The position numbers and the translations under genes are program-made. Below, one piece after another: positions 1 through 64,000 of a DNA stretch of 64,000 nt. Origin of the DNA: Candidatus Yanofskybacteria bacterium RIFCSPLOWO2_02_FULL_41_13 (GTDB lineage: Bacteria > Patescibacteriota > Minisyncoccia > 2-02-FULL-40-12 > GWA2-44-9); the NCBI GenBank assembly GCA_001795735.1, contig MGKQ01000020.1, forward strand, positions 52,050 through 116,049, in the 5' to 3' direction. The notes under the pieces were generated by a model. The model searched no databases. It was not told the origin of the DNA and saw only the letters and a list, made by a program, of their open reading frames with translations. The first letter of the stretch is position 1; every line of letters begins with the position of its first letter.

Positions 1-51
1 GGCGGTTTTATAGATGCCGGCGCCATTAATAACTGGCGCATATTTAGAATA

Positions 52-678
52 ATGGCTGAGTTCGTTGAGGGGTGGCAGTTTCTAAGCCACTATAATAAAA
101 AGGTTACTATCTTTGGTTCTGCCCGTTCAAGTCCGGAAAGTAAGTGGTATAAAGAGGCTGTTAAGCTTGGCAAAATGTTGGCCGAAGACGGTTTTGACAT
201 AGTAACCGGCGGAGGGCCAGGAATAATGGAAGCGGCAAACCGGGGAGCAAGTGATGCTAGTAAAAATAAAAAAGATTCAAAGAAAATCATCGGAGAATCT
301 ATCGGACTTGATATTCAACTACCCCTAGAGCAGAGGAAAAATAAATATGTTCAAAAAGGGCGGGGATTTTATTATTTTTTTGTAAGAAAGGTCATGCTAT
401 CGTATCATTCCCGCGGATATGTATTTTTTCCCGGAGGATACGGAACTCTGGATGAAGTTTTTGAGCTATTAACCCTGGTTCAAACCAATAAACTTGATCG
501 AGTGCCAATTATTCTCGCGGGTAAAGATTATTGGAATCCGCTTTTGGACTGGCTTAAAACAACAGTATTTGGTCAGTCTAGAAATATAAGCAAAGAAGAT
601 CTGGATATCTATTCGATCGTTGATACGGCGGAAGAAATCTACTCGATAATTAAAAAATCAGTAAATAAAGTAAAATAG
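52..678 (+). CDS. LOG family protein (cytokinin riboside 5'-monophosphate phosphoribohydrolase-like, Rossmann fold)
   Basis: GGGPGIMEA motif and overall layout typical of LOG/TIGR00730 family. Confidence 0.8.
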   Translation: MAEFVEGWQFLSHYNKKVTIFGSARSSPESKWYKEAVKLGKMLAEDGFDIVTGGGPGIMEAANRGASDASKNKKDSKKIIGESIGLDIQLPLEQRKNKYVQKGRGFYYFFVRKVMLSYHSRGYVFFPGGYGTLDEVFELLTLVQTNKLDRVPIILAGKDYWNPLLDWLKTTVFGQSRNISKEDLDIYSIVDTAEEIYSIIKKSVNKVK

Positions 679-725
679 ACTACCCCGAGCATATACTCGG
701 GGCAGTTTTTGGTTAGTCCGAGTTT

Positions 726-757
726 TTTGACAAATTAATAATTTAGATGTATTATAA
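726..757 (+). promoter_or_regulatory. sigma-70-like promoter TTGACA-17-TATTAT(AAT)
   Basis: seen directly upstream of the 788 gene. Confidence 0.4.
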
Positions 758-787
758 TAAAACTAGCTTTTTGAAAAGGAGAAAAAT

Positions 788-1585
788 GTGAGGATTTTTG
801 CGGCTATTTTGTCGTTTACTTTGCTATTTTCAGGAGTTTGTTTTGGACAGAGCAGGGGTGAAAATAAAGTTAATTTCGGTGTTGAATTAAGATGGATTAA
901 CTTCGGCTTTCAAGCAAGCAGAGTCGAGGTAAGAAATATTCCAGAATTTTTTAGACAAGTTCCCGTTCATGAGAAAGACGGCCACCTTAACTTACCTGGC
1001 CAGATCGTAACTGTTCCATCAGATATGATAAAGCCTGGCTTGGTGGCGTTTTACTCTCCGACGCTGGCTCCCGAAATCAACGTAGGAAGATATACGGTCA
1101 GGGGTGGAATCAGCATGGATATCGCTTTAAAACCCCACGCTCTTAAGGGAAACAAGGATTCGACGCGGGAAGTTCATCAGTATGATTCAGGAACGTCTAG
1201 GGGTTCCGGCACTTCACTAGCTTTTTATGCAATTGAAGCAGAAAATAAAATGAAGCTGGGATGGCTGGGCGAGGTAGAGTATAGAGCCGATGATGAGTAT
1301 TCTTTTTTAGCAGGATATGCGGTTTCAAAATACGATATGCGGATTACTAACGGTTGGGATAGGTATAATTTGCTTGAAATACACAGCGAGTATAAGATAT
1401 CTACGAGCAGAGTCGATAAAAAATATCTTGGATTTAGAATTAACAGCGGAAGCAGGACAAGCGTTCTGCTACTGGGAGGAATTTATTCAGAGAAAATGAC
1501 GCCGACTTCTATCGGTAAGACAATGAATATAAAATACGGCGGATCGTATTTTATCAGTTTTGGTTTTTCGATCTCGGTTGATTGA
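788..1585 (+). CDS. hypothetical secreted protein (N-terminal signal peptide, C-terminal aromatic-rich beta strands)
   Basis: Hydrophobic N-terminus followed by a polar beta-rich sequence ending FGFSISVD. GTG start in track. Consensus-like TTGACA-17-TATTAT promoter upstream at ~726-757. Confidence 0.45.
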   Translation: MRIFAAILSFTLLFSGVCFGQSRGENKVNFGVELRWINFGFQASRVEVRNIPEFFRQVPVHEKDGHLNLPGQIVTVPSDMIKPGLVAFYSPTLAPEINVGRYTVRGGISMDIALKPHALKGNKDSTREVHQYDSGTSRGSGTSLAFYAIEAENKMKLGWLGEVEYRADDEYSFLAGYAVSKYDMRITNGWDRYNLLEIHSEYKISTSRVDKKYLGFRINSGSRTSVLLLGGIYSEKMTPTSIGKTMNIKYGGSYFISFGFSISVD

Positions 1586-1673
1586 AGATCAAAGGAATCC
1601 AAATAAGGATTCTTTTTTTTGTAAAAATTAGATTGTTGATTTTATATATTGGCAGTGAGATAATTGAGCAATT

Positions 1674-1892
1674 ATGAGAGTCTTAGTAAAAGCAAAACCA
1701 AGTTCAAGAGAATATGGCATTGAAAAAATTTCCGAGAATAATTTTGTTGTCTCGGTAAAAGAACCGCCGGTCAGAGGACAGGCCAATGAGGGAATAATCA
1801 GGACGCTGGCTGAGTATTTCGGCGTTTCAAGATCTCAGGTTAGGATAGTCTCCGGCTGGACTTCGAGAAATAAGATAATAGAAATATTATAG
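1674..1892 (+). CDS. DUF167 (YggU-like) family protein
   Basis: 72 aa, KVKAKP...REGKANEALI...LAK.F.V..S.V.IVSG.TSR.K.I-type pattern. Confidence 0.6.
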   Translation: MRVLVKAKPSSREYGIEKISENNFVVSVKEPPVRGQANEGIIRTLAEYFGVSRSQVRIVSGWTSRNKIIEIL

Positions 1893-1940
1893 GATAGGGT
1901 TGCCTAATTTAGGCCGTTTTGATATAAAAGTTATATAAAT

Positions 1941-2306
1941 ATGACCAAGAAAAATCTATACTTACTGATGCTTGTTGCCGGAGTTGCTCTCATAGCTTTC
2001 TCTATCTTTGATAAGGGTAAATTAGATGTCGCCGATATGGAGAATGAGGATACTACGAAGGTAGCGGCTACCGAGACGGAAGATGCCGATTACCTGGAAG
2101 GCGTTCTTTATGCTTCTGAAGACATGAGTAGGGGAAACTTGAAACTTGTTTCGGACGGAAGAAATATTTATATGAGAACTAGCAGGGACTTTAGCAGATT
2201 GATCGGATTGCAGGTGCTGGTTTTTATGGAAGGAGCATTAGACAATTTCGAACTTATAGATATCCAGCCTAAACTCGAGAAGAACGGTTACATTCTTCAG
2301 CAATAA
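1941..2306 (+). CDS. hypothetical membrane-anchored protein
   Basis: N-terminal TM/signal anchor, acidic linker. Confidence 0.4.
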   Translation: MTKKNLYLLMLVAGVALIAFSIFDKGKLDVADMENEDTTKVAATETEDADYLEGVLYASEDMSRGNLKLVSDGRNIYMRTSRDFSRLIGLQVLVFMEGALDNFELIDIQPKLEKNGYILQQ

Positions 2307-2376
2307 TTATCTATCTCAATTTACTCCAGGCTCCAAGCCTCTTTATTATTAGCCCGAAAAATGGTATAATCGGGCA

Positions 2377-2631
2377 ATGAGGATTCTCTATATCTCTCTG
2401 TTTACTCTGTTGGGCGTACTGGTCCAGTTTGTTATCCATAGCGTTGTCGAGCAATGGTATATCAAGCTTTTGATAAGCGATTTTGAAAAATATAGCCTTG
2501 GCTGGTTGTGGGACGTATGGTTTTCAATTCATTATGTCGGTTCTATCATCCTGCTTGCTGTCGGTATCATTGCCGGCTATTATCTGGGCAAATATTGGTG
2601 GGGGAGGATTTATGAAAAGAAACAAATATGA
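2377..2631 (+). CDS. small membrane protein
   Basis: two predicted TM helices; stop overlaps next start (ATGA). Confidence 0.35.
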   Translation: MRILYISLFTLLGVLVQFVIHSVVEQWYIKLLISDFEKYSLGWLWDVWFSIHYVGSIILLAVGIIAGYYLGKYWWGRIYEKKQI

Positions 2632-4193
2632 AATTATGGATAAGAATAAAAAGTAAAAAGTTTATCTGGATAACCGCAATCATCGTCGGGGTAGTGTTAA
2701 TTATTTTGATGACCAAAGGCGGATCGGAAAAGGCATATGAATTTATAACTGTAAGCAGGGGCGAGCTTGTTCAGGAAGTAAGTGTTACTGGAAAGATAAA
2801 ACCTACCCAATCTGTGGACTTGCAGTTTGAAAGTTCGGGACGGATATCGGCCATTAATTACAAGGTCGGAGGCCATGTAAACAGAGGTGCGGTAATTGCT
2901 TCCCTCGAGAACCAAGATCTTCAAGCGGCAGTTACTTCGGCGAGGGCAGACCTGGATAAAACAGTAAGAAACTTTAATTCCCTGAACAATTCATTGGTCT
3001 ATTCTTCTCTTCGTGTTGAGTTAGATAATGCCGAGAACAGCCTTAAGCGAGTAGAGGAGCAAGCTGATAGCGATCTAGCATCGGAGTATAATGATGCTTT
3101 TAATGCTATTCGTGAGGCGATGACTCAGATAAACACATCCTCCGTTGTCTTAGAATATTTGAGAAAGACGCATCTTGAGGCAAAGCATCCCTGGGACTCT
3201 ACCGTTAAACAGTATCAGAATGAAGTTAAAAACGGAGTTAACGGTGTTTTATCCGTATTATCGGCGATTAATCAATCAAACGTAACAATTACTCCTAATA
3301 TGTATAATGAGATAGACTTGGCTTTGCAGGAAGCTTTAAGCGCCTGCCAATCTTTGCGAGGAGCATTTACGTATCTTCAAGGCGAGGTCCAGAGTAATTC
3401 TTATCTGATATCATCGTCAACGGATAGGACGAGTCTTAACACCGAAGCGGTTGCTATCTCTTCAGACCTTTCGGCAATATCAAGTTCTATTCGGAGTATA
3501 ACCGACCAGAAAGTAGCAAATAATAAAAACATTTCTGACGCAAATGCAAAACTGGCTACGGCCAAAGCGGCTTTCCCAGCATCCGAAGATATTCTCGAGA
3601 AAGAAGCGGCTTTACTATCGGCCCAATCTCAATTGCGCAAGGCGCTCGTTGTGGCTCCTTTCGCAGGTATCATCGGTAAGATCGATGTTGAGGCTGGCCA
3701 GACCGTGACTTCATCAACCGTAATCGTATCTCTTATCTCTGCGGCTAACTATCAAATCGAGGCTAACATAACAGAAATTGACATAGGCAAATTGAGAGTC
3801 GGCAACCAAGCCGTACTTACTCTCGATGCTTATGGTTCCCAAACTGCTTTTCAGGCAGTAGTTTCGGCAATTGATACATCGGCTACCGTTATCGAGGGGG
3901 TTACTACATATAAGACTATTTTTGATTTTGAGGGCTATGTTGATCAAGGAATCCGTCCGAATATGACTGCGAATATAGATATCCAGACGGCAAAGAAAGA
4001 AAATATTATTTCTGTTCCTCAGCGAGCGGTTATCTCAAAGAACGGCGACCGGCTTGTAAAAATTTATCGGGGAGATGGCATTGAACCGGAAGAAAGAGCT
4101 GTCCAGCTGGGAATGTCCGGGAAGGATGGCTACGTTGAAATTACAAGCGGTCTTTCAGAAGGCGAACAGGTTATTACTTTTATCAATGATTAA
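2628..4193 (+). CDS. efflux transporter periplasmic adaptor subunit (HlyD/MacA family)
   Basis: N-terminal TM anchor, biotin-lipoyl-like halves separated by long coiled coil, C-terminal beta-barrel domain; followed by ABC ATPase and permease. Confidence 0.75.
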   Translation: MKLWIRIKSKKFIWITAIIVGVVLIILMTKGGSEKAYEFITVSRGELVQEVSVTGKIKPTQSVDLQFESSGRISAINYKVGGHVNRGAVIASLENQDLQAAVTSARADLDKTVRNFNSLNNSLVYSSLRVELDNAENSLKRVEEQADSDLASEYNDAFNAIREAMTQINTSSVVLEYLRKTHLEAKHPWDSTVKQYQNEVKNGVNGVLSVLSAINQSNVTITPNMYNEIDLALQEALSACQSLRGAFTYLQGEVQSNSYLISSSTDRTSLNTEAVAISSDLSAISSSIRSITDQKVANNKNISDANAKLATAKAAFPASEDILEKEAALLSAQSQLRKALVVAPFAGIIGKIDVEAGQTVTSSTVIVSLISAANYQIEANITEIDIGKLRVGNQAVLTLDAYGSQTAFQAVVSAIDTSATVIEGVTTYKTIFDFEGYVDQGIRPNMTANIDIQTAKKENIISVPQRAVISKNGDRLVKIYRGDGIEPEERAVQLGMSGKDGYVEITSGLSEGEQVITFIND

Positions 4194-4914
4194 TAACAGC
4201 GAAATTCTATTAAGAATCAGGGGATTAGAAAAGATTTATAGTGATGACGGTGGAACCGAAACTCCCGCTCTTCGCGGGGTTTCTTTTGATATTCGAAAAG
4301 GGGAGTTTCTGGCGATAATGGGGCCATCCGGCTCGGGCAAATCCACCCTCCTTCATATACTTGGGTTTTTAGATAGGCCAAGCGGGGGTAGCTATATTTT
4401 TGAGAACAAAGAAATGAACAGTTATAACAATGACGAACTGGCCCAGCTCCGCAATAAAAAATTTGGTTTTATTTTTCAAGCCTTTAATCTTTTAGCCAGA
4501 TCCAGTGTAATGGAAAATGTTAAACTGCCGTTGGCCTATGCTGATGTTCCGGAAGCAAAGCAAACCCCGATAGCCATGAAGGCAATCGATGCCGTCGGTC
4601 TTTCTCACCGTGTTTATCATGAGTCCTCTAAACTATCAGGCGGAGAAAAACAGCGGGTAGCTATAGCCCGGGCTTTAGTCAATGATCCTGAGGTTATTTT
4701 TGCCGACGAACCGACCGGGAATCTCGATTCAAAATCTGGCGGACAGGTAATGGAATTCATAGATAAGCTTCATAATCAGGGGCACACTATAATATTAATA
4801 ACTCACGAGACTTACACGGCTGAATATGCCGAAAGAATCATTAAATTAAAAGACGGTTTGATCGAAAGTGATGAAAAAGTTTCGAGCCGCCACCATGCCG
4901 AATTTAAGAAATAA
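4186..4914 (+). CDS. ABC transporter ATP-binding protein (MacB/LolD type)
   Basis: Walker [18 protein letters not shown] signature, Walker B IFADEPT. Track ORF starts at 4075 and overlaps the adaptor. In-frame ATG at 4186 (MINNSEILL) is the likely start. Confidence 0.85.
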
Positions 4915-4931
4915 ACTTTCATAAACGAAAA

Positions 4932-6170
4932 ATGACATTAGGCAATACATTCAAAACTTCAATTAAGGGCTTGTTAACTCACAAGTCGAGGTCAATTTTA
5001 ACTATTCTCGGCATTGTTATCGGCATCACGGCGATAATGCTGGTTATGGCGGTAAGCCGGGGAGCAAAAGATCTGATACTTTCCCAGATACAAGGTTTGG
5101 GATCGCAGACAATAATCGTTCGGGCGGGGCGTGAGCCCGAAGGTCCTTCGGACTTCGCTTCAATTTTTACAACATCGCTTAAGGACAGGGAAGTCCAGGC
5201 TTTAAAAAATCCGGCATTTGTCAGAGGAGTTTTAGCGGTCGCTCCCAATGTTATCGGTTCGGGTACGGCTCTTTACGGAAGTGAAACAAAAAACGCCAGT
5301 TTGCTCGGAACGACGACTGATATTCTTCAGGCCCTTGAAATTCAGCCTCGATACGGCGCTTTTTTCAGTGAAGCCGATGTTGCCGCCCATTCAAGCGTTG
5401 CCGTTCTGGGATCTGAAGTCAAAGAAGAGCTTTTCGGCGATTCAGATGCGGTGGGGGAAACGATAAAATTTTATGACCGGAATTTTAAAGTTATCGGCGT
5501 ATTTGATAATATAGGACAAATAGGAGCTTTCGATATAGATACAAATATTATTGTTCCGGTAACAACCGCCAATCAGTATTTGCTCGGCAACAACCACTAC
5601 ACCGTAATTATGGTCAGGGTTGAATCGGAGGCTGTTATTGAAAGAGCTGCCGACGATATTCGCCAGACTCTCCGCGAGCTTCACGGCATAACTGATCCGG
5701 ATAAGGATGATTTTTTTGTGGCTACTCAGGCTGATCTGGCCGAGAGGGTCGGCACTATTACCGGAATTTTATCGGCTCTTCTTCTTTCGGTTGCGGCAAT
5801 CTCTCTTGTTGTCGGCGGGATTGGAATTATGAATATTATGCTTGTGTCGGTAACAGAAAGGACGCGGGAAATAGGCTTGCGCAAGGCCGTGGGTGCAACT
5901 ACGGGAGATATCTTGAGGCAATTTCTTTTTGAATCAGTCCTGTTAACTTCAGTCGGAGGCGTTATCGGCATTAGTCTGGGAGCGGTCTTGTCACTGCTTG
6001 CGTCTGTCATTCTCACCAGATTTTTAGAAGTTAACTGGGGATTTGCGTTTCCAATAACCGGAGCCCTGCTTGGTTTTGGGGTATCGGCTTTAGTCGGTCT
6101 CATATTTGGAATATATCCGGCCCGCCAAGCATCACGCAAGAGTCCAATAGAAGCTTTGCGATATGAGTAG
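4932..6170 (+). CDS. ABC transporter permease (FtsX/MacB-like)
   Basis: N-terminal TM, large periplasmic domain, C-terminal 3 TM bundle typical of MacB permeases. Confidence 0.8.
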   Translation: MTLGNTFKTSIKGLLTHKSRSILTILGIVIGITAIMLVMAVSRGAKDLILSQIQGLGSQTIIVRAGREPEGPSDFASIFTTSLKDREVQALKNPAFVRGVLAVAPNVIGSGTALYGSETKNASLLGTTTDILQALEIQPRYGAFFSEADVAAHSSVAVLGSEVKEELFGDSDAVGETIKFYDRNFKVIGVFDNIGQIGAFDIDTNIIVPVTTANQYLLGNNHYTVIMVRVESEAVIERAADDIRQTLRELHGITDPDKDDFFVATQADLAERVGTITGILSALLLSVAAISLVVGGIGIMNIMLVSVTERTREIGLRKAVGATTGDILRQFLFESVLLTSVGGVIGISLGAVLSLLASVILTRFLEVNWGFAFPITGALLGFGVSALVGLIFGIYPARQASRKSPIEALRYE

Positions 6171-6277
6171 CTTGGCGAGGCTCATCCCTTTGCTAGGGTC
6201 GGCCCGCCAAACCTCCTTGAAAAGTCCGATAGAAGCGCTAAAATACGAATAGTTGACTTTTTACCGGATCTTTAAAA

Positions 6278-6619
6278 ATGGATGGTAAAAAACATTGCGA
6301 CTTCGGACCCATTTTCTGGGCACATCTTTTCTATATAATTCTTATCTATATTTCTCCCTTTTGGCTGGATTGGAGATGGATGCCTTTGGGTGTCATAGGC
6401 ATGTATCTTCAATGGTACTACTTTGGCGGATGTTTTCTTACAAAATTAGAATTTGGGGAAAGTGAGCATAATAACTTTAATTGGTACTATCTCAATAGGC
6501 TGGGATTTAATGTCAGCTTAAAGAGGGTTAAGATTTTTACGGATTATTTGATTCCAATTTTCTTGTTTGTCTTTGCATTTGTTTGGCAGTTTATACTTGG
6601 ACATGCGGCTTGGCTTTGA
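6278..6619 (+). CDS. hypothetical membrane protein
   Basis: multi-TM, Trp/Tyr-rich. Confidence 0.35.
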   Translation: MDGKKHCDFGPIFWAHLFYIILIYISPFWLDWRWMPLGVIGMYLQWYYFGGCFLTKLEFGESEHNNFNWYYLNRLGFNVSLKRVKIFTDYLIPIFLFVFAFVWQFILGHAAWL

Positions 6620-6757
6620 GCCGCTTTTTTATCCCGCTAATAATAAGTGCGGGGATTTTGTTTAAATAAATATCCAACGACGTTCTGTATTCTAATTTGC
6701 AATTAATATATTTTTACTTATAATTCAAGCATGTAGATTTTTAAAAACGGTGAGAAT

Positions 6758-7090
6758 ATGGGTGATAACTTAAAGGTTGTAAAATTTCCTGACGCCAAGG
6801 ATAGACCAGCTGAAAGAGCTGGGAAAAGTAATGGTGCTGAAGTTACGAATATGACCGAATGGAAAAGAAAATATTTCAGAATAAACAATGAGGTGGGTGC
6901 GCTTGAAGAAGATGTTATTTTTGCCAGAAAAAAGATCATGGAAATTTTAAAAAAACTTGATTGTAATACTGTGGTGGAGGAGGCTTGGATCGGTAGGGCC
7001 CCATTTTGTCTTTACGTTGAAGCTCATCTTCGGGGAGTCGAATCTTTGGAAAGTGATATAATTCGTATAAAAATAGAGTCGGATCTATAG
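6758..7090 (+). CDS. hypothetical protein
   Basis: ORF only, no recognisable motifs. Confidence 0.3.
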   Translation: MGDNLKVVKFPDAKDRPAERAGKSNGAEVTNMTEWKRKYFRINNEVGALEEDVIFARKKIMEILKKLDCNTVVEEAWIGRAPFCLYVEAHLRGVESLESDIIRIKIESDL

Positions 7091-7220
7091 AGTTAATATG
7101 TCGGTGAATAGCACCGACTTTTTTTATTCTGCACATAACAAGTTATGCGTGGGGTTGAATTTCTTCCGTATTTGTAATACTATTTTAGTCTTAAGTACGT
7201 TAAAAAACGGAGATAGGGGA

Positions 7221-9173
7221 ATGATCAAACAGGCATCTCGTATATTGGTTTTTGCGGTTACGATATTGGTTGGTACTAATCTTATCTTTGCCGATGAGGG
7301 AATGTGGCTTTTGAGCAATTTGCCACTAAACGAACTTAGGCAGAAGTATAATTTTGTTCCTTCAGATCAATGGACTGAGCAGGTTCAGAAGAGTTCTGCT
7401 CGGTTACCCAATTGTTCAGCTTCGCTTGTTTCTTCAGATGGTCTGATAATGACCAACGGACATTGTGCTCAGGAGGCTGTGCAAGCTTTAAGTACGCCCC
7501 AGAACAATCTGTATGAGAACGGATTTTACGCCAGAACTTTACTTGCAGAAAAGAAGACAAGCTTGAATCTCAAAGTTCTGATAAGCGTTGAAGACAGAGG
7601 CGTTCAGAAGCAGGGTCTGGTTTGTGAGGAAGTTATTCTTTATCAGGGCGGTCAGTACAACAACTATTGTTATAAAGTTTATGATGATATCAGACTTGTT
7701 TTCTCCAGTGAAAAAAATACATGGTTTTTCGGCGGTGATGCCGATAACTTTGAATATCCGCGCTTCGCAATGGACGTTGCGTTTCTAAGAGCCTATGAAA
7801 ATGATAAACCAGCTCAGACTTCTAACCATTTTAAGTGGTCAAAGTCAGGAGCATCCGAAGACGAACTTATATTTGTTTCGGGTCATCCGGGAAGTACGGA
7901 ACGTATGCTGACTTCAGCAGCTCTTGAAACTGAGCGGGATATAAAAGCTCCATTTATTCTGGATCTTATAAGGCGGCGTGAGATCACTACTCAGCAATTT
8001 ATGCTGAGGGGTAAGGAACAGACACGTATTGCCAAGTCAGATCTGTTTAGCTGGCAGAACGGCAGAAAACTTTATACTGGCAAGATAAGAGGATTGCAGG
8101 ACTTAGATTTAACTGACAGTAAGAAGATCTATGAAAAAAAAGTTACAGATGATGCTAAAAATAAGCCCCATCTGACAAAAAAGCTAGAAGACGGTCGTTT
8201 GATGGTTGCCGACGCCCAAACAGCTATCAGAGAGATATATTCTAAAGTTGTTCTTCTTCTGGCCAGACACGGATTTGATAGTAGATTGTTTAAGTACGCC
8301 CAGAGTCTTGTCTCAGGAAACCAACAATTTGCCGAATCAGTTCTTGAGGAAAGAAACAACGAGCCTCCGCTTAATCTCGAATATGAAGAGGCAAAGTTAA
8401 GGGACTCTCTAACTCATTTTACTGAAGTTTTTGGAGTAAATAATCTGGCGACACAAGATCTCCTAATGCGGTACCATGAGCGGCCGTCGGATGTTGCCAG
8501 TTTATTAATTTCGAGTACTAGGCTAGCAGATTTCAATGAGCATAAATTAATTGTTCAAGAGTTTATAAAGTCAGGTAGTTTGCCGTTTGGCAACGGGGAT
8601 TTAATTGTTGGATTGGTTCGGGACATTCAAGTCAAACATGCTCCGCAGTATGAAAAAGCATGGCACGATGCTCTTGAAAAAGAACGACAAGGCTATGCTA
8701 AAATATCGGAGGTATTATTTGAACTTTACGGAACAGATATATATCCCGATGCAACATTTACTTTGAGATTATCATTTGGCACGGTGTCGGGCTATGAAGA
8801 AAACGGCAGGCAGATTGCACCGTTTACAACAATTGGCCAAGCATTTGCCCACTCGGCTGAATTTGATAATACCGGAGATCACCAGTTGCCCTTAAGCTGG
8901 TATAAAGCCAGACGGCTTTTAAGGTCAGCCACGCCTCTGAATTTTACTTCAAATCTGGACATTACCGGCGGTAACTCGGGAAGTCCGGTATTTAACAAAG
9001 AGTTAGAAATTGTCGGTCTGGTCTTTGATGGCAATATTCATAGCTTGGTGAGCGATTATGACTATAACTATTCCCCAAAATCAAGAGCCATTTCTGTTCA
9101 TTCTTCCGGTATTCTGGAAATGTTACAGAAAGTGTACAAAGCAGACAGGCTGGTCAAAGAATTGACCCGATAG
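7221..9173 (+). CDS. S46 family serine peptidase (dipeptidyl-peptidase 7/11-like)
   Basis: Signal peptide then DEGMW motif, TNGHC catalytic His motif, GGNSGSPV catalytic Ser. Start placed at ATG 7221 with upstream GGAGATAGGGGA RBS (track ORF 7098). Confidence 0.75.
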   Translation: MIKQASRILVFAVTILVGTNLIFADEGMWLLSNLPLNELRQKYNFVPSDQWTEQVQKSSARLPNCSASLVSSDGLIMTNGHCAQEAVQALSTPQNNLYENGFYARTLLAEKKTSLNLKVLISVEDRGVQKQGLVCEEVILYQGGQYNNYCYKVYDDIRLVFSSEKNTWFFGGDADNFEYPRFAMDVAFLRAYENDKPAQTSNHFKWSKSGASEDELIFVSGHPGSTERMLTSAALETERDIKAPFILDLIRRREITTQQFMLRGKEQTRIAKSDLFSWQNGRKLYTGKIRGLQDLDLTDSKKIYEKKVTDDAKNKPHLTKKLEDGRLMVADAQTAIREIYSKVVLLLARHGFDSRLFKYAQSLVSGNQQFAESVLEERNNEPPLNLEYEEAKLRDSLTHFTEVFGVNNLATQDLLMRYHERPSDVASLLISSTRLADFNEHKLIVQEFIKSGSLPFGNGDLIVGLVRDIQVKHAPQYEKAWHDALEKERQGYAKISEVLFELYGTDIYPDATFTLRLSFGTVSGYEENGRQIAPFTTIGQAFAHSAEFDNTGDHQLPLSWYKARRLLRSATPLNFTSNLDITGGNSGSPVFNKELEIVGLVFDGNIHSLVSDYDYNYSPKSRAISVHSSGILEMLQKVYKADRLVKELTR

Positions 9174-9233
9174 TCCTGACTTAACGTCGGGATTTTTTAT
9201 TACAAAAGGTCGTAAGTTTGTTATAATAAAGAT

Positions 9234-11831
9234 ATGAAGTTTGAAGCAATAAAAGAACCATTCTGGTCAATGTCCGTTGAGGAGACTCTGCGGACTCTTG
9301 AAACACGGTTGGAGGGACTGACTGAGGAAGAGGCCAAAAATCGTCTAGGCGATTTTGGTCCTAATGAAATAAAAGACGGTAGGAGCTTCTCTGCTCTAAA
9401 GCTATTTTTAAACCAATTCAGGAGCCCCCTAATCTTTGTCCTTATATTTGCCGGCATTGTTACTATATTTCTTCAGGACTGGATCGATACCTTCGTAATA
9501 TTCGGGGCGGTTATGATTAACGTTGCATTAGGATTTTATCAGGAGAACAAGGCGGAGAATGTTCTCGAGCTTTTAAAATCTTACGTTAAAACAAGAACTA
9601 GGGTGCGGCGTTCTGGCCGAGAAGAGATAGAGGATGCTTCAAAGATCGTGCCGGGAGATATTATTCGGATAAGCCAAGGTGACAAAACTCCGGCTGACGG
9701 CAGAATTATATTTGCCAGTAATTTCGAAGTTGATGAGTCCATTCTTACCGGCGAGTCTCTTCCGATAGAAAAAAATATTAATACTCTTGACCCCAGTACG
9801 CCTCTAAGCGACCGAATCTCGATGGTTTTTGAAAGCACGCTTGCCGTCCATGGTTTTGCCGATGTTGTTGTTACTTCAACCGGCGCTAGTACTGAATTTG
9901 GAAAGATTGCTGCCCTTATCTCTAAAAAACAAAAAACAAAAACACCGCTTCAGATAGCTATCTCAAGATTTTCTTTTTGGGTCGGCATTATCCTGCTTGT
10001 AATGACCATCATTCTGTTCGGTTTTGGAATCTATCTTAATTATGATCCGCTGGATATGTTCCTGATCTCTGTTGCAGTTGCCGTTTCAGCAGTTCCGGAA
10101 GGTTTGCCCATCGCTTTGACGGTAATAATGGCTATAGGCGTCGAGCGGTTAGCCAGAAGAAAGGGTGTAGTCAGAAAGCTTCTTGCCGCTGAGACTCTTG
10201 GTTCGACAAGTCTGATACTTACCGACAAGACGGGTACTTTAACTGAAGCAAAAATGGAACTTACAGGAGTAATTCCATATAAAGGATCTTCTCAGGAAGA
10301 GGTTAGTCAGCTGTTATCCGAAGCCCTTACTACGGTAGATGTGGTTATTGAAAACCCCAATGACAATTCGGCTGATTGGCGGATGTTCGGCAATGTTATG
10401 GAGATGGCTTTAGTCCGCGGAGCGGCGCAAAAGAATATTTTTATAAATAAAATTCATGAGGAAATTCCTGTTTATGACCGGCTGGCTTTCAGTTCTGACC
10501 GTAAATTTGCGGCCTCTGTTCATCTCCACAATTCTAACCGCAGGATGATGCTTCTGGGGGCGCCAGAAATTTTAATTAATCACACTAATCTTTCAGATGA
10601 AGATAAAAAAGAAGTTCTCAGTGAAATAGATGAAAGGGCTTTTAGCGGAGAAAGGATATTGGGCGTTATCTCGGTTGAACCGGCTCCGAGCTATGAAAGT
10701 CTTAAGACGTGTGAGGTGAATAATTTTAATTTTGACGGGCTGATAGTCTTTAGGGATCCTTTACGGCCCGGAGTATTTGATTCCATGAAGAGGATAAGTG
10801 ATGCCGGTGTAAGGACAATAGTTGTTACAGGCGATCACAAGGGAACCGCCGAAGCCGTGGCTCGTGAACTTGGTCTGATCGACGGCAAGGGAGCAGTTCT
10901 GACCGGTAATGATATCAATAATTTAAGCAAAGAAGAGCTCTGGTCCAGGGCTGACGAGGTAAGTGTCTATGCCCGGGTTACGCCGGAACAAAAAGTTTCT
11001 ATTGCCAAACTTTATCAGGAAAAAGGAGAAATAGTAGCCATGACCGGAGACGGTGTTAATGATGCCCCCGCTCTCAATGCGGCCAATATCGGAGTTGCTT
11101 TAGGCTCTGGTACTGACGTGACTAAAAGTGCGGCAGATCTGGTTATTCTCGACAATAATTATGAAACAATTGTCGTGGCCATAGAACAAGGAAGGAGGAT
11201 ACTCGACAATATAAGAAAAGTTATTGTTTACCTCCTGTCTAATTCCCTAGACGAACTTTTTCTAATCGGTGGCTCCATGCTTATGGGGATCGCTCTACCT
11301 ATTACGGCCACTCAGATATTATTTGTTAATTTCTTCTCTGATAGCTTTCCGGCCATTGCCTTCGCTTTTGATAAGGGAGTTGATGAGTTGGGTCATAGGC
11401 CCCGAAAATCCGGTAATTTATTTGATTCTCAGATGAAATTTCTTATTTTAGCTATAGGTGCGGCTACGAGTGCTTTGCTGTTTGTTATATACTACCTACT
11501 CATTAAGGTTGGTTTTACGGAGACATTAGTCAGGACTTTTATGTTCGCCTCATTTGGCACTTATGCTCTTGTCGTCTCATTTTCTTTGCGCAGTCTTAGT
11601 AAAAGTATTTTTAGTTATAATCCATTCTCTAACCTGTATTTAGTCGGAGGCGTTTCTATAGGAATAGGACTTACCTTGGCGGCAGTTTATTTACCGTTTC
11701 TACAAAAAATATTAGGGACAGTTGCGTTACCGTTGCCGTGGGCGATCGGTGTCGGTTTAGTCGGATTATTCAATATTCTTGCTGTTGAGTTCGGCAAATG
11801 GATATGGAATAAATTGCATGGTTATAAATAA
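9234..11831 (+). CDS. cation-transporting P-type ATPase (type IIA/IIB, Ca2+/Mg2+-like)
   Basis: DKTGTLT phosphorylation motif, TGES, GDGVNDAPAL, 10 TM architecture. Confidence 0.9.
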   Translation: MKFEAIKEPFWSMSVEETLRTLETRLEGLTEEEAKNRLGDFGPNEIKDGRSFSALKLFLNQFRSPLIFVLIFAGIVTIFLQDWIDTFVIFGAVMINVALGFYQENKAENVLELLKSYVKTRTRVRRSGREEIEDASKIVPGDIIRISQGDKTPADGRIIFASNFEVDESILTGESLPIEKNINTLDPSTPLSDRISMVFESTLAVHGFADVVVTSTGASTEFGKIAALISKKQKTKTPLQIAISRFSFWVGIILLVMTIILFGFGIYLNYDPLDMFLISVAVAVSAVPEGLPIALTVIMAIGVERLARRKGVVRKLLAAETLGSTSLILTDKTGTLTEAKMELTGVIPYKGSSQEEVSQLLSEALTTVDVVIENPNDNSADWRMFGNVMEMALVRGAAQKNIFINKIHEEIPVYDRLAFSSDRKFAASVHLHNSNRRMMLLGAPEILINHTNLSDEDKKEVLSEIDERAFSGERILGVISVEPAPSYESLKTCEVNNFNFDGLIVFRDPLRPGVFDSMKRISDAGVRTIVVTGDHKGTAEAVARELGLIDGKGAVLTGNDINNLSKEELWSRADEVSVYARVTPEQKVSIAKLYQEKGEIVAMTGDGVNDAPALNAANIGVALGSGTDVTKSAADLVILDNNYETIVVAIEQGRRILDNIRKVIVYLLSNSLDELFLIGGSMLMGIALPITATQILFVNFFSDSFPAIAFAFDKGVDELGHRPRKSGNLFDSQMKFLILAIGAATSALLFVIYYLLIKVGFTETLVRTFMFASFGTYALVVSFSLRSLSKSIFSYNPFSNLYLVGGVSIGIGLTLAAVYLPFLQKILGTVALPLPWAIGVGLVGLFNILAVEFGKWIWNKLHGYK

Positions 11832-13005
11832 AAACTATATTATCTGGTCGCTTGTATTTGTACCTATATCAGTCGGAATATTTTTTATTATTCGACAAAG
11901 CATTATTCTTAAATTAGCCAATAATGGAACTAGGGCAGAACTTTATTACGCGGCTAAACGTCTTATAAATCCGCCGGAAATAGTTAGGGCAATTTATTTA
12001 ACTTCCACGAGCGTAGCTAACGGCAATAAAATCGATAAGCTTATAGATCTGGCAAATAAAACTGAACTTAATTCGGTTGTGATAGACATTAAGGACTCTT
12101 CCGGATATATTTCTTACGATTCATCAGTGGCGGAAGCGGAAAAATACAAAACAGAATTAGTTGAGATAAAAGACATCGATGCTTTGGTTAGAAAGTTACA
12201 TGAAAATGGCATTTACGTAATAGGCAGAATGGCGGTTTTTCAAGACCCGATTTTAGCCAAAGCCCGACCCGACTGGGCGGTTAAAAACTCCTCTTTCGGC
12301 GGAACCTGGTATGACAACAGAAGACTTGCCTGGATAGATCCGGCCAATCGCAACGCTTGGCAATATTTTTCCGCTCTGGCTAAGGATGCTTTAATGGCGG
12401 GGATTGATGAAATAAATCTTGATTATATCCGCTTTCCCAGCGATGGAAATCTGGAAGCCATGGTTTTTCCGGCTTGGGAGAAAGAAAAAACCAGGTCCCA
12501 AGTTCTAAAAGAATTTTTTAAGTATATGAGAGAAGAATTAGGCAACGTCAGAATTTCAGTTGATCTTTTTGGGTTTGTAACGACAAGAACCGAAGATTTT
12601 GGAGTCGGGCAGGTGATAGAGGATGCGTTTGAATACTTTGATTACATTTCACCGATGGTTTATCCGTCTCATTATCCGCCTAACTTTCTCGGGTTTACAA
12701 ATCCAGCCGAACATCCTTATGAAGTAATTTATTATACGCTTAGTGAAGGACAAAAACGTCTGAATGAATTTCTTCAGAAAATGAACAACGAACAACGAAC
12801 TTTCCTTCGCCAAGGCTTCGGCGGGCAAGCAATGAACAGAAAACCTAAAATCAGGCCATGGATTCAGGACTTTAAACTAGGTGCTGAATATACTCAAGCG
12901 ATGGTTGAGGCCGAAATTAAAGCCACTCAAGATGCACTGGGCGACCAATATAACGGCTTTATGCTCTGGAATGCGGGGAATAATTACCATGAAGGGGTAT
13001 TTTAG
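11818..13005 (+). CDS. putative glycoside hydrolase-like TIM-barrel protein (DUF4015/GHL-like)
   Basis: N-terminal TM anchor, DYIRFP motif region; start placed at ATG 11818 overlapping the ATPase stop (track 11779). Confidence 0.45.
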   Translation: MVINKNYIIWSLVFVPISVGIFFIIRQSIILKLANNGTRAELYYAAKRLINPPEIVRAIYLTSTSVANGNKIDKLIDLANKTELNSVVIDIKDSSGYISYDSSVAEAEKYKTELVEIKDIDALVRKLHENGIYVIGRMAVFQDPILAKARPDWAVKNSSFGGTWYDNRRLAWIDPANRNAWQYFSALAKDALMAGIDEINLDYIRFPSDGNLEAMVFPAWEKEKTRSQVLKEFFKYMREELGNVRISVDLFGFVTTRTEDFGVGQVIEDAFEYFDYISPMVYPSHYPPNFLGFTNPAEHPYEVIYYTLSEGQKRLNEFLQKMNNEQRTFLRQGFGGQAMNRKPKIRPWIQDFKLGAEYTQAMVEAEIKATQDALGDQYNGFMLWNAGNNYHEGVF

Positions 13006-13016
13006 ATCTCAGAGAC

Positions 13017-13232
13017 TATACCCAGACTTGGATCATTCCTCGCAAGAGATTATTACCTTTCGGTCCACGTTCGCCTTGCTCCAGCGGCAAGGCTCACTCG
13101 ATTGTCGCCGGATTTTGTCAAGGAAAGACCAATTGACAAACCAAGCAATCCGGCGACTCCATGGTCCCGAGAAGGTAATAATCTCTTGCTCGTAGCTTTT
13201 TTTATTTCCTCCCTAGGGTATAGTCTCTGAGA
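13017..13232. mobile_element. MITE-like element, 17-bp terminal inverted repeats TCTCAGAGACTATACCC and nested internal 18-bp inverted repeat
   Basis: TIRs seen directly at both ends. Internal perfect IR GCAAGAGATTATTACCTT / AAGGTAATAATCTCTTGC. Related to the copies at ~20.7 and ~46.7 kb. Confidence 0.6.
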
Positions 13233-13399
13233 TATTATTTTGTATTTACTGAGTAAACTCAAACGGTTTCAAAATAGGAATGGCCAGCAATTATTTTTGC
13301 TAATTTTTTAGAAAAAAGTAATGTGTTAGTGGGAGGTTAGAGATATTGATTAGAGGCGCTTATTTTACTAGAATGAGGTTATCTTAAGGCTCAATACCT

Positions 13400-15316
13400 A
13401 TGGAAAAACCAGGTTTTCTCAAAGAAAAATACAATTTACACAATACTCCCGAAGTAGATTCGGCCGCGAAAAGAACCGAAGCCAAGACCAAAGAAAAAGT
13501 CTCTCAGAAGCCAGAGGCCAGAATCCAGAACTATCTTGACCGATTAAAGCATCTTGCCCTTGATCCGGATAAAAAGCAGAAAAGAGAGATGTTTGGATAT
13601 GAACCGCGACCGCGTGCTTTATCACTGCTTCGAGAAATGGTTATGAATAAATATGTGCGTCCAAACAAAGAAAAAATGGCCGAAGGGGCGGCAAGAGTCG
13701 AAGAACGTGCGGCAAGAGAGTTGGGTATCGAAGCTCATTATGGAGAACAAGAGCTCGAACAACGCGGAGAAATCGCCGTCGAAGATTTGGAAAAATCATT
13801 GGATGAATGGATAAAATACCTATCCGATGCCAATGAGCCATATCCTATTTGGTTCAGATATTATGTTTTTCGAAATATTCTAGATCTTGGGGACTATGAT
13901 AAGGATAAAGGCGAATTTACTAAACGTTCTGAGGGGACAATCCGTCTTTTTCCAGAAGTAGACCGCGGAGCTCTTGGTTATGTTCAGGAAAGGATGGAGG
14001 CTTCTAAAGATCTCGAAGCGCTGGAACGTCTACTAAAAGCTCAAAAGACAATTGATACTCCCCAAGACCAGCTTATAACCAAAGAAAAGGCGGTTAGTTT
14101 TGCTAAGCTCTCTTTTGCTAAACAATATGCGGAAGGCATAAAACAAGCTGGAGAAATAACTTCGGAGATGCGGGAAGAAAAAGGGGGCAAGTGGGTAAAA
14201 TATCAGAAAGGGACGGATCCTACGGCATTGTGGGCATCTCTCCAGAACAAGGGTACCGCCTGGTGTACTAAAGGATTTGCTACAGCAGAAACTCAACTCA
14301 AGAGCGGTGATTTTTATGTCTATTATACCAACGATAAACAAGGCAAACCAACAATTCCACGCATAGCCATCAGAATGCAGGAAGATAGTATCGGAGAGGT
14401 CCGTGGAGTAGCGGACAATGATCAGAATCTCGAAGGAAATATGGCCGATATTGCTGAAAAAAAGATGGCTGAACTGCCGGGAGCAGAAAGATACCGCAAG
14501 GCTTCAGCGGATATGAAAACTCTGACTGCTATTGATAAAAAAGTAAGAAGTGGTCAAGAGCTCAAAAAGGACGACCTGATCTTCCTATATGAAATCAATT
14601 CATCCATCGAAGGCTTTGGCTATCAGAGAGATCCGCGTATTGAAGAATTAAGATCAAAAAGAAATTCTAAAGAAGACGCCCCTATAGTTTTGGATTGTAA
14701 ACCAGAAGAGATTGCCCACTCAACAGGCGATGTGGATGATAATACCAAGGCTTATATCGGCAAACTTCCGCTAGGCATTTTTGATACTAGTAATCGCAGG
14801 ATATTACCTGAAGGTGTTGAGCATATTTACACCTCATTTCCGGAAGGCAAGATCAGGAAAATGGAGGTCTTTATAGGTGGAAAATCTAAAGAAGAACTCA
14901 AAAAAGAATTGGCCATGAAGAATATTAAAGTCACTTCCTATGCCACGAGCGTGATGGATGGCAATAATTTTACCATTAAGGAAAGTTCTGAAAAACTCGA
15001 ATTGGTAAGATTAACCGTCAAAGACCTTGGTTTTTCCAATAGTGCTACGACACAGGAAATATTTGATAAAGCTAAAACTCTAGGCTTAGATCTTTGTCCG
15101 GCAGAAGTCGGACCCAACCTGAGACTTCAATATGAAAACCAGCCGCTAGGCGAATGGGTTTATGTTGCCATGAAACCAATTACCGATTCTGGCGGCAATC
15201 CGCGCGTCTTCAACTTGGTTCGCGACGTAGACGGTCTGTGGTTGCACGGCTATTGGGCCAATCCGGATAGCAGGTGGCGTCCCGGCAGTGAGTTTGTTTT
15301 CTGCCTTCGCAAGTGA
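13400..15316 (+). CDS. DGR variable (target) protein, function unknown; C-terminal VR encoded at ~15179-15315
   Basis: The last ~45 codons are repeated (with A-specific differences) in the TR downstream. C-terminus ends FVFCLRK, compatible with a CLec/FGE-type VR scaffold. Confidence 0.8.
   Translation: MEKPGFLKEKYNLHNTPEVDSAAKRTEAKTKEKVSQKPEARIQNYLDRLKHLALDPDKKQKREMFGYEPRPRALSLLREMVMNKYVRPNKEKMAEGAARVEERAARELGIEAHYGEQELEQRGEIAVEDLEKSLDEWIKYLSDANEPYPIWFRYYVFRNILDLGDYDKDKGEFTKRSEGTIRLFPEVDRGALGYVQERMEASKDLEALERLLKAQKTIDTPQDQLITKEKAVSFAKLSFAKQYAEGIKQAGEITSEMREEKGGKWVKYQKGTDPTALWASLQNKGTAWCTKGFATAETQLKSGDFYVYYTNDKQGKPTIPRIAIRMQEDSIGEVRGVADNDQNLEGNMADIAEKKMAELPGAERYRKASADMKTLTAIDKKVRSGQELKKDDLIFLYEINSSIEGFGYQRDPRIEELRSKRNSKEDAPIVLDCKPEEIAHSTGDVDDNTKAYIGKLPLGIFDTSNRRILPEGVEHIYTSFPEGKIRKMEVFIGGKSKEELKKELAMKNIKVTSYATSVMDGNNFTIKESSEKLELVRLTVKDLGFSNSATTQEIFDKAKTLGLDLCPAEVGPNLRLQYENQPLGEWVYVAMKPITDSGGNPRVFNLVRDVDGLWLHGYWANPDSRWRPGSEFVFCLRK
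15179..15315 (+). repeat. DGR variable region (VR)
   Basis: 137-nt match to TR with 18 mismatches, all at TR adenine positions. Confidence 0.85.
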
Positions 15317-15605
15317 TTTTTTGATTCTTTAAATCTTTCAGAAATTTTAATTTTTTGTTTCTTTTGAAACTTTGATATAATTATTTTGGTTTGGTTAATC
15401 GGACGGCCACGGCTTTCCGAAACCATTCTAACGGATACGAGTTGAGAGCGTAGACGGTCAAGGCTTTCTGCGGAGGATTTGTATCATGTTATACAAAAAG
15501 AAAACACTTGGTGTACCATGCTGGCGGAGTCTTGCTCCCAAATAATATACAGCCCCAGCCTCTTATAAAGATTCGGCGGGCAGTGGTAATGATGGCATGG
15601 TGCAC

Positions 15606-15742
15606 ATAACCGATTCTAGCGGCAATCCGAACGTCTTCAACTTGGAACGCAACGAAGACGGTCTGTGGTTGAACGACAATTGGGCCAATCCGGATAACAG
15701 GTGGAATCCCGACAATGAGTTTGTTTTCTGCCTTCGAAAGTA
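15606..15742 (+). repeat. DGR template repeat (TR), non-coding, AAC-rich
   Basis: Base-by-base alignment with VR: every difference is TR A to VR C/G/T. Track ORF 15597..15878 here is spurious. Confidence 0.85.
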
Positions 15743-15756
15743 TCTTCTTTTCCGCA

Positions 15757-16080
15757 TTACAAGGTGCGGTTTTTCTTTTCAGGATTCTCCAGGCTTTTCT
15801 TCCAGCCACCCAACATTTTTCCAATTTCTTCCAACTTCAAAGCGATATCCCCACATTGTTTGTTTGAGATTAGCTTAGCCTCCCAAGCCACAGAAATAAG
15901 AAATTTAAGAGTGTCAGTAATCAATATACAGCCTGAAATCTTTTCCGATTTTTTATCTTTTTCGGTAAAGTAAGCTTTGTGAGAAAGTTCAAGAAGATCT
16001 ATAAATTTATTTTCAATTCGTGCACCTAATGTGTAGCGTGCACCCTTAGTAATATGCGGAACAATATTCATCCAAACCAA
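15757..16080 (-). CDS. avd: Avd-like accessory variability determinant (four-helix-bundle protein)
   Basis: 107 aa helical protein. C-terminal EEIGKMLGGW resembles the Avd/TIGR02436 ILGSWI region. Lies between TR and RT but on the opposite strand. Confidence 0.6.
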   Translation of the reverse strand: MVWMNIVPHITKGARYTLGARIENKFIDLLELSHKAYFTEKDKKSEKISGCILITDTLKFLISVAWEAKLISNKQCGDIALKLEEIGKMLGGWKKSLENPEKKNRTL

Positions 16081-16105
16081 ATATCCCTCTTTGATTCGAT
16101 TCAGG

Positions 16106-17131
16106 ATGGAGGCACCATTGGAAGGCTGGGGGGGGGGCTTTAAAGGTGTTCATAATACATATTATGATATCATCTCTGTCCAAAATTTGCTTGTCGCATG
16201 GCAAGAATTTCTAAAAGGAAAACGTAAACGTCGGGATGTTGAGAGGTTCTCGGTTAACCTACTAGATAATATCCTAAAGTTAAATAGAGAATTGGCAGAT
16301 AAAACATACAGACATGGGGCATATCATGCGTTTAGAATAAATGATCCAAGGCCTCGCAATATCCATAAAGCTAGTGTTCGTGATCGACTTTTGCACCATG
16401 CGATTTACAGAATTTTATACCCATACTTTGATCCAAAATTTATTTTCGATTCTTTTTCTTGCCGTCGAGTAAAGGGTACACACCGGGCAATAAATAGGTT
16501 CCATAAATACTGCCGAAAGGTTTCACATAATCACACTCGAACAGTTTGGGTTTTGAAATGTGATATTAAAAAGTTTTTCGAGAATATTAACCACGGTATT
16601 TTAATGGGTATTTTGAAACGATATATTCAGGACGACGATGTCGTATGGTTGTTGGGCGGGGTTATGGATAGTTTCCATTCAAAAAGTAAACACGGCACGG
16701 GACTACCTTTAGGCAACTTGACTAGCCAATTACTAGTTAATATCTACATGAACGAATTTGACCATTTTGTAAAACGTGAGCTGGGGACACTACATTATAT
16801 TCGTTATGCCGATGATTTTATAATTATCCATGAGAGTAGAAGATATTTAGAAAACCTATTACCTAGTATCTCTATATTTTTAGAAAAACAGTTAAAGCTT
16901 CAACTCCATCCGGATAAGGTATTTATTAAAACCCTCTACTCTGGTGTCGATTTTCTTGGCTGGGTTCATTTTTCAACACATAGAGTGTTAAGAACTACGA
17001 CGAAACACAGGATGTTTAGAAACATTCAAGATAACCGCGGGAACGACAACGCCATTCAGTCTTATCTCGGTCTGATCAGTCATGGTAACGCAAGGGGCTT
17101 AGGGCGAAAGATAGAAGAATTATTGTTGTGA
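16106..17131 (+). CDS. DGR reverse transcriptase
   Basis: LPLGNLTSQ (DGR-specific) motif, YADDF catalytic motif, N-terminal LLVAWQEFLKGKRKRR. First ATG is 16106 (track TTG 16091); alternative TTG at ~16184. Confidence 0.9.
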   Translation: MEAPLEGWGGGFKGVHNTYYDIISVQNLLVAWQEFLKGKRKRRDVERFSVNLLDNILKLNRELADKTYRHGAYHAFRINDPRPRNIHKASVRDRLLHHAIYRILYPYFDPKFIFDSFSCRRVKGTHRAINRFHKYCRKVSHNHTRTVWVLKCDIKKFFENINHGILMGILKRYIQDDDVVWLLGGVMDSFHSKSKHGTGLPLGNLTSQLLVNIYMNEFDHFVKRELGTLHYIRYADDFIIIHESRRYLENLLPSISIFLEKQLKLQLHPDKVFIKTLYSGVDFLGWVHFSTHRVLRTTTKHRMFRNIQDNRGNDNAIQSYLGLISHGNARGLGRKIEELLL

Positions 17132-17191
17132 CAAAAGGCAACAATGCGTCAATTATGGTAATATACAAAAATTGAGCGTGAATTTAGTAAG

Positions 17192-17324
17192 TTGAAAACA
17201 AATCAGTTAGCAGACCATCTGCAGGCGAGCGGGCGCGGTTCCGCCGTAGGCGGAGAGCGAGCCGAAGCCGAGCAGGATTTCTCGCAGGGAAATCCTGCGT
17301 GTCTGAGAACTGATTTGTTTTCAA
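17192..17324. repeat. GC-rich element bounded by ~23-bp inverted repeats (TTGAAAACAAATCAGTT.GCAGAC), contains internal hairpins
   Basis: Seen directly between the RT stop and the CcdA start. The GC-rich interior is atypical for this AT-rich genome. Confidence 0.5.
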
Positions 17325-17331
17325 ATATAAT

Positions 17332-18099
17332 ATGCCCGAATTTAGTCTTACGATAACAATCTCTGCTTTTATTGCCGGAGTGCTGACATTCTTTGCGCCA
17401 TGTACCTTGCCGTTAATCCCGGCCTTCTTAGGTATCATCTCCGGTTCTAGTACAGATGAACTTCGTGATCCGAATAAATTAAAAATGATACGTGGCAGGA
17501 TTTTTAGGAATGCAATCTTTTATGTTCTTGGCTTCTCTTTAATTTTTATATTATTCGGAGTCTCGTTTACTTTTGTCAGCCAAGTTCTTGGGCTAAGAGA
17601 ATGGATTCAAGGAATCGGAGGAGTTCTAATAATTATTTTCGGGTTAGTTATTATGGGTTGGTTAAGACTTCCTTTTTTAAATCAAGAGAAGCAGGTCAGA
17701 GTCCCTCAATTATTTCAAAAAGCATCTTTTTTAAATTCCTTTTTGTTGGGCGCCTTATTTGCCATCGGCTGGTCTCCCTGTGTTGGGCCACTTCTTGGTT
17801 CGGTACTTCTTCTGGCTTCAACTTCAGGCACTATTTTGGAGGGCACTTTTCTACTTGTGGTTTTTGCGATCGGACTGGGAATACCATTTTTGGTAACCGC
17901 TTTATTGATAGGCAAAGCCTTTACGGCTTTTGGAAGATGGGGGAATGTCCTCTCGGTGATAAATAAAATTGCGGGGATATTTTTGATATTTCTGGGATTT
18001 TTACTGACAATCGGCTGGTTCAGCGCTTTTCACAATAAATTGATATTTTATTTCTACCAATTACCCTATTTCGAGGTGTTTATCAATAGGTTCCTATAA
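17332..18099 (+). CDS. ccdA: cytochrome c-type biogenesis/thiol-disulfide transporter CcdA (DsbD family)
   Basis: FFAPCTLPLIPAF and second conserved Cys in a TM region (SPCVGPLLG). Confidence 0.8.
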   Translation: MPEFSLTITISAFIAGVLTFFAPCTLPLIPAFLGIISGSSTDELRDPNKLKMIRGRIFRNAIFYVLGFSLIFILFGVSFTFVSQVLGLREWIQGIGGVLIIIFGLVIMGWLRLPFLNQEKQVRVPQLFQKASFLNSFLLGALFAIGWSPCVGPLLGSVLLLASTSGTILEGTFLLVVFAIGLGIPFLVTALLIGKAFTAFGRWGNVLSVINKIAGIFLIFLGFLLTIGWFSAFHNKLIFYFYQLPYFEVFINRFL

Positions 18100-18100
18100 A

Positions 18101-18856
18101 ATGAGAAATTATCTAAAAAAGCACAAACGTCACATTAGATTACTACTTCTTACTCTCGCTGGTTCGTGTGGGGTTTTAGTTTTGTCTGTCCTGTGGGACT
18201 TTGGAATTATAAATTTACCGCCGTCTCTAGTTTATTATATGAAGTTTGCTTCGAGCGGGGTTCATTCTCTTCCGGCGGCTGACGTTGTGCTACCTCTTAA
18301 GTTCCACCGCCAGGAGCATTCTTTAAGCTGTGAAGCGGCAACGCTAAAAATGGTTCTTGATTATCATGGTATAGATGTTTCCGAATCAGAGGTCATAAGC
18401 AAAATTCCAGTTGACGCTACTGTGCGATCTGGTGATGTTTGGGGAGATCCACATGTCGGCTTCGTCGGTAATGTAGATGGTAAAATGATGATTGACGGCT
18501 ATGGTGTTTATTGGGAGCCGATTGCTGTTGTGGCCAGCGAATGGAAAAAAACTGGCATAATAAAAAATGGCTCAGTCTCCGACTTAGTCGGCCATATCTC
18601 GGAAGGCCGGCCGATTATTATTTGGGGTTATCTCGGCAGGGGCAGGCCGGTGAGCTGGAAGACTCCGGATGGGGAGACGGTTAGAGCCGTTAACGGGGAG
18701 CATACGAGAGTGGTCTATGGGTATAAAGGATCGGCCGAAAAACCGGAGGGATTTTTTGTTATGGATCCGATATACGGCCCGGCTTTTTGGGAAACATCAG
18801 AACTTCTTCGCAACTGGGATGCATTCGAACGGATGGGGGTTGTGGTCTATCCTTAG
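18101..18856 (+). CDS. C39-like cysteine peptidase domain protein (Peptidase_C39_2-like), secreted/membrane-anchored
   Basis: signal anchor, SCEAATLKMVLDYHG motif around the putative catalytic Cys. Confidence 0.55.
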   Translation: MRNYLKKHKRHIRLLLLTLAGSCGVLVLSVLWDFGIINLPPSLVYYMKFASSGVHSLPAADVVLPLKFHRQEHSLSCEAATLKMVLDYHGIDVSESEVISKIPVDATVRSGDVWGDPHVGFVGNVDGKMMIDGYGVYWEPIAVVASEWKKTGIIKNGSVSDLVGHISEGRPIIIWGYLGRGRPVSWKTPDGETVRAVNGEHTRVVYGYKGSAEKPEGFFVMDPIYGPAFWETSELLRNWDAFERMGVVVYP

Positions 18857-18910
18857 AACTTTTGCGTTCTAAAAATAAGAATTTGATTTTTACGCAAAAT
18901 ACAGTATAAT

Positions 18911-19663
18911 ATGCTAGTGAGAAAAATCATTATAAATATAGTCATATTTGTGGCCGTGCTCGTTGTGGGAGCATTTTTTGTTTTTTATAAAAATGAGCCA
19001 AATGTAATTAAGGAACCGATACCTTCTCCGCAGGTTTTTCAATCTGTCAGTCCTTCTGTTTCCCCATCCCCAATTCTAAATTCTAAATTTGAAATTCCAG
19101 ATTCGATCAATTTGGCCGTCCCATTTACCTCTCAGGCACCGACTAAGAATTGGGGTTTGCCGTTCGCTGAATTTTGCGAAGAGGCGTCGGCTCTTATGGC
19201 CGCCAGTTATATAAACGGCTGGTCTATACCGACTTCTGAATTTGCCGAGGGAAAAATGTTGGAGATAAAAGATTTTGAAGAAAAAAGATTCGGTTACTAT
19301 AAAGATACGACTGCCGAAGAAACGGCAATTATTTTAAGAGAATTTTATAAAATAGAAAAAGTTAAAGTGGTATATGATCCGACAGCTGAAGATATTAAAA
19401 AAGCTTTAGCCGACAAAAAAGTTATAGTTATTCCCGCCGCGGGTCGTCAGCTAGGCAATCCTTATTTCCAATCACCCGGCCCGATTTATCATATGTTAAT
19501 TATCAAGGGTTATACCAAAGAGGGGAATTTTATAACTAATGATCCCGGTACTCGCCGAGGCGCTGACTTTATTTATTCTCCCGGTGTTCTTATGAATGCC
19601 ATCCATGATTGGAATGGCGGAGATGTCGACAACGGCAAAAAGGTTATGATCGTTGTCGGGTAA
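18911..19663 (+). CDS. C39-like peptidase domain protein (paralogue-like of previous gene)
   Basis: signal anchor, Ser/Pro linker, FTSQAP...CEEASALMAASYING motif. Confidence 0.5.
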   Translation: MLVRKIIINIVIFVAVLVVGAFFVFYKNEPNVIKEPIPSPQVFQSVSPSVSPSPILNSKFEIPDSINLAVPFTSQAPTKNWGLPFAEFCEEASALMAASYINGWSIPTSEFAEGKMLEIKDFEEKRFGYYKDTTAEETAIILREFYKIEKVKVVYDPTAEDIKKALADKKVIVIPAAGRQLGNPYFQSPGPIYHMLIIKGYTKEGNFITNDPGTRRGADFIYSPGVLMNAIHDWNGGDVDNGKKVMIVVG

Positions 19664-19833
19664 TTAGCAAATTCTACTCTCTGTTCATCATGCTCCTCGT
19701 CTTCGTCTCCAGCTTTGGTATGATGGCATGATATTAACATCAAAATCACAGGTAACCCTCACTTAACTACAGCTTTCGAACCGATAAATGCTTGGATTAC
19801 TGCATTTTTTGAATACGACTGACATTTCATTTC

Positions 19834-20046
19834 ATGAAAGAGAAAGACAATTTTGATAGAGCTATTGTATTATCAGGAGATGGTGATTTCTTGCCTGTAT
19901 TAAAACACCTCACAGCGAATAGTAAAACCATAGTGATATTGGGAAGGGGTAAACGGACCGCTAAAGAGATTAAGCAATTTGCTGGCAGTAATTTCAGGGA
20001 TTTTGAGTATCTCGAGACAAAAATCTCTTATACAGAGTATAAATAA
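19834..20046 (+). pseudogene. NYN/LabA-like domain gene fragment (C-terminal part only)
   Basis: LSGDGDFLPVLKHL motif typical of the NYN domain C-terminal half. No room upstream for the N-terminal half. Confidence 0.45.
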
Positions 20047-20216
20047 CGAAAAGCACCCACGAAGGATGCTTTTCACGTTTAGTACCTCTAATATACACCC
20101 TGGCAGATTAAAAGTCAATGAGGGATATAAACGAGCTTTTCCAGATTCGCGGATGTTGCTTTAAAACAAATTACTCAGCTTCTGGAAATAATTAAATAAA
20201 TATAAAGGGTTGGCAT

Positions 20217-20480
20217 TTAGCCAACCCTCGCAGAAACTTCCGCCTCAAATTTTTTAATTGCTTCTGTTAAATCCTGAATCATCTGACGAGCTTCATCAGC
20301 TCCGCCAATAATCCACCTGTCGCAAGAATGGGGCAGAACGATTACTGGGAGACGCTCCTCGTAGTCTCCACGAGCATCTGCTGGAGCATAATCTAGTGGG
20401 CTCTCATCGGAATCAAGGTCATTTTCGCTACGAACACTTTCCTCGGTAATTACCTGAACATCGCCTTTCGTATAAGCCAA
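20217..20480 (-). CDS. hypothetical small acidic protein
   Basis: ORF with higher local GC and hairpin terminator at its 3' end. Confidence 0.3.
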   Translation of the reverse strand: MAYTKGDVQVITEESVRSENDLDSDESPLDYAPADARGDYEERLPVIVLPHSCDRWIIGGADEARQMIQDLTEAIKKFEAEVSARVG

Positions 20481-20642
20481 AACACACCTCCTTAAAACCC
20501 GAAATCCCCATCTGAATCAGACCATTTGATAAATCTGATTGAGGCTGGGCTGTAGGAACCACTGTACTGAATGATAATACTATATTTTATAAACTATGTC
20601 AATCTCTCCGTTTTGAGTTAGGTGTTTTGAAAATCTAAGCGA

Positions 20643-20764
20643 GGAGACTATACCCAGAGAGGAAATTCGCAGGCAAGCCGGCTTGGTTCTGCGGCTTGCC
20701 GAGTACTTAAGATTCGGTTTTCGCTGGAGAAACCGAATGTGGTCCGAGTCTGGGTATAATCTCC
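20643..20764. mobile_element. MITE-like element (same family as 13017..13232 and 46599..46758), TIRs GGAGACTATACCCAGA
   Basis: Terminal IRs plus internal hairpins. About 85% identical to the 46.6 kb copy in reverse orientation. Confidence 0.6.
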
Positions 20765-20770
20765 GAGCGA

Positions 20771-22126
20771 CTAAGCTTGATGAGGATCTAGCTCTCCATC
20801 AACTTGCGGAGCCGAAGGTAGTCTTTTGAGACGATAGGGAAGGAGGAGCATGAGAAAAATAAGTTCGATTAAGCTGGCCGTAGAAAAAGCAACGGGGATG
20901 GCTAAGATGTCGAGTGATGGAGCCAGAAGATAGCCTCCGCCGACGGCGATGCAAAGCCCAATGATACTTAATACGACCGGAACGGTCGTATTTTTTGTTG
21001 CATAAAAAGCCCTGGCAAGAAGGTGTCTGAGAGATTCAGTTGGCATGGCCAAGGTAAAAACCCCAAGCATTGTCGCTGTTCTTTGTATGGCTTCCTCAGT
21101 AAAATTCCCTCCGCCCAGAACTATTCTGATAAGAGGTTCACGGATGAGAAAAGTAACAAGAGCGGCAAGAACACTTCCGCCCAGTATCAGCCAGAAAGAA
21201 TTTTTTAAAGTTTTTTTGAATTCTTCCTGTGAATGATCAGAAATAGCCTTAGCCATAACCGGAAAGGCGGTGGTTGAAAATGTTATTCCTATTAAGCTTA
21301 CAGGCACACTCTGAAAATTACGGGCAAAACTCATTATTGCCACCGAACCGACGGAAAGCCCCGAGGCAATAACTGTGAAACCCCAGAACATAGCCAACTC
21401 TACCGGATGGCCGAACATTTTAGGGATCATTAGCTGAATTGTTTTTTTGAATTCCGGTGTTTTGAATTGGAAGTTCAGTTTAAATCTGAAACCCGATAAG
21501 ACAGCATCAATACACCTCATTAACATATGAAGAAAGGCGCCGACGACAGTTCCGATAGCTATTCCGATCACACCGAAGTTAGGCGACAGGAATATCACTC
21601 CGCCGATGATCCCGAGGTTATACATAATAGGCGAGAGGCCATAGAATAAAAATCTTTTCTTGGCTACGAGCATTGCTCCAAAAGTATTTGAGATTCCGAA
21701 TAGGATAGGCGAGATAGCAAGTATTCTTAATATTTTTGCAACTAAAGCCAGATCTTCTTTAATGAAGCCGGGAGCGGCAAGAAAAGCGATAGAATCGGCG
21801 AATAAAAAAATAACTACTGCTGAGAAAAGCATCAGGCCGGTTGCTCCGCTAATAACCGAGCTGGTATATTCGTAAGCTTTTTGTCTGTTGGAATGAAAAA
21901 TCTCCAGAAATATCGGGACAAAGGCGGCGGCAATACCAGAAGCAATCAAAATATTAAAAAGAAGATCCGGGATTAAAAAAGCCGCGTTATAGGCATCAAG
22001 GGCCCGGGAAGCGCCGAATGTCTGGGCAAATGTTCGGTCGCGCAAAAGACCCAGGGCATACGAAGCAAGAGTAGTTAATCCGAGAGTAATACTTCCGGCG
22101 GGGATTAGTTTGCTTATTTTAAGCAT
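20771..22126 (-). CDS. murJ: lipid II flippase MurJ (MviN)
   Basis: N-terminal LRDR..A..FG motif region, 12-14 TM polytopic. Confidence 0.85.
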   Translation of the reverse strand: MLKISKLIPAGSITLGLTTLASYALGLLRDRTFAQTFGASRALDAYNAAFLIPDLLFNILIASGIAAAFVPIFLEIFHSNRQKAYEYTSSVISGATGLMLFSAVVIFLFADSIAFLAAPGFIKEDLALVAKILRILAISPILFGISNTFGAMLVAKKRFLFYGLSPIMYNLGIIGGVIFLSPNFGVIGIAIGTVVGAFLHMLMRCIDAVLSGFRFKLNFQFKTPEFKKTIQLMIPKMFGHPVELAMFWGFTVIASGLSVGSVAIMSFARNFQSVPVSLIGITFSTTAFPVMAKAISDHSQEEFKKTLKNSFWLILGGSVLAALVTFLIREPLIRIVLGGGNFTEEAIQRTATMLGVFTLAMPTESLRHLLARAFYATKNTTVPVVLSIIGLCIAVGGGYLLAPSLDILAIPVAFSTASLIELIFLMLLLPYRLKRLPSAPQVDGELDPHQA

Positions 22127-22209
22127 GGTAGTATTCTACCACTACTTCAATTTATGTAATAATATGGTCAGAATAACGTCTTCATATATGATAAACAAGC
22201 CTGATATTA

Positions 22210-22335
22210 TGGATCCCGTACAAAGTCACCCTAACGGGTTTCCCATTCTAATTTATAAGCAAATTCATAGCTGGTTATATATCTATCCAACATTTGTTGG
22301 TAGTATGTTATACATATGACTTTGTACGGGATGGA
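22210..22335. repeat. inverted 16-nt boxes ATCCCGTACAAAGTCA ... TGACTTTGTACGGGAT flanking ~95 nt, right box overlaps sigma-factor start
   Basis: seen directly; same box pair at ~45296-45370 and ~56674-56798. Confidence 0.55.
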
Positions 22336-22816
22336 GCAATTTACGAAAGCCTATGATGATCTATCAGATGCGATTTTCAGGCATTGCTGGTTTAGAATTG
22401 GAGATAGGGAGCGGGCCAAAGACCTTATGCAGGATACGTTCATAAAATCATGGCAATATATAAAAGAAGGAACGGAGGTTAATAATCTGAAAGCATTTTT
22501 ATATCGGGTTGCCAATAATCTGATAATTGATGAATACAGGAAGAAGAAAGAAGTATCATTGGATAATCTGATGGCTGAAGGATTTGAGCCGGGGTTAGAT
22601 GAAAGGAGTAAAAATGAAGCCGGTATTGATGCCAAATTAGCCATGAGCGTCATCAATAAATTAGACGACAAATACCGTAAACCGATTTTGATGAGGTACA
22701 TCGATGAATTATCGCCTAGAGAAATAGCAAGTATTCTTGGTGAAAGCGAGAATAATATTTCAGTAAAAATACACAGGGGACTCAAGCAACTCAAGGAGTT
22801 GCTAAATAACAAATAA
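22316..22816 (+). CDS. RNA polymerase sigma factor, sigma-70 family (ECF-like)
   Basis: region 2 (DLMQDTFIKSW) and region 4 HTH (LSPREIASILGESENNISVKIHRGLKQLKELL). Confidence 0.8.
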   Translation: MTLYGMEQFTKAYDDLSDAIFRHCWFRIGDRERAKDLMQDTFIKSWQYIKEGTEVNNLKAFLYRVANNLIIDEYRKKKEVSLDNLMAEGFEPGLDERSKNEAGIDAKLAMSVINKLDDKYRKPILMRYIDELSPREIASILGESENNISVKIHRGLKQLKELLNNK

Positions 22817-22826
22817 CAAATTACAA

Positions 22827-23660
22827 ATGACAAATAAGATAGAACAATTCATTAAATCGGCCAAACAATTTAAGCTTTTGAATAGAGAAAGAGCCGATAT
22901 TAAAGATCAGGTTTTTAATTTTATAAAAAATAATCCTGTAAGAAGTGAAGTTAAACCTCATCTTAACTACGGGTCGAATGTGTTTTTTATCCCGATTTTG
23001 TCCAAGTATATGACTTGGCTATCCCGATCAATAGATCGCGGATTCGCGATACTGAAAGTATCGGAACAAAATCGAGGATCCTCGATTGGCTTGAAACCAA
23101 TCGGGACAAAATTTAGTTTCTCATCTGTTATGGCAGTACTACTAATTATTTCAGTCTTGGTCGGTGGCGGGGTGGCTGTCGGTGCCGAAAGGGCATTGCC
23201 GGGCGACATTCTTTATCCGATTAAGGTTGATGTCACTGAAGAAGTAAGGGGCTGGATGTCAGTTTCTGAAGAGGCGAAAGCCGATTGGGAATTGAGACGT
23301 GTTCAAAGAAGGCTTGAAGAGGCTGAAGAAATGGCCTCCGAAGGTTCTCTTGATGCTGATGCTGGGGCAAGAATAGAAGCGAACTTCGACGATCATGCCC
23401 AGAGAGTAATGGCTCGTGTGGAAAAATTCAAAAATAAGGAGAATTTTAACGCAGCCGCAAGCGTAAGCCTGAACTTCGAAACAGCACTTAAGGCTCATGA
23501 GAAAATACTATCAAGATTGGCTGAAACTAGAGGTGATGTTGAAGTCCAGGTTAAGCCTATACGGGCAAGGATAAAATCTGAAGTTCGCAGGTCGGTCGAA
23601 GAACGGAGACAGCTTAAACTAAAGATTGAAAGTGGGGACAACTTATCGGATATTAAATAA
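22827..23660 (+). CDS. membrane protein with extracytoplasmic DUF5667-like domain, putative anti-sigma factor
   Basis: Immediately downstream of the sigma gene. Single TM then LPGDILYPIKV motif. Contains an in-frame palindromic repeat insertion at ~22983-23108. Confidence 0.45.
   Translation: MTNKIEQFIKSAKQFKLLNRERADIKDQVFNFIKNNPVRSEVKPHLNYGSNVFFIPILSKYMTWLSRSIDRGFAILKVSEQNRGSSIGLKPIGTKFSFSSVMAVLLIISVLVGGGVAVGAERALPGDILYPIKVDVTEEVRGWMSVSEEAKADWELRRVQRRLEEAEEMASEGSLDADAGARIEANFDDHAQRVMARVEKFKNKENFNAAASVSLNFETALKAHEKILSRLAETRGDVEVQVKPIRARIKSEVRRSVEERRQLKLKIESGDNLSDIK
22983..23108. repeat. ~125-nt palindromic element containing a perfect 16-bp palindrome ATCGAGGATCCTCGAT, inserted in-frame in CDS 22827..23660
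   Basis: shares ends CCCGATTTTGT ... AATCGGGACAA and core ACAAAATCGAGGATCCTCGATT with 53767..53872. Confidence 0.5.
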
Positions 23661-23730
23661 TTAAGGATACCTTCCTTCGTGGGCATTTTGATTGTTGGAT
23701 AAACAACGCTTACCTGATATAATTGATATC

Positions 23731-25230
23731 ATGACTGGTAAACCCGATGACAAACTAAAAATACTTTTTGTCGCTTCAGAAGCGGCTCCTTTCGTAAAAG
23801 TCGGTGGTTTGGGCGAAGTAATGAACTCTTTACCGAGGGCATTGCGTAAGATTGGCCATGATGCCAGAGTCCTTGTTCCTAAATATGCTACCATTGATGT
23901 CGAAAGATATCCCCTAGAGACGGAGTTAAACAATATAAGGGTGGAAAGCGGAGATAAAGATCCTTTCGGAATCTTAGTCTCAAATGTCCTCAGATATAAG
24001 AGTGCTGACGGTGGCGTTAACTATTTTTTGGAGAATATGGAATATTATGAGAAGAGGGCTAATGTCTATGGATATTCCGATGATACGGTAAGGTGGGTTC
24101 TTCTTTCTAAAGCTTCTCTCGAATTTGTTAAAAAGTCATCTTGGAAGCCGGATGTCATAGTTGCCTCTGATTGGCAAACCGGTTTTATTCCCAATCTGGT
24201 TCATACCGATTATAAAGACGACCCTATTTTATCCAAGATTCCGGTTGTTTTCTCTATTCACAATCTTAAATACCAGGGCATGTTCGATCCGCGCTTTGTC
24301 TCTGAGATGGATCATGATTCCGGTCAGGCTCCTATCTCCGATTTTTTTGATCCAAGAACTTTGAAGCTTAGCGGCATGAGGAGGGGGATAATGTATGCCG
24401 ATGTGATTAATACTGTTTCTCCGACCTATGCCCGGGAGATATTAACTGAAGAATTCGGTGAAGGTCTGAATGCTCTGCTTAGTGAACGCAAAAGCCGTCT
24501 TTTCGGTATTCTTAATGGTATAAATACTGAATCGTTGAATCCTGAGACCGATAAGGACTTGGTAGCTAACTATTCAATAAAGTCTCTTAATAAAAAGCTT
24601 GAAAATCAGAAAGCTTTACAAAAACAATTTGGATTGCCAGCTACCGAGGGAGATATTTTTGTCGTTGGTATGGTTGGTCGGATGGATGGCCAGAAAGGAT
24701 TTGATATTGTAACTCAGATGCTGGGCCCATTAATGGATAATATAAACTTTCAGTTTGTTATTGTCGGTGAAGGGGATGCGGGATACAGAATGTACTTTGA
24801 ACAATTGAAAGAAAAATATCCGAACAGGGTTGGAACCCATTTTGCTTTTGATGCTCGTTTGCCCAGAATGATATTCGGTGGAGCGGACGCGGTTTTAATA
24901 CCGTCAAAATATGAGCCGTCAGGATTAGTACAGATGGAGGCAATGCGCTATGGCTGTGTTCCGATTGTCCGCAAAGTAGGCGGACTTGCCGATTCAGTCG
25001 AAGATTTTACTCCGGAAAAAGAGGAGGGGACTGGTTTTGTTTTTGAAAAATACGATCCGTTTTCCCTCACTATCGCCGTTATTAGGGCTAGTGAGCTCTA
25101 TCGCCAGAAAAAAGAATGGGAAAAGCTCATGAAGCGGGCAATGGCCAAAGATTTTTCATGGGAAAAGTCAGCTAGAGAGTATATTAAATTATTTGAGATG
25201 GCTCTGAGGTTTCATAGGGAATCTCAATAA
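23731..25230 (+). CDS. glgA: glycogen synthase (ADP-glucose type, GT5)
   Basis: KVGGLGEV motif near the N-terminus, C-terminal GT-B domain; start at ATG 23731. Confidence 0.85.
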   Translation: MTGKPDDKLKILFVASEAAPFVKVGGLGEVMNSLPRALRKIGHDARVLVPKYATIDVERYPLETELNNIRVESGDKDPFGILVSNVLRYKSADGGVNYFLENMEYYEKRANVYGYSDDTVRWVLLSKASLEFVKKSSWKPDVIVASDWQTGFIPNLVHTDYKDDPILSKIPVVFSIHNLKYQGMFDPRFVSEMDHDSGQAPISDFFDPRTLKLSGMRRGIMYADVINTVSPTYAREILTEEFGEGLNALLSERKSRLFGILNGINTESLNPETDKDLVANYSIKSLNKKLENQKALQKQFGLPATEGDIFVVGMVGRMDGQKGFDIVTQMLGPLMDNINFQFVIVGEGDAGYRMYFEQLKEKYPNRVGTHFAFDARLPRMIFGGADAVLIPSKYEPSGLVQMEAMRYGCVPIVRKVGGLADSVEDFTPEKEEGTGFVFEKYDPFSLTIAVIRASELYRQKKEWEKLMKRAMAKDFSWEKSAREYIKLFEMALRFHRESQ

Positions 25231-25314
25231 TTTTCAATTTTCAATCAATGTTTTAGAGACTTAATTTTAAAAATTCATTGAAAATTTTAAATTTTAAATT
25301 GTTAAATTCCTCAT

Positions 25315-26670
25315 TTGTATTGGGCTAATTTCCTCCATATTTATCAGCCTCCGACCCAAAAGGAGATTTGGGTTAGACGAATAACAAAAGAATCATACCG
25401 GAAAATTTTTTCCGGCTTTTTAAATATTTCTCAATGCCGACTGACGCTCAATATAAATAGCGTTCTGTGCGAGCTTCTTGAAAAATGGGGAGGCGAAGAT
25501 GTGATTAAAGATATTCGGGAACTGCTTAAGCAGGGGAAGCTTGAGCTTACGGGTAGTGCAAAATATCATGCATTTCTTCCTTTCATGCCCGAAGAAGAGA
25601 TAAAGCGTCAGATAAAACTTGATGAGGAGGGTTTAGATAAATACTTTGGAAAATATTGGAATAAAAAAGGTTTTTTCAGCCCTGAAATGGCTTATTCCGA
25701 TAAAGTTGCTAAAGTCGCAAAAGAACTTGGCTATGAATGGATTCTTGTCGATGAAATGGGTTTTCCTCCAGACCGTAAATACAGGCAGGATATGATTTAT
25801 CAGATACCAAGCGCAGGTAATATAGACGTGTTTTTTCGGGAGCGAAGTCTTTCATTCATTGTGCTTTCAGCTCAGATAGGAACGATGCCGGCTATTGTTC
25901 GTTACCTGGGAGATCGGCTTAATAAAAACGAATATGCTGTTACGGCTATGGATGGAGAAACCTTCGGCCATCACAGGCCGGGCATGGAGCAATTTTTATT
26001 CGATCTTTTATCTGATGAGAAAATAAAAACAGTTGCGATTAGCGATCTGGCCGAGTTATTTAAGAACAGAGAAGATATTCAACCCCGGCCGTCCACCTGG
26101 GCGGTTACGGAAGATGATATGAAGCGCAATGAGCCTTATGCCCGTTGGAATCGCAAGGATAATGAAATACAGAGATATCAGTGGGAGTTAACGGATTTGG
26201 CGGTAAACGTAGCTGAGAGAACTCCCGATAATGAAGTTTTGCGCTCGGCTCTTGATAGGGCTATTCATTCCGATCAGTACTGGTGGGCATCGGCCAGGCC
26301 GTGGTGGAGTCTGGAGATGATAGAGCGCGGCGCCTATGAGCTTAGGCAGATAATTCTGAGCTCTCCAAAATCAACGGATGAAGAAAAAACAAGGGCGGGT
26401 GAATATTACAAAAATATTTTGTATAAAGGTTTTGATTGGCAGCGAGAGGGTAAGGTTGATGAAATTGCCCGACAGGAAGACGAAGATGTTCTGGGCAGGT
26501 TGCATGGAAAGGGTAAATTATTTATTACCAAAGCCGAGTATGGCCAGATGGTAGAAACATTAAAAGAGCAAGTTCAGTCCGCATCAAAAGATGGAGATTA
26601 TCATAGGGCGGCAATGCTGAAGGATAGGATACAAGAGCTAACTGAAGAGATGGACGAGACTAGTCTCTAG
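25315..26670 (+). CDS. glycoside hydrolase family 57 protein (alpha-amylase/branching-enzyme-like)
   Basis: N-terminal LHIYQP motif (GH57 HQP signature), catalytic Glu/Asp region; TTG start in track. Confidence 0.65.
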   Translation: MYWANFLHIYQPPTQKEIWVRRITKESYRKIFSGFLNISQCRLTLNINSVLCELLEKWGGEDVIKDIRELLKQGKLELTGSAKYHAFLPFMPEEEIKRQIKLDEEGLDKYFGKYWNKKGFFSPEMAYSDKVAKVAKELGYEWILVDEMGFPPDRKYRQDMIYQIPSAGNIDVFFRERSLSFIVLSAQIGTMPAIVRYLGDRLNKNEYAVTAMDGETFGHHRPGMEQFLFDLLSDEKIKTVAISDLAELFKNREDIQPRPSTWAVTEDDMKRNEPYARWNRKDNEIQRYQWELTDLAVNVAERTPDNEVLRSALDRAIHSDQYWWASARPWWSLEMIERGAYELRQIILSSPKSTDEEKTRAGEYYKNILYKGFDWQREGKVDEIARQEDEDVLGRLHGKGKLFITKAEYGQMVETLKEQVQSASKDGDYHRAAMLKDRIQELTEEMDETSL

Positions 26671-26692
26671 CTCCTAATTAAAAAATTCCCCA

Positions 26693-27460
26693 TTAGGGAA
26701 TTTTTTTCTTTTCTATTAATTCAAACACAGTTCCTGGGCTATCAGTAAATATGCCGTCAACACCTAGGTCAACGAAATAGTTCATATCTTCGGGGTCATT
26801 GAAAATTCCGGCCCAGATTTTGGTACCTCTTCTTTGAATTTCTGATATCTGTTTTTTAAAATTAAGAGTTCTTACCTTTGCTTTAAACAACGACTTTGTT
26901 ATCAGTCTTACAGGAAGCGGTTCCAGAAGCCAGCCGATAGACATGGCATCCGGATTATATTTATCGGCTACCTCCAACAGATTCCATGAAGTCGTGGTTA
27001 TTATCTGAATTTTAGTCTTGGGATATATTTTTTTTGCCAGCAACAGGAGTCCGGCGTGGGATTCTATGGTTATCCAGCGTGCTTTTTTTTCGAAAGCGGT
27101 AAAATATATCCTATTTTGCAAACCCTTATCAAGAACCATCTCAACAGCTTTTTTAACAAGTTCTTCAGAGTTTTGTTTTATGTCTAAACAGCAAAAAGTG
27201 TCGGAGAATGATTTAAGAAGGCTAAGAAAATCATTAAGTTGCATAACTTTAAAAACAGATTTATCAATATCCCGCCATTTCATATCTGCTAAGTTCGGCT
27301 TAGTGCTGTCGGGATGATAAATTATGATCCTTTTATCCGCGGTAAATGAGATATCCGTCTCAATGCCGGTTACTCCAAGGTTGTATGCCGATATGAAGCT
27401 TCTTAGGCTATTGCCTAGTTCATGAGGTGAGGTTCTGCCCCTATGGGATATGACTTCCAT
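26693..27460 (-). CDS. glycerophosphodiester phosphodiesterase family protein
   Basis: HRG...E.D...T.D...I.HD motif pattern at the N-terminus. Confidence 0.7.
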   Translation of the reverse strand: MEVISHRGRTSPHELGNSLRSFISAYNLGVTGIETDISFTADKRIIIYHPDSTKPNLADMKWRDIDKSVFKVMQLNDFLSLLKSFSDTFCCLDIKQNSEELVKKAVEMVLDKGLQNRIYFTAFEKKARWITIESHAGLLLLAKKIYPKTKIQIITTTSWNLLEVADKYNPDAMSIGWLLEPLPVRLITKSLFKAKVRTLNFKKQISEIQRRGTKIWAGIFNDPEDMNYFVDLGVDGIFTDSPGTVFELIEKKKIP

Positions 27461-27568
27461 GGCCGCTCGTTATAAAGGAACTTTTATTATGGTATAATTG
27501 TTTTTGATGAATAAATCAACTTTTTAAAAACTCTGCTTATAAAATACTTTATGCTATAATTAAGCATT

Positions 27569-28903
27569 ATGCCCCATCGAGACATTGACCTAATTTATCA
27601 GAACACCTCTCAAGTAGAAGCGATAGATCTAGAGGCGGGAGAGAAAGCACTCAAGGAGTATATTGATTTTATTTGGAAAATTGTTCAAAACGGAAAATAT
27701 GACCATCCCGAATCAGTGGTCAACCTTCCGGCCGATGTTAATTTCAGGAACTCTTTACTCCAGAAGGTTCAGGACAGAAAGAACAGTGAGCTGAAGCATA
27801 TAATCATAATTGGTATCGGTGGTTCTAATTTAGGAACGATGGCTCTTTATAGGGCTTTACGGGGAAGGCTCGGTGCTTTTTTGGAGAGCAAAGACCCCAA
27901 AATAGCTTTCGTTGATACCGTTTCACCTCCGCTGGTATCCCAAGTTATAGAACTTTTAAATAACCATATTAACAGTCCCGAAGAATTGTTAGTCAATGTT
28001 ATCAGTAAATCCGGAGAAACGACTGAAACAATTGCTAATTTTGAGGTTATCTATCAAGTTTTAAAGAACCGTTTCGGGGATAAAGTAAATGAACGCATAG
28101 TTTTTACGACCGACAAAGGGTCAAAGCTTTGGAATGAGGCTCAAGCCAAGGGCTTAGATCTCTTGGAAATTCCGAGAAATATAGGGGGGCGATATTCTGT
28201 CTTATCTGGTGTCGGCCTTTTTCCTCTCGGCCTAGCTAATTTTGATATTATTGGTTTTTGGGAGGGTGCAGGGGAGATGGTGACTCGCTGTGTTAATCGG
28301 GAAGTTTATCAGAATCCTGCACTTCTTTCAGCAATTCTAACCTATGTTAATTACACCAGAGGCTTCAATATTTATAACAGTTTTTATTTTAATCCGGAGC
28401 TTAAGTCATTGGGAAAGTGGCATACTCAGTTGATGGCTGAGAGTATCGCCAAGGAGTTTAATTTAAACGGCGAGAAAGTAAATATCGGCATTACGCCGAT
28501 TGTCTCCATCGGTTCTATTGACCTGCACTCTATGGCCACGTTATTTTTAGGAGAGCCGAAAAACAAGTTAACCCAATTTATTCATGCCGCTCAGAAAGAA
28601 AATTCTCCACAAGTCCCGGCTGATTTATTTATGCCCGGCCTAGTTCCGGACATAGCCAATAAGAGTCTGGCTGATATAATGGGTGCTATATATTATGGAG
28701 TCAAGATCGCTTATTTAAAAAACGCTTTGCCATATTCAGAAATAGTTATGCATGAGATTTCCGAAAATTCTCTCGGTCAGTATGTTCAGTTTAAGATATG
28801 TGAGACTATGTATTTGGCCAGATTGCTTGGCCTAAACGCATTTGATCAGCCGAAGGTCGAGGATTATAAGAGAGAAACAAGAGAGATTCTTAAAAAATTA
28901 TAA
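27569..28903 (+). CDS. pgi: glucose-6-phosphate isomerase
   Basis: IGIGGSNLG motif, SKSGETTET motif. Confidence 0.85.
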   Translation: MPHRDIDLIYQNTSQVEAIDLEAGEKALKEYIDFIWKIVQNGKYDHPESVVNLPADVNFRNSLLQKVQDRKNSELKHIIIIGIGGSNLGTMALYRALRGRLGAFLESKDPKIAFVDTVSPPLVSQVIELLNNHINSPEELLVNVISKSGETTETIANFEVIYQVLKNRFGDKVNERIVFTTDKGSKLWNEAQAKGLDLLEIPRNIGGRYSVLSGVGLFPLGLANFDIIGFWEGAGEMVTRCVNREVYQNPALLSAILTYVNYTRGFNIYNSFYFNPELKSLGKWHTQLMAESIAKEFNLNGEKVNIGITPIVSIGSIDLHSMATLFLGEPKNKLTQFIHAAQKENSPQVPADLFMPGLVPDIANKSLADIMGAIYYGVKIAYLKNALPYSEIVMHEISENSLGQYVQFKICETMYLARLLGLNAFDQPKVEDYKRETREILKKL

Positions 28904-29011
28904 ATTTGTTTAATTTTCAATTATCAATTCTCAATTTTCATTGAATTTTCAATGCATCAATGATCCATTAGGAAATTTATTGTAAATTGCAAATTGAAAA
29001 TTGATAGTAAT

Positions 29012-29350
29012 ATGTACGGAGGACTATTTTTACTTCGTCTGGCAGTCGGTTCGATATTTATTGTTCATGCCATACCGAAATTAAAGGAACCTAAAACTAT
29101 GGCTACGGGCATGGGATGGACCCTTAATCAGGTTCTAGGGCTTGGCATAATTGAATTTATTTCCGGTCTTGCTCTTATCGGCGGTGTTGGCATTAAAACG
29201 GTGTCATTCGTCTTGGCGATTGTTATGTTTGGAGCAATTTACCACAAGATTAAAAAATGGCATGTGCCGTTTATGTCTCATAATGGTACCGGTTGGGAAT
29301 TTGACATGCTTCTTCTGGCGGCGAACCTGACTCTATATTTTAAATTCTAA
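29012..29350 (+). CDS. DoxX family membrane protein
   Basis: LLRLAVGSIFIVHAIPK DoxX N-terminal signature; ATG 29012 preferred over track TTG 28994. Confidence 0.65.
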   Translation: MYGGLFLLRLAVGSIFIVHAIPKLKEPKTMATGMGWTLNQVLGLGIIEFISGLALIGGVGIKTVSFVLAIVMFGAIYHKIKKWHVPFMSHNGTGWEFDMLLLAANLTLYFKF

Positions 29351-29393
29351 ACAGCCTTTTAACTTTAGGATTTTTTTGATACCATATTTATCT

Positions 29394-29618
29394 ATGATTC
29401 GTATCTATACGACACCTGTTTGCGCTTATTGCAAGATGGCTAAGGAATATTTTAAGTCGAAGGATCTTCAGTATGAGGAGATTGCCTTAGTCGGCAATCC
29501 TGATGCCCAGCAGCTGGTGATGTCTAAGGCCGGTATGGTGGCCGCACCAATCATTGAAATTAATGGTCGTTTCGTGGTAGGGTTTAACCGTGAAGAGATC
29601 AATAAGGCATTGGGATGA
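29394..29618 (+). CDS. glutaredoxin-like protein (thioredoxin fold, CAYC active site)
   Basis: IYTTPVCAYCKMAKEYF...; ATG 29394 preferred over track TTG 29376. Confidence 0.75.
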   Translation: MIRIYTTPVCAYCKMAKEYFKSKDLQYEEIALVGNPDAQQLVMSKAGMVAAPIIEINGRFVVGFNREEINKALG

Positions 29619-29730
29619 TTACTATTTACCATTTACCAGTTGCCATTTCCCAATAATTTACCATTTAATCATTAAATCATTTTCTAAAAACGTACAAATG
29701 AATTAATGATAAATCAATGGAAATTGGAAA

Positions 29731-30393
29731 ATGATAAGTGGAAATTTATTTTTTATGGACAACAACTTGGAAACAAAAAACGAATACTTTATGAAGAAGC
29801 AAGAGAGGGATGAGATGGTTCGGGTAGAGAAGAAGAAAAAAATGACAAAAAAGACGATTCAGTTATTTGTCATCCTAGCGATAATCGGCGCTTTAGCCTG
29901 GCCAATCTACAGTTACTTTAATAAAGCAGTCGAACAGGCTAACAAGCCATTACCTGGTGAATATTTTGTAGCGCAATCCCGTGATCATATTACCGTAGGC
30001 CAGAAGCATGAGATATATAATTCTAACCCTCCAACCGGAGGCTGGCACTATGCTCAACCGGCTCAAAGCGGTATTTATGACAAAGAATTTCCGGATGAAC
30101 AATTGATCCACAACTTGGAGCATAGCCATGTCTGGATTGCTTATCGTCCCGATTTATCACCGGATCAGGTTGAAAAGTTAGCCGATATCGCCAAAGAGTA
30201 CGGTTCTAAAATTATTATGACTCCTCGCGTCGCTAATGATTCACCGATCGCTTTGGTGGCCTGGGAACGTTTATTAAAGATGGATAGTGTTGACGAGGTT
30301 TTGGCGAGAGAGTTTGTAGATGCTTATCGCGGTACGGCTGGACCAGAGAAAATAGCCGATTTTGGTTTTAAAGATTTCCGAATCGGCAAGTAG
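29731..30393 (+). CDS. DUF3105 domain-containing membrane-anchored protein
   Basis: HNLEHSHVWIAYRP motif; the true start may be a downstream Met (MTKK at ~29842) just before the TM segment. Confidence 0.5.
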   Translation: MISGNLFFMDNNLETKNEYFMKKQERDEMVRVEKKKKMTKKTIQLFVILAIIGALAWPIYSYFNKAVEQANKPLPGEYFVAQSRDHITVGQKHEIYNSNPPTGGWHYAQPAQSGIYDKEFPDEQLIHNLEHSHVWIAYRPDLSPDQVEKLADIAKEYGSKIIMTPRVANDSPIALVAWERLLKMDSVDEVLAREFVDAYRGTAGPEKIADFGFKDFRIGK

Positions 30394-30435
30394 AGTGAAA
30401 ATTATTTAGTAAGATAAGGAGCCCCGGGGGCTCCT

Positions 30436-30846
30436 TTAATTTACTTTGTTATTCTGCGGCGGCATTAATGTACAGCCGTTTACTGATATACTTTTGGTCT
30501 GGCTTAGCCATAAAATGCGCTGATCTTGAGGTATGCTCTCATCATTTATGTAAATCTCAAGAAATAAGCCAACTATTATCTGGCCGGATGCTATCATCGA
30601 AGTCCATTGGTTTGCCTTACTGCCCTCGATAAAAACTTCGGTACGGGCGGTAATATGGCGACCATTGCTTGTAGCTTCGGCCAGTCTTTCCGCCGGATTC
30701 TTGATTAAGAAAGTATATACAGTATTTAAGGTCCGAACCTTAACCACATCTCCGACTGCCAGTTGATCAACGGAGATACCCCCTGTTTTATTTACTGCCT
30801 CTATGAGTGAATCAAGGCTAAAAGCTTTTTTCTTATCTTCTGGCAT
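30436..30846 (-). CDS. hypothetical protein
   Basis: ORF only. Confidence 0.35.
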   Translation of the reverse strand: MPEDKKKAFSLDSLIEAVNKTGGISVDQLAVGDVVKVRTLNTVYTFLIKNPAERLAEATSNGRHITARTEVFIEGSKANQWTSMIASGQIIVGLFLEIYINDESIPQDQRILWLSQTKSISVNGCTLMPPQNNKVN

Positions 30847-31039
30847 AAGTCACCTCCAACCAAAATACTGATATAATTATACATCCCATATCCAGACAAG
30901 TCAATGTTTACCGGAAGAGCGTAAATATTCAAGTCTGCAAGGAGCTGAAAAAGTTTTTTAGGTAAGAAAAAACCGCCATTATCGGCGGCGGCATTGCAAC
31001 CCCTGTTTTTCATACGTGCCGGAGTAAAAAACTAGAGGC

Positions 31040-32248
31040 CTAGAGTATCTTAAAGACTTCATCCAGTTCTGCGATTAATTTGTTCATGTCCCCTAAACTT
31101 ACCGAGAGCCGAACCAGCTCCTGGGGTATGTTAACTTGGAGTAGCTCCTGAGGGGATAGCTTGCTGTGAGTAGTTGAGGCGGGATGAATGATTAGATTTT
31201 CGTTCTCATCTCCAAGATGCGGTGCCATGCGTGCAAGGCACAAAGATTCTACCAGCTTGCAGGCGGCTTCAAAGCTCTGCATTTCAAAGGACAATAAACC
31301 GCCGCCTCCCGTCATTTGCTGACGGGCCAGAGTATACTGCGGATTTCCGGAAAGGAATGGATAGTGAACCTTCTTAACTTTGGGATGTCGCTCAAGGAAC
31401 TCGGCTACCTCTAAAGCGTTTTTTGAGAATAAATCCATATCCCTAGATAGGGTAGTGCGATTCAAAAAAGTAAGATAGGCAGAAAGCGGGTGCATAATCG
31501 CGCCGGTTGAAACATGATAATCGTTTAGAATTTTTTCTGTTTCTTCCAAGAAACGAGGAGAACCGATCAGTGCACCGCCCATCCCGGTGGATTGTCGGTT
31601 AAGAGCCTTGGTAACGGAATAGAGTACGGCATCAGCTCCCAGTTTCAATGGTTTTTGTAAAATTGGCGCTACCGTGTTGTCCACCACTAGAAATGTATTG
31701 TAACGGTGTGCAATTTTAGCAATAGCTTCTATGTCAAAAATATCTATTGTAGGATTAGCTGGCGTTTCCATGAAGACAAAGGCTGCGCCCGGGCTTATGG
31801 CTTTTTCCCAGGACGACAGATCAAAAGGATTATCTACGAAAACAATTTCATAACCGTGATCATTGTGCCACAGTTGTAATTGGTGAAAACTCCCCCCGTA
31901 AATATAAGAAGAGACCACCACTCGCTTTCCTCTGCCTAACGACTTGGCAGTTAAACCCAAGAATAAAAGAACTAGAGCCGATAGCCCTGTGCTTGTTGCC
32001 CATACAGAGCCTTCTTTGACCTCCTCTACGCTTGCTAGCCAATGTTCGAAGGCAGTAACTGTGGGGTTGCCCATTCGCCCATAGGCGTAACCGCAGGCAG
32101 GATCGTCAAAAATTTTAGCTCCCTGATGCACGGTGTCAAACCCATAGGATACCCCCAAATAAAGCGGCGGAACGATACTATGAAAAGGATCACGAATTTT
32201 ATTTGGCACGAGTTGCTCCTTATTTTTAAAAAACATAGTCGCCCCCAA
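31040..32248 (-). CDS. PLP-dependent Cys/Met metabolism enzyme (cystathionine gamma-synthase / O-acetylhomoserine sulfhydrylase / methionine gamma-lyase family)
   Basis: trans-sulfuration enzyme family layout with PLP-Lys region (SVTKALN). Confidence 0.7.
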   Translation of the reverse strand: MGATMFFKNKEQLVPNKIRDPFHSIVPPLYLGVSYGFDTVHQGAKIFDDPACGYAYGRMGNPTVTAFEHWLASVEEVKEGSVWATSTGLSALVLLFLGLTAKSLGRGKRVVVSSYIYGGSFHQLQLWHNDHGYEIVFVDNPFDLSSWEKAISPGAAFVFMETPANPTIDIFDIEAIAKIAHRYNTFLVVDNTVAPILQKPLKLGADAVLYSVTKALNRQSTGMGGALIGSPRFLEETEKILNDYHVSTGAIMHPLSAYLTFLNRTTLSRDMDLFSKNALEVAEFLERHPKVKKVHYPFLSGNPQYTLARQQMTGGGGLLSFEMQSFEAACKLVESLCLARMAPHLGDENENLIIHPASTTHSKLSPQELLQVNIPQELVRLSVSLGDMNKLIAELDEVFKIL

Positions 32249-32397
32249 TCATATCTCAAAAAGTTAAATCTGTCAACATTCGCGACTCGTTTTACGTTGG
32301 GGAAGCTAGGGAAGGTGGACAGATTTTAGGTTACTAGTTGATTAGTCCTTATCCTTCGAGGCATTTTTATTTTATCCGAGATTGCTATAATTGGTTA

Positions 32398-33669
32398 ATG
32401 ACTTACTGGTGGAAGAATACCGTTATCTATGAAGTCTATGTAGATAAATTTGCCAAAAATTTCCGTGGTATGACGGAAAAATTAGATTACCTAAAAGAGC
32501 TTGGCATTGATTGCATCTGGTTATTACCTCATTATCCTTCGCCGATGGTTGATGGCGGATATGATATTTCAGATTATATGAATATCAGACCGGAGCTGGG
32601 GACGCTTGACGATTTTTCTAATTTTATAAACAAGGTACACAAAATGGGTATTCGGGTGATTATAGATTTTGTATTGAACCACGTTTCCATCGAGCATCCC
32701 TGGTTTAAGGAAGCATCATCGTCAAAACGAAACTCCAAGAGAGATTATTTTCTTTGGTCAGAAACCGGAAAAGAGTTTAGCTTGGCCTATAACCCATTTT
32801 CCCACATGACTGAGGGCAATTGGAAGTTCAATAAAAAAACAGGCGATTATTATTATGCTACTTTTTTTGACGAGCAGGCAGATTTAAACTGGGACAATCC
32901 TGAAGTTTTCAGCGAGTGCATTAAAATCATAGACTTTTGGGCCAAGTTAGGTGTAGACGGTTTTCGGCTTGACGCAGTCGGCCATCTTTTAAAAAGAGAG
33001 GGAACGGATTGCCGACATTTGCCGGAAGTCCATCAGATATTAAAAAAATTAAGATCATATTTAGATAAAAACTGGCCTGGAGTTGTTTTTCTGGCTGAAG
33101 CCGGCGGACGTTACCGGGAAACTATGGCATATTTTGGAAATGGCGATGAGTGCCACCTAGTTTTTCATTTTGGCTTGATGTCTTATATCCACCTCGCTTT
33201 TAAAAGAAATGATTTCTCAATTCTTAAAAAAATAGTAAATGAATCTTCTAATATTCCAGAAAACTGCCAATGGGCTACATTTATAAGTAATCACGACGAG
33301 ATAACGTTTACACCTCTGGACAAGCCGGAGAGGGAAGAGATGGTTTCTTGGCTTGACCCCGAAAACAAATACTCCTTTAGGGGTGGAAGAGGAGTATCAA
33401 TGAGAATCGCCACTATTTTTAGGGGGGATAAAAATAAGATAGTGGATATTTTTAAAACTTTATTCAGTTTGTCCGGTTCGCCGGTGATTTATTATGGTTC
33501 GGAGATAGGCATGGAAAATATAAAATTAGATAAAAAACCAATTGATAGCCGTAAATATGTTCGTGGAGATTTTGATTGGGATGAGGCCGATAAACAGATA
33601 AAAGATCCCAGCTCTCTTTATAATAAAATAAAAGGTATTATCTTCGGTAGAACATTAAACAGCAGATAA
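32398..33669 (+). CDS. GH13 alpha-amylase family protein (trehalose synthase / amylosucrase-like)
   Basis: DFVLNH, GFRLDAV, LAEAG, ISNHDE catalytic regions of GH13. Confidence 0.8.
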   Translation: MTYWWKNTVIYEVYVDKFAKNFRGMTEKLDYLKELGIDCIWLLPHYPSPMVDGGYDISDYMNIRPELGTLDDFSNFINKVHKMGIRVIIDFVLNHVSIEHPWFKEASSSKRNSKRDYFLWSETGKEFSLAYNPFSHMTEGNWKFNKKTGDYYYATFFDEQADLNWDNPEVFSECIKIIDFWAKLGVDGFRLDAVGHLLKREGTDCRHLPEVHQILKKLRSYLDKNWPGVVFLAEAGGRYRETMAYFGNGDECHLVFHFGLMSYIHLAFKRNDFSILKKIVNESSNIPENCQWATFISNHDEITFTPLDKPEREEMVSWLDPENKYSFRGGRGVSMRIATIFRGDKNKIVDIFKTLFSLSGSPVIYYGSEIGMENIKLDKKPIDSRKYVRGDFDWDEADKQIKDPSSLYNKIKGIIFGRTLNSR

Positions 33670-33701
33670 CTTTTACTAAATTTCCCAGCCCTCACCCGTC
33701 T

Positions 33702-33730
33702 TTGACTTAATCCTATTTGTATAGTATAAT
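33702..33730 (+). promoter_or_regulatory. near-consensus sigma-70 promoter (TTGACT-17-TATAAT) upstream of the pilus operon
   Basis: sequence seen directly ~60 nt upstream of the pilB start. Confidence 0.5.
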
Positions 33731-33790
33731 AATAGCTAGCATTATTCGGCTATATATATTATAATCATACCCTTGGGCTAACCTCTATAA

Positions 33791-35008
33791 ATGGGCAATC
33801 CTTATAAAAAACAAGTAGAGACTGAAATAGAAAAAGGCAAGAGTCTATCCATAATTAGTTTGGTCAGTTCTTTAATTAACTATGCCAACAGCATCGGTGC
33901 TTCGGATATCCATATAGATAAAAAAGAAGAATCCGTATCGATAAGATTTCGTATAGACGGCGTATTAAAAGAGATGTTCAATCTGCCCAAGGAGATGCAC
34001 TCTGAAGTCATCAGCCGAATAAAAATCTTATCGGGCTTAAGAACCGATGAACATCAGACTACTCAGGATGGAAGATTTCGCATGAACAGCGAAGATTCTG
34101 GCGTAGTCGATGTCAGGGTGGCTACCAGTCCGGCTTATCGTGGCGAGAGTGCCGTTCTTCGTCTTTTGACCGATAAGGCGGCGATGTTCAGTCTTGATAA
34201 TCTAGGTTTCAGCAAAGAAAACCAGGTCAAAATACTAGATGCGATAAAAAAACCCTATGGCATGATACTTGCTACCGGTCCGACCGGTTCAGGCAAAACG
34301 ACCTCTCTGTATACTATTTTAAAGCTTCTTAATACTGATGATGTGTCTATTATCACTATTGAAGATCCTATTGAGTATGCAATGGAAAATATCAGGCAGA
34401 TCCCGGTTAACGTCAGAACCGGCCTTACATTCAGTACCGGGTTACGTTCGATATTAAGACAGGACCCCGATATTATAATGGTCGGAGAAATAAGAGATGA
34501 AGATACTGCCGGTCTTGCCGTTAATACTGCTCTTACCGGCCACTTGCTCTTATCGACTCTGCATACCAACGATGCGGCTACGACTTTGCCAAGACTTTTT
34601 GACATGAAGATAGAACCATACTTAGTAGCCTCAACGGTAAATGTTGCCATGGGACAAAGGTTAGTCAGAAAGATATGCGAGAAATGCAAGAAGCCGCATA
34701 TTTTGACCGAAGCCGAGGTAAAAAGCCTTGCCTTAAGCGGAATAAACATCCCGGCCAGTAGAAAGTTTTTTAAAGGTTTAGGTTGCGAAGATTGTAATGG
34801 AACCGGATACGAAGGTAGAATAGGGATTCATGAAGTAATGCTGATGGACAATGATTTAAGACAGGCAATTTTAAATAAAGAATCAGCCGATACGATCAAA
34901 AAGATTGCTGTTAAGAACGGAATGACAACGATGATTGAGGACGGGTTTAATAAGGCCGGGCAGGGGATTACTACGGCAGAAGAAGTTTTACGGGTAATTC
35001 ACGAATAA
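33791..35008 (+). CDS. pilB: type IV pilus/T2SS assembly ATPase (GspE/PilB family, short form)
   Basis: Walker A GPTGSGKTT, Asp box, His box, C-terminal Zn tetracysteine (CEKC...CEDC). Confidence 0.85.
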   Translation: MGNPYKKQVETEIEKGKSLSIISLVSSLINYANSIGASDIHIDKKEESVSIRFRIDGVLKEMFNLPKEMHSEVISRIKILSGLRTDEHQTTQDGRFRMNSEDSGVVDVRVATSPAYRGESAVLRLLTDKAAMFSLDNLGFSKENQVKILDAIKKPYGMILATGPTGSGKTTSLYTILKLLNTDDVSIITIEDPIEYAMENIRQIPVNVRTGLTFSTGLRSILRQDPDIIMVGEIRDEDTAGLAVNTALTGHLLLSTLHTNDAATTLPRLFDMKIEPYLVASTVNVAMGQRLVRKICEKCKKPHILTEAEVKSLALSGINIPASRKFFKGLGCEDCNGTGYEGRIGIHEVMLMDNDLRQAILNKESADTIKKIAVKNGMTTMIEDGFNKAGQGITTAEEVLRVIHE

Positions 35009-35009
35009 A

Positions 35010-36074
35010 GTGTTTAAAAACCTTTTCACAAAGCTATCGCTGAAAGATCAGGTCTTATTTACTAAGAGATTAGCTTTTTTAATACGGGCCGATGTCCCGA
35101 TATTAGAAAGCCTCAAGATGATGCAGAGGCAGACCAGGTCTAGGGCTCGGGCTAAAATACTTGATAAAGTTGTCGAGGATGTTTCAAACGGTCAGTATTT
35201 GTCAGCAAGTCTGTCTCGCTATAACAATACATTCGGTGAATTTGCTATCAATATTATTAAAGTCGGCGAAGAGGGCGGTATTTTGGATAAAAATCTTGAG
35301 TATTTGGCCGAAGAGTTAAAAAAACGACACGAGCTCAAAAAGAAAGTAATTGGCGCCATGATCTATCCTATTTTTATAACCGTAGCCACTTTAGGCATAA
35401 CCGGCATCATAACAACTTATGTTTTTCCCAAGATAATGCCGATTTTTAACAGTCTGGGCGCTAATCTTCCCCCGACCACCAGATTACTTATAGCCATGAG
35501 CAACTTTCTAGTACACTATGGAATCTTTGTAATTTTTGGCGTTATTGCGGCGGGCATTCTTCTGATTCTGGCTTATAAAAAGATTAAACCTTTCAATTAT
35601 GCGGTGAGCCGTATTTTTCTTGCCGTGCCTATATTCGGCCACTTGGCCTTAAGCTATCAGATGGCTAATTTCTGCCGTACTTTCGGCTTGCTTTTGAATT
35701 GTAATTTAGGCATTGTTACCGCCGCCAATATTACCGCTAACTCAACCACTAATCTGGTGTACAAAAGAGAGATTTACAAATTAGCCGAAGAAATATCCAA
35801 GGGTAGGAAAATTTCCCAACATTTAGATACTAGTCCGACCTTATTCCCCGAAATGGTCCCGCAGTTAGTCGCTATCGGTGAGACAACCGGAAATCTCGGC
35901 AAGACACTTCTTTATTTAAGCGATCATTATGAAGCGGAAGTCAATGATCTTACTAAAAACCTTTCAAGCGCCATAGAGCCGGTATTATTAGTGTTCATGG
36001 GAGTAATTGTCGGATTCGTGGCGGTTTCCGTCATCACTCCTATTTACGAATTAACTCAAAATCTTCACCCGTAA
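35010..36074 (+). CDS. pilC: type II secretion system F / PilC family platform protein
   Basis: two GspF repeats, 3 TM; GTG start. Confidence 0.8.
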   Translation: MFKNLFTKLSLKDQVLFTKRLAFLIRADVPILESLKMMQRQTRSRARAKILDKVVEDVSNGQYLSASLSRYNNTFGEFAINIIKVGEEGGILDKNLEYLAEELKKRHELKKKVIGAMIYPIFITVATLGITGIITTYVFPKIMPIFNSLGANLPPTTRLLIAMSNFLVHYGIFVIFGVIAAGILLILAYKKIKPFNYAVSRIFLAVPIFGHLALSYQMANFCRTFGLLLNCNLGIVTAANITANSTTNLVYKREIYKLAEEISKGRKISQHLDTSPTLFPEMVPQLVAIGETTGNLGKTLLYLSDHYEAEVNDLTKNLSSAIEPVLLVFMGVIVGFVAVSVITPIYELTQNLHP

Positions 36075-36084
36075 TTTATACTAA

Positions 36085-36516
36085 ATGATTCATAATTCAT
36101 CTGAACGAGGTTTTACTTTTGTTGAAATTCTTGTCGTTATGGCCATTGTGGCTTTTTTTGCTGTTATAGGTATTTTTATGAGCGGAGATATGTATCACTC
36201 AACTTCTTTTCAATCCGATATAAATGCCTTGGCTACTTCTTTACAGAGAGCTCGCAGTCAGGCAATAAATAATATTAATGAGAAGGCTCATGGAGTTAAG
36301 ATTTTAGGAGGGGACTATATAATTTTTGAGGGCAATACATATTCCGGCAGCGGAGAAGTAATTAAAGGTAATTCTAATTTTATATTTATCGGACCTGATG
36401 AGGTAGTTTTTGAGCAGTTATCCGGTGATTGTCCGCTTTGCGCAGATATAACAGTTTCCTACGAAAATAAAATAGCCATTATTCCAATGAACATAAAAGG
36501 AAGAATCGACTGGTAA
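36085..36516 (+). CDS. prepilin-type N-terminal cleavage/methylation domain protein (pilin)
   Basis: leader MIHNSSERG then FTFVEILVVMAIVA. Confidence 0.75.
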   Translation: MIHNSSERGFTFVEILVVMAIVAFFAVIGIFMSGDMYHSTSFQSDINALATSLQRARSQAINNINEKAHGVKILGGDYIIFEGNTYSGSGEVIKGNSNFIFIGPDEVVFEQLSGDCPLCADITVSYENKIAIIPMNIKGRIDW

Positions 36517-36524
36517 TTTAATTC

Positions 36525-38051
36525 ATGTATCAAAAATCAAAAATCAAAAATCAAAAATTGTTACAGAAAGGTTTTTCCACCCTTGAGCTTCTAATCGCCA
36601 CGGCCATACTTCTAACCGCAATATCGGGGATGATTTTAGTTGTTTTCGGAAACCAAACCGTATCCTTAGATAGTCAGGTCAATAACGAAGCCATTATAAA
36701 AGCCAATGATTTGGTTGAGCAGGCTCGTGCTTCGGCCAGTGTTGATTTTAATTCTCTTGCAGACTCTTCAGACTATGATTTCTTTCGGCAGGAACTTCTG
36801 GTAAATAATGTTAATAACTGTAAAAAAACAGGCATTGCCAGCGTTTCGTGGTCAACTGATGCCAATCGTCCGCAACTTATAAATATCAAAACAACTTTCA
36901 CTAACTTTTCCGAAGCCATTGCTCTGGGTGGAGATTGCGGACCGGATAATCCGCCTCCGACCGGCTGGGAAAATATTATATGCGAGAATCCGGGTGCGCC
37001 GTCTTGGGATTTTTCGCCATCCGGTATTCCGGCCACCGGAATTGAAATTAAAAAGAGCGGTACGAGTACCTATGCAATCATAACCGGGGACGGTTCTTCT
37101 GCGGGGCAAAATGATTTTTGGGTGGTTAATGTAACCAGTCGGGCTTTACTGGGAGTATCTCCCGTTTCGATTAATACAAGCTCGGGACTAAACGACGTTG
37201 ATGTTGTTGGAAACTACGCTTTTGTTACAAATAACGATACGACTAAACAGCTTCGAGTAGTTGATATATCGACTCTTACGGCTCCAGTAGAAATTCTTTC
37301 TGCTTCCAGGTCATTTAACGCCGTCGGTGCAGGATCGGAGGGAGGAAAAATATTTTATCACAACAATAAGGTATATGTTGGTTCTAAGGGTTACATGGTT
37401 AGCTATAATGAACTTCAGATTTTTGATGTAACCGATCCGACGAATCCCAGTCTAAATCCGATAGGAAGTCATAATGTTAATCATATAATTTATGATATTG
37501 AAGTTAGAAATGAGGTCGTGGGCGGTACCGCCAAAACATTAGCCTATCTTGCCGTTTCTGATTCCGTCGGGAACAAGCCCAAGCTGATAGTTCTTGATGT
37601 GACTATTCCTGCTTCAATAACCCCACTAGGTTCAGGTTACAATCCCGTTCCCAATGCCGCTCTATACGGAACTGTCTTGGATGTTCTGGGTAATAAAGTT
37701 TATCTGGGGAGGCAGAGAGGTACGGGTAGCAATCATGATCTATTCTCGTTAAATATAAATGATCCAAGCGCGGTTTCTCTTTCGGACTCAGCTCTTTTAG
37801 CAATGGGTCCCGGTACTGAAGCAAGGGGATTAATAGCTTCCGGACCGATTCTATTTTTAATAACTACGGATAATAACGATGGATTTCAGGCATGGAATAT
37901 AAGTGATCCGGCTGATATTAGCGTGATAGATACATGTAAATATCCTCAGGAAGCTTTAGATATGGAATATGACGGCAACTTTATCTACGTAGTTAATAAA
38001 AGTCAGGATGCTTTGCGTATTATCTATGATAACGCAAATCCATTCCCATAA
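36525..38051 (+). CDS. pilin-like protein with LVIVD-repeat beta-propeller domain
   Basis: Class III signal QKGFSTLELLIATAIL. Repeated YAFVTNND / LAYLAVSD / FLITTDNND / IYVVNKSQD LVIVD-type units. The real start may be TTG at ~36564. Confidence 0.65.
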   Translation: MYQKSKIKNQKLLQKGFSTLELLIATAILLTAISGMILVVFGNQTVSLDSQVNNEAIIKANDLVEQARASASVDFNSLADSSDYDFFRQELLVNNVNNCKKTGIASVSWSTDANRPQLINIKTTFTNFSEAIALGGDCGPDNPPPTGWENIICENPGAPSWDFSPSGIPATGIEIKKSGTSTYAIITGDGSSAGQNDFWVVNVTSRALLGVSPVSINTSSGLNDVDVVGNYAFVTNNDTTKQLRVVDISTLTAPVEILSASRSFNAVGAGSEGGKIFYHNNKVYVGSKGYMVSYNELQIFDVTDPTNPSLNPIGSHNVNHIIYDIEVRNEVVGGTAKTLAYLAVSDSVGNKPKLIVLDVTIPASITPLGSGYNPVPNAALYGTVLDVLGNKVYLGRQRGTGSNHDLFSLNINDPSAVSLSDSALLAMGPGTEARGLIASGPILFLITTDNNDGFQAWNISDPADISVIDTCKYPQEALDMEYDGNFIYVVNKSQDALRIIYDNANPFP

Positions 38052-38054
38052 TTC

Positions 38055-38570
38055 ATGACCCATAATTCAAGATTCAAAATTCTAGATTCTAAATTCAATA
38101 TTCTAAATTCTTCCGAGAAAGGCACCACCCTAATCGAGGTTCTAATATACATAACCTTGCTTGGTTTTATCATGTCTGCCTCGCTAGTCTCGGTTTACCA
38201 GATTTTAAATTACAGTGATACCGCATCAGCCAAGACTTCGGTTGAACAGGAGGCCGCTTTTATTATTTCTAAAATCAAATGGGTGTTGAATGATGTCGAT
38301 AGCATAACCTCCCCGGCTGCCAATAGCTCAGGCTCCTCGCTGGTAATTATAAAGGGCGGAGTTCAGACAACTCTAACCTTCTCCGGCAACAATATAACTA
38401 TTCAGGAGGGTATGGTGGGTACGGTCTTACTTCTAAATTCAGGCAGAATTGCTATTTCAGGCTTAAACTTTCAGCATATCCAACAAACAGGTGCTATGAC
38501 CGTCGACACTATCAAGGCTTCCTTCTCCGCCAACGGTAAATATTTTGAAGTTCAACGATTTGTAAGATGA
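38055..38570 (+). CDS. prepilin-type pseudopilin
   Basis: EKGTTLIEVLIYITLLGFIM class III signal. Confidence 0.65.
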   Translation: MTHNSRFKILDSKFNILNSSEKGTTLIEVLIYITLLGFIMSASLVSVYQILNYSDTASAKTSVEQEAAFIISKIKWVLNDVDSITSPAANSSGSSLVIIKGGVQTTLTFSGNNITIQEGMVGTVLLLNSGRIAISGLNFQHIQQTGAMTVDTIKASFSANGKYFEVQRFVR

Positions 38571-39007
38571 AATATTCAATAAAAATTATAAATTATAAAT
38601 TTAAAATTCAACGCAATAAATCCGAGGACGGATTTATTGCGTTGATGTCCGCAATAATAATCGCCGCCGTTTTAATGGTAGTTGTTTTTTCTGTGAGTTT
38701 TTCAGGCTTCATGACCCGCTTTAATATTCTAGATGATGAATATAAAACAAGAAGTTTCAGTCTCGCCGAAGCCTATGCTGACGAAGCTATTCTTGAGTTG
38801 GCTAAGCTTTGGGTAGTAGATCCTGCTTTTTCCGGAACCAGTACTATAACAGTAAGTGCTACCGATTATTATTCATATGAAACGGTTGGTACGGAATATG
38901 TAATCAAAGCTCACTCGGTTGTTCAAAAAGCCACGACTAATATCAGGGTAACTATTGATAAGACGACGTTTACAACAACTGACCGGGAAGAAGTCCCCAG
39001 TCTGTAG
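38567..39007 (+). CDS. pilin-like/pseudopilin protein
   Basis: EDGFIALMSAIIIAAVLMVVVF N-terminal hydrophobic segment; ATGA overlap with previous gene. Confidence 0.5.
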   Translation: MKYSIKIINYKFKIQRNKSEDGFIALMSAIIIAAVLMVVVFSVSFSGFMTRFNILDDEYKTRSFSLAEAYADEAILELAKLWVVDPAFSGTSTITVSATDYYSYETVGTEYVIKAHSVVQKATTNIRVTIDKTTFTTTDREEVPSL

Positions 39008-39094
39008 GAATTTGTGGATACGATATTGTATTGCCTGAGCCTTAGATGTATAATAACAAAGAACTTCGTGCCCAAAGGACAAAGCTCTTCAAAG

Positions 39095-39124
39095 TTTGAC
39101 ATTTAGGCACAGTTAATGTATAAT
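39095..39124 (+). promoter_or_regulatory. consensus-like sigma-70 promoter TTGACA-18-TATAAT
   Basis: seen directly ~90 nt upstream of 39214. Confidence 0.5.
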
Positions 39125-39213
39125 TAACAAGTCATGTTTAACACCTGAATTTACTCTAAATTTCTAACTTTTGTTTGTAATTTAGGGTTTGCAGTTCAGG
39201 ATTTGCCTAGACA

Positions 39214-40473
39214 ATGTATCTCAATTTCCACTGGTCTACAAAGTATAAGGTCGAAAAATTCTTAGTCGGCTTTTTTGCATTATCTTTCATGCTCTCAATG
39301 ACCATCCAGCCGTTGGTATTTAGTGTGTCAGCCGGTCACGATCCTTTTAACGGAGTTGAGCAGACAAGTGTATTGTTCTGCCACAAACTGGGCAATGGTT
39401 CTTATAATCAACCGAACTCAAGTGTTACAGCCACAGGTGGACAGGTTAATGTTCCTCAAGGTCATGCCAGCCATTTAGGTGATATTATACCTCCGTTTCA
39501 TTTTGAGGGCGGATCTTATGCTGGTCAAAACTGGACCGAAGAGAACGAAGACATTTGGAATAGTGGTCTTTGTAACGGTCCCGTAGCAACACCAGAACCT
39601 ACTCCAACACCAACACCTGACCCAACACCTGACCCAACACCTGACCCAACACCTGACCCAACACCTGACCCAACACCTGACCCAACTTGTGATAATGAGT
39701 TAAATGATTGTACACCTCCCGAATCAAGTTTTGATGGCAATCCATACAGAAACCACGAGACTATTATAGATGTTGAACTTCTTCCCCTTACTTTAAGCGG
39801 AACTTCTACCGATGATACATCTGATAATCCATCCGGAGTTCAATCGGCTGAGTTAAGGATTTTCAAAATGGCAGACGATACCCTGGTTGATAGTGATCAG
39901 TACGGTTCATTTTTTGAAACATTGAATTGTACTCAGCGTGGAGAAGTCATAGAAACAGAAATAGTTGCCCTCTCTCTTCAAAGTATTGATCTAATTCCTG
40001 CATTAAATACGACCTGGTCCTATTCTTGGATGCCACAAGCTCGAGGTATCTACTGCATGGAAGCTCATGCCACAGATGCCGCCGGAAATGTTGAAAATAC
40101 CGCTTTTGGCGGACCGATATCGATACTTGTTTTACCAACTCCGACCCCAACACCGATCCCAACCTCGACTCCGACTCCAACACCAACACCAACACCTCCC
40201 CCGATCTGTACCTCTAACTGCGGTGGCGGTGGTGGAGGAACCTTAACTCCATATGTTCCGAATCCAACACCTGCCCCGGCACCTGAAGTTCTCGGTGCTA
40301 CAGATGAATCGTTGCCTGAAGTACTGGGTATTACCTCTCTTCCTGAAACATCAATATCTATCTCTGACTCGATTGTTGTATCGCTCTTCAGTGCCATGAT
40401 GATGACAGGAATGATGATGCTGATGATAGGATATGGTTTAGTACCTAAGAGGCTTGAAGATTATTTGAACTAA
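39214..40473 (+). CDS. secreted sortase-substrate surface protein with Pro/Thr/Asp-rich tandem repeats
   Basis: Signal peptide, (TPDP)n repeats. C-terminal sorting signal LPETS + hydrophobic segment + KR tail. Sortase gene follows. Confidence 0.65.
   Translation: MYLNFHWSTKYKVEKFLVGFFALSFMLSMTIQPLVFSVSAGHDPFNGVEQTSVLFCHKLGNGSYNQPNSSVTATGGQVNVPQGHASHLGDIIPPFHFEGGSYAGQNWTEENEDIWNSGLCNGPVATPEPTPTPTPDPTPDPTPDPTPDPTPDPTPDPTCDNELNDCTPPESSFDGNPYRNHETIIDVELLPLTLSGTSTDDTSDNPSGVQSAELRIFKMADDTLVDSDQYGSFFETLNCTQRGEVIETEIVALSLQSIDLIPALNTTWSYSWMPQARGIYCMEAHATDAAGNVENTAFGGPISILVLPTPTPTPIPTSTPTPTPTPTPPPICTSNCGGGGGGTLTPYVPNPTPAPAPEVLGATDESLPEVLGITSLPETSISISDSIVVSLFSAMMMTGMMMLMIGYGLVPKRLEDYLN
39595..39690 (+). 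repeat. 12-nt tandem repeat (ACACCTGACCCA)n encoding (TPDP)n
   Basis: seen directly, about 7 units. Confidence 0.8.
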
Positions 40474-40530
40474 TATCGTAAGAAACAAAAGAGGGGCTAC
40501 CGAAGCTCCTCTTTTGGTATAATAGTAAAC

Positions 40531-41157
40531 ATGATACCCGGTAAAAAAATTAATAAAACCTATATCTACCTTGGGGCAGTGCTGATTAGCCTCGGTTTTA
40601 TCGGCATTTTTTTGCCGAATATTTATGAACTATTTGTAGATGATACTTTCGAATCCGCCGAGGCCAAACTTCCAACATTTGAAGAACAGTTTATTGGCGA
40701 CGGTGAAGATGTTTTAACCACGCCAGTACTGATTGGAGGAGATATTCCTGCGTCGAAAGGAAGCGGGGACAGGCTTTTAATCGTCGATGTAAACATAAAT
40801 ATGCCGGTGTTCTTGGGGGAGACCGAGAAAACCTTAAATAAGGGCGGTTGGCTTTTTCCGACGACATCTCGTCCGGAGCTTGGTGGAAATTCTGTCATCT
40901 TCGGTCATCGCTATATGTATCGTCCGCCTAAATCAAATACTTTTTGGAATTTGGATAAAGTCGAGATTGGTGATGAGATGATTTTGACTTGGCGAAGCAA
41001 GGAATATAAGTATAAAGTTTTTGAAATAAAAATTGTTGAGCCGACAGATCTCTCTGTTATTAGACAAACGTCCGATGCAAGACTTACGGTCATAACTTGC
41101 ACTCCGTTATTTTCGACAAAACAGAGACTGGTCGTGATAGGAAAGCTTATTAAATAA
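40531..41157 (+). CDS. sortase (class E/A-like)
   Basis: N-terminal TM, catalytic His (IFGHRY) and TLxTC motif (LTVITCTP), conserved Arg downstream. Confidence 0.8.
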   Translation: MIPGKKINKTYIYLGAVLISLGFIGIFLPNIYELFVDDTFESAEAKLPTFEEQFIGDGEDVLTTPVLIGGDIPASKGSGDRLLIVDVNINMPVFLGETEKTLNKGGWLFPTTSRPELGGNSVIFGHRYMYRPPKSNTFWNLDKVEIGDEMILTWRSKEYKYKVFEIKIVEPTDLSVIRQTSDARLTVITCTPLFSTKQRLVVIGKLIK

Positions 41158-41394
41158 AAACGCTAAATAACCTTGGTCTCCTTATAAAGTTTGGGTGAAT
41201 TATGGTATAATTGTAGTAACGAATTCTTAACCAACAAAAACCCAATAAATACAGATAACAACTTATTTGCCTCGGTATTTACCGTCCTAAGCTCTATCAG
41301 CTTTTGGTGGCTGGTTTCTATGGCCGCAGTGATTGTTATGGTGATGGTTATCAACAGACGAAAATCTAATTAAAAATCGCCTTCAGGGGCGATT

Positions 41395-41979
41395 TTAAAA
41401 AATTTTAACTCCAATAAGCTCAGCCACCTTCAGTGCCACATAAATTGATGTATTTGCTAGTATATGGGCAACGATTGACGGCCATGGCCAGGCAGGTTGG
41501 ATTTTAAGGGTCAGCCAGATCCAGGTCAGGCCCGAAAAAAAGACCGGCGGAAATAAGAAGTAATAGTATTTGACAATGTGTGTTCCGTTTTGCTCAAATC
41601 CGGCAAGAATCGGAATGTGGCCGGATGCCCACCAGACATTCAGGCCGATTGCTATTCCAACCGTCAGTATTCTGGATAGATTAGAATTTTTCAAGGAGTA
41701 ACCAAGCCAGGACAATACGGAGATAGCTATTATAATTGGAAATCTAAATAAAAACTCTTCATATAAAGCTGGATCTATGGCAAAATTGGTAAAGAAAAAT
41801 CCGAATTGATTCCAAGGTACTAGAAAACCCCAGAGAAAACTACTGTAAGTCTGAAGATCTTGCGGCTTTCCGCTTAGTAAACGAAAGCTGAGGTAGAAAA
41901 TTACAGGAGTTGTTACCATATTCACCAGCCAGACCCACAATATCAATTTCCACGCTTGCTGATTATTGGGCGGATCCAT
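41395..41979 (-). CDS. CPBP family intramembrane metalloprotease (CAAX protease-like)
   Basis: EEFLFR, FxxxH-like and HILAN motifs in TM helices. Confidence 0.6.
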   Translation of the reverse strand: MDPPNNQQAWKLILWVWLVNMVTTPVIFYLSFRLLSGKPQDLQTYSSFLWGFLVPWNQFGFFFTNFAIDPALYEEFLFRFPIIIAISVLSWLGYSLKNSNLSRILTVGIAIGLNVWWASGHIPILAGFEQNGTHIVKYYYFLFPPVFFSGLTWIWLTLKIQPAWPWPSIVAHILANTSIYVALKVAELIGVKIF

Positions 41980-42051
41980 CCCTGACCTTTTAAAAGAACC
42001 AGATAAGGCATGGTACGATAATTGAATGATTTAATCAATTTTGGTTAAATA

Positions 42052-42720
42052 ATGATAAGGATGGAACTCCTACTTGGAATTGATTTGGTTGCTTTAATTA
42101 AGGCCGTCGGTTATATAGGCCTGTTTTTGATTGTTTTTGCCGAATCAGGGTTATTCGTAGGCTTCTTTCTGCCGGGTGATTCTCTCTTATTTACGGCCGG
42201 GTTTTTGGCTTCGCAGGGCTATCTTCATATAGTTCCGCTTATAATACTAACCTTTACCGGAGCTGTCTTGGGTGATAATTTTGGCTATGCCTTCGGTAAA
42301 AAAGTAGGGGTAAGGATCTTTACTAAAGACGACTCGTTGGTATTTCATAAAGACCATTTGAAAAGAGCCCAGGCTTATTATGAGAAATATGGCGGGAAGA
42401 CTATCGTCTTAGCCCGTTTTATACCCGTCGTCAGAACATTTGCTCCGATTGTGGCTGGAGTCGGAAATATGAATTACAAGGATTTTTTCCTCTATAATCT
42501 TATCGGCGGTCTGGCTTGGGGCTTGGGCATGCCCTTGCTTGGTTACTTCTTGGGTAGTATGGTACCGAATATTGACCATTATTTAATACCGATTATCTTG
42601 CTTATAATCTTTGGTTCTTTTGTCCCTCCTGTTGCACATTTTCTTAAAGAAAAACACCATCGTCAGCAAGTAAGAAGTTTGGTGGGGAGGTTGTCTAAAT
42701 TGGTGATGGGGAAAAAATAG
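42052..42720 (+). CDS. DedA/VTT domain family membrane protein
   Basis: FAESGLFVGFFLPGDSLL motif. Confidence 0.8.
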   Translation: MIRMELLLGIDLVALIKAVGYIGLFLIVFAESGLFVGFFLPGDSLLFTAGFLASQGYLHIVPLIILTFTGAVLGDNFGYAFGKKVGVRIFTKDDSLVFHKDHLKRAQAYYEKYGGKTIVLARFIPVVRTFAPIVAGVGNMNYKDFFLYNLIGGLAWGLGMPLLGYFLGSMVPNIDHYLIPIILLIIFGSFVPPVAHFLKEKHHRQQVRSLVGRLSKLVMGKK

Positions 42721-42756
42721 TTTTGTTCGTTAATTAGTTGTGATATAATAAAAAAC

Positions 42757-42969
42757 ATGATGATATTTGGTATAGCAATTTTAGTCTTCGGTCTGGCATT
42801 TCTTCTCAGAAATCTGGGCCTTTTACATTTCCCCGGAAGTTTCTGGTCTCTTTTTTATCCGTTGGTGATAGTGGTCGTCGGCCTCGTTGTGATATTTGTT
42901 ACTCACGAGGGACGCAAGCTCCTCAAGCGTCTCAAAAAGTTTTTCTCTGGGGAAGATGATAGGGTCTAG
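42757..42969 (+). CDS. small membrane protein
   Basis: two TM helices. Confidence 0.35.
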   Translation: MMIFGIAILVFGLAFLLRNLGLLHFPGSFWSLFYPLVIVVVGLVVIFVTHEGRKLLKRLKKFFSGEDDRV

Positions 42970-43018
42970 TAATAAAAATACCTCCCAGCTAAACTGAGAG
43001 GTATTTTTATTAAAGCGA

Positions 43019-43489
43019 TTAAAACTCAATTTTATCCCCGGTCTGAATACTATTATCTTTTGACCAGCCGGCGTTGACTTCAAGGACGTATTTGACCGGA
43101 AAGGCAGGAAAAAATGTCTGCGGAAAAGTATCCGGCGATACATTCGGGGTAATTTCAGTTATAGTTCCATTTTCGTCTATCCAGATAAGATCTAGAGAAA
43201 ATCTCATATCTTTCATCCAAAATCCCGGCTTACTGGGTTGAGAAAAAACAAACAGCATCCCGTGATCTCGATCTAATGAGTCTCTATCTGACAATCCTTG
43301 CACTTGTTCATGCGGTTCATCGACAACTTCAACGGTCAGGGGCGCATTATTTATAGAAATTACTTTTTCGCTAAGTTCTGACGATTGATATTCTGCCGTT
43401 TTCGGAGCTTCGTCCATAAAGAAAAAATAAGATGTGACAGAGAGAAGAATTAGGCCGAATATTACGATTAATAGGGCACCTTTGAACAT
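43019..43489 (-). CDS. DUF192 domain-containing protein
   Basis: GLSDR...GMLFVF...FWMKDM..SLDLIWID..G.I..I motif pattern. Confidence 0.65.
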   Translation of the reverse strand: MFKGALLIVIFGLILLSVTSYFFFMDEAPKTAEYQSSELSEKVISINNAPLTVEVVDEPHEQVQGLSDRDSLDRDHGMLFVFSQPSKPGFWMKDMRFSLDLIWIDENGTITEITPNVSPDTFPQTFFPAFPVKYVLEVNAGWSKDNSIQTGDKIEF

Positions 43490-43784
43490 AGCCTTATTAT
43501 AACCTACATCTATTGTATTTCATATTGAAGTATGCTATCATGTAGCCATCGTAGGTTTTCTCATGGCCCACTCTAGTAGTCGAGTTCTCGAGTATTTAGT
43601 AGGAGCCCAGAGAGGTCGTTCCTACTAAATATACAATTGTGTGTGAGATACGAATAACTACATAAGGCTGTCCGCCCTTGCGTAAAGCTTCGGCCGTCGG
43701 CTCGACATAGTCGACCTTTGGCCAGACGACGTCGGCGGATGCTGATAATTGTAGTTGCTCGTTGTTCTCGCAAACAATTATCGC

Positions 43785-44138
43785 ATGAGTAAAAAATTAT
43801 ATGTAGGCAACATGGCTTACAACACTACCGAGGATTCTTTGAAGGATGCTTTCTCAAAGGCCGGTACTGTAGAATCCGTTTCCGTCATTACTGACAAGAT
43901 GTCAGGAAGACCGAGAGGATTTGCTTTCGTTGAAATGGCCGATGATGATGGTGCCGCAAAGGCCGTCGAGATGTGGAATGGCCAGGATTTAGACGGAAGA
44001 AAGTTGATAGTCAATGAAGCTAGACCGTTGACCGAAAGACCTCCTCGAAGGAGCTTCGGCGGTGGTACCGGTGGTGGACGAGGCGGATTCGGTGGTGGCC
44101 GAGGCGGATTCGGCGGTGGACGAAGAGAGGAATACTAA
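43785..44138 (+). CDS. RNA-binding protein (RRM domain with Gly/Arg-rich tail)
   Basis: RNP-2 LYVGNM and RNP-1 RGFAFVEM, C-terminal GGGRGGFGGGRGGFGGGR; ATG 43785. Confidence 0.85.
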   Translation: MSKKLYVGNMAYNTTEDSLKDAFSKAGTVESVSVITDKMSGRPRGFAFVEMADDDGAAKAVEMWNGQDLDGRKLIVNEARPLTERPPRRSFGGGTGGGRGGFGGGRGGFGGGRREEY

Positions 44139-44159
44139 TTTCTGTCTGAGTTACACTCA

Positions 44160-44194
44160 AACCAAAAACTCCCTTTCGGGAGTTTTTGGTTTTT
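44160..44194 (+). terminator. rho-independent terminator (14-bp stem AACCAAAAACTCCC/GGGAGTTTTTGGTT + T-run)
   Basis: seen directly after the RRM gene. Confidence 0.75.
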
Positions 44195-44196
44195 CG

Positions 44197-44500
44197 TCAG
44201 ACAAATTTATTTTGATTTCTCGACCTGCTTTCTTTCTCTCGCCTCACCGAAGCCTTGCGCCACCGCTGAAGCCTCTGGCGACACGCGGTCGGCGGAGCGC
44301 GGGTCGGACAAATAGTTAAATTAGCCTCAATTTAGTTAACAAATTTGAGCCTCGTCGCTCGATAACCCTTTTTATTAATGAGAAGGGTTATCGGACTCCC
44401 CACTCAAATTTGTGGAATAACATAAATTATCGGTTAATTTAACTACTATGTGTTCCTCGAAAAAAGACGGTCTCAAATCAAAATAAATTTGTCTGAGTTA
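44197..44500. mobile_element. MITE-like element with 22-bp perfect terminal inverted repeats TCAGACAAATTTATTTTGATTT
   Basis: TIRs seen directly. Interior is GC-rich with nested hairpins. Track ORF 44062..44319 inside is spurious. Confidence 0.55.
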
Positions 44501-44788
44501 TTGAAATGAAAAATAAGTTGTAATTAACGGCAGTCTCTTTTCTATACTCCTCTGAATCCATTTGAGCTTCATCAGTACAAATTCATAATATTTATGATAT
44601 TTTCCTGGGAGTCCAATCGGGGTGGTTCGGAACGGCCGCGTTCTAATTCTTATTAGGACGGGCGTATGGCCGAACCGAGGTCCCTAATTGGTCAGAGAAA
44701 ATGAAATAAATATTATAGAATTTGTTGATGAAGCGAAGGCGATGAAGAGGAGTATAGAAAAGAGACAAAGTTATGGTATAATCTACTT

Positions 44789-45250
44789 ATGTCACAAACA
44801 TCTGCTTATGTATTAATAATATTTCTTGCTTTTGGGGGGTTTTTGATCGCTCGCTATATTCGTCATCATAAGAAGAACGTGGAAGAGGCTTTGGTTTGTC
44901 CGTTAAGGGCGAACTGCGATATGGTTATTCATAGTGATTATTCAAAGTTTTTGGGGATTCCCATTGAGGCTCTGGGCATGGTTTATTACAGTCTTCTGGC
45001 CGTGAGCTACGGATTGTTAGTTATTTTTCCGGTCCTCAATCAGCCGTTAGTTGCCTCGAGTCTGCTTTTTGCTACTGTATGCGCCTTTGTTTTCTCTATC
45101 TATCTGACGTTGATACAAGCTTTTGTTATTAAAAATTGGTGCACTTGGTGTCTTATCTCAGCTACCATCTGTGGAGCCGTATTTGCCATAGATGCTTCGA
45201 CTTCACCCCTCTTTTCGGCTCTATTTTCTAGTATATTTCTCAGTCTATAA
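44789..45250 (+). CDS. vitamin K epoxide reductase (VKOR) family protein
   Basis: loop Cys pair CPLRANC and TM CTWC active site. Confidence 0.7.
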   Translation: MSQTSAYVLIIFLAFGGFLIARYIRHHKKNVEEALVCPLRANCDMVIHSDYSKFLGIPIEALGMVYYSLLAVSYGLLVIFPVLNQPLVASSLLFATVCAFVFSIYLTLIQAFVIKNWCTWCLISATICGAVFAIDASTSPLFSALFSSIFLSL

Positions 45251-45295
45251 AACTTGGCTAAATACGAAAGTCCTGTTAGTTTATAAGGATGAATC

Positions 45296-45370
45296 CCGTA
45301 TGAAGTCTCGCTCGCGACAAAGTCGCGAGTCCATAGGACCTCGGCGGGGCTACTTCGTACGGGATGAATT
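45296..45370. repeat. inverted box pair ATCCCGTATGAAGT ... ACTTCGTACGGGAT with internal hairpin CTCGCGAC/GTCGCGAG
   Basis: seen directly; right box overlaps ATG of 45364 gene. Confidence 0.5.
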
Positions 45371-45732
45371 TTAAAGTCCCCAAGAACGATTCTAAGTATC
45401 ATTGGACCAACCATGTTATTGGAAAGATGGGATTTTATGGTCTTTCGCCGGACAGAGTTAAGAGGGTTATTCGCAGTCCGAAAAGAGTCGAGGAGGGAAT
45501 TGCCGAAAATACTATCGCTGTTATGCAGCCCTCAACGAATTTAAAAAAGCCGTCAGAAGTCTGGGTAATGTACCAGCAGAAAAATCAAAATGCAAAAATT
45601 AAAAATCAAAATTTTGGAAGGAAGATAATTATAAGCGCCTGGCGGTATCCGGGAATAAGTCCGGTCGGTAAGGCCATCCCAATCCCGGCAGACATACTGG
45701 AAGAACTTAAAAATGAGGGAATAATAAATTAA
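45364..45732 (+). CDS. hypothetical protein
   Basis: ORF; start overlaps the conserved GTACGGGATGAAT box. Confidence 0.35.
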   Translation: MNFKVPKNDSKYHWTNHVIGKMGFYGLSPDRVKRVIRSPKRVEEGIAENTIAVMQPSTNLKKPSEVWVMYQQKNQNAKIKNQNFGRKIIISAWRYPGISPVGKAIPIPADILEELKNEGIIN

Positions 45733-45742
45733 TTTTTAACGT

Positions 45743-46588
45743 ATGAAGATAGGTTGTCATGTTTCCATTGCGGGTGGGATCTGGAATGCGCCGAAGAATG
45801 CAGCTGATTTAGGGTGCGAGGTTTTTCAGATGTTTACGCGGTCGCCTCAGGGTGGGCCGGCACCGAAGATAGACAAAGAAGTCGTCAGGCAATTTAAAGA
45901 GGAGATGAAAAAATGGAACCAAGGAGATTGTTATATTCATGCTCCGTATTATATTAATTTTGCTTCAGCAAAAAAGACAATCAGGGAAGCGTCGGTCAGG
46001 ATAGTCATAGAGGAGCTTGAGAGGGGAAGTTTGATCGGAGCTAAATACGTAATAACTCACTTGGGCAGTTCCAAAGACTTATCTTGCGAGGAAGCCCTTG
46101 ATTCAACAAAATATGCTATCGCACAAATCGTTGAAAAGTATAAGGGGAGCACTCAGCTTTTGCTTGAGATATCTGCCGGAGCAGGAAATGTAATGGGGGA
46201 TACTTTTGAGGAGCTACATCAAATTCTAGAATATGTAAAAGAGCAAAATGTTATGATGTATCATAACATCGGTATATGCCTTGACTCGGCTCACATGTTT
46301 GCTTCGGGGTATGATATTAAGACGAAAGATGGGTTTAACTCAACTCTGAAGATAATAAAAGAAACAGTCGGCTTGAAAAAGATAAGAGTTATTCATGCCA
46401 ACGATTCTAAGGTTGATCTTGGCGAGCGTAAAGATAGACATGACCATATCGGAGATGGTAAAATAGGGGTTGAGGGTTTTAAAAACTTAATTAAAGCATT
46501 TCCTGAAGTTGACTTTATTCTCGAGACTAAACCCGATAAAGTGACAGAAGATATTAAAAAACTAAAATTATTAAGACGAAAAACTTGA
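45743..46588 (+). CDS. nfo: deoxyribonuclease IV / AP endonuclease family 2 (xylose isomerase-like TIM barrel)
   Basis: HxxY, ITHLG, LLEISAG, HANDSK motifs of endonuclease IV. Confidence 0.8.
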   Translation: MKIGCHVSIAGGIWNAPKNAADLGCEVFQMFTRSPQGGPAPKIDKEVVRQFKEEMKKWNQGDCYIHAPYYINFASAKKTIREASVRIVIEELERGSLIGAKYVITHLGSSKDLSCEEALDSTKYAIAQIVEKYKGSTQLLLEISAGAGNVMGDTFEELHQILEYVKEQNVMMYHNIGICLDSAHMFASGYDIKTKDGFNSTLKIIKETVGLKKIRVIHANDSKVDLGERKDRHDHIGDGKIGVEGFKNLIKAFPEVDFILETKPDKVTEDIKKLKLLRRKT

Positions 46589-46598
46589 GTTTGCTAGA

Positions 46599-46758
46599 CT
46601 AGGTTACCATACTCAGACTCGGACCACATTCAATTTTTCCAGCGAAAATTGAATCTTAAGTTCTCGGCTCGCCGCAGAACCAAGCCGGCTCGCCTGCCCG
46701 CGCTACGCCGAAGGCTTTGGCGAGGCGAGCGAATCCCCCCTAGAGTATAGTAGCCTAG
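46599..46758. mobile_element. MITE-like element (third copy of family), TIRs CTAGGTTACCATACTC/GAGTATAGTAGCCTAG
   Basis: aligned by eye to reverse complement of 20643..20764 (shared CAGACTCGGACCACATTC...CCAGCGAAAA...GAATCTTAAGT...GCCGCAGAACCAAGCCGGCT). Confidence 0.6.
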
Positions 46759-46789
46759 TTTAGTCTAATTTATTTTTTTCGATATATGT

Positions 46790-47074
46790 ATGTTGGGAAA
46801 TTTTATGGGCAGTAACGACAATTGGAACCCGTTGGGTATGGGTTGGGGAGGCGGACTAATATTCGGTCCGGTAATGATATTACTGGTTTTGTGGACTTTG
46901 TATTGGAAGTATAGATCTTTGTGGCATGCGGCTAAGAATGATGAGAAGTGGTGGTTTGTCGCTTTACTGGTGATTAACACGCTCGGAATTTTAGAGATAC
47001 TCTATCTCTACTTTTTCTCAAAGAAGGCTCTAAAACATAATGAGATGAATGTTCCGATAGTGCCACAGGGATAA
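46790..47074 (+). CDS. small membrane protein (PLDc_N-like)
   Basis: TM then W-rich motif LWHAAKNDEKWWFVALLVINTLGILEILYLYF. Confidence 0.4.
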   Translation: MLGNFMGSNDNWNPLGMGWGGGLIFGPVMILLVLWTLYWKYRSLWHAAKNDEKWWFVALLVINTLGILEILYLYFFSKKALKHNEMNVPIVPQG

Positions 47075-47151
47075 TGGTGCTTATCATTTTTTAGTTTTAG
47101 TTATATAAAAAACCCCTGCCTCAACAGGAGTTTTTCTTTTTTGGTTGGCTT

Positions 47152-47406
47152 TTAGCAACCACCATTTTGTGTATCAATTGCTACCCCACTGTTCGTCCCA
47201 TTCTTATAATATATAACTTTACGGGTTACAGTATCGCATGTAGCTTCTAGGCCATGACCATCGTAACCTAAATATCTGAGCCTAGATGATCGGGCTTCAA
47301 CTGTGGCCGTTCTTGTAGTAGAGGCCAATAGTCCGACTATGATAATGCCAACAACAAAAATCGCAACATATATGAGCAATTGCTTCATTTCTGTCTCCCT
47401 GCGCAT
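47152..47406 (-). CDS. hypothetical small secreted/membrane-anchored protein
   Basis: ORF with N-terminal TM. Confidence 0.3.
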   Translation of the reverse strand: MRRETEMKQLLIYVAIFVVGIIIVGLLASTTRTATVEARSSRLRYLGYDGHGLEATCDTVTRKVIYYKNGTNSGVAIDTQNGGC

Positions 47407-47430
47407 TTTTACGCGCGAGTATACAGTAAT

Positions 47431-48612
47431 CTAATTTATAAACTTTGTCAAGAACTTCTTTTTAAACTCTTTAAACTTACTTTCTTGAATAGAGTCTCTA
47501 ATATCCTCAAGCAGGTTATTGAAAAACCACATATTGTGCATTAGGCACCAGCGCTGGCCTTCGGCGTAGAACTTTTTATTGGGATTCTTGATTAGCTGTT
47601 TAATTCTAGACCGGGTAATTTTACTTGAACACGTAGGGCATTTACAGCCTTTTTCGATTAGACGCTTATCGATTAGATATCTGCCTCTGCGGATGTCGAT
47701 ATGCCCCGTTTTGGTATAGAGCCGGCCATGGCGGGCTTCGCGGGTAGGAATAACGCAATCAAATAAATCTACCCCGTTTTCAATAGCTTCGAATATGTCT
47801 TCTATCTTGCCGACACCTAAAAGGTGACGGGGTTTCTCTTCCGGAAGATGGGAGATCATCCATTTTAGTGTTTTGGATATTTGTTTTTTAGTATAAGAAC
47901 CGCCAATGCCAAATCCGTCAAACGGCATTGAGCCGATTGATTTTGCGCTTTTAATTCGCAGATCCTTAAATAGTCCGCCCTGAACGATGCCAAAGAGCAA
48001 TTGCTTGTGTTTCGTATCTTGTATCTTGTATTTTGTGTCAAGACAGATCTTAGCCCAGCGGTCAGTATTCCTTACCGCTTTTTGATTATATGAATAGCTG
48101 TCGAGGGGCGATGTTATATGGTCAAAAGCAAAGATTATGTCGGCTCCTATTTTGGCCTGAATCTTCATTGACAGCTCAGGACCGAGGAATTTCCACTTGC
48201 CGTCATATTTAAAAATAACTCCCTTTTTAGTTATTTTTATCCTTCTTCGCTTATAGCTTGTATCTAGTTTTGCCTTGTCTCCTATAAATTTACCGACCTT
48301 GCGTTCACCGTCAAAAGCCAGTGATAATACCTGAAAACCGCCGCTATCGGTCATTAGGGGAATTTTCCCCAATTTTTCATTTAGCGAATTACGTATTCCG
48401 TATTTAGAACTTTCAGCTCTGTCCCGAAGATGAAAGGTGTTGGAAATAATAATTTGAGTTTTTGTACTTTTTATGTCCCTTGGCGAAAGGTGTCGTATTC
48501 TGCCATAAGTTCCGACAAACACGTAAGACGGGGTTTTAACAACTCCATGAGGCGTAGTTAAAACGCCCAGTCGGGCTTTTGTTTGGCTGTCTTTCTTTAA
48601 GATTTTAAACAT
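47431..48612 (-). CDS. tgt: queuine tRNA-ribosyltransferase
   Basis: DSGGFQ motif and C-terminal Zn site CxCxxC...H. Confidence 0.85.
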   Translation of the reverse strand: MFKILKKDSQTKARLGVLTTPHGVVKTPSYVFVGTYGRIRHLSPRDIKSTKTQIIISNTFHLRDRAESSKYGIRNSLNEKLGKIPLMTDSGGFQVLSLAFDGERKVGKFIGDKAKLDTSYKRRRIKITKKGVIFKYDGKWKFLGPELSMKIQAKIGADIIFAFDHITSPLDSYSYNQKAVRNTDRWAKICLDTKYKIQDTKHKQLLFGIVQGGLFKDLRIKSAKSIGSMPFDGFGIGGSYTKKQISKTLKWMISHLPEEKPRHLLGVGKIEDIFEAIENGVDLFDCVIPTREARHGRLYTKTGHIDIRRGRYLIDKRLIEKGCKCPTCSSKITRSRIKQLIKNPNKKFYAEGQRWCLMHNMWFFNNLLEDIRDSIQESKFKEFKKKFLTKFIN

Positions 48613-48677
48613 AAAATAGGAAGGAGTTAGCTCAATTTAAGAATTGTACAATAAAAAATGCTCGTTGCAACGAGCAT

Positions 48678-49436
48678 TTATGGCTTAGCGGGTGGATGGT
48701 TTAAGCTTCGATTATTGTAAGAGTATTCGAGTCTCTCATGCGTTTCCCCCAGAATAACTCTGTACCTGTAAGTTAACTCTAGATGTTTAGGAACTATAAT
48801 TTTTTCAAATTCTTCTTGCTCAAATTTAATCGAAAAATCTTTCATTTCAAATATATTCATAATTCTTGTAAAGCTGTTAGTCAGCCTCCCCTCCAGACGT
48901 TTGAGGTAAAATTTTTCCATATCAATATAAAGTGAGCCAGTCATCCTGTTTATTCCCTCATCCATCCTGTCGTCAAAGGGCAGACTGTTTATCGGTTCTT
49001 TCGGTTTGAAGCTTATAATATAATAGCCTCTGCCATCCATTAGTTCTTCTCCCTTGAGGTCAAAATCAAATCTTTTGAGTAGTATGTCGTTGAAGTTTAA
49101 TTTGCTTGTTTCTGACCGGGCATTTCTTATCTGCTGGCCGTTTCGCTCTTTAAGCTTCTCAAAGGAATTTCCGTTTAATCCATATATTTCGTAAACGGAT
49201 GTTTCTATGACTCGGGGCGGATTTCTTTCTAAACTAGATTTGGTTATGGTTTTGTCGTATTTTATAAGGTCTCTTTTAAGTTTTTCATTCTCGTGTCCTT
49301 TTTCCAGTACAAGTTTCATGATCCAGTCGGCCAGTTCTTTTGATCCGGTTTGAACCTGCTGGGGCTGTGCTTCTCCTGGCGTTACCGATCCGGGGAGGAT
49401 CAGGAGAATAGCGGCAAGAAAAATCCCGATTCTCAT
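48678..49436 (-). CDS. hypothetical secreted protein (possible LolA-like fold)
   Basis: signal peptide; no strong motifs. Confidence 0.35.
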   Translation of the reverse strand: MRIGIFLAAILLILPGSVTPGEAQPQQVQTGSKELADWIMKLVLEKGHENEKLKRDLIKYDKTITKSSLERNPPRVIETSVYEIYGLNGNSFEKLKERNGQQIRNARSETSKLNFNDILLKRFDFDLKGEELMDGRGYYIISFKPKEPINSLPFDDRMDEGINRMTGSLYIDMEKFYLKRLEGRLTNSFTRIMNIFEMKDFSIKFEQEEFEKIIVPKHLELTYRYRVILGETHERLEYSYNNRSLNHPPAKP

Positions 49437-49540
49437 AGAAACCTTTATTTAAATGAGCTTGGGGGCAATAGTAGCATAAAACATATTAACCTACAACAAA
49501 TTTGGCATTTATTTATTTTCAATGGTATAATTAATGGCAT

Positions 49541-49777
49541 ATGAATAACATAAAAATATATTCAACTCCAACTTGCCCGTGGTGCAAAAAGGCCAAGGCA
49601 TATTTAGACGAAAAGGGCATTGTTTATACAAGTGTTGACGTTTCAAATGACGAAGTAGCCCAAAAAGAAATGATCAAAAAAAGCGATCAGATGGGCGTAC
49701 CGGTTTTGGATATTGACGGAAAGATTGTGATCGGGTTTGATAAGGAAAAAATAAACGAACTTTTGAAGATTAATTAA
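49541..49777 (+). CDS. glutaredoxin-like protein (CPWC active site)
   Basis: IYSTPTCPWCKKAKAYL. Confidence 0.8.
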   Translation: MNNIKIYSTPTCPWCKKAKAYLDEKGIVYTSVDVSNDEVAQKEMIKKSDQMGVPVLDIDGKIVIGFDKEKINELLKIN

Positions 49778-49897
49778 CATTTATCAATTTACAATTTCCA
49801 TTGATTTAACATTTTTTATTTACCAATTTAAGAAATGACTCCATGGCCGAATGGTAAATTATTGGCAAATGATAACTGGTAACTGGTAAGTTTAAGC

Positions 49898-50512
49898 ATG
49901 CCTAAAAAAGAATTTAAACAACTAAATTACGACGCCGACTCGTTAAAAGGAATTTCACAGAAAACTGTGGAGATTCATCACGGCAAACTTTATAAAGACT
50001 ATGTAGATAAATCAAATGAGATAAAAGATAAACTGGGCCCGATTGCTAAGAGCGGTAAGGCCGAGGGTAATCAAACATATAGCGAACTCAGGTCTCTCAA
50101 GAATGGCGAGTCTTTTGCCAATAACGGCGTTTATCTTCATGAGAATTATTTTGCTGTTCTTGGTGGGGACGGCGTGCCAAGGGGAGAGATAGTAACTAAA
50201 TTAGCAGAAAAATACGGCTCTTTCGATAATTTTAAAAACTATTTTTCAGCTTGTGGGATGGCGGCTCGCGGTTGGGCAGTGTTGGCTTGGGATATGCACG
50301 AGAAGGAATTAAGGATTTTTACTTGTGATGCCCAAAATCATGGCGGCATTTGGGGAACTATTCCTGTTTTATGTATGGACGTTTACGAACATTCATATTT
50401 CATAGACACTGGTTCTGACCGGGGGGCTTATATCAAGTTGTTTTTTGATAATCTTAGCTGGGATAAAGTAGAGGAATTTTATCAGCGTGCCAAAAAGTTT
50501 GGACTAGAGTAA
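49898..50512 (+). CDS. sodA: superoxide dismutase, Fe/Mn family
   Basis: EIHHGKLYKDYV and DVYEHSYF metal-ligand motifs. Confidence 0.8.
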   Translation: MPKKEFKQLNYDADSLKGISQKTVEIHHGKLYKDYVDKSNEIKDKLGPIAKSGKAEGNQTYSELRSLKNGESFANNGVYLHENYFAVLGGDGVPRGEIVTKLAEKYGSFDNFKNYFSACGMAARGWAVLAWDMHEKELRIFTCDAQNHGGIWGTIPVLCMDVYEHSYFIDTGSDRGAYIKLFFDNLSWDKVEEFYQRAKKFGLE

Positions 50513-50540
50513 TGAAAAGTCCCCGGAAGGGGACTTATTT

Positions 50541-51887
50541 TTACTTCCAGCTTTCAAGCCAAACCCTTGCTTCATAGGCTTTTGGCGGGAGTTCAAGCCC
50601 ATAGCTTAAGGGGGCAAAATATATAAAAGCAACCACAGAGGCAATTAATAGTCCGGCAAAGACCCTATTTTTGTATTTAGTATTATCCAGTAGATAGGTC
50701 AGGATCATCACGGCAAAAATATAAGCGGTGAAATAGTGATACAAGAACATGACTCTCTTTACTCCGATAAACGGCAGGATGTTAATGACATAACCTGCTA
50801 AGAGGAAATGCAGTATAAATTTATCTCTTAATATTTTTTCACTTTTCACTTTTAACTTTTCACTTAGCAGCAATATTATCGAAAATAATATTGCTGCACT
50901 TGATGCCCACCATATCACGTGATTACCAATAAGGTAGATGCGGGAATCACCGTCCACCCAATAGTATATCGGTCTGGTCATTAACGGCCAGGAGTACCAT
51001 TCACTTGAATAAGGGTGGGTGGCGGTAAGATTCTGGTTGGCCTTATACATTTCCATGTTCAGCTCTGTGAATTTCTGTAACAAATTAGGACTATCGGCCA
51101 GATCGTTTTCATACTTGCTTCCAGCTAATGTTTTTTGAAATCCGATACTCATAAAAGCATCGCCCGGGCCACTTTTATTGAGAATTATTAAGTGCCCCGT
51201 AAAAAATATAAAATATATTCCAACCGCTACGACTATTGGCAGGAGAAAGTGCTTGGCAATATTCTTGAAAGATCTGTTTTTTAATATTCTCCACGCTTCA
51301 AAAGCCAACGGCAGAGCCAAAAAACTTAGCCCCGTCCATTTAACGGAGATGGCAAGGCCGGAGAAGAGACCAAAGAGAAGCAGGTTGTGGGCTTTAGGCA
51401 TTAGGTTTTTAGACCTAAAGTAGAATAAGAGGGCTAAAAAACCGAAGATAAGAAGGAAGGAATCAAGTAAAATATAGTGAGACTGGGTAAGCAGGGCGTT
51501 CTCAAGGATTATAAAAAGACCGCCGAAGAAAGACGCCCTTAGGCTAAGGCTCATCTCAAGAAGAAGCAGAAATATTACAATAGGTAGCAGAGAGCCGGCC
51601 AAATTAGGCAAAAATCGCAGTATAAGATATTGCTTGTCAGGATATTCATTTCCTATTTCGGCAAAGGCAAATCCCGGTTTGAAATCAAACAGCTTGGCGA
51701 ATCCGGCGATGGCCATTTTCCCCAGCGGGGGATGAATGTCGAAAAAATACTCTCTGGTATAATAGCCGGATATAAACTTTCCGAAATGAACTTCGTCAAA
51801 GACAGTTTGGTTGGGATGGCTGAAAAAAATAAAGTGAGTTGCCAGACCAAGACCGAGCAGTATTAACAAGTAATACTTTTTATCCAT
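50541..51887 (-). CDS. PMT-family (GT39-like) phospholipid carrier-dependent glycosyltransferase
   Basis: FDEVHFGKF...DIHPPLGK DE-motif loop after TM1, polytopic. Start placed at Met 26 of track ORF (MDKKYYLL) so that the DE loop follows TM1. Confidence 0.65.
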   Translation of the reverse strand: MDKKYYLLILLGLGLATHFIFFSHPNQTVFDEVHFGKFISGYYTREYFFDIHPPLGKMAIAGFAKLFDFKPGFAFAEIGNEYPDKQYLILRFLPNLAGSLLPIVIFLLLLEMSLSLRASFFGGLFIILENALLTQSHYILLDSFLLIFGFLALLFYFRSKNLMPKAHNLLLFGLFSGLAISVKWTGLSFLALPLAFEAWRILKNRSFKNIAKHFLLPIVVAVGIYFIFFTGHLIILNKSGPGDAFMSIGFQKTLAGSKYENDLADSPNLLQKFTELNMEMYKANQNLTATHPYSSEWYSWPLMTRPIYYWVDGDSRIYLIGNHVIWWASSAAILFSIILLLSEKLKVKSEKILRDKFILHFLLAGYVINILPFIGVKRVMFLYHYFTAYIFAVMILTYLLDNTKYKNRVFAGLLIASVVAFIYFAPLSYGLELPPKAYEARVWLESWK

Positions 51888-51904
51888 AATTAGTATGATA
51901 TAAT

Positions 51905-52048
51905 AAAAAGGCTTGAAAATGAAATCACAAATCACAAGCACCAAATACCAAATAATAACCAAATCCTAAATCCCAACAACCAAAACGCTGAGAATTCATA
52001 ATTTGAGGATTGGAATTTATTTGTAATTTGTAATTTGTAATTTGGAGC
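51905..52048. repeat. AT-rich pseudo-palindrome (CAAAT-type units left, ATTTG/TAATTTG x3 right)
   Basis: seen directly upstream of the TrxR-like gene. Confidence 0.45.
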
Positions 52049-52055
52049 TTATAGG

Positions 52056-53033
52056 ATGTTGGATCTATTAATTATCGGTGGTTCAGCGGCGGCTACGACT
52101 GCCGGCATTTATGGCATTCGGCGTGGTTTGAATTTAAAAATAATAACCAAAGAATTTGGAGGGGAAGTTGCGACTTCTGGAGAAATAGGCAACTGGCCGG
52201 GGGATGGCATGACTGACGGCATCACTCTTTCAGACAAATTTAAAAATCATCTCAAGTATTATAAAGTCAACATTGAAGAGGGTATAGAGGTTGAAAAGAT
52301 AACCAAGCAAGAAGATGGCACTTTTTGCGTCTCTACTAAAAAGGGGAGTAATGTCGGAATGGCAGGAGAGAAGATGGCTGATGGGAAAGAGGGAGTCCTG
52401 AAATGCGATTATGTCGCTAAAGCCGTAATTGTTGCAACAGGAGTTCATCCTCGCGAGCTTGGAGCTATGGGTGAAAAAGAATTCAGAAACAAGGGTGTTA
52501 GCTATTGTTCAACATGCGACATGCCCCTATTCACGAGCAAGACGGTGGCTGTTATTGGCGGTGGCAACTCGGCCCTCGAGTCGGCTCTTATGGGCGTGGA
52601 TATCGCTAAAAAAGTTTATGTTATAAATAAAAACCCCGGTTTTAAAGGAGACGAAGTGCTTATCAGTAAATTAACTTCCCAGCCAAAAGATAAAGTCGAG
52701 ATAATATATGAAGTCGATACCAAAGAATTTGTCGGCGATAAATTCTTAACCGGAGTGAAGTATTCATCCAAAGACGGTCAGGTTCGGGAAATAAAAGTGG
52801 AAGGCGCTTTTGTCCATATCGGAATGGTTCCTAATTCTCAAATTGTTCCGGAAAATGTTGAGAAGAATCCTTTTGGAGAAATAAAGGTTAACGTAAGGTG
52901 CGAAACAAACATTCCCGGCTTATATGCCGCCGGTGATGTTTCTGATATTCCTTTTAAACAAATAGTTATAGCCACCGGCCAAGGGTGCCTGGCTACTTTA
53001 AGTGCGGTGCAATATCTTAATTCACGCAAATAA
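52056..53033 (+). CDS. thioredoxin reductase-like FAD/NAD(P)-dependent disulfide oxidoreductase
   Basis: GGSAAATTAG FAD motif, GGGNSA NAD motif, CSTCD redox-active disulfide; unusual ~25-aa insert. Confidence 0.7.
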   Translation: MLDLLIIGGSAAATTAGIYGIRRGLNLKIITKEFGGEVATSGEIGNWPGDGMTDGITLSDKFKNHLKYYKVNIEEGIEVEKITKQEDGTFCVSTKKGSNVGMAGEKMADGKEGVLKCDYVAKAVIVATGVHPRELGAMGEKEFRNKGVSYCSTCDMPLFTSKTVAVIGGGNSALESALMGVDIAKKVYVINKNPGFKGDEVLISKLTSQPKDKVEIIYEVDTKEFVGDKFLTGVKYSSKDGQVREIKVEGAFVHIGMVPNSQIVPENVEKNPFGEIKVNVRCETNIPGLYAAGDVSDIPFKQIVIATGQGCLATLSAVQYLNSRK

Positions 53034-53034
53034 A

Positions 53035-53478
53035 ATGAAAATCTATCTAGGATCTGATCATCGGGGCTTTGCCCTGAAGGAAAAATTAAAGAAAAAATTG
53101 ACCGAATGGAATTACGAATACGAGGATCTCGGCCCTTTTAGCTACAATAAAGACGATGATTATCCTGATTTTGCCAAGGCGGTAGGTGAAAAGGTTGCCT
53201 CTGGTCCTAGCGGTAGGGGAATCCTTATATGTGGCTCCGGTGTGGGCGTATCCATAACTGCAAATAAGATAAATGGTGTACGGGCCGGAACGATGACGGA
53301 TGTTGAGCAGGTAAAGGCATCGGTGGCCGACGAGGATACAAATGTTATCGGACTTTCAAACGACTATACAAGCGATGATAAGAATATAGAAATAGCCAAA
53401 GCCTTTCTTGAATCAAAATTTTCCGGAGCAGAGAGACATGTCAGGAGAGTTAATAAAATTAAAGAATCAGAAAAATAA
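53035..53478 (+). CDS. rpiB: ribose-5-phosphate isomerase B
   Basis: MKIYLGSDHRGF...ICGSGVG motifs; start at ATG 53035. Confidence 0.85.
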   Translation: MKIYLGSDHRGFALKEKLKKKLTEWNYEYEDLGPFSYNKDDDYPDFAKAVGEKVASGPSGRGILICGSGVGVSITANKINGVRAGTMTDVEQVKASVADEDTNVIGLSNDYTSDDKNIEIAKAFLESKFSGAERHVRRVNKIKESEK

Positions 53479-53766
53479 TAAAAGAGCCTGCCTACGCAGG
53501 CAGGCATGGGGCTTTAATACCCCTGCATGGCATTAACATATAAATTAAATAAAAAGGATGCGAAACAATATGTTAAGAATGCTATCAAAAGGCCGATCAT
53601 GGATCCAATAAATAATAACCATAATCTAGGCCTGTAACCGCTTGAATCTCTTGTAAAAAATCTAAACATGAGCAAGTTCTCGCTTGAATATTGCAGAATG
53701 TTCTAGCCGGATACTACTTTTTATAATTAATTATGTCCAGAGTATTTGTCACGAGACTCCCGATTT

Positions 53767-53872
53767 TGTATAAATTTTGATAGAATTTATATACAAAATC
53801 GAGGATCCTCGATTTCTTAGTTAAAATTATTTATTAAAAAAAAAATTAATAATTTTAAAAGAAATCGGGACA
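53767..53872. repeat. second copy of the ATCGAGGATCCTCGAT palindrome element, intergenic upstream of 2-hydroxyacid dehydrogenase
   Basis: seen directly; flanks a TTGATA-17-TATATA promoter-like sequence. Confidence 0.5.
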
Positions 53873-53878
53873 ATACCA

Positions 53879-54847
53879 ATGAAAGTATTTATTTCAAGAC
53901 CTATACCAAAAGTCGGAATCGATATGTTAAAGGCTAAGGGCTGGGATGTGGTTGTAAACGAAAAAGCCGAAGGCAGGGCGGCAACAAAAGCTGAGCTGAT
54001 CGAAGGAGCAAAAAGCTCCGATGCTATCCTTGCCGTATTAACCGACAAAATTGACGGTGAAGTTATGGATGTTGGAACACCAGCATTAAAGATTATAGCC
54101 AATTACGCCGTCGGTTTTGACAATATAGATCTTGAAGCGGCTAAACAGCGAAAAATAATGGTTACGAATACTCCCGGAGTTCTTACTAATACCGTAGCTG
54201 AACATACTTTTACCCTGATGCTCTCAATAGCTCATCGGATAAGCGAAGCTGACAGGTTTTCCAGAGCCGGCAGATATCATGCTTGGGGTCCTAACCTTCT
54301 TTTAGGCACTGATCTTTCCGGCAAGACACTTGGAGTTGTTGGTCTGGGGCGGATCGGCTCTCGAGTCGCTTTTCATGCAGTTAAAGGATTTGAAATGAAA
54401 GTCTTGTATAATGATCCGAAGCCGAATAGTGATTTTGAAAAAGAGTTTGGCGCCCAATACGTCGAGAGAATAGATGATATGCTGCCTCACTGCGATTTCG
54501 TATCTATCCATGTACCTTTACTTGATTCCACTCATCACCTCATAAACGAGGCTCGCCTGAAAATAATGAAACGATCTGCGTATTTAATAAATACATCCCG
54601 TGGCCCTATTATAGATGAAAAAGCTCTTGCCCTAAGTTTATCAAAGGGCTGGATTCGCGGTGCGGCAATTGATGTATTTGAATTTGAACCGGAAATTGTA
54701 CCCGAGCTAAAAGAACTCGATAATGTGATACTTACTCCGCACATTGCTTCGGCAACCGGGGAAACAAGAAATAAAATGGCTGAAATGGCGGCCCAGAACA
54801 TAATAGAGGCTTTAGGAGGAAGAACCCCGCCTAATTTAGTTAAATAG
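53879..54847 (+). CDS. D-isomer-specific 2-hydroxyacid dehydrogenase (glyoxylate/hydroxypyruvate reductase-like)
   Basis: GxGxxG NAD motif (GLGRIGS), catalytic R/E/H residues in conserved positions. Confidence 0.8.
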   Translation: MKVFISRPIPKVGIDMLKAKGWDVVVNEKAEGRAATKAELIEGAKSSDAILAVLTDKIDGEVMDVGTPALKIIANYAVGFDNIDLEAAKQRKIMVTNTPGVLTNTVAEHTFTLMLSIAHRISEADRFSRAGRYHAWGPNLLLGTDLSGKTLGVVGLGRIGSRVAFHAVKGFEMKVLYNDPKPNSDFEKEFGAQYVERIDDMLPHCDFVSIHVPLLDSTHHLINEARLKIMKRSAYLINTSRGPIIDEKALALSLSKGWIRGAAIDVFEFEPEIVPELKELDNVILTPHIASATGETRNKMAEMAAQNIIEALGGRTPPNLVK

Positions 54848-54912
54848 AATCTAGAATTTAGAATCTGGAATTTAGAAAAATTCAAAATTCAAAATTCAAA
54901 ATTCAAAATTCG
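54848..54912. repeat. AT-rich pseudo-palindrome of GAATTT units (left) and AAATTC units (right, ~5 tandem copies)
   Basis: Seen directly between the dehydrogenase and rpe. Similar architecture at 25231-25314, 28904-28993, 29619-29730, 49778-49897, 51905-52048, 55554-55652, 62676-62808. Confidence 0.5.
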
Positions 54913-54914
54913 TC

Positions 54915-55553
54915 TTGGTTGAGATCATTCCTGCTATTCTTACCGATTCATCGGCAAGGTTCAAAGAGCTGGTTCGGAGGCTGGAGCCTTATGTCAATAG
55001 GATTCATGTTGATGTTGCTGATGCGGAGCTTGTGCCAAGCAGAACGGTTACCGGCTATAAGGAAATTAAAGATACTGCGGTGGCGGTTAAATTTGATGTC
55101 CACTTAATGGTAAAAAGACCGCAAGAATATCTCAAAGAATGGTTTTATACTCATGCCGATAGGTTTATTATCCACGTTGAATCAGATGCGAATCTGGGAG
55201 AAATAATAAAAAACATCAAAGAACACGGACGCAGGGTCGGCGTAGCTTTTAATCCGGAGACAGAACCGGAAAAATCCGAACGATATTTCAAAGATATCGA
55301 TTTTGTACAATTTATGACCGTCCATCCCGGGTTTCAGGGCGGAAAATTCGTCAACGATGTTGTTGATAATATCTCAAAGTTCCATAAGAAATATCCTGGT
55401 ATAATTATTATGTGCGACGGGGGGGTTAATCCCGAGATAGCGCCCGGATTGATTAGGGCCGGAGCATCGGCTCTGGTCTCCGGAAGCTACGTAGTTAAAA
55501 GCGGGGATATGGAGAAGGCGATTCAGCAGTTACAGGAAGCTACTGAAAAATGA
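54915..55553 (+). CDS. rpe: ribulose-phosphate 3-epimerase
   Basis: HVDVADAELVPS and MTVHPGFQGGKF motifs. Confidence 0.75.
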   Translation: MVEIIPAILTDSSARFKELVRRLEPYVNRIHVDVADAELVPSRTVTGYKEIKDTAVAVKFDVHLMVKRPQEYLKEWFYTHADRFIIHVESDANLGEIIKNIKEHGRRVGVAFNPETEPEKSERYFKDIDFVQFMTVHPGFQGGKFVNDVVDNISKFHKKYPGIIIMCDGGVNPEIAPGLIRAGASALVSGSYVVKSGDMEKAIQQLQEATEK

Positions 55554-55652
55554 AAATGCAAAAATCAAAGTTCAAAATGACAATGCAAAGTTAAAAGATC
55601 CTGAGATTTTATTTTTAATTTTGATATTTTAATTTTAAATTTAGCGAAGCGT

Positions 55653-56666
55653 ATGTACGATATTATCTCAATTGGTTCAGCTACTCGTGATGTTTTTTTC
55701 AGCACCAATGATCTGAGGCGTTTTAAGATGGATGAGTTTCCGACCGGAGAGGCAATCTGTCTTGGCTATGGTTCAAAGATTGAAATGAAGAAAATAGTTT
55801 TAACTTCAGGCGGCGGAGGTACTAATGCGGCCGTTACTTTTGCCAGACAAGGATTGAAGACGGCTAACGTTGGGGTTATCGGGCAGGATTTTAATGGAAC
55901 AGAGATTCTCCGGGAGCTCGAAAGCGAGGGGGTAGATACTCGGTATTTTCAGAAGCATGACGATGATTTTACTGCTTACTCTGTAATTTTGGTCCATGCC
56001 GATGGAGAAAGAACCATAATGTCTTACAAGGGCGAGGGCCAGCACTTTGATCCAAAGAGGATACCTTTTAGTGAACTTGAGTCAAAATGGTTTTTCCTTG
56101 ATAGTTTGGGCGGTAATTTTGATGTTCTTGAAGGTCTGGTAAGTCATGCCGTTAAAAATAATATAAAACTGGCTACTAATCCGGGCGGTAAAGAATTGGC
56201 TCACGGTTTAGAAAAATTAAGGCCCCTGCTAAAATATTTTTCAATAATAATAATGAATCAAGAGGAGGCGGCCGGACTGACCGGGATAGATTATAAAAAA
56301 GAAGAGGAGATATTTAAATTCATGGACGAAGCCATAGGCGGTATTTTTGTCATGACTAAAGGCCCTGATGGGGTGGCTGTCTCTGATGGCAAGAATATTT
56401 ATACTGCCGGTGTGCCGGATTCTCCAGTTGTAGAGCGAACGGGGGCTGGGGATTCGTTCAGCTCTGGTTTCGTGGTAGAATATCTAAAAGGGCAAAAAGC
56501 AAAGGGTAAAGAGCAAAAAGAAGAGGATATAATAAAAAAAGCGATACAGTTTGCGACGGCCAATGCTTCATCAGTTGTGACTCAGTATGGAGCTAAGGCG
56601 GGGATATTAAAAAATGGCGATTGGGGGCCATGGCCATTAATAGAGGTTAAAGTTCGTAAAGCCTAA
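55653..56666 (+). CDS. PfkB-family carbohydrate/sugar-phosphate kinase
   Basis: GGGGTNAA and GAGDSFSSGF motifs. Confidence 0.8.
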   Translation: MYDIISIGSATRDVFFSTNDLRRFKMDEFPTGEAICLGYGSKIEMKKIVLTSGGGGTNAAVTFARQGLKTANVGVIGQDFNGTEILRELESEGVDTRYFQKHDDDFTAYSVILVHADGERTIMSYKGEGQHFDPKRIPFSELESKWFFLDSLGGNFDVLEGLVSHAVKNNIKLATNPGGKELAHGLEKLRPLLKYFSIIIMNQEEAAGLTGIDYKKEEEIFKFMDEAIGGIFVMTKGPDGVAVSDGKNIYTAGVPDSPVVERTGAGDSFSSGFVVEYLKGQKAKGKEQKEEDIIKKAIQFATANASSVVTQYGAKAGILKNGDWGPWPLIEVKVRKA

Positions 56667-56673
56667 GTATTTA

Positions 56674-56798
56674 AGATGGATCCCGAACGAAGTAGTAATA
56701 ACTTCGGACGGGGTAATGACGAAACTCATACTTGGATGTGAACGGCAAACGTTTGACCTTCACACCCTGTAAGGGCTACTTTGTACGGGATGGATCAA
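56674..56798. repeat. inverted box pair ATCCCGAACGAAGTAG ... CTACTTTGTACGGGAT flanking a 34-nt near-palindrome TGTGAACGGCAAACGTTTGACCTTCACA
   Basis: seen directly; right box overlaps the start of the 424-aa unknown gene. Confidence 0.5.
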
Positions 56799-58055
56799 GG
56801 TTTTCAAAAAATAGCAAAGATTCTAAGGATATCTCCGGGAGACCTTTTGAATTTGGATCAAAAAATGTCTTCAATTACAGGCCAGAAAGGGGTTATAGAA
56901 TCAATTTCGGTAGAGAATGACATGCTGGTTAAAAAGAGTCTGGCGGAACTGAGCTTGCCCGAAGATGCAACTGCCGATGAGATTTACGCTTCCTTGATAG
57001 GTAAGCTAACTCACGTGGATAAGCACCTTTTTGAACTTCTTGATAAGCCCGACTTGGCTAATATGTCTAATGTATGCGGAAAAATGTGTGAAGTGGCATT
57101 TCAGACTTTTACTCCGCCCAAGGGTTTGTTCATGAAAAAAGAAAAAGCAATAGAACTTCTTAATAAATACAAGCCGGACAATCTACTGAGTCATTTTAAA
57201 TGTTCTTCGGTGGATGAATTAGTTAAGAAAGAGGGCTTTGCTTCTGTGGTAAGTGCCCTTCGTTTTGCCCAGAGCCAGGAATGGATGCACAAATTCTTTG
57301 ATGAAGCATACAACGATTTAAAACCTGGTGATTTTGAGGAAAGAGATGTCGAGTTGATTGTCCTCGATCATAAATGGCTTGCGGTAGCGGAGAAGTTTCT
57401 TGAGAAAAAGTATCATAACGTCAGCCATCTCAAAGAATTCGGGGTTATCTTCGTCACGCCGATTGTGATTGATTCTCCCGGCGAAACATCGAGAATGTTT
57501 ACCCTTATACTTCACTATCTGCACGAAGTTCCTTTTTATGCCGGTCTATTCAGGCATTTTATGGACGATCCTGATTTTAATATCAAATTTAGATCATTAT
57601 TACGGGGCGATGTGCCGTCGGGTTCTATCATGGACGGCGGCAAAGTTGTCTGGAGGATTGTTCAGCGGTATTTAGCCAAGGACAATGAGAATGATCCTCG
57701 GCTGTTTGAACCCCATGTTAATCCTGAAGCGGAACATTGGTACAGGGCGGAAGGTGATTTTAGCCGTTTGGGCAGAATGATGAAAAGAGATGACGGCGAG
57801 CTTAGCTTGAATTGCTGGACAGGTCTTGATTTTGTGGGAGGCGAGTTCAAGGACAGGAACGGAGAAGACCATATCGTTAGTTTTAATTTTATTGATTTAG
57901 CCATGTCTTTAGTCAAAAAGGGACATATAAAATACTTGTACCATCATCAGGAGGCTTTATGGAACAAGATATTTTCTGAATATATGGGTAGAGAAATAAT
58001 GAACAGGTTAATCGAGGAGAATATAATCGGAGGTTTTATAAAATTAGGTAAATGA
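56790..58055 (+). CDS. hypothetical protein (424 aa, unknown function) embedded in the sugar-phosphate operon
   Basis: ORF, no recognisable catalytic motifs; ATG 56790 (track TTG 56781); 4-nt overlap with the aldolase start. Confidence 0.5.
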   Translation: MDQGFQKIAKILRISPGDLLNLDQKMSSITGQKGVIESISVENDMLVKKSLAELSLPEDATADEIYASLIGKLTHVDKHLFELLDKPDLANMSNVCGKMCEVAFQTFTPPKGLFMKKEKAIELLNKYKPDNLLSHFKCSSVDELVKKEGFASVVSALRFAQSQEWMHKFFDEAYNDLKPGDFEERDVELIVLDHKWLAVAEKFLEKKYHNVSHLKEFGVIFVTPIVIDSPGETSRMFTLILHYLHEVPFYAGLFRHFMDDPDFNIKFRSLLRGDVPSGSIMDGGKVVWRIVQRYLAKDNENDPRLFEPHVNPEAEHWYRAEGDFSRLGRMMKRDDGELSLNCWTGLDFVGGEFKDRNGEDHIVSFNFIDLAMSLVKKGHIKYLYHHQEALWNKIFSEYMGREIMNRLIEENIIGGFIKLGK

Positions 58056-58915
58056 ACGAGTCTGCTTTAAATGATTATCTCAAGGAGGCTAGAAAAAATG
58101 GCTATGCAATTGGCCATTTTAATTTTTCGACCGAAGATGTTCTGCGGGGGATTGTTGAAGCGGCCCATGATGCCGGCGCGCCGGCGGTGATGGTGGGGAC
58201 CTCGGAAGGTGAAGTTGAGTACTTCGGCATGGATGAGGCCGTGGCCCTGGTTCAGGCCGTCAGGAAGCATTATAATTTTCCGGTCTTTTTAAATGCCGAT
58301 CATTTCAAAAGTTTTGATAAGTGCCGTGAGGCGATAGATGTCGGATACGACTCGGTTATTATTGATGAATCGAAAATGCCTTTTGCTGATAATATGGATA
58401 TTACGAAAAAAGTTGTTGAATATGTCAAATCTAACGGAAAGCACACTCTTGTTGAAGGAGAAATAGGTTATCTTCGGGGGTCTTCGGAAGTTCAGAAAAA
58501 AGTAGAAGTAACTCCCGACGATTATACAAAGCCGGAACAGGCCAGAGAGTTTGTTGATAAAACCGGTGTAAATCAATTAGCCGTTGTTTTTGGCAATATT
58601 CATGGGATTGTGACCGATCAGGAGGAAAAGCTCGATATAGGGCATTTTAAGAGGATTGTAGAGGCTGTTCCTGAGGTATATTATGTCCTTCACGGAGCAT
58701 CCGGGCTTAAAGATGCCGATGTTCAGGCGGCGATTAAGGCGGGTGTAACTAATGTTCATTTTAATACCGAACTTCGGGTGGCCTACACCGAAGGACTTCA
58801 TAAAGCTCTCCATGATAAACCCGGCGAAACTACTCCCTACAAATATCTCAAGGTCGGAGTAGATGAAATGAAAAAGGTGGTCTCAGCGAAGATTAAGCTA
58901 TTTATGGGGCGATAG
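58052..58915 (+). CDS. fba: class II fructose/tagatose-bisphosphate aldolase
   Basis: GHFNF...H at metal sites, LHGASG motif. Confidence 0.85.
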   Translation: MNESALNDYLKEARKNGYAIGHFNFSTEDVLRGIVEAAHDAGAPAVMVGTSEGEVEYFGMDEAVALVQAVRKHYNFPVFLNADHFKSFDKCREAIDVGYDSVIIDESKMPFADNMDITKKVVEYVKSNGKHTLVEGEIGYLRGSSEVQKKVEVTPDDYTKPEQAREFVDKTGVNQLAVVFGNIHGIVTDQEEKLDIGHFKRIVEAVPEVYYVLHGASGLKDADVQAAIKAGVTNVHFNTELRVAYTEGLHKALHDKPGETTPYKYLKVGVDEMKKVVSAKIKLFMGR

Positions 58916-59105
58916 TTCTAATAAATAGTTTCTCGGAAACAGAAAAATCGGCTCCAGCGGCCGATTTTTCTTCGTCCTTGACATTTTGAAGAACCAAGCC
59001 AAAATGTCTGTGGATGTTCCTTAAAACTATTTATTAGAGCTATCTCGTTGCTTTGCTTAAATAGCCGTGCTTTAATATAGGGCAGTACTTGATATCGAGG
59101 AGACT

Positions 59106-59315
59106 ATGATGGTTTCTGTATCGACTTTGACTATTCCGTGTCGAGAGGTGTATCGTCTAGATGCTTTGGTTCAAGCCATTCGTTTGAACTTCAAAAATGG
59201 GGGTGAGGAATTAGTAGTTGTATTGAGTCTTTTTGAATCAGAGCCGAGACTACAAACCACTTCTGGAGATACTTGGGTTGGGGAGAAAAAATTACGAAGC
59301 ATATTTCTTAGCTGA
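59106..59315 (+). CDS. hypothetical small protein
   Basis: ORF with conserved leader-like sequence upstream (shared with 59399 gene). Confidence 0.3.
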   Translation: MMVSVSTLTIPCREVYRLDALVQAIRLNFKNGGEELVVVLSLFESEPRLQTTSGDTWVGEKKLRSIFLS

Positions 59316-59398
59316 GTCGGCAAACGCCGGCTTTTTGTTTGCAAACTTTTACAGTTGTGGTTTAATGTGGGGTAGTACATTCAATCGGGAGGTAATAG

Positions 59399-59728
59399 AT
59401 GAAACTTAGTAAAGAGGCATTGGTAGCGCTTCAACAGATGATGGGCGAAGAGGGTTCGATATTTAATAGAAATCTTTTTCTCAGACACTGGACAGGCTAT
59501 CCTGGACCGGAGAAGTGTAGTATTTTTCCAGATAAAATTGTGGATATAGCAACTTTTGAGGAGCTAAAAAAGACAGGCTCTATAACGTCCCATATAGCCG
59601 ATGAATACTGGAGGTTGAGCGGTATAGGCCTAAAAGCCTTAAAAGACGCTGGAATGGAGACAAAGCCGGGCAAGCTCACCCGCGATGACATAGAGTGGCT
59701 GACCGGTACTGGTCGCTATGCCCAGTAA
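59399..59728 (+). CDS. hypothetical protein
   Basis: ORF with RBS GGGAGG and hairpin terminator after the stop. Confidence 0.45.
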   Translation: MKLSKEALVALQQMMGEEGSIFNRNLFLRHWTGYPGPEKCSIFPDKIVDIATFEELKKTGSITSHIADEYWRLSGIGLKALKDAGMETKPGKLTRDDIEWLTGTGRYAQ

Positions 59729-59734
59729 ACACAG

Positions 59735-59758
59735 ACCGATTTCTCGGTCTTTTTATTT
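59735..59758 (+). terminator. rho-independent terminator (GACCGA-TTTC-TCGGTC + TTTTT)
   Basis: seen directly. Confidence 0.7.
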
Positions 59759-59832
59759 ACAAATAAGCGAACCTGCTGCATAAGGACTTGATTTACGGAA
59801 TTATTTCTGCTAATATAACAGGGCATTTATTT

Positions 59833-60531
59833 ATGGCTCATGCACAACATAAAATTGAATTAGAAGCCCAGACAAGGACGGTTTTGGGGGCAAAAGTCAG
59901 GGCATTAAGGAGCTCCGGTTATATACCGGCAGTTTTGTATGGAAAAGGACAGGAAGCCTTAAATTTGCAGGTACCCATAAAGAATTTTCATAAGGCCTTA
60001 AAGGAAGCGGGAGAGTCAACGTTGGTTTACGTTAATGTTGATGGAAAGTCTTATCCTACCATTATTCACGACGTTGCCAGAGATCCAGTTAAAGATGACG
60101 TCATTCATGCAGATTTTTATAAGGTAAGCTTGACTGAGAAGATCAAAACAAAAGTTCCGGTTGTTTTTGAGGGCGAGTCTCTGGCGGTTAAAGACTTGGC
60201 CGGTATTTTCGTTAGAAATGTGAACGAACTTGAAGTCGAGGCTTTGCCTCAGAATTTACCCCATGAGATATCGATCAGCATCTCCTCTCTTAAGAATTTC
60301 GGCGACCAAATATTAGTTAAAGATATTAAGTTTGGTTCCGATATTAAATTGGTTGCTGATGAGGACACGATTCTAGCCACTATTCAGGAGCCTAAGTCGC
60401 AGGAAGAGCTTGATGCAGAGCTTGCGGCTCCGACAGCCGGCGTTGAAGATGTTGAAATAGTCGAGAAGAAGAAAGAAGAAGTTCCGGCTGAGGAAGGCGA
60501 AGCACCGGCTGCACCAGCTGAAACTAAATAA
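59833..60531 (+). CDS. rplY: 50S ribosomal protein L25 (Ctc form)
   Basis: N-terminal L25 domain (LEAQTRTVLGAKVRALRSSGYIPAVLYG) plus acidic C-terminal extension; ATG 59833. Confidence 0.8.
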   Translation: MAHAQHKIELEAQTRTVLGAKVRALRSSGYIPAVLYGKGQEALNLQVPIKNFHKALKEAGESTLVYVNVDGKSYPTIIHDVARDPVKDDVIHADFYKVSLTEKIKTKVPVVFEGESLAVKDLAGIFVRNVNELEVEALPQNLPHEISISISSLKNFGDQILVKDIKFGSDIKLVADEDTILATIQEPKSQEELDAELAAPTAGVEDVEIVEKKKEEVPAEEGEAPAAPAETK

Positions 60532-60710
60532 AATAGTAAATAATTAGAACGTAGTGTGTTTGGTCAAGATTGAGGCAAAAGCGAGGACCTAATCGAGCCA
60601 TAGTTAAGCTATGGCGAGGGAGGACTGGAGCTTTTAACGAAAATATTGACCAAATCCTTTAGGGCCCGTACCGCTTAACAAAAGTTAGCGGAGGGCGAAC
60701 AAGTTATAAT

Positions 60711-60938
60711 ATGAAAGAAGATACACACCCACAATATCATTCCAAAGCCGAGTTTAAATGCGCCTGTGGCAAGACTTGGACAATCGGTTCAACTGCGCCA
60801 AAAACCAGCGTCAGCATTTGTGCTAACTGCCATCCATTTTATACCGGCACCGAAAAAATAGTTGATACTCGGGGGAGGGTAGAGAAGTTCAAAAAGAGGA
60901 TGGAAAAAGCACAAGGTAAAGCTAGGGGCAAAAAATAA
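60711..60938 (+). CDS. rpmE: 50S ribosomal protein L31
   Basis: MKEDTHPQYH..., CxCG...CxxCHPFYTG. Confidence 0.9.
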   Translation: MKEDTHPQYHSKAEFKCACGKTWTIGSTAPKTSVSICANCHPFYTGTEKIVDTRGRVEKFKKRMEKAQGKARGKK

Positions 60939-61079
60939 ATTTTGTTTGCTAACGAAGTGAGCAGTAACAAAAGTTACCCCGCCCTCTAAGCTTGTGATTC
61001 ATGGTATAAACTAAAGAATAACGGGCATAGAGGGCGGGGTGCTCATAATTATAGCTACTCGTTACACTCGAAGATAATT

Positions 61080-61805
61080 ATGGCAGAAGCTATTATTGAG
61101 ATACGAGCTGGGGCGGGTGGCGATGAAGCCGCTCTTTTTGCATCGGACTTATTTAATATGTATAAACGTTATGCTATCGGTAAGGGGTGGGGGGTTGATG
61201 TCATAGACTTTAATCAAAATAATCTGGGTGGTTTTAAATCGCTCGTCTTCGAGCTTAAAGGGTCTGATGTTTTTAATAAAATGAAATATGAATCGGGCGT
61301 GCATCGTGTTCAGCGCATCCCTAAAACCGAAAAATCTGGTCGGGTTCATACCTCTACGGCTACTGTTGCCGTGTTGGTTAAGGCAACTGAAAAAGACTTG
61401 CATATACGGCCGGATGAACTAGAAGTTTCTTTTTCCCGAGCCGGTGGTCCGGGCGGTCAGAACGTTAATAAGGTGGAAACAGCCGTCAGAATATTACACA
61501 AACCAACTGGTATTGTTGTTTCCTGTCGTCAAGAAAGAAGTCAGCACGGTAATAGGGAAAAAGCCCTCGATCTTCTGCGGACAAAACTTCTTGAGATAAA
61601 ACGAGTCGAAGAAACGGGGAATATTACCGAAGAACGCCGAAGGCAGATAGGAACCGGTGACCGGTCTGAGAAGATTCGAACATACAATTTCCCCCAAGAC
61701 CGCATTACCGATCATCGGATTAAGAAAAGTTGGGGCAATATCGATAAGATTATGAACGGCGATTTAGACAAGATAGTCCAAAAACTGGTAATAGAATTAA
61801 AATGA
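61080..61805 (+). CDS. prfA: peptide chain release factor 1-like, lacking N-terminal domain 1
   Basis: PKT (PxT-type) codon-recognition motif, GGQ motif; begins directly at domain 2 ([12 protein letters not shown]); in-frame stop 33 nt upstream. Confidence 0.7.
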
Positions 61806-61963
61806 GAGAATCATTTGATATAAAATCACCAATTTTTACTCCTCGGCCGGGCTGGGGCGGAAAACTGAAAAAATGGTTTTCCGACAACTTTGAATCTAAG
61901 ATCTTGCCCGTTATCTCAACAGCTGTGTTTGCTACGGGACTTTACCTTGTATTTTTAGGATAA
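61802..61963 (+). CDS. possible small membrane protein (53 aa), start overlapping prfA stop
   Basis: ATG overlapping TGA (AATGAG); single [22 protein letters not shown]; below track threshold. Confidence 0.25.
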
Positions 61964-61987
61964 ATTTGGTATTATTTCCTCTTACAT

Positions 61988-62674
61988 ATGTCAGATCTGA
62001 ATACACAACTGAATTATGAGGAGATGCTTAAGTCGGGTATGCATTTTGGGCGCAAAAAGACCGTCTTTAATCCTAAAATGAAGAAATATGTTTTCACCGT
62101 CAAGGAAGGCATTTGTATCATCGATTTAATAAAAACTCAAGCAGAGTTAAGCTCAGCCACAGAGCATCTTAAAAGAATCATTGCCCAGAATGGCATAATT
62201 TTATTTGTCGCTCTCACCAAGCAATCAGTCGATTCGGTTAAAGATCTGGCTGTATCATTGGGTATGCCCTACGTTGTTGACAGGTGGCTGGGTGGTACCC
62301 TTACTAATTTTAAAGTTATATCAAATAGGGTCAAAAAGCTTGAAGAGATGGAAAATGCTAGAAAATCAGGTGGCCTTGAAAAGTACACCAAGAAGGAGCG
62401 CTTAATGTTCGAGAGAGAGATTCTAAAAATGGAAAAAAGCTTCAGCGGGCTTAGAAAGCTCACCAGATTACCGGATGTAGTTTTCATATCATCATTGAAA
62501 GATGGCGCCCTACCCGCTCATGAGGCTAAAATCGTAAAAATACCCATTATTGCCATAGCTAATACTGATTCAGATCCAGCCGAGGTTGCATATATAATCC
62601 CGGCGAATGATCGATCCAAAAAGTCAGTTGATCTGATAATCGAAGCATTAAAGAAAGAGTTAACGGCAAAGTAA
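61988..62674 (+). CDS. rpsB: 30S ribosomal protein S2
   Basis: MLKSGMHFGRKK... typical S2 N-terminus. Confidence 0.9.
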   Translation: MSDLNTQLNYEEMLKSGMHFGRKKTVFNPKMKKYVFTVKEGICIIDLIKTQAELSSATEHLKRIIAQNGIILFVALTKQSVDSVKDLAVSLGMPYVVDRWLGGTLTNFKVISNRVKKLEEMENARKSGGLEKYTKKERLMFEREILKMEKSFSGLRKLTRLPDVVFISSLKDGALPAHEAKIVKIPIIAIANTDSDPAEVAYIIPANDRSKKSVDLIIEALKKELTAK

Positions 62675-62675
62675 A

Positions 62676-62808
62676 TCCCAATCTCTAAATCCTAAATCCC
62701 AAACAAATCCAGAAAATTCTAAATTCAAAATCAGAAACGTTTTGAAATTAGAGTTTCGATATTAGATATTGTTTAGAGTTTAGAAATTAGAATTTCGAAT
62801 TTAATTCA
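62676..62808. repeat. AT-rich pseudo-palindrome (AAATCC/AAATTC units left, GAATTT/AGAATT units right)
   Basis: seen directly between rpsB and tsf. Confidence 0.45.
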
Positions 62809-62809
62809 G

Positions 62810-63256
62810 GTGGATATAAACAAGATTAAATCTCTACGTGATAGCACGGGGCTGTCTTTCAATGAAATTAAAGAAGCTCTAACTAAGGCCGGCGGAGATG
62901 AAATAAAAGCTAAAGAAATGTTACATAACCTTGGCGTGAAAATGGCCGCTAAAAAGTCATCTCGAGAAGTCAAAGAGGGCGTAGTCGAATCGTATATACA
63001 TAACACCCGTAAAGTAGGTTCAATGGTTGAAGTTATGTGCGAGACCGATTTTGTAGCCAGAAATGTTGAATTTCAAAAACTGGCCAAAGAATTATCAATG
63101 CATATCGCCGCCATGAAGCCCGGGAACCTTGAAGAATTGTTAGCCCAGTCTTTTATAAAGGATCAGGATATAACCATTCAAGATCTTCTCAACCAGAATA
63201 TAGCCAAACTGGGAGAGAACATACAAATCGGCCGATTTGAAGTCTTCTCACTCTAA
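62810..63256 (+). CDS. tsf: elongation factor Ts (short form)
   Basis: UBA-like N-terminus (LRDSTGLSFNEIKEAL) and ETDFVARN motif; GTG start. Confidence 0.85.
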   Translation: MDINKIKSLRDSTGLSFNEIKEALTKAGGDEIKAKEMLHNLGVKMAAKKSSREVKEGVVESYIHNTRKVGSMVEVMCETDFVARNVEFQKLAKELSMHIAAMKPGNLEELLAQSFIKDQDITIQDLLNQNIAKLGENIQIGRFEVFSL

Positions 63257-63274
63257 ATTTATATCATTACTACT

Positions 63275-63943
63275 TTGTTTATTCTCATACCCTCACTGTT
63301 AATTTTATGCTCTGTTCTGGGTATCGCTATAATTATTTGGCGTAAAAAGTCGTATATAAAAAAACTCTACTCACTAGATATCGCGGGAGGCAGTTTTGAA
63401 ATGTCCGTTGTCAATGGTTCGAGTATTTCTGCTCCCGCTGGTTTTAGCTGGAAAGCTTATGGGGCCGACTTCTTTCCTGAGATAAAAGTTCTGATTGATA
63501 AACTGGGGTTGCATAAGTATAAGACAATATGGCTTAGGGAGGCGGAAAAAATATTAAGAAAGACAAGATTGGTATCGCTTCGGGTTGATAACTTCTCGGA
63601 CTCCTTAATTAAAAAAATAAGACGGGTTCATATCAACGGACAGTTAAACGGTAAAACATCGTCGGAGGAGTTAGTTGAAGATAAAAATCAAATGATCGAA
63701 AGCGAAGCTAAGCCCATTAGTCCCAACTTTCTTAAAAATGAAGAGCAGAGATTGGTAATGGAGATAGCCAAAAATCCTAAAAATCCCGATCTCTATGAAT
63801 CCCTCGGTGATTTATATATAGAAATGGACAATTTTGTCGATGCCAAGGAATCATATGAGGCCGCTATTGAGCTAAGCCCTCAAAAAGAATCACTCAAAAT
63901 AAAACTCTCTGGAGCGTTGGAGAGACTTGTTCAAACCCCGTAG
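63275..63943 (+). CDS. hypothetical membrane-anchored protein with C-terminal TPR-like helices
   Basis: N-terminal TM; C-terminal LYESLGDLYIEMDNFVDAKESYEAAIEL. Confidence 0.4.
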   Translation: MFILIPSLLILCSVLGIAIIIWRKKSYIKKLYSLDIAGGSFEMSVVNGSSISAPAGFSWKAYGADFFPEIKVLIDKLGLHKYKTIWLREAEKILRKTRLVSLRVDNFSDSLIKKIRRVHINGQLNGKTSSEELVEDKNQMIESEAKPISPNFLKNEEQRLVMEIAKNPKNPDLYESLGDLYIEMDNFVDAKESYEAAIELSPQKESLKIKLSGALERLVQTP

Positions 63944-64000
63944 TAGAAGTTCGAGCTGGCTTCGCTATTTTAAATCTCGAACTTCCACTACGGGGCAAAA

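Follow-up and report, generated by a model that had tools for sequence, protein, structure and literature searches.

Does the repeat pair beside a reverse transcriptase (RT) gene at positions 13400–17131 belong to a complete diversity-generating retroelement (DGR) and, if so, what kind of protein is being diversified? The region lies in a 64,000-nucleotide stretch of DNA (the window) from Candidatus Yanofskybacteria, an ultra-small groundwater bacterium represented by a Rifle groundwater MAG. We conclude that it is very probably a genuine and complete DGR, carried on the chromosome and belonging to the Patescibacteria (CPR) lineage. Its order is target (carrying the variable repeat, VR), leader, template repeat (TR), avd (antisense) and RT. 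A preliminary description of this DNA had claimed a complete cassette, and its parts were all found: adenine-specific TR/VR differences, an RT of DGR type, an Avd and a VR-bearing target. All cassette open reading frames are full length, the catalytic YADD and SQ motifs are intact and the neighbourhood of the cassette is cellular. The same cassette accompanies the same target family in many CPR species, where TR and VR again differ in an A-specific manner.

The gene order target–TR–(avd)–RT matches published Architecture B3, which has the core order TR–(avd)–RT and, as here, a reverse-strand avd (Wu et al. 2018, PMC5758913). DGRs were catalogued in 2017–2018 in groundwater CPR data of the same kind. 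Because both the layout and such hosts have already been catalogued, the element is ordinary among known DGRs.

Long hairpins at 13006–13233 and 17192–17324 were considered as cassette boundaries and rejected, as they are absent from related cassettes; similar hairpins also occur elsewhere in the window and thus do not mark boundaries. The arm sequence of these flanking hairpins has only scattered single matches in metagenomes.

TR and VR differ at template adenines

The VR (15179–15315, plus strand) and the TR (15606–15742, plus strand), each 137 nt long, were compared without gaps at an offset of 427. They differ at 18 positions, each of them, as previously described, an A in the TR, with no mismatch at any other TR base; the VR carries G at nine of these sites, T at five and C at four. 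The TR contains 39 A among its 137 nt, so chance would place all 18 mismatches on A with a hypergeometric probability of 4.4e-12. Identity between the repeats collapses directly upstream of 15179 and directly past 15315, and blastn reveals no further repeat copy in the 64-kb window.

Two of these mismatches require separate treatment. At 15310 the VR carries C where the TR carries A (15737), an extra silent change at 15308–15310 (TR CGA AAG versus VR CGC AAG) located in the constant, IMH-like 3′ end of the VR (15289–15315, plus strand; identical to the TR over 15289–15309). Among 18 TR-bearing loci that were compared, 11 show the same C versus A/T difference; they form the group, the window included, whose TR ends in CGA/CGT AAG. 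This recurrence indicates a fixed difference between the 3′ ends of VR and TR rather than random mutagenesis. An IMH/IMH* difference is present. The mismatch at 15315/15742 is the final base of homology. With one fixed difference and one boundary mismatch set aside, 16 mismatches remain in the true mutagenic zone. For these 16 the footprint of mutagenic homing reported earlier holds, but the differences at 15310/15737 and 15315/15742 are not attributable to mutagenesis.

The variable zone contains 13 changed codons (amino acids 594, 598, 602, 607, 609, 610, 616, 617, 618, 624, 627, 629 and 630), 12 of them with an amino-acid replacement and one, at Ile594, silent. In the TR, seven of the 13 read AAC or AAT. 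Codon position 1 or 2 holds 14 of the 16 zone mismatches, and the VR ends at the stop codon of the target.

Past this stop codon lies a T-rich array (15318–15372, plus strand) made of short repeats of the CTTT(G/A/C) type. Most family loci, whether or not a DGR is present, have clearer CTTTG(A)/CTTAG arrays at this place, spaced by 8–10 nt. The window has no GC-rich inverted repeat 3′ of the VR, where only a weak AT-rich hairpin (15357–15370) is found; several related loci have GC-rich hairpins at this place. A GC-rich inverted repeat of this kind is needed for efficiency in Bordetella and Legionella; it is present in 34% of DGRs and is not universal (Wu et al. 2018, PMC5758913).

A DGR-type reverse transcriptase and a divergent Avd

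The RT gene (16091–17131, plus strand) encodes 346 amino acids from a TTG start at 16091, with an alternative ATG at 16106, and its product matches RVT_1 (E = 1.5e-24) and phrog_1423 (E = 2e-104). Its best PDB relative is the 328-residue chain 8ub7_A (E = 2e-36), which we take to come from the bRT–Avd complex; group II intron/retron-type RTs follow at about 1e-22. Profiles of group II intron and retron/DRT enzymes also give scores, all far under their cutoffs. The SQ motif LGNLTSQ (amino acids 207–213, nucleotides 16709–16729) fits the (I/V/L)GxxxSQ pattern of DGR RTs (PMC3521204), and YADD occupies amino acids 239–242 (nucleotides 16805–16816). The enzyme is therefore of the DGR type, as had been proposed on the strength of these two motifs.

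Antisense between TR and RT lies the accessory gene avd (15757–16080, minus strand; 107 amino acids). Its product had been called Avd-like, an assignment borne out by a score of 48.1 bits against PF22296 bAvd (gathering score 40) and by a match to phrog_3206, ‘Avd protein of DGR’ (E = 4e-16). The score against the NCBIfam equivalog NF033474 (55 bits) is under the cutoff of 80, indicating that this Avd is divergent; a phmmer search of the PDB matched no solved Avd. The minus-strand placement of avd was absent from the preliminary description. Position and strand are the same in at least 14 related cassettes, and in three loci (L025, L039 and L042) the whole TR–avd–RT unit is inverted relative to the target. 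The start codons of avd and RT stand head to head, 10–25 nt apart.

A conserved structured leader precedes the TR

A putative extended −10-like promoter box for the TR-containing RNA, TGATATAAT, is located at 15373–15381 (plus strand). In most cassettes a TGnTAnnnT box occupies the corresponding place, some 205 nt before the GGGCAGTG box. Between this promoter candidate and the TR extends a leader RNA of about 215 nt whose structure is conserved (15388–15605, plus strand); for it, RNAalifold analysis of 20 loci yields 44 base pairs, 34 of them with compensatory changes. Local helices form between 15402–15408 and 15411–15417, 15436–15443 and 15476–15483, 15449–15459 and 15462–15472, 15526–15529 and 15535–15538, and 15552–15556 and 15577–15581. 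A long-range helix of 12 bp (15511–15522/15594–15605), nine pairs of which show double changes, abuts the 5′ end of the TR. As a control, pairing partners were slid against each other: 93.4% of cells are paired in the observed alignment versus 40–55% after sliding, double-change cells number 209 versus at most 59, and the observed values were reached in none of 500 shuffles.

The leader helices are reproduced by the minimum free energy (MFE) fold of the window's own sequence, which also pairs an A-block of the leader with the 3′ U-tract, a possible, low-complexity interaction predicted here for the window's sequence. Rfam gives no match at E ≤ 10 in 15300–16100 and no family at gathering score anywhere in the window, with a library that includes group II intron families. 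The GGGCAGTGG box at 15578 was considered as the start of the TR RNA and rejected after the conserved promoter box and leader had been found further upstream.

Directly 3′ of the TR, a stem-loop (15752–15769) and U-tract form a terminator-like match (15752–15779, plus strand) that overlaps the stop codon and last codons of avd. A stem of 5–12 bp is predicted at this place in 16 of 16 loci, where stem sequences differ by compensatory changes; the hairpin was missed by RNAalifold on TR plus tail, owing to MAFFT misalignment, and was recovered by per-sequence folding. The family of the stem varies together with the type of Avd, in that the group with roughly 37–41% Avd identity has CUCUCC/GGGAGAG stems. 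Its position is that of the ‘Avd-binding stem-loop’ of Handa et al., and by analogy we predict that it binds Avd here.

Related loci reveal both diversification and decay

Nineteen further TR/VR pairs of the family, drawn from 21 locus entries in which two contigs were entered twice, exhibit mismatches exclusively or nearly exclusively at A (for example, 19/19, 20/20 and 23/23). One other genome carries two paralogous targets 290 kb apart whose VRs differ at 17 positions, 16 of which are TR-adenine sites. When the cassette-less copy is compared with the TR of the other copy, 23 of 25 mismatches fall on A. This independent diversification of paralogues shows that the target family is a real DGR substrate.

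The related loci form a decay series that leads from intact cassettes to lone targets. Leader and TR persist without RT or Avd in some (L010, L036, L037 and L057), a partial Avd is left in L051, an RT fragment alone in L060, and leader fragments alone in others (L008, L038, L043, L064, L050 and, weakly, L021). At least 14 loci have nothing within 5 kb of the target. No member of the target family was found on IMG/VR viral contigs.

This series raises the possibility that the element in the window is itself a relic or dormant DGR, the A-specific pattern recording past activity and the VR now being fixed in the population. Every stage of decay occurs among the relatives, and no VR difference separates the 17 contigs and 4 MAG accessions with the A3B91_02260 protein, which are assembled copies. 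Consensus assemblies hide minority variants, however, so identical contigs are compatible with low-level activity. Dormancy is also at odds with the full-length reading frames, the intact YADD and SQ motifs, and a leader, TR and stem-loop that agree with the family consensus. On balance we judge a relic to be possible and rather doubtful. The only other member of the protein cluster differs by a single residue, outside the VR.

A probably cytoplasmic target with a GNAT-like model

The target gene (13400–15316, plus strand) encodes a protein of 638 amino acids that is 100% identical to MAG protein A3B91_02260 of Candidatus Yanofskybacteria; its family, from Patescibacteria, comprises more than 6,000 clusters. 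Its sequence matches nothing in Pfam, NCBIfam, PHROG, PADLOC or PDB sequences, PDB searches with the single sequence and with a 96-sequence profile found nothing, and a Pfam scan of 46 diverse family members gave no match, to a GNAT family or any other. There is likewise no defence-system match and no conserved gene context. Some CPR DGR targets have been described as ‘PcfJ-like’ (Wu et al. 2018, PMC5758913), a link that profile searches with this target did not reproduce.

The earlier statement that the protein has no recognisable N-terminal domain holds for profile matches but not for structure. The N-terminal conserved module of about 450 residues (13400–14749, plus strand) models confidently and contains helical regions and a GNAT-like alpha/beta core at approximately residues 260–360. 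The GNAT acetyl-CoA motif is Q/RxxGxG/A. In the target the β4–α3 loop has the sequence RGVADNDQNLEGN, whose G346 gives way to P in most of the family; thus this motif is missing, and the sequence does not place the protein in the GNAT superfamily.

The C-terminal VR domain (approximately residues 525–638; 14972–15313, plus strand) has pLDDT values of 85–95 in the full-length model and a lectin-like beta-alpha-alpha-beta-beta-beta-beta topology, to which a fold can be assigned only tentatively. Structure prediction had been suggested as a check for a CLec fold; a Foldseek search of the PDB with a first, shallower model gave matches with E > 0.1 throughout, among them weak ones to C-type lectin CRDs (best E = 0.28, probability 0.6). 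A C-type-lectin fold is therefore weakly supported by fold search.

As first described, the target lacks a signal peptide; it also lacks transmembrane and hydrophobic segments (maximum Kyte–Doolittle 19-residue mean 0.32), and its N terminus is hydrophilic. The protein is probably soluble and cytoplasmic. These features bear on the usual assumption for DGR targets, by which the protein would be a secreted or surface adhesin used for attachment of CPR bacteria to their hosts. CPR bacteria are episymbionts, reviews have proposed an attachment role for their DGR targets, and the C-terminal domain resembles a C-type lectin. We nonetheless regard an adhesin as unlikely, given the lack of export or anchoring signals, the hydrophilic N terminus and an N-terminal module that has an enzyme-like GNAT fold rather than repeats or a fibre. 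Moreover, the CPR targets of DGR clade 2 are noted to lack membrane domains and any others that can be recognised (Roux et al. 2021, PMC8144416), although the same authors leave undecided whether such domain-less, anchor-less targets are truly non-membrane.

Proposed mechanism and significance

That the 137-nt copies are an ordinary segmental duplication with point mutations beside an unrelated group II intron or retron RT is a reading of negligible probability: the RT does score against such profiles, far under cutoffs, but the reading is refuted by A-only mismatches here, by the same bias arising independently in 19 further pairs and by an SQ motif in place of QGxxxSP, and the Avd gene and the Rfam results also speak against it.

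For the DGR itself we propose the following course, in which RNA ends, priming site and stop helix are read from sequence alone. The RNA would start a few bases past TGATATAAT, near 15388, cover the folded leader (about 215 nt) followed by the 137-nt TR, and end at, or be structured by, the stem-loop and U-tract at 15752–15779. RT and Avd would bind this TR-containing RNA, the likely site for Avd being the post-TR stem-loop. The TR would be copied into cDNA with random nucleotides opposite A until the 12-bp leader helix next to the 5′ end of the TR halts the process. The cDNA would then replace the VR, guided by the constant 3′ segment, and the C fixed at 15310, where the TR has A, may tell recipient from donor. 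In the resulting soluble and probably cytoplasmic protein, variation would fall on 12 residues of the lectin-like C-terminal domain.

A broader proposal, which we advance speculatively and at less than even odds, joins an RNA organised unlike that of Bordetella, around an upstream leader, with a target that is a cytoplasmic non-adhesin reprogrammed by the DGR. The multi-helix leader of about 215 nt would provide both the RT/Avd scaffold and the stop helix, and the downstream RNA part would be reduced to one stem-loop and a U-tract inside antisense avd. The target would be a GNAT-core enzyme or sensor whose lectin-like recognition domain is reprogrammed, and might rank among the most widespread CPR-specific intracellular proteins. 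If true, this would amount to a cytoplasmic ‘programmable specificity’ system in minimal-genome organisms.

As a DGR, the element is nothing new in kind, since CPR DGRs, their abundance and their gene order have been published since 2017–2018. Its value is that of a clean, complete reference example of the CPR DGR lineage. The role of CPR DGR targets becomes testable through a high-confidence model, a GNAT-like core and a family of thousands of clusters; the working of DGR RNA outside the Bordetella model becomes testable through the strongly covarying upstream leader; and so does the frequency with which the DGR is lost and the target retained.

Comparison with known systems

The mechanistic prototype is the BPP-1 DGR (mtd–avd–TR–brt), with which the element shares adenine-specific TR-to-VR transfer, an SQ-motif RT, Avd, a target gene whose 3′ end holds the VR, and a stem-loop that closely follows the TR. 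BPP-1 is phage-encoded and diversifies a tail fibre, whereas the window's element is chromosomal; the avd of BPP-1 precedes the TR and shares its strand, whereas here avd is antisense and downstream of the TR. The essential BPP-1 RNA comprises 20 nt on the 5′ side of the TR and a 140-nt spacer on its 3′ side, the spacer supplying the primer and a stop duplex pairing upstream with downstream sequence (Handa et al.). In the window, by contrast, the large conserved structure is the leader that precedes the TR, and it is with this leader that the segment next to the TR 5′ end pairs, whereas the BPP-1 stop duplex spans the TR. Unlike BPP-1, the window has no GC-rich cruciform past the VR, and its constant VR 3′ segment is not GC-rich as that of Bordetella is.

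Two further groups resemble the present target: in multicellular bacteria, DGR-diversified ‘antigen sensor’ or intracellular conflict proteins (PMC10907252), and in cyanobacteria, regulatory DGR targets (PMC7517822). In each case the target is soluble and non-secreted, and its diversified binding domain at the C terminus is fused to an N-terminal module, a possible effector or enzyme. The targets in both groups have a recognisable STAND NTPase, kinase or protease, whereas the present target has GNAT similarity at the fold level only. From the GNAT acetyltransferases, including the tRNA-acetylating toxins TacT and AtaT, the target is set apart by the lack of a GNAT Pfam match in the 46 diverse members.

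DGRs of CPR/Patescibacteria were reportedly described by Paul et al. in Nat Microbiol in 2017. The ‘CPR set’ of DGRs and Architecture B3 were defined subsequently (Wu et al. 2018, PMC5758913). In the CPR DGR papers examined, we found no description of the leader RNA, the target-family size or the decay series. The published CPR DGRs share with the window's element the host group, the groundwater MAG source, the gene order with reverse avd, targets without recognisable domains or membrane anchors and a chromosomal cassette, with nothing essential different between them.

Template and variable repeats

A repeat search identified a 153-nt direct repeat with an offset of 427 as the sole long repeat of the region. 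The variable repeat (VR; 15179–15315) forms the 3′ end of the 638-aa target gene (13400–15316, + strand). Base-by-base comparison with the template repeat (TR; 15606–15742) reveals 18 mismatches, and the TR base is A at all 18 positions, as the preliminary description of this DNA had claimed. Given that 39 of the 137 TR nucleotides are A, such a distribution has a probability of P = 4.4e-12. The VR carries G at nine of these positions, T at five and C at four. Similarity is lost abruptly beyond both repeat edges, and there is no third copy within the window. Read in the target frame, the variable zone of the VR holds 13 altered codons, which produce 12 amino acid changes and one silent change (Ile594). 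An additional silent change (CGA/CGC) is located in the constant 3′ end of the VR. Seven of the altered TR codons are AAC or AAT.

From 15289 to 15309 the VR does not differ from the TR, and directly after this identical stretch VR position 15310 is C where TR position 15737 is A. Of the 18 TR-bearing loci that were compared, 11 (including the window) show this C-versus-A/T difference at the VR/TR 3′ end. Because this difference is synonymous, protein-level selection cannot account for it. From these alignments, we read the 15310/15737 difference as a putative recipient/donor discriminator (IMH versus IMH*) and not as a product of mutagenesis. When this fixed difference and the boundary mismatch at 15315 are set aside, 16 mismatches, which span 15181–15288, are left in the mutagenic zone. 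The window lacks a GC-rich inverted repeat 3′ of the VR, a feature present in only 34% of diversity-generating retroelements (DGRs) (Wu et al. 2018, PMC5758913).

Reverse transcriptase, Avd and gene order

The 346-aa reverse transcriptase (RT; 16091–17131) matches RVT_1 and carries the motifs LGNLTSQ (aa 207–213) and YADD (aa 239–242). Its closest solved structure is 8ub7_A (328-aa chain, E = 2e-36), which we take to be the Bordetella bRT–Avd–RNA complex, compared with roughly 1e-22 for group II intron or ‘retron-type’ RTs. The sequence (I/V/L)GxxxSQ is the DGR RT signature, whereas group II intron RTs have QGxxxSP (PMC3521204). All matches to the RT among NCBIfam and PADLOC RT families fall far under cutoff. 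A divergent 107-aa avd gene (15757–16080, − strand) matches Pfam bAvd at 48 bits, above the gathering score of 40, and the PHROG ‘Avd protein of DGR’ at E = 4e-16, and reaches 55 bits against the NCBIfam equivalog, under the cutoff of 80. The two RT motifs, the 8ub7_A match and the bAvd and PHROG scores bear out the proposal that a DGR-type RT and an Avd-like gene are present.

The order target–TR–(avd)–RT with avd reversed matches Architecture B3, as defined by Wu et al. 2018 (PMC5758913). The avd start (16080, − strand) and the RT start (TTG at 16091 or ATG at 16106, + strand) are head to head with 10–25 nt between them, an arrangement also kept in two relatives (L017 and L029). These starts are so close that each promoter must lie inside the other gene, or else the RT is translated from TR-RNA read-through. 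The TR RNA is antisense to avd.

The target protein

Searches of Pfam, NCBIfam, PHROG, PADLOC and PDB sequences return nothing for the target, and a Pfam scan of 46 diverse family members and a PDB search with a 96-sequence profile are likewise negative. The maximum 19-residue Kyte–Doolittle mean is 0.32, which indicates no hydrophobic segment, and the N terminus is hydrophilic; the protein is thus probably cytoplasmic, judging from its sequence. This agrees with the description of CPR (Candidate Phyla Radiation, or Patescibacteria) clade-2 DGR targets as having no membrane or other domains (Roux et al. 2021, PMC8144416).

Residues 1–450 are modelled with a pLDDT of 91 and a pTM of 0.78 from a deeper alignment. 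Residues W137, R176, F239, Y243, G263, W265, C289, P320, R321 and G336 are invariant in the family. Certain relatives match only the N-terminal 440 residues, and their C termini differ. The C-terminal domain had been put forward for comparison with the CLec fold. Its model has a pLDDT of 85–95, with elements in the order β-α-α-β-β-β-β, and gives weak fold-search matches to C-type-lectin CRDs; a CLec fold is plausible but unproven for this domain.

A target family with cassettes in decay

Close, full-length homologues of the target number more than 1,700 at 63–79% identity, and 6,032 cluster representatives are matched at E ≤ 1e-3. Most of the named close homologues, and most record titles among 62 species-representative loci, point to Patescibacteria, whereas a few records are labelled otherwise. 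Titles naming Gammaproteobacteria, Oligoflexia or Pseudomonadales occur among records with a Patescibacteria-type gene (L015, L021, L034, L042, L062 and L068), and these contigs are probably mislabelled or mis-binned.

A complete cassette (leader–TR–avd–RT beside the target) is present in 14 of the 62 loci, three of which carry the entire TR–avd–RT unit in inverted orientation. The remaining loci are a decay series. L010, L036, L037 and L057 retain leader and TR, but neither RT nor Avd lies within 5 kb; a partial Avd is kept in L051; leader fragments alone are found in L008, L038, L043, L064, L050 and, weakly, L021; only an RT fragment is left in L060; and at least 14 loci retain nothing of the cassette. 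In all further TR/VR pairs found (19 distinct pairs, from 21 locus entries in which two contigs were entered twice), mismatches are A-only or nearly A-only. The preliminary description was correct in both its observation and its DGR interpretation, as judged by the repeat pattern, RT, Avd and comparative pairs.

Two paralogous targets (L033 and L051) lie about 290 kb apart on one Komeilibacteria contig, JBLYPW010000001.1. They are 96.7% identical, and 16 of their 17 VR differences are at TR-adenine sites; the cassette-less paralogue shows 25 mismatches to the other copy’s TR, 23 of them on A. This pattern marks the target family as a true substrate of DGRs and indicates that ‘orphan’ targets, which have no cassette of their own, can be remote targets. 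The sole TR found for this pair adjoins L051. The cassette there retains a partial Avd but lacks an RT within 5 kb; the RT was lost recently or is encoded at another site in the genome.

Other relatives differ in their settings. One target (L001) has no RT, Avd or TR nearby and resides in an insertion of about 2.47 kb, the edges of which (5864–5947 and 8330–8413) form an 84-nt direct repeat with 94% identity that duplicates the recO 5′ end. This looks like integration by single crossover, and the arrangement suggests that the target gene moved horizontally. In one Moranbacteria genome (L004/L005, 6001–7989), a cassette-less member is flanked by fusA (EF-G) and tuf (EF-Tu) within the ribosomal-protein gene cluster; ribosomal protein genes have been described inside certain CPR DGRs (Wu 2018, PMC5758913). 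The target ORF of L006 (5330–7417, protein P0118) passes from VR-like into TR-downstream sequence, overlapping an antisense avd, and no separate TR was found at this locus. Either VR/TR recombination deleted the spacer and leader or the repeat collapsed in assembly. Another family protein, P0073, has a similar C-terminal extension.

Host, neighbourhood and activity

Rifle aquifer MAGs of Candidatus Yanofskybacteria encode a hypothetical protein with 100% identity to the target. Published CPR DGR sets come mainly from CPR groundwater metagenomes. The neighbours of the target are cellular genes (S46 peptidase, P-type ATPase, DUF4015 hydrolase, DsbD-like, C39-like peptidases, MurJ and glycogen synthase), and a search of IMG/VR viral contigs yielded no relatives of the target. 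All 17 contigs and all four MAG accessions holding the target share one VR sequence, and the sole other cluster member differs by one residue outside the VR. Because consensus assemblies hide minor variants, this identity neither shows nor excludes current activity.

A 228-nt nested, near-perfect hairpin (13006–13233; MFE −107.5 kcal/mol, z = −11.3), with outer and inner arms of 18 nt that are perfect, separates the DUF4015 gene from the target. It has no Rfam match, no other copy in the window and no counterpart in related loci, and its arm sequence gives only scattered single matches in metagenomes. Between the RT stop codon and the DsbD-like gene is a branched GC-rich element (17192–17324; z = −7.3) with 24-nt closing arms, the 3′ arm being overlapped by a promoter-like site; this element is absent from related cassettes. 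Long inverted repeats of unrelated sequence also occupy intergenic positions 44533–44766, 58911–59044, 28912–29002 and 60976–61040. Given this spread across the window, long hairpins seem to be a general intergenic feature of the genome rather than of the DGR.

A conserved RNA leader upstream of the TR

Short CTTT-type repeats form a T-rich array (15318–15372) after the target stop codon. Relatives carry CTTTG(A)/CTTAG arrays of four to six repeats with 8–10 nt spacing directly 3′ of this codon, and these are clearer than in the window in L038 (5000–5070), L043, L035, L036 and L033. Such arrays occur in DGR-bearing loci and beside orphan targets alike, and may serve to bind a protein, contribute to recognition of the target site or belong to the TR-RNA promoter as an upstream element. 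A putative promoter, the extended −10-like box TGATATAAT (15373–15381), follows at a distance upstream of the TR that is conserved in most cassettes.

The roughly 215 nt from this box to the TR constitute a conserved, structured leader. RNAalifold analysis of 20 loci yields 44 predicted pairs in seven helices, with compensatory changes in 34 of the pairs. Pairing is observed in 93.4% of cells, versus 40–55% when partners are slid by one to three columns, and double changes occur in 209 cells, versus at most 59 in controls; none of 500 shuffles reached the observed values. The helices are also recovered by an MFE fold of the window’s sequence alone, in which an A-rich block of the leader additionally forms a putative pairing with the 3′ U-tract, both being low-complexity segments. 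Rfam gives no match to the leader, even at E ≤ 10. Most striking among the helices, a long-range pairing of 12 bp (15511–15522 with 15594–15605) terminates one base ahead of the TR and, from its position at the TR 5′ end, is a putative stop-like helix.

Directly after the TR, a stem-loop (15752–15769) and U-tract overlap the avd stop codon. The TR RNA is predicted to start near 15388 and to finish near 15779, possibly reading through into the RT. The stem-loop and U-tract recur in 16 of 16 loci, whose stem sequences are unrelated, and the stem family changes with Avd type: cassettes with an Avd of only about 37–41% identity carry CUCUCC/GGGAGAG stems. In the sub-lineage comprising L040, L041, L045 and L049, the RT is 54–64% identical to that of the window and the Avd only 36–41%; its post-TR stem (CUCUCC/GGGAGAG) and leader 5′ sequence both differ, which suggests that Avd co-evolved or was exchanged together with its RNA partner.

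Comparison with known DGRs

The element is a textbook CPR DGR of a published lineage, with Architecture B3, and this membership means that it is not novel in kind. In the accessible literature, we did not find descriptions of a covarying upstream leader RNA, of how widespread the target family is and what structure is predicted for it, or of a decay series in which a remote target is demonstrated. For 207 of 278 Avd-type DGRs, those of CPR among them, Handa et al. predicted an ‘Avd-binding stem-loop’ that follows the TR on its downstream side. The joint switching of stem family and Avd type fits this prediction, and the post-TR stem-loop would be the counterpart of that element. The essential RNA of the Bordetella model comprises 20 nt upstream and a 140-nt downstream spacer, with a stop duplex formed by upstream/downstream pairing. 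Here, in contrast, the large conserved structure lies upstream of the TR, and the helix adjoining the TR pairs inside the leader.

Follow-up and report, generated by a model that had tools for sequence, protein, structure and literature searches.

A candidate template RNA with a proposed primer strand upstream of the template repeat in a Patescibacterial diversity-generating retroelement with antisense avd

We propose that the diversity-generating retroelement (DGR) of Candidatus Yanofskybacteria bacterium RIFCSPLOWO2_02_FULL_41_13, which has the B3 architecture, is expressed as separate transcription units, with a primer module upstream of the template repeat (TR) and with divergent expression of avd and the reverse transcriptase (RT) gene, a reading to which we give a probability of about 0.7. 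The layout would work because the locus consists of such units and not of one avd-TR-RT operon, and avd could sit antisense between TR and RT since TR would belong to a self-contained non-coding RNA running from promoter to terminator. The fuller version of the proposal, in which the primer, the stop duplex and the protein-binding domain of B3 elements have moved upstream of TR, the primer reads the IMH, and a hypermutable tract gates RT, is more tentative, and we place it slightly below even odds. The analysis covered 64,000 nt of contig MGKQ01000020.1 (GCA_001795735.1), hereafter the window, together with a comparison set of 161 related loci from genomes and metagenomes.

The locus is a DGR of the ordinary CPR (Patescibacteria) type. 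Its plus-strand order is the target gene with the variable repeat (VR), TR, avd on the minus strand, and RT, without any other accessory gene; TR and VR differ at TR adenines, RT adjoins TR, and VR lies at the 3' end of the target gene with an IMH-like boundary. The preliminary description of this DNA had already called a DGR, and the VR/TR pair, avd and RT are all found where it had placed them. The features of the cassette are as follows.

13400-15316, plus strand: target gene of 638 aa with VR at its C-terminal end (open reading frame; the identical 638-aa product is called in other assemblies)
15181-15315, plus strand: VR, an ungapped match to TR at an offset of 427
15310-15317, plus strand: IMH-like 3' end of VR, CAAGTGAT, made up of the last Lys codon and the stop; it complements the 3' end of motif M (see below)
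15606-15742, plus strand: TR, from the repeat alignment with VR
15757-16080, minus strand: avd (accessory variability determinant), antisense to TR and RT (Pfam bAvd, NCBIfam DivGenRetAVD)
16091-17131, plus strand: DGR RT (RVT_1, E 1.5e-24; open reading frame from TTG 16091)
16128-16137, plus strand: length-polymorphic poly-G tract (G10) at the RT 5' end, from the comparison of assemblies

The same layout had been regarded as atypical, a view that did not survive the comparison. Architecture B3, TR-(avd)-RT with avd reversed, accounts for 90% of CPR DGRs (Wu, Gingery, Zimmerly et al., Nucleic Acids Res 2018; PMC5758913), and our locus agrees with it in how TR, reverse-strand avd and RT are ordered and oriented, in the single upstream target, and in the CPR/groundwater host set, with no difference in gene layout. 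The layout is thus the published B3 norm for CPR DGRs and is not new; promoters, RNA structure and TR-flanking sequences were not discussed by Wu et al. (PMC5758913). The Avd profile gave 143 matches in the 161 related loci, always antisense to RT and never on the plus strand, and an Avd homologue is located directly upstream of RT and antisense to it in 73/73 genome loci and 67/67 metagenome loci, antisense avd being universal within the sampled RT clade. The comparison with CPR DGR architectures suggested in the preliminary description thus showed the antisense avd to be real, but not unusual, since it is the documented norm of the group. TR was located on the RT strand just ahead of the avd stop in at least 53 loci and then in 97 loci, and the VR-TR spacer measured 239-399 nt across 42 loci. 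The best 80 RT relatives, 58-72% identical, come nearly all from Patescibacteria/CPR MAGs, and the same locus is also present in groundwater metagenome assemblies. Neither a tRNA nor a tmRNA was found in the 64-kb window.

VR differs from TR (15608-15742, 135 nt) at 18 positions, and 18/18 of these mismatches have A in TR. The A-to-N sites of TR, 16 in number, fall within 15608-15715 and are followed by a 21-nt block identical in TR and VR (15716-15736), with the IMH*-like end beginning at 15737; past the identical block, TR and VR show systematic differences that are not of the A-to-N kind and are common to the relatives. VR ends at the stop codon of the target gene (15314-15316) and the homology of TR begins at about 15606, in agreement with the spacing of ~290 nt that had been noted from the sequence. 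A single VR matches TR, with no further copies in the 64-kb window, and the target gene has no Pfam or NCBIfam match.

We then analysed the region around TR for conserved RNA structure and for pairing, which gave the following features.

15373-15381, plus strand: extended -10 promoter-like element (TGATATAAT), a conserved motif with a putative promoter function
15399-15605, plus strand: structured 5' element of the predicted TR RNA (RNAalifold, covariance model R1), with the next five helices as its parts
15399-15420, plus strand: P1
15449-15472, plus strand: P2
15511-15522 paired with 15594-15605, plus strand: P4, a 12-bp helix abutting TR
15526-15538, plus strand: P5
15548-15555 paired with 15578-15585, plus strand: P6
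15495-15510, plus strand: A-rich motif M (AAAAAGAAAACACUUG), the proposed primer strand, immediately 5' of P4 and pairing with the TR 3' flank
15738-15751, plus strand: TR 3' flank and U-rich linker, pairing with M (RNAduplex, permutation test)
15752-15779, plus strand: hairpin CCGCATTACAAGGTGCGG followed by TTTTTCTTTT, terminator-like, predicted to end the TR RNA, and overlapping the avd stop codon

The upstream element comprises 38 pairs in the RNAalifold consensus, which were formed in 94% of cells as compared with 40-49% in slid controls, and its covariation score was 0.70 versus 0.13-0.19 in the controls, a value reached by 0/500 shuffles. An independent set of 51 loci gave 97.6% paired cells, versus 31-56%. 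Furthermore, covariance model R1 scored 105.5 bits (E 8e-17) on the window, where this was the sole match in 64 kb, and it matched once per locus and always on the RT strand, in 67 genome loci plus the window and in 55 independent metagenome loci.

Immediately 5' of P4, motif M pairs with the TR 3' flank, the cognate duplexes having an energy of -6.15 kcal/mol versus -4.46±0.24 for permuted ones (z=-7.1; 0/20000 permutations reached it). Within subgroups the z values were -5.9 and -1.9, the latter in the window's own subgroup, where the covariation is weak (p=0.035). Pairing of M with the U-tail after the hairpin was also considered but dismissed, its z of -1.6 comparing with -7.1 for the segment before the hairpin. 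The reverse complement of M, CAAGTGTT, has 7/8 positions in common with VR and 5/8 with TR (AAAGTATC), so that the last 5-6 nt of M complement the VR end and not TR. Family-wide, position 4 of the reverse complement equals VR in 55/56 loci and TR in 17/56; where TR and VR differ, positions 1-6 follow VR (39 VR versus 1 TR at position 4, whose covariation with VR comprises few independent changes, with C-G in most loci, G-C in 5 and U-A in 1), and positions 7-8 follow TR (33-34 versus 2-7; permutation 0/10000). Priming would probably take place at G15510, which faces A15737 of TR as a G·A mismatch.

In the Bordetella phage element BPP-1, the reverse complement of Sp 48-56 likewise equals VR 118-126 at 9/9 positions and TR at 6/9. 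Complementarity of the Bordetella primer to the VR end was noted earlier and tied to IMH directionality (Naorem et al. 2017), and we therefore do not regard it as a new idea. Since the signature of M is that of the Bordetella Sp primer, the primer module of this DGR type seems to be located upstream of TR; in a limited literature check we found no prior description of such an upstream module, which may nevertheless already be described.

The DGR RNA of BPP-1 consists of the avd 3' end, TR and Sp (Handa et al. 2018; bioRxiv 10.1101/2023.10.23.563531; Naorem et al. 2017), and in its cryo-EM geometry the primer strand (Sp 53-56) continues directly into the stop-duplex strand (Sp 59-70) (Handa et al.). 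Our comparison suggests that the TR RNA works like the Bordetella RNA but is arranged differently. In both, a primer strand with complementarity to the 3' end of TR, greater to the IMH (VR) than to the IMH* (TR), is contiguous with a duplex that closes TR at its 5' end, and a hairpin stands immediately 3' of TR; the CPR element is also predicted to share the looping out of TR between the template:primer duplex and the adjoining stop duplex on one continuous strand, as well as the first templated base, the last G of the GC-rich TR/VR-identical block. In contrast, the primer/stop strand and the RT-binding RNA are 3' of TR in BPP-1, whereas the conserved structure of the CPR element is 5' of TR and not 3' of it; avd is co-directional and upstream in BPP-1 but antisense and downstream of TR here; the TR RNA, unlike that of BPP-1, appears to end at the hairpin; and the proposed priming nucleotide is G as opposed to A. 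Covariance model R1 has no match in BPP-1, and no similarity in sequence or structure was detectable between the two.

We thus propose that TR is part of a self-contained non-coding RNA of ~390 nt, which would start near 15388 from the extended -10 element at 15373-15381 and end at the hairpin and U-run of 15752-15779, overlapping the 3' end of the convergent avd. The functions that in Bordetella are carried by Sp, downstream of TR, would here be placed upstream, in the order primer, structured domain, template. Primer strand M (15495-15510) would pair with the TR 3' flank and continue directly into one strand of P4, the other strand of which ends at the first base of TR; because M adjoins P4 and P4 closes at the TR start, TR would be looped out between the template:primer and stop duplexes. 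The last 5-6 nt of M would then pair with the IMH-like VR end, in the way that the Bordetella primer is thought to direct the cDNA to VR. Finally, avd and RT would be expressed divergently from the short region between them, which bears a length-variable G or GA tract.

The predicted ends of this RNA are consensus-type assignments in a phylum whose promoters are poorly known. In 28/48 relatives a TGnTAnnnT motif stands at a constant spacing from M (-115 to -127 nt), versus a background of 8.7%, and a -10-like hexamer is present in 40/48. At the other end, 15752-15779 is the only terminator-like site in 15200-16400, and has the GC-rich hairpin and following U-run of an intrinsic terminator on the transcribed strand. 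The hairpin and T-run recur in 124/131 relatives with covarying stems, and the avd stop falls inside or 5' of the hairpin in 117/124; the last ~10 residues of Avd show no conservation as protein, whereas the DNA of the T-run is conserved. For hairpins that closely follow TR, a role as Avd-binding stem-loops has been proposed (Handa et al., bioRxiv 10.1101/2023.10.23.563531), and the hairpin after TR is possibly their counterpart; it could even be only an Avd-binding stem-loop, with the RNA running on past it.

A rival explanation is a canonical-style operon, in which TR and RT share a transcript carrying antisense avd, an Sp equivalent (primer and RT-binding RNA) lies downstream of TR within the antisense-avd stretch, and avd is transcribed from the opposite strand despite the collision. 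TR and RT do share a strand and are only 350 nt apart, all accessory RNA of Bordetella is downstream of TR, and downstream stem-loops as well as upstream/downstream duplexes are reported for many DGRs including those of CPR, from an analysis that took in 40 nt before and 100 nt after TR (Handa et al.). We nevertheless consider the operon unlikely: the plus strand across avd has 0 conserved pairs in 31 loci by RNAalifold, by which an Sp-like structure in the antisense-avd stretch was rejected, while the hairpin and U-run after TR are conserved, the primer signature, complementary to both the TR flank and the VR end, is upstream of TR, and RT has conserved promoter-like motifs and a tract of its own. 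The preliminary description had posed a choice between a TR-RT transcript with antisense avd and an RT starting at an internal TTG. With an extended -10 element and a hairpin with U-run of its own, and no conserved structure across avd, TR does not need a co-transcript with RT, and the dilemma appears to be a false one.

The second horn of that dilemma concerns the RT start. RT contains YADD and LGNLTSQ, the latter a form of the LGxxxSQ motif that we take to be typical of DGR RTs, and its close relatives are all within TR/VR-bearing cassettes; against NCBIfam it gave sub-threshold matches only, to other RT families. Its candidate start codons are TTG 16091, ATG 16106, which is in frame only with G10, and TTG 16187. 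If RT started at TTG 16187, the product would have 314 aa, promoter space of ~100 nt would be available, and the poly-G tract would be irrelevant to the protein. Gene callers chose this codon in all 11 contigs on record, the 346-aa product has no database record, and the commonest tract allele, G11, offers no table-11 start codon in frame between the upstream stop and a conserved His codon. The 12 residues before TTG 16187 (H-x-Y/F-x-D/N-I-I-S-x-E-N-L) are, however, conserved in 127 relatives, and the use of both codon families, TCN (97) and AGY (18), for their Ser points to selection at the level of the RT protein; moreover, 38/70 relatives have an in-frame ATG just before the motif. Because these residues are conserved as protein, translation should start further upstream, and we regard the internal start, which the preliminary description had raised as one of two options, as improbable, although a shade less so than the reading dismissed next.

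On that reading, the conserved ~200-nt element found between VR and TR would not belong to the DGR RNA: it would be either the 3' UTR or terminator region of the target gene, or a regulatory RNA in its own right. The element is directly 3' of the target gene in most loci, and no Rfam family identifies it or the rest of the region at the gathering and E-value thresholds. In loci with VR at another place or on the opposite strand (L002, L005, L008, L011, L012, L013, L024 and L027), however, it stays with TR and not with the target gene. The end of its last helix coincides with the TR start, and its motif M covaries both with the TR flank and with the end of VR; we thus consider this explanation very unlikely.

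A length-variable poly-G or (GA)n tract is present at the RT 5' end of 118/127 relatives (93%). In other assemblies of the same locus, 9 contigs have a G11 tract and one, which represents three further similar contigs, has G9, so that G9, G10 and G11 are found among 11 assemblies sharing an identical 314-aa RT; likewise, L147 has G9 while L148 and L149 have G10, with RT DNA 100% identical. These differences in length may alternatively come from homopolymer sequencing or assembly error. Frame analysis places ATG 16106 in frame with G10, whereas G11 leaves no start codon. The motifs TGG(C/T)AAAAT and TTCAAAATCGAGGC are conserved upstream of the tract and could serve either strand, and the sigma-70-type promoter candidates for avd and RT in the 10-34-nt gap are weak and ambiguous. 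Phase-variable contingency loci such as H. influenzae hifA/hifB, with (TA)n in divergent promoters, and the poly-G/poly-C tracts of Neisseria likewise have a long homopolymer or dinucleotide tract at a gene 5' end or promoter, between divergent genes, with lengths that differ between otherwise identical copies and shift the reading frame. In this DGR, unlike in those loci, the evidence consists of tract lengths and frame analysis, from which the G/GA tract may act as a switch of RT; we know of no described phase-variable tract switch of a DGR RT.

The minus-strand open reading frame between TR and RT is a genuine avd. Its product, of 107 aa if translated from TTG 16080 and of 104 aa if from ATG 16071, matched Pfam bAvd (PF22296) with E 1.8e-12 and 48.1 bits, above the 40-bit cut-off, and homologues at the same position were found down to E 1e-57; the antisense helical-bundle frame had been correctly read as Avd-like. 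As had also been described, avd and RT diverge with almost no gap, namely 10 nt (TTG 16080 to TTG 16091) or 34 nt (ATG 16071 to ATG 16106). A rescue by a frameshifted plus-strand avd, raised earlier, is excluded by the lack of any plus-strand Avd match and of any Pfam match for the plus-strand frames between TR and RT; other minus-strand frames over TR gave no Pfam match either. A single-sequence AlphaFold model of Avd was all-helical (the family fold being a four-helix bundle that forms a pentameric barrel). Although the NCBIfam DivGenRetAVD (NF033474) match, with E 7.6e-15 and 55 bits, is below the 80-bit equivalog cut-off, the AlphaFold model is of low confidence (pLDDT 60), and a PDB sequence search with Avd alone and with a 37-sequence profile returned nothing significant, a spurious frame, pseudogene or assembly inversion, leaving the element avd-less or with a damaged plus-strand avd, is refuted for practical purposes by the bAvd score, by homologues up to 78% identical at the same place and strand in 140/141 loci of independent assemblies, and by the agreement of 11 independent assemblies of this locus.

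The arrangement also invites comparison with retrons, whose ncRNA has the order a1, branching G, msr, msd, a2. The proposed RNA would resemble it in being self-contained, in having a 5' strand that pairs 3' of the template and is directly followed by a priming G, and in placing a structured RT-binding domain before the template. Retrons differ in belonging to another RT lineage and lacking Avd, and their cDNA (msDNA) is made without adenine mutagenesis and without homing into a target gene; the resemblance is topological only, and may serve as a lead and not as a result.

The interest of this locus is thus in what the antisense layout implies and not in the layout itself. DGR reverse transcription is understood from one element, the Bordetella phage DGR, whose accessory RNA is downstream of TR, and this arrangement is not available to the DGRs of CPR, which rank among the most abundant in nature. 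The comparative data provide a concrete candidate RNA, about 15388-15780, with a predicted primer strand, priming nucleotide, stop helix and 3' end. Covariation in more than 50 elements supports the view that the IMH end of VR is read by the RNA primer in place of TR, and that homing takes its direction from this reading; if the model is true, retargeting such a DGR would require a change of the 5-6-nt RNA guide in addition to TR. Finally, the length-variable tract at the RT 5' end raises the possibility of a stochastically switched mutator, and if RT is indeed gated by a hypermutable poly-G/(GA)n tract, hypermutation itself would be phase-variable.

A complete DGR cassette occupies the region, with the variable repeat (VR) closing the target gene and the template repeat (TR), the accessory variability determinant (avd) and the reverse transcriptase (RT) following it:

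13400-15316, plus strand, target ORF of 638 aa, closed by the VR
15181-15315, plus strand, VR, at the C-terminal end of the 638-aa ORF
15608-15742, plus strand, TR, in perfect register with the VR at an offset of 427 nt
15757-16080, minus strand, avd ORF (Pfam bAvd above gathering score; NCBIfam DivGenRetAVD, E 7.6e-15)
16091-17131, plus strand, RT ORF (RVT_1, E 1.5e-24)
16128-16137, plus strand, poly-G tract, G10 in the window

All 18 of the 18 mismatches between VR and TR have A in the TR. The preliminary description had placed an Avd-like gene antisense between TR and RT, with the TR about 290 nt downstream of the VR and with avd and RT divergent at almost no promoter space. All of this is borne out by the VR and TR coordinates, by the minus-strand ORF, which is the only one in the TR-RT interval to match a family in Pfam and NCBIfam, and by the starts of avd and RT, which lie 10 nt (TTG/TTG) or 34 nt (ATG/ATG) apart. 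As for a plus-strand helical ORF, the plus-strand ORFs of this interval matched no family. Downstream of the cassette, precomputed Pfam matches on identical contigs mark a DsbD-like membrane protein (17332-18099) and two peptidase-C39-like proteins (18101-18856 and 18911-19663), and no phage-like genes adjoin the cassette among these neighbours (17332-19663).

The layout was compared across relatives, using the window RT as query against one genome per species. The best 80 loci (58-72% identity) came almost all from Patescibacteria/CPR MAGs, and an Avd homologue on the minus strand abutted the RT in each of the 73 loci that extend far enough upstream (E down to 1e-57). Metagenome contigs, scanned with a distant member of the family as seed, gave 80 further loci, where all 67 Avd matches were on the minus strand and 12 of the 13 loci without a match had no upstream sequence. 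Over 161 loci, the Avd profile matched 143 minus-strand ORFs and 0 plus-strand ORFs. In at least 97 loci, the TR lay on the RT strand with the avd stop codon directly after it, and the VR mostly lay 240-400 nt upstream of the TR, for which the 290 nt of the window is typical. Exactly such an arrangement has been published as architecture B3, 'TR-(avd)-RT', where parentheses denote the reverse strand, in a paper that also states a need for two or more transcription units in some DGRs (Wu et al. 2018, PMC5758913). The layout that had been called atypical is thus already known as the standard one in CPR genomes, and the window locus is one more member.

Gene callers use TTG 16187 (314 aa) as the RT start in 11 of 11 contigs on record for the locus, and a 346-aa RT product is absent from all records. 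Although the callers thus adopt the internal TTG that had been proposed as the start, conservation of the 12 residues upstream of it extends over 127 relatives, in which TCN as well as AGY codons specify the Ser, indicating that these residues are translated. The poly-G tract was compared in 11 assemblies that share an identical RT: it is G11 in nine contigs and G9 in one that stands for three more, and the G10 allele occurs only in the window. G10 places ATG 16106 in frame, while under G11 the stretch from the upstream stop to the conserved motif is devoid of start codons of every type, and G9 leaves CTG, ATT or a distant ATG as the only starts. A tract is found at the same place in 118 of 127 loci (poly-G of 6-14 nt in 91, (GA)4-21 in 27), 20-70 nt before the conserved motif at the RT N-terminus, and a second pair of otherwise identical loci differs as G9 versus G10. 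Homopolymer sequencing error may lie behind these length differences; judged from the sequences, the tract resembles a contingency-type switch acting on the RT, and the searchable literature yielded no description of it. In many relatives, a -10-like TAGAAT or TAAAAT adjoins the tract directly on its 3' side, with an ATG after it; ahead of the tract stands TGG(C/T)AAAAT in the poly-G group and TTCAAAATCGAGGC in the GA group. L083 (1394-1500), from an assembly with the identical 314-aa RT, differs markedly in its avd-RT intergenic sequence, CTCAAAATCGAGGCATTGCTGG versus TTCAGGATGGAGGCACCATTGG in the window (16081-16127); it has no ATG equivalent to 16106 and resembles the consensus of other species, which suggests that the divergent control region has undergone local recombination or is hypervariable.

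An alignment of the VR-TR spacer from 51 loci contains a -10 box, in the window an extended -10 TGATATAAT (15373-15381). TGnTAnnnT stands at a fixed position in 28 of 48 loci against a background of 8.7%, and a -10-like hexamer in 40 of 48. The spacer also holds an element of ~200 nt (15399-15605) with five helices (P1, P2, P4, P5 and P6) and the invariant single-stranded motifs AAAAAGAAA-ACUUGG, AUAAAAUACAGC and CAGUGG..GAUGG. This structure is strongly supported by the alignment: standard pairs fill 94% of cells (40-49% in slid controls), the covariation score is 0.70 (0.13-0.19 in slid controls), 0 of 500 shuffles matched the observed value, and compensatory double changes occur at 32 of 38 pairs. 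R1, a covariance model of the 3' domain built with 0 metagenome loci, matched exactly once per matched locus and invariably on the RT strand, in 67 genome loci and in the window (15488-15609, 105.5 bits, the only match in 64 kb). It also matched 55 of the 80 metagenome loci, which are independent of the model; in 51 of these 55, pairing reached 97.6% of cells versus 31-56% when slid, with double changes at 16 of 18 pairs. Rfam has no family for the element, and no description of it was found in the searchable literature. The conserved loops of P1 (ACGGYYACGGCUUU, 15403-15416) and P2 (CGGUCAAGGCUU, 15455-15467) are near-identical; the duplication may reflect a protein-binding site that occurs twice, and we know of no counterpart in the Bordetella RNA.

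Several relatives depart from the common order. The VR lies downstream of the RT on the opposite strand in L002, L005, L008, L013, L024 and L027 (target gene convergent) and upstream on the opposite strand in L011 and L012 (target gene inverted), and L064 has two VRs; in B3 variants with a displaced target gene, the 5' RNA element keeps with the TR, not with the target gene. The RT relatives L124, L144 and L164, each of which has 760 nt or more of sequence on its upstream side, gave no R1 match, and L124 no Avd match; they may be variant or degraded cassettes. Automated MAG labels assign L002, L003, L005, L027, L030 and L080 to Gammaproteobacteria, Bdellovibrionales, Chlamydiota or Bacteroidota, probably through mis-binning or mislabelling of contigs with CPR-type cassettes rather than horizontal spread.

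Directly 3' of the TR, a hairpin (15752-15769) is followed by the T-run TTTTTCTTTT, the sole terminator-like site within 15200-16400. Hairpin and T-run follow the TR in 124 of 131 relatives, with stems that vary in sequence (CCGCG, CUCUCC, CCCCGC and others) and keep their complementarity. In 117 of the 124 loci, the avd reading frame either stops within the hairpin or runs across it; the last ~10 Avd residues lack protein-level conservation whereas the DNA sequence of the T-run is conserved, which places the constraint at the nucleic-acid level. Past the hairpin, 0 conserved base pairs were found on the plus strand across avd in 31 loci. The TR RNA thus looks like a promoter-to-terminator unit, which would span ~390 nt and would have no need to carry antisense avd. 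With its own -10 and hairpin/T-run, such a self-contained unit would avoid both horns of the proposed dilemma, in which either a TR-RT transcript carries antisense avd or the RT starts at an internal TTG.

In the Bordetella phage DGR, cDNA is cis-primed from A56 of the spacer RNA (Sp) downstream of the TR, with TR 118-121 paired with Sp 53-56, and Sp 59-70 on the same strand forms the 'cPRT Stop' duplex with the sequence just upstream of the TR (Handa et al., bioRxiv 10.1101/2023.10.23.563531). These two adjacent duplexes loop out the TR between them. In the CPR family, the A-rich motif M (15495-15510), the proposed primer strand, lies immediately 5' of the P4 5' strand (15511-15522), and the P4 3' strand (15594-15605) ends at the first base of the TR. 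M has its partner at 15738-15751, in the TR 3' flank and the U-rich linker that leads to the hairpin: M and flank of the same locus form duplexes of -6.15 kcal/mol on average, versus -4.46±0.24 when taken from different loci (z=-7.1), and 0 of 20000 permutations equalled the cognate pairing. Taken singly, the subgroups gave z of -5.9 and, for the window-like one, which is less diverse, -1.9. Pairing of M with the U-tail 3' of the hairpin was rejected (z=-1.6 versus -7.1). The primer/stop strand, 3' of the TR in Bordetella, would thus lie 5' of the TR in the CPR family.

The 3' boundaries of VR (IMH) and TR (IMH*) show systematic non-A-to-N differences in all relatives: the TR reads CGAAAC, CGAAAG or CGCAAC, and the VR invariably CGCAAG(T), the last Lys codon and stop. 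Reverse-complemented, the last 5-6 nt of M give the VR version, not the TR version.

Agreement of the reverse complement of M with each repeat (56 loci, anchored independently of M)
Position 4: VR 55/56, TR 17/56
Position 6: VR 36/56, TR 8/56
Position 7: VR 20/56, TR 46/56
Position 8: VR 13/56, TR 45/56

Three pair types (C-G, G-C and U-A) occur at position 4, and 0 of 10000 permutations of M among loci gave as good a result. Thus, 5'-M...UACUUG followed by cDNA would be the exact antisense of the VR through its end. In the window (15737 versus 15310) and at the equivalent site in ~30 relatives, the TR reads CGA where the VR reads CGC, both Arg; the VR base corresponding to A15737 is invariably C, never the A/G/T expected from adenine mutagenesis, which fits a base set by pairing with a primer G and not by TR copying. 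In Bordetella BPP-1, the reverse complement of Sp 48-56 agrees with VR 118-126 at 9 of 9 positions and with TR 118-126 at 6 of 9, the mismatches coinciding with the IMH/IMH* differences. This relation of primer and VR end has been published for Bordetella (Naorem et al. 2017), and primer complementarity to the IMH is not new as a concept. M shares the known DGR primer signature with Sp but lies upstream of the TR, which lends independent support to a relocated primer module.

Retron ncRNAs run in the order primer strand, priming G, structured domain, template and complement of the primer strand. The CPR TR RNA would have the same linear order, a likeness that may serve as a lead. For this family, the best-supported reading is a three-unit organisation, in which a self-contained TR RNA would carry its primer module upstream of the TR.
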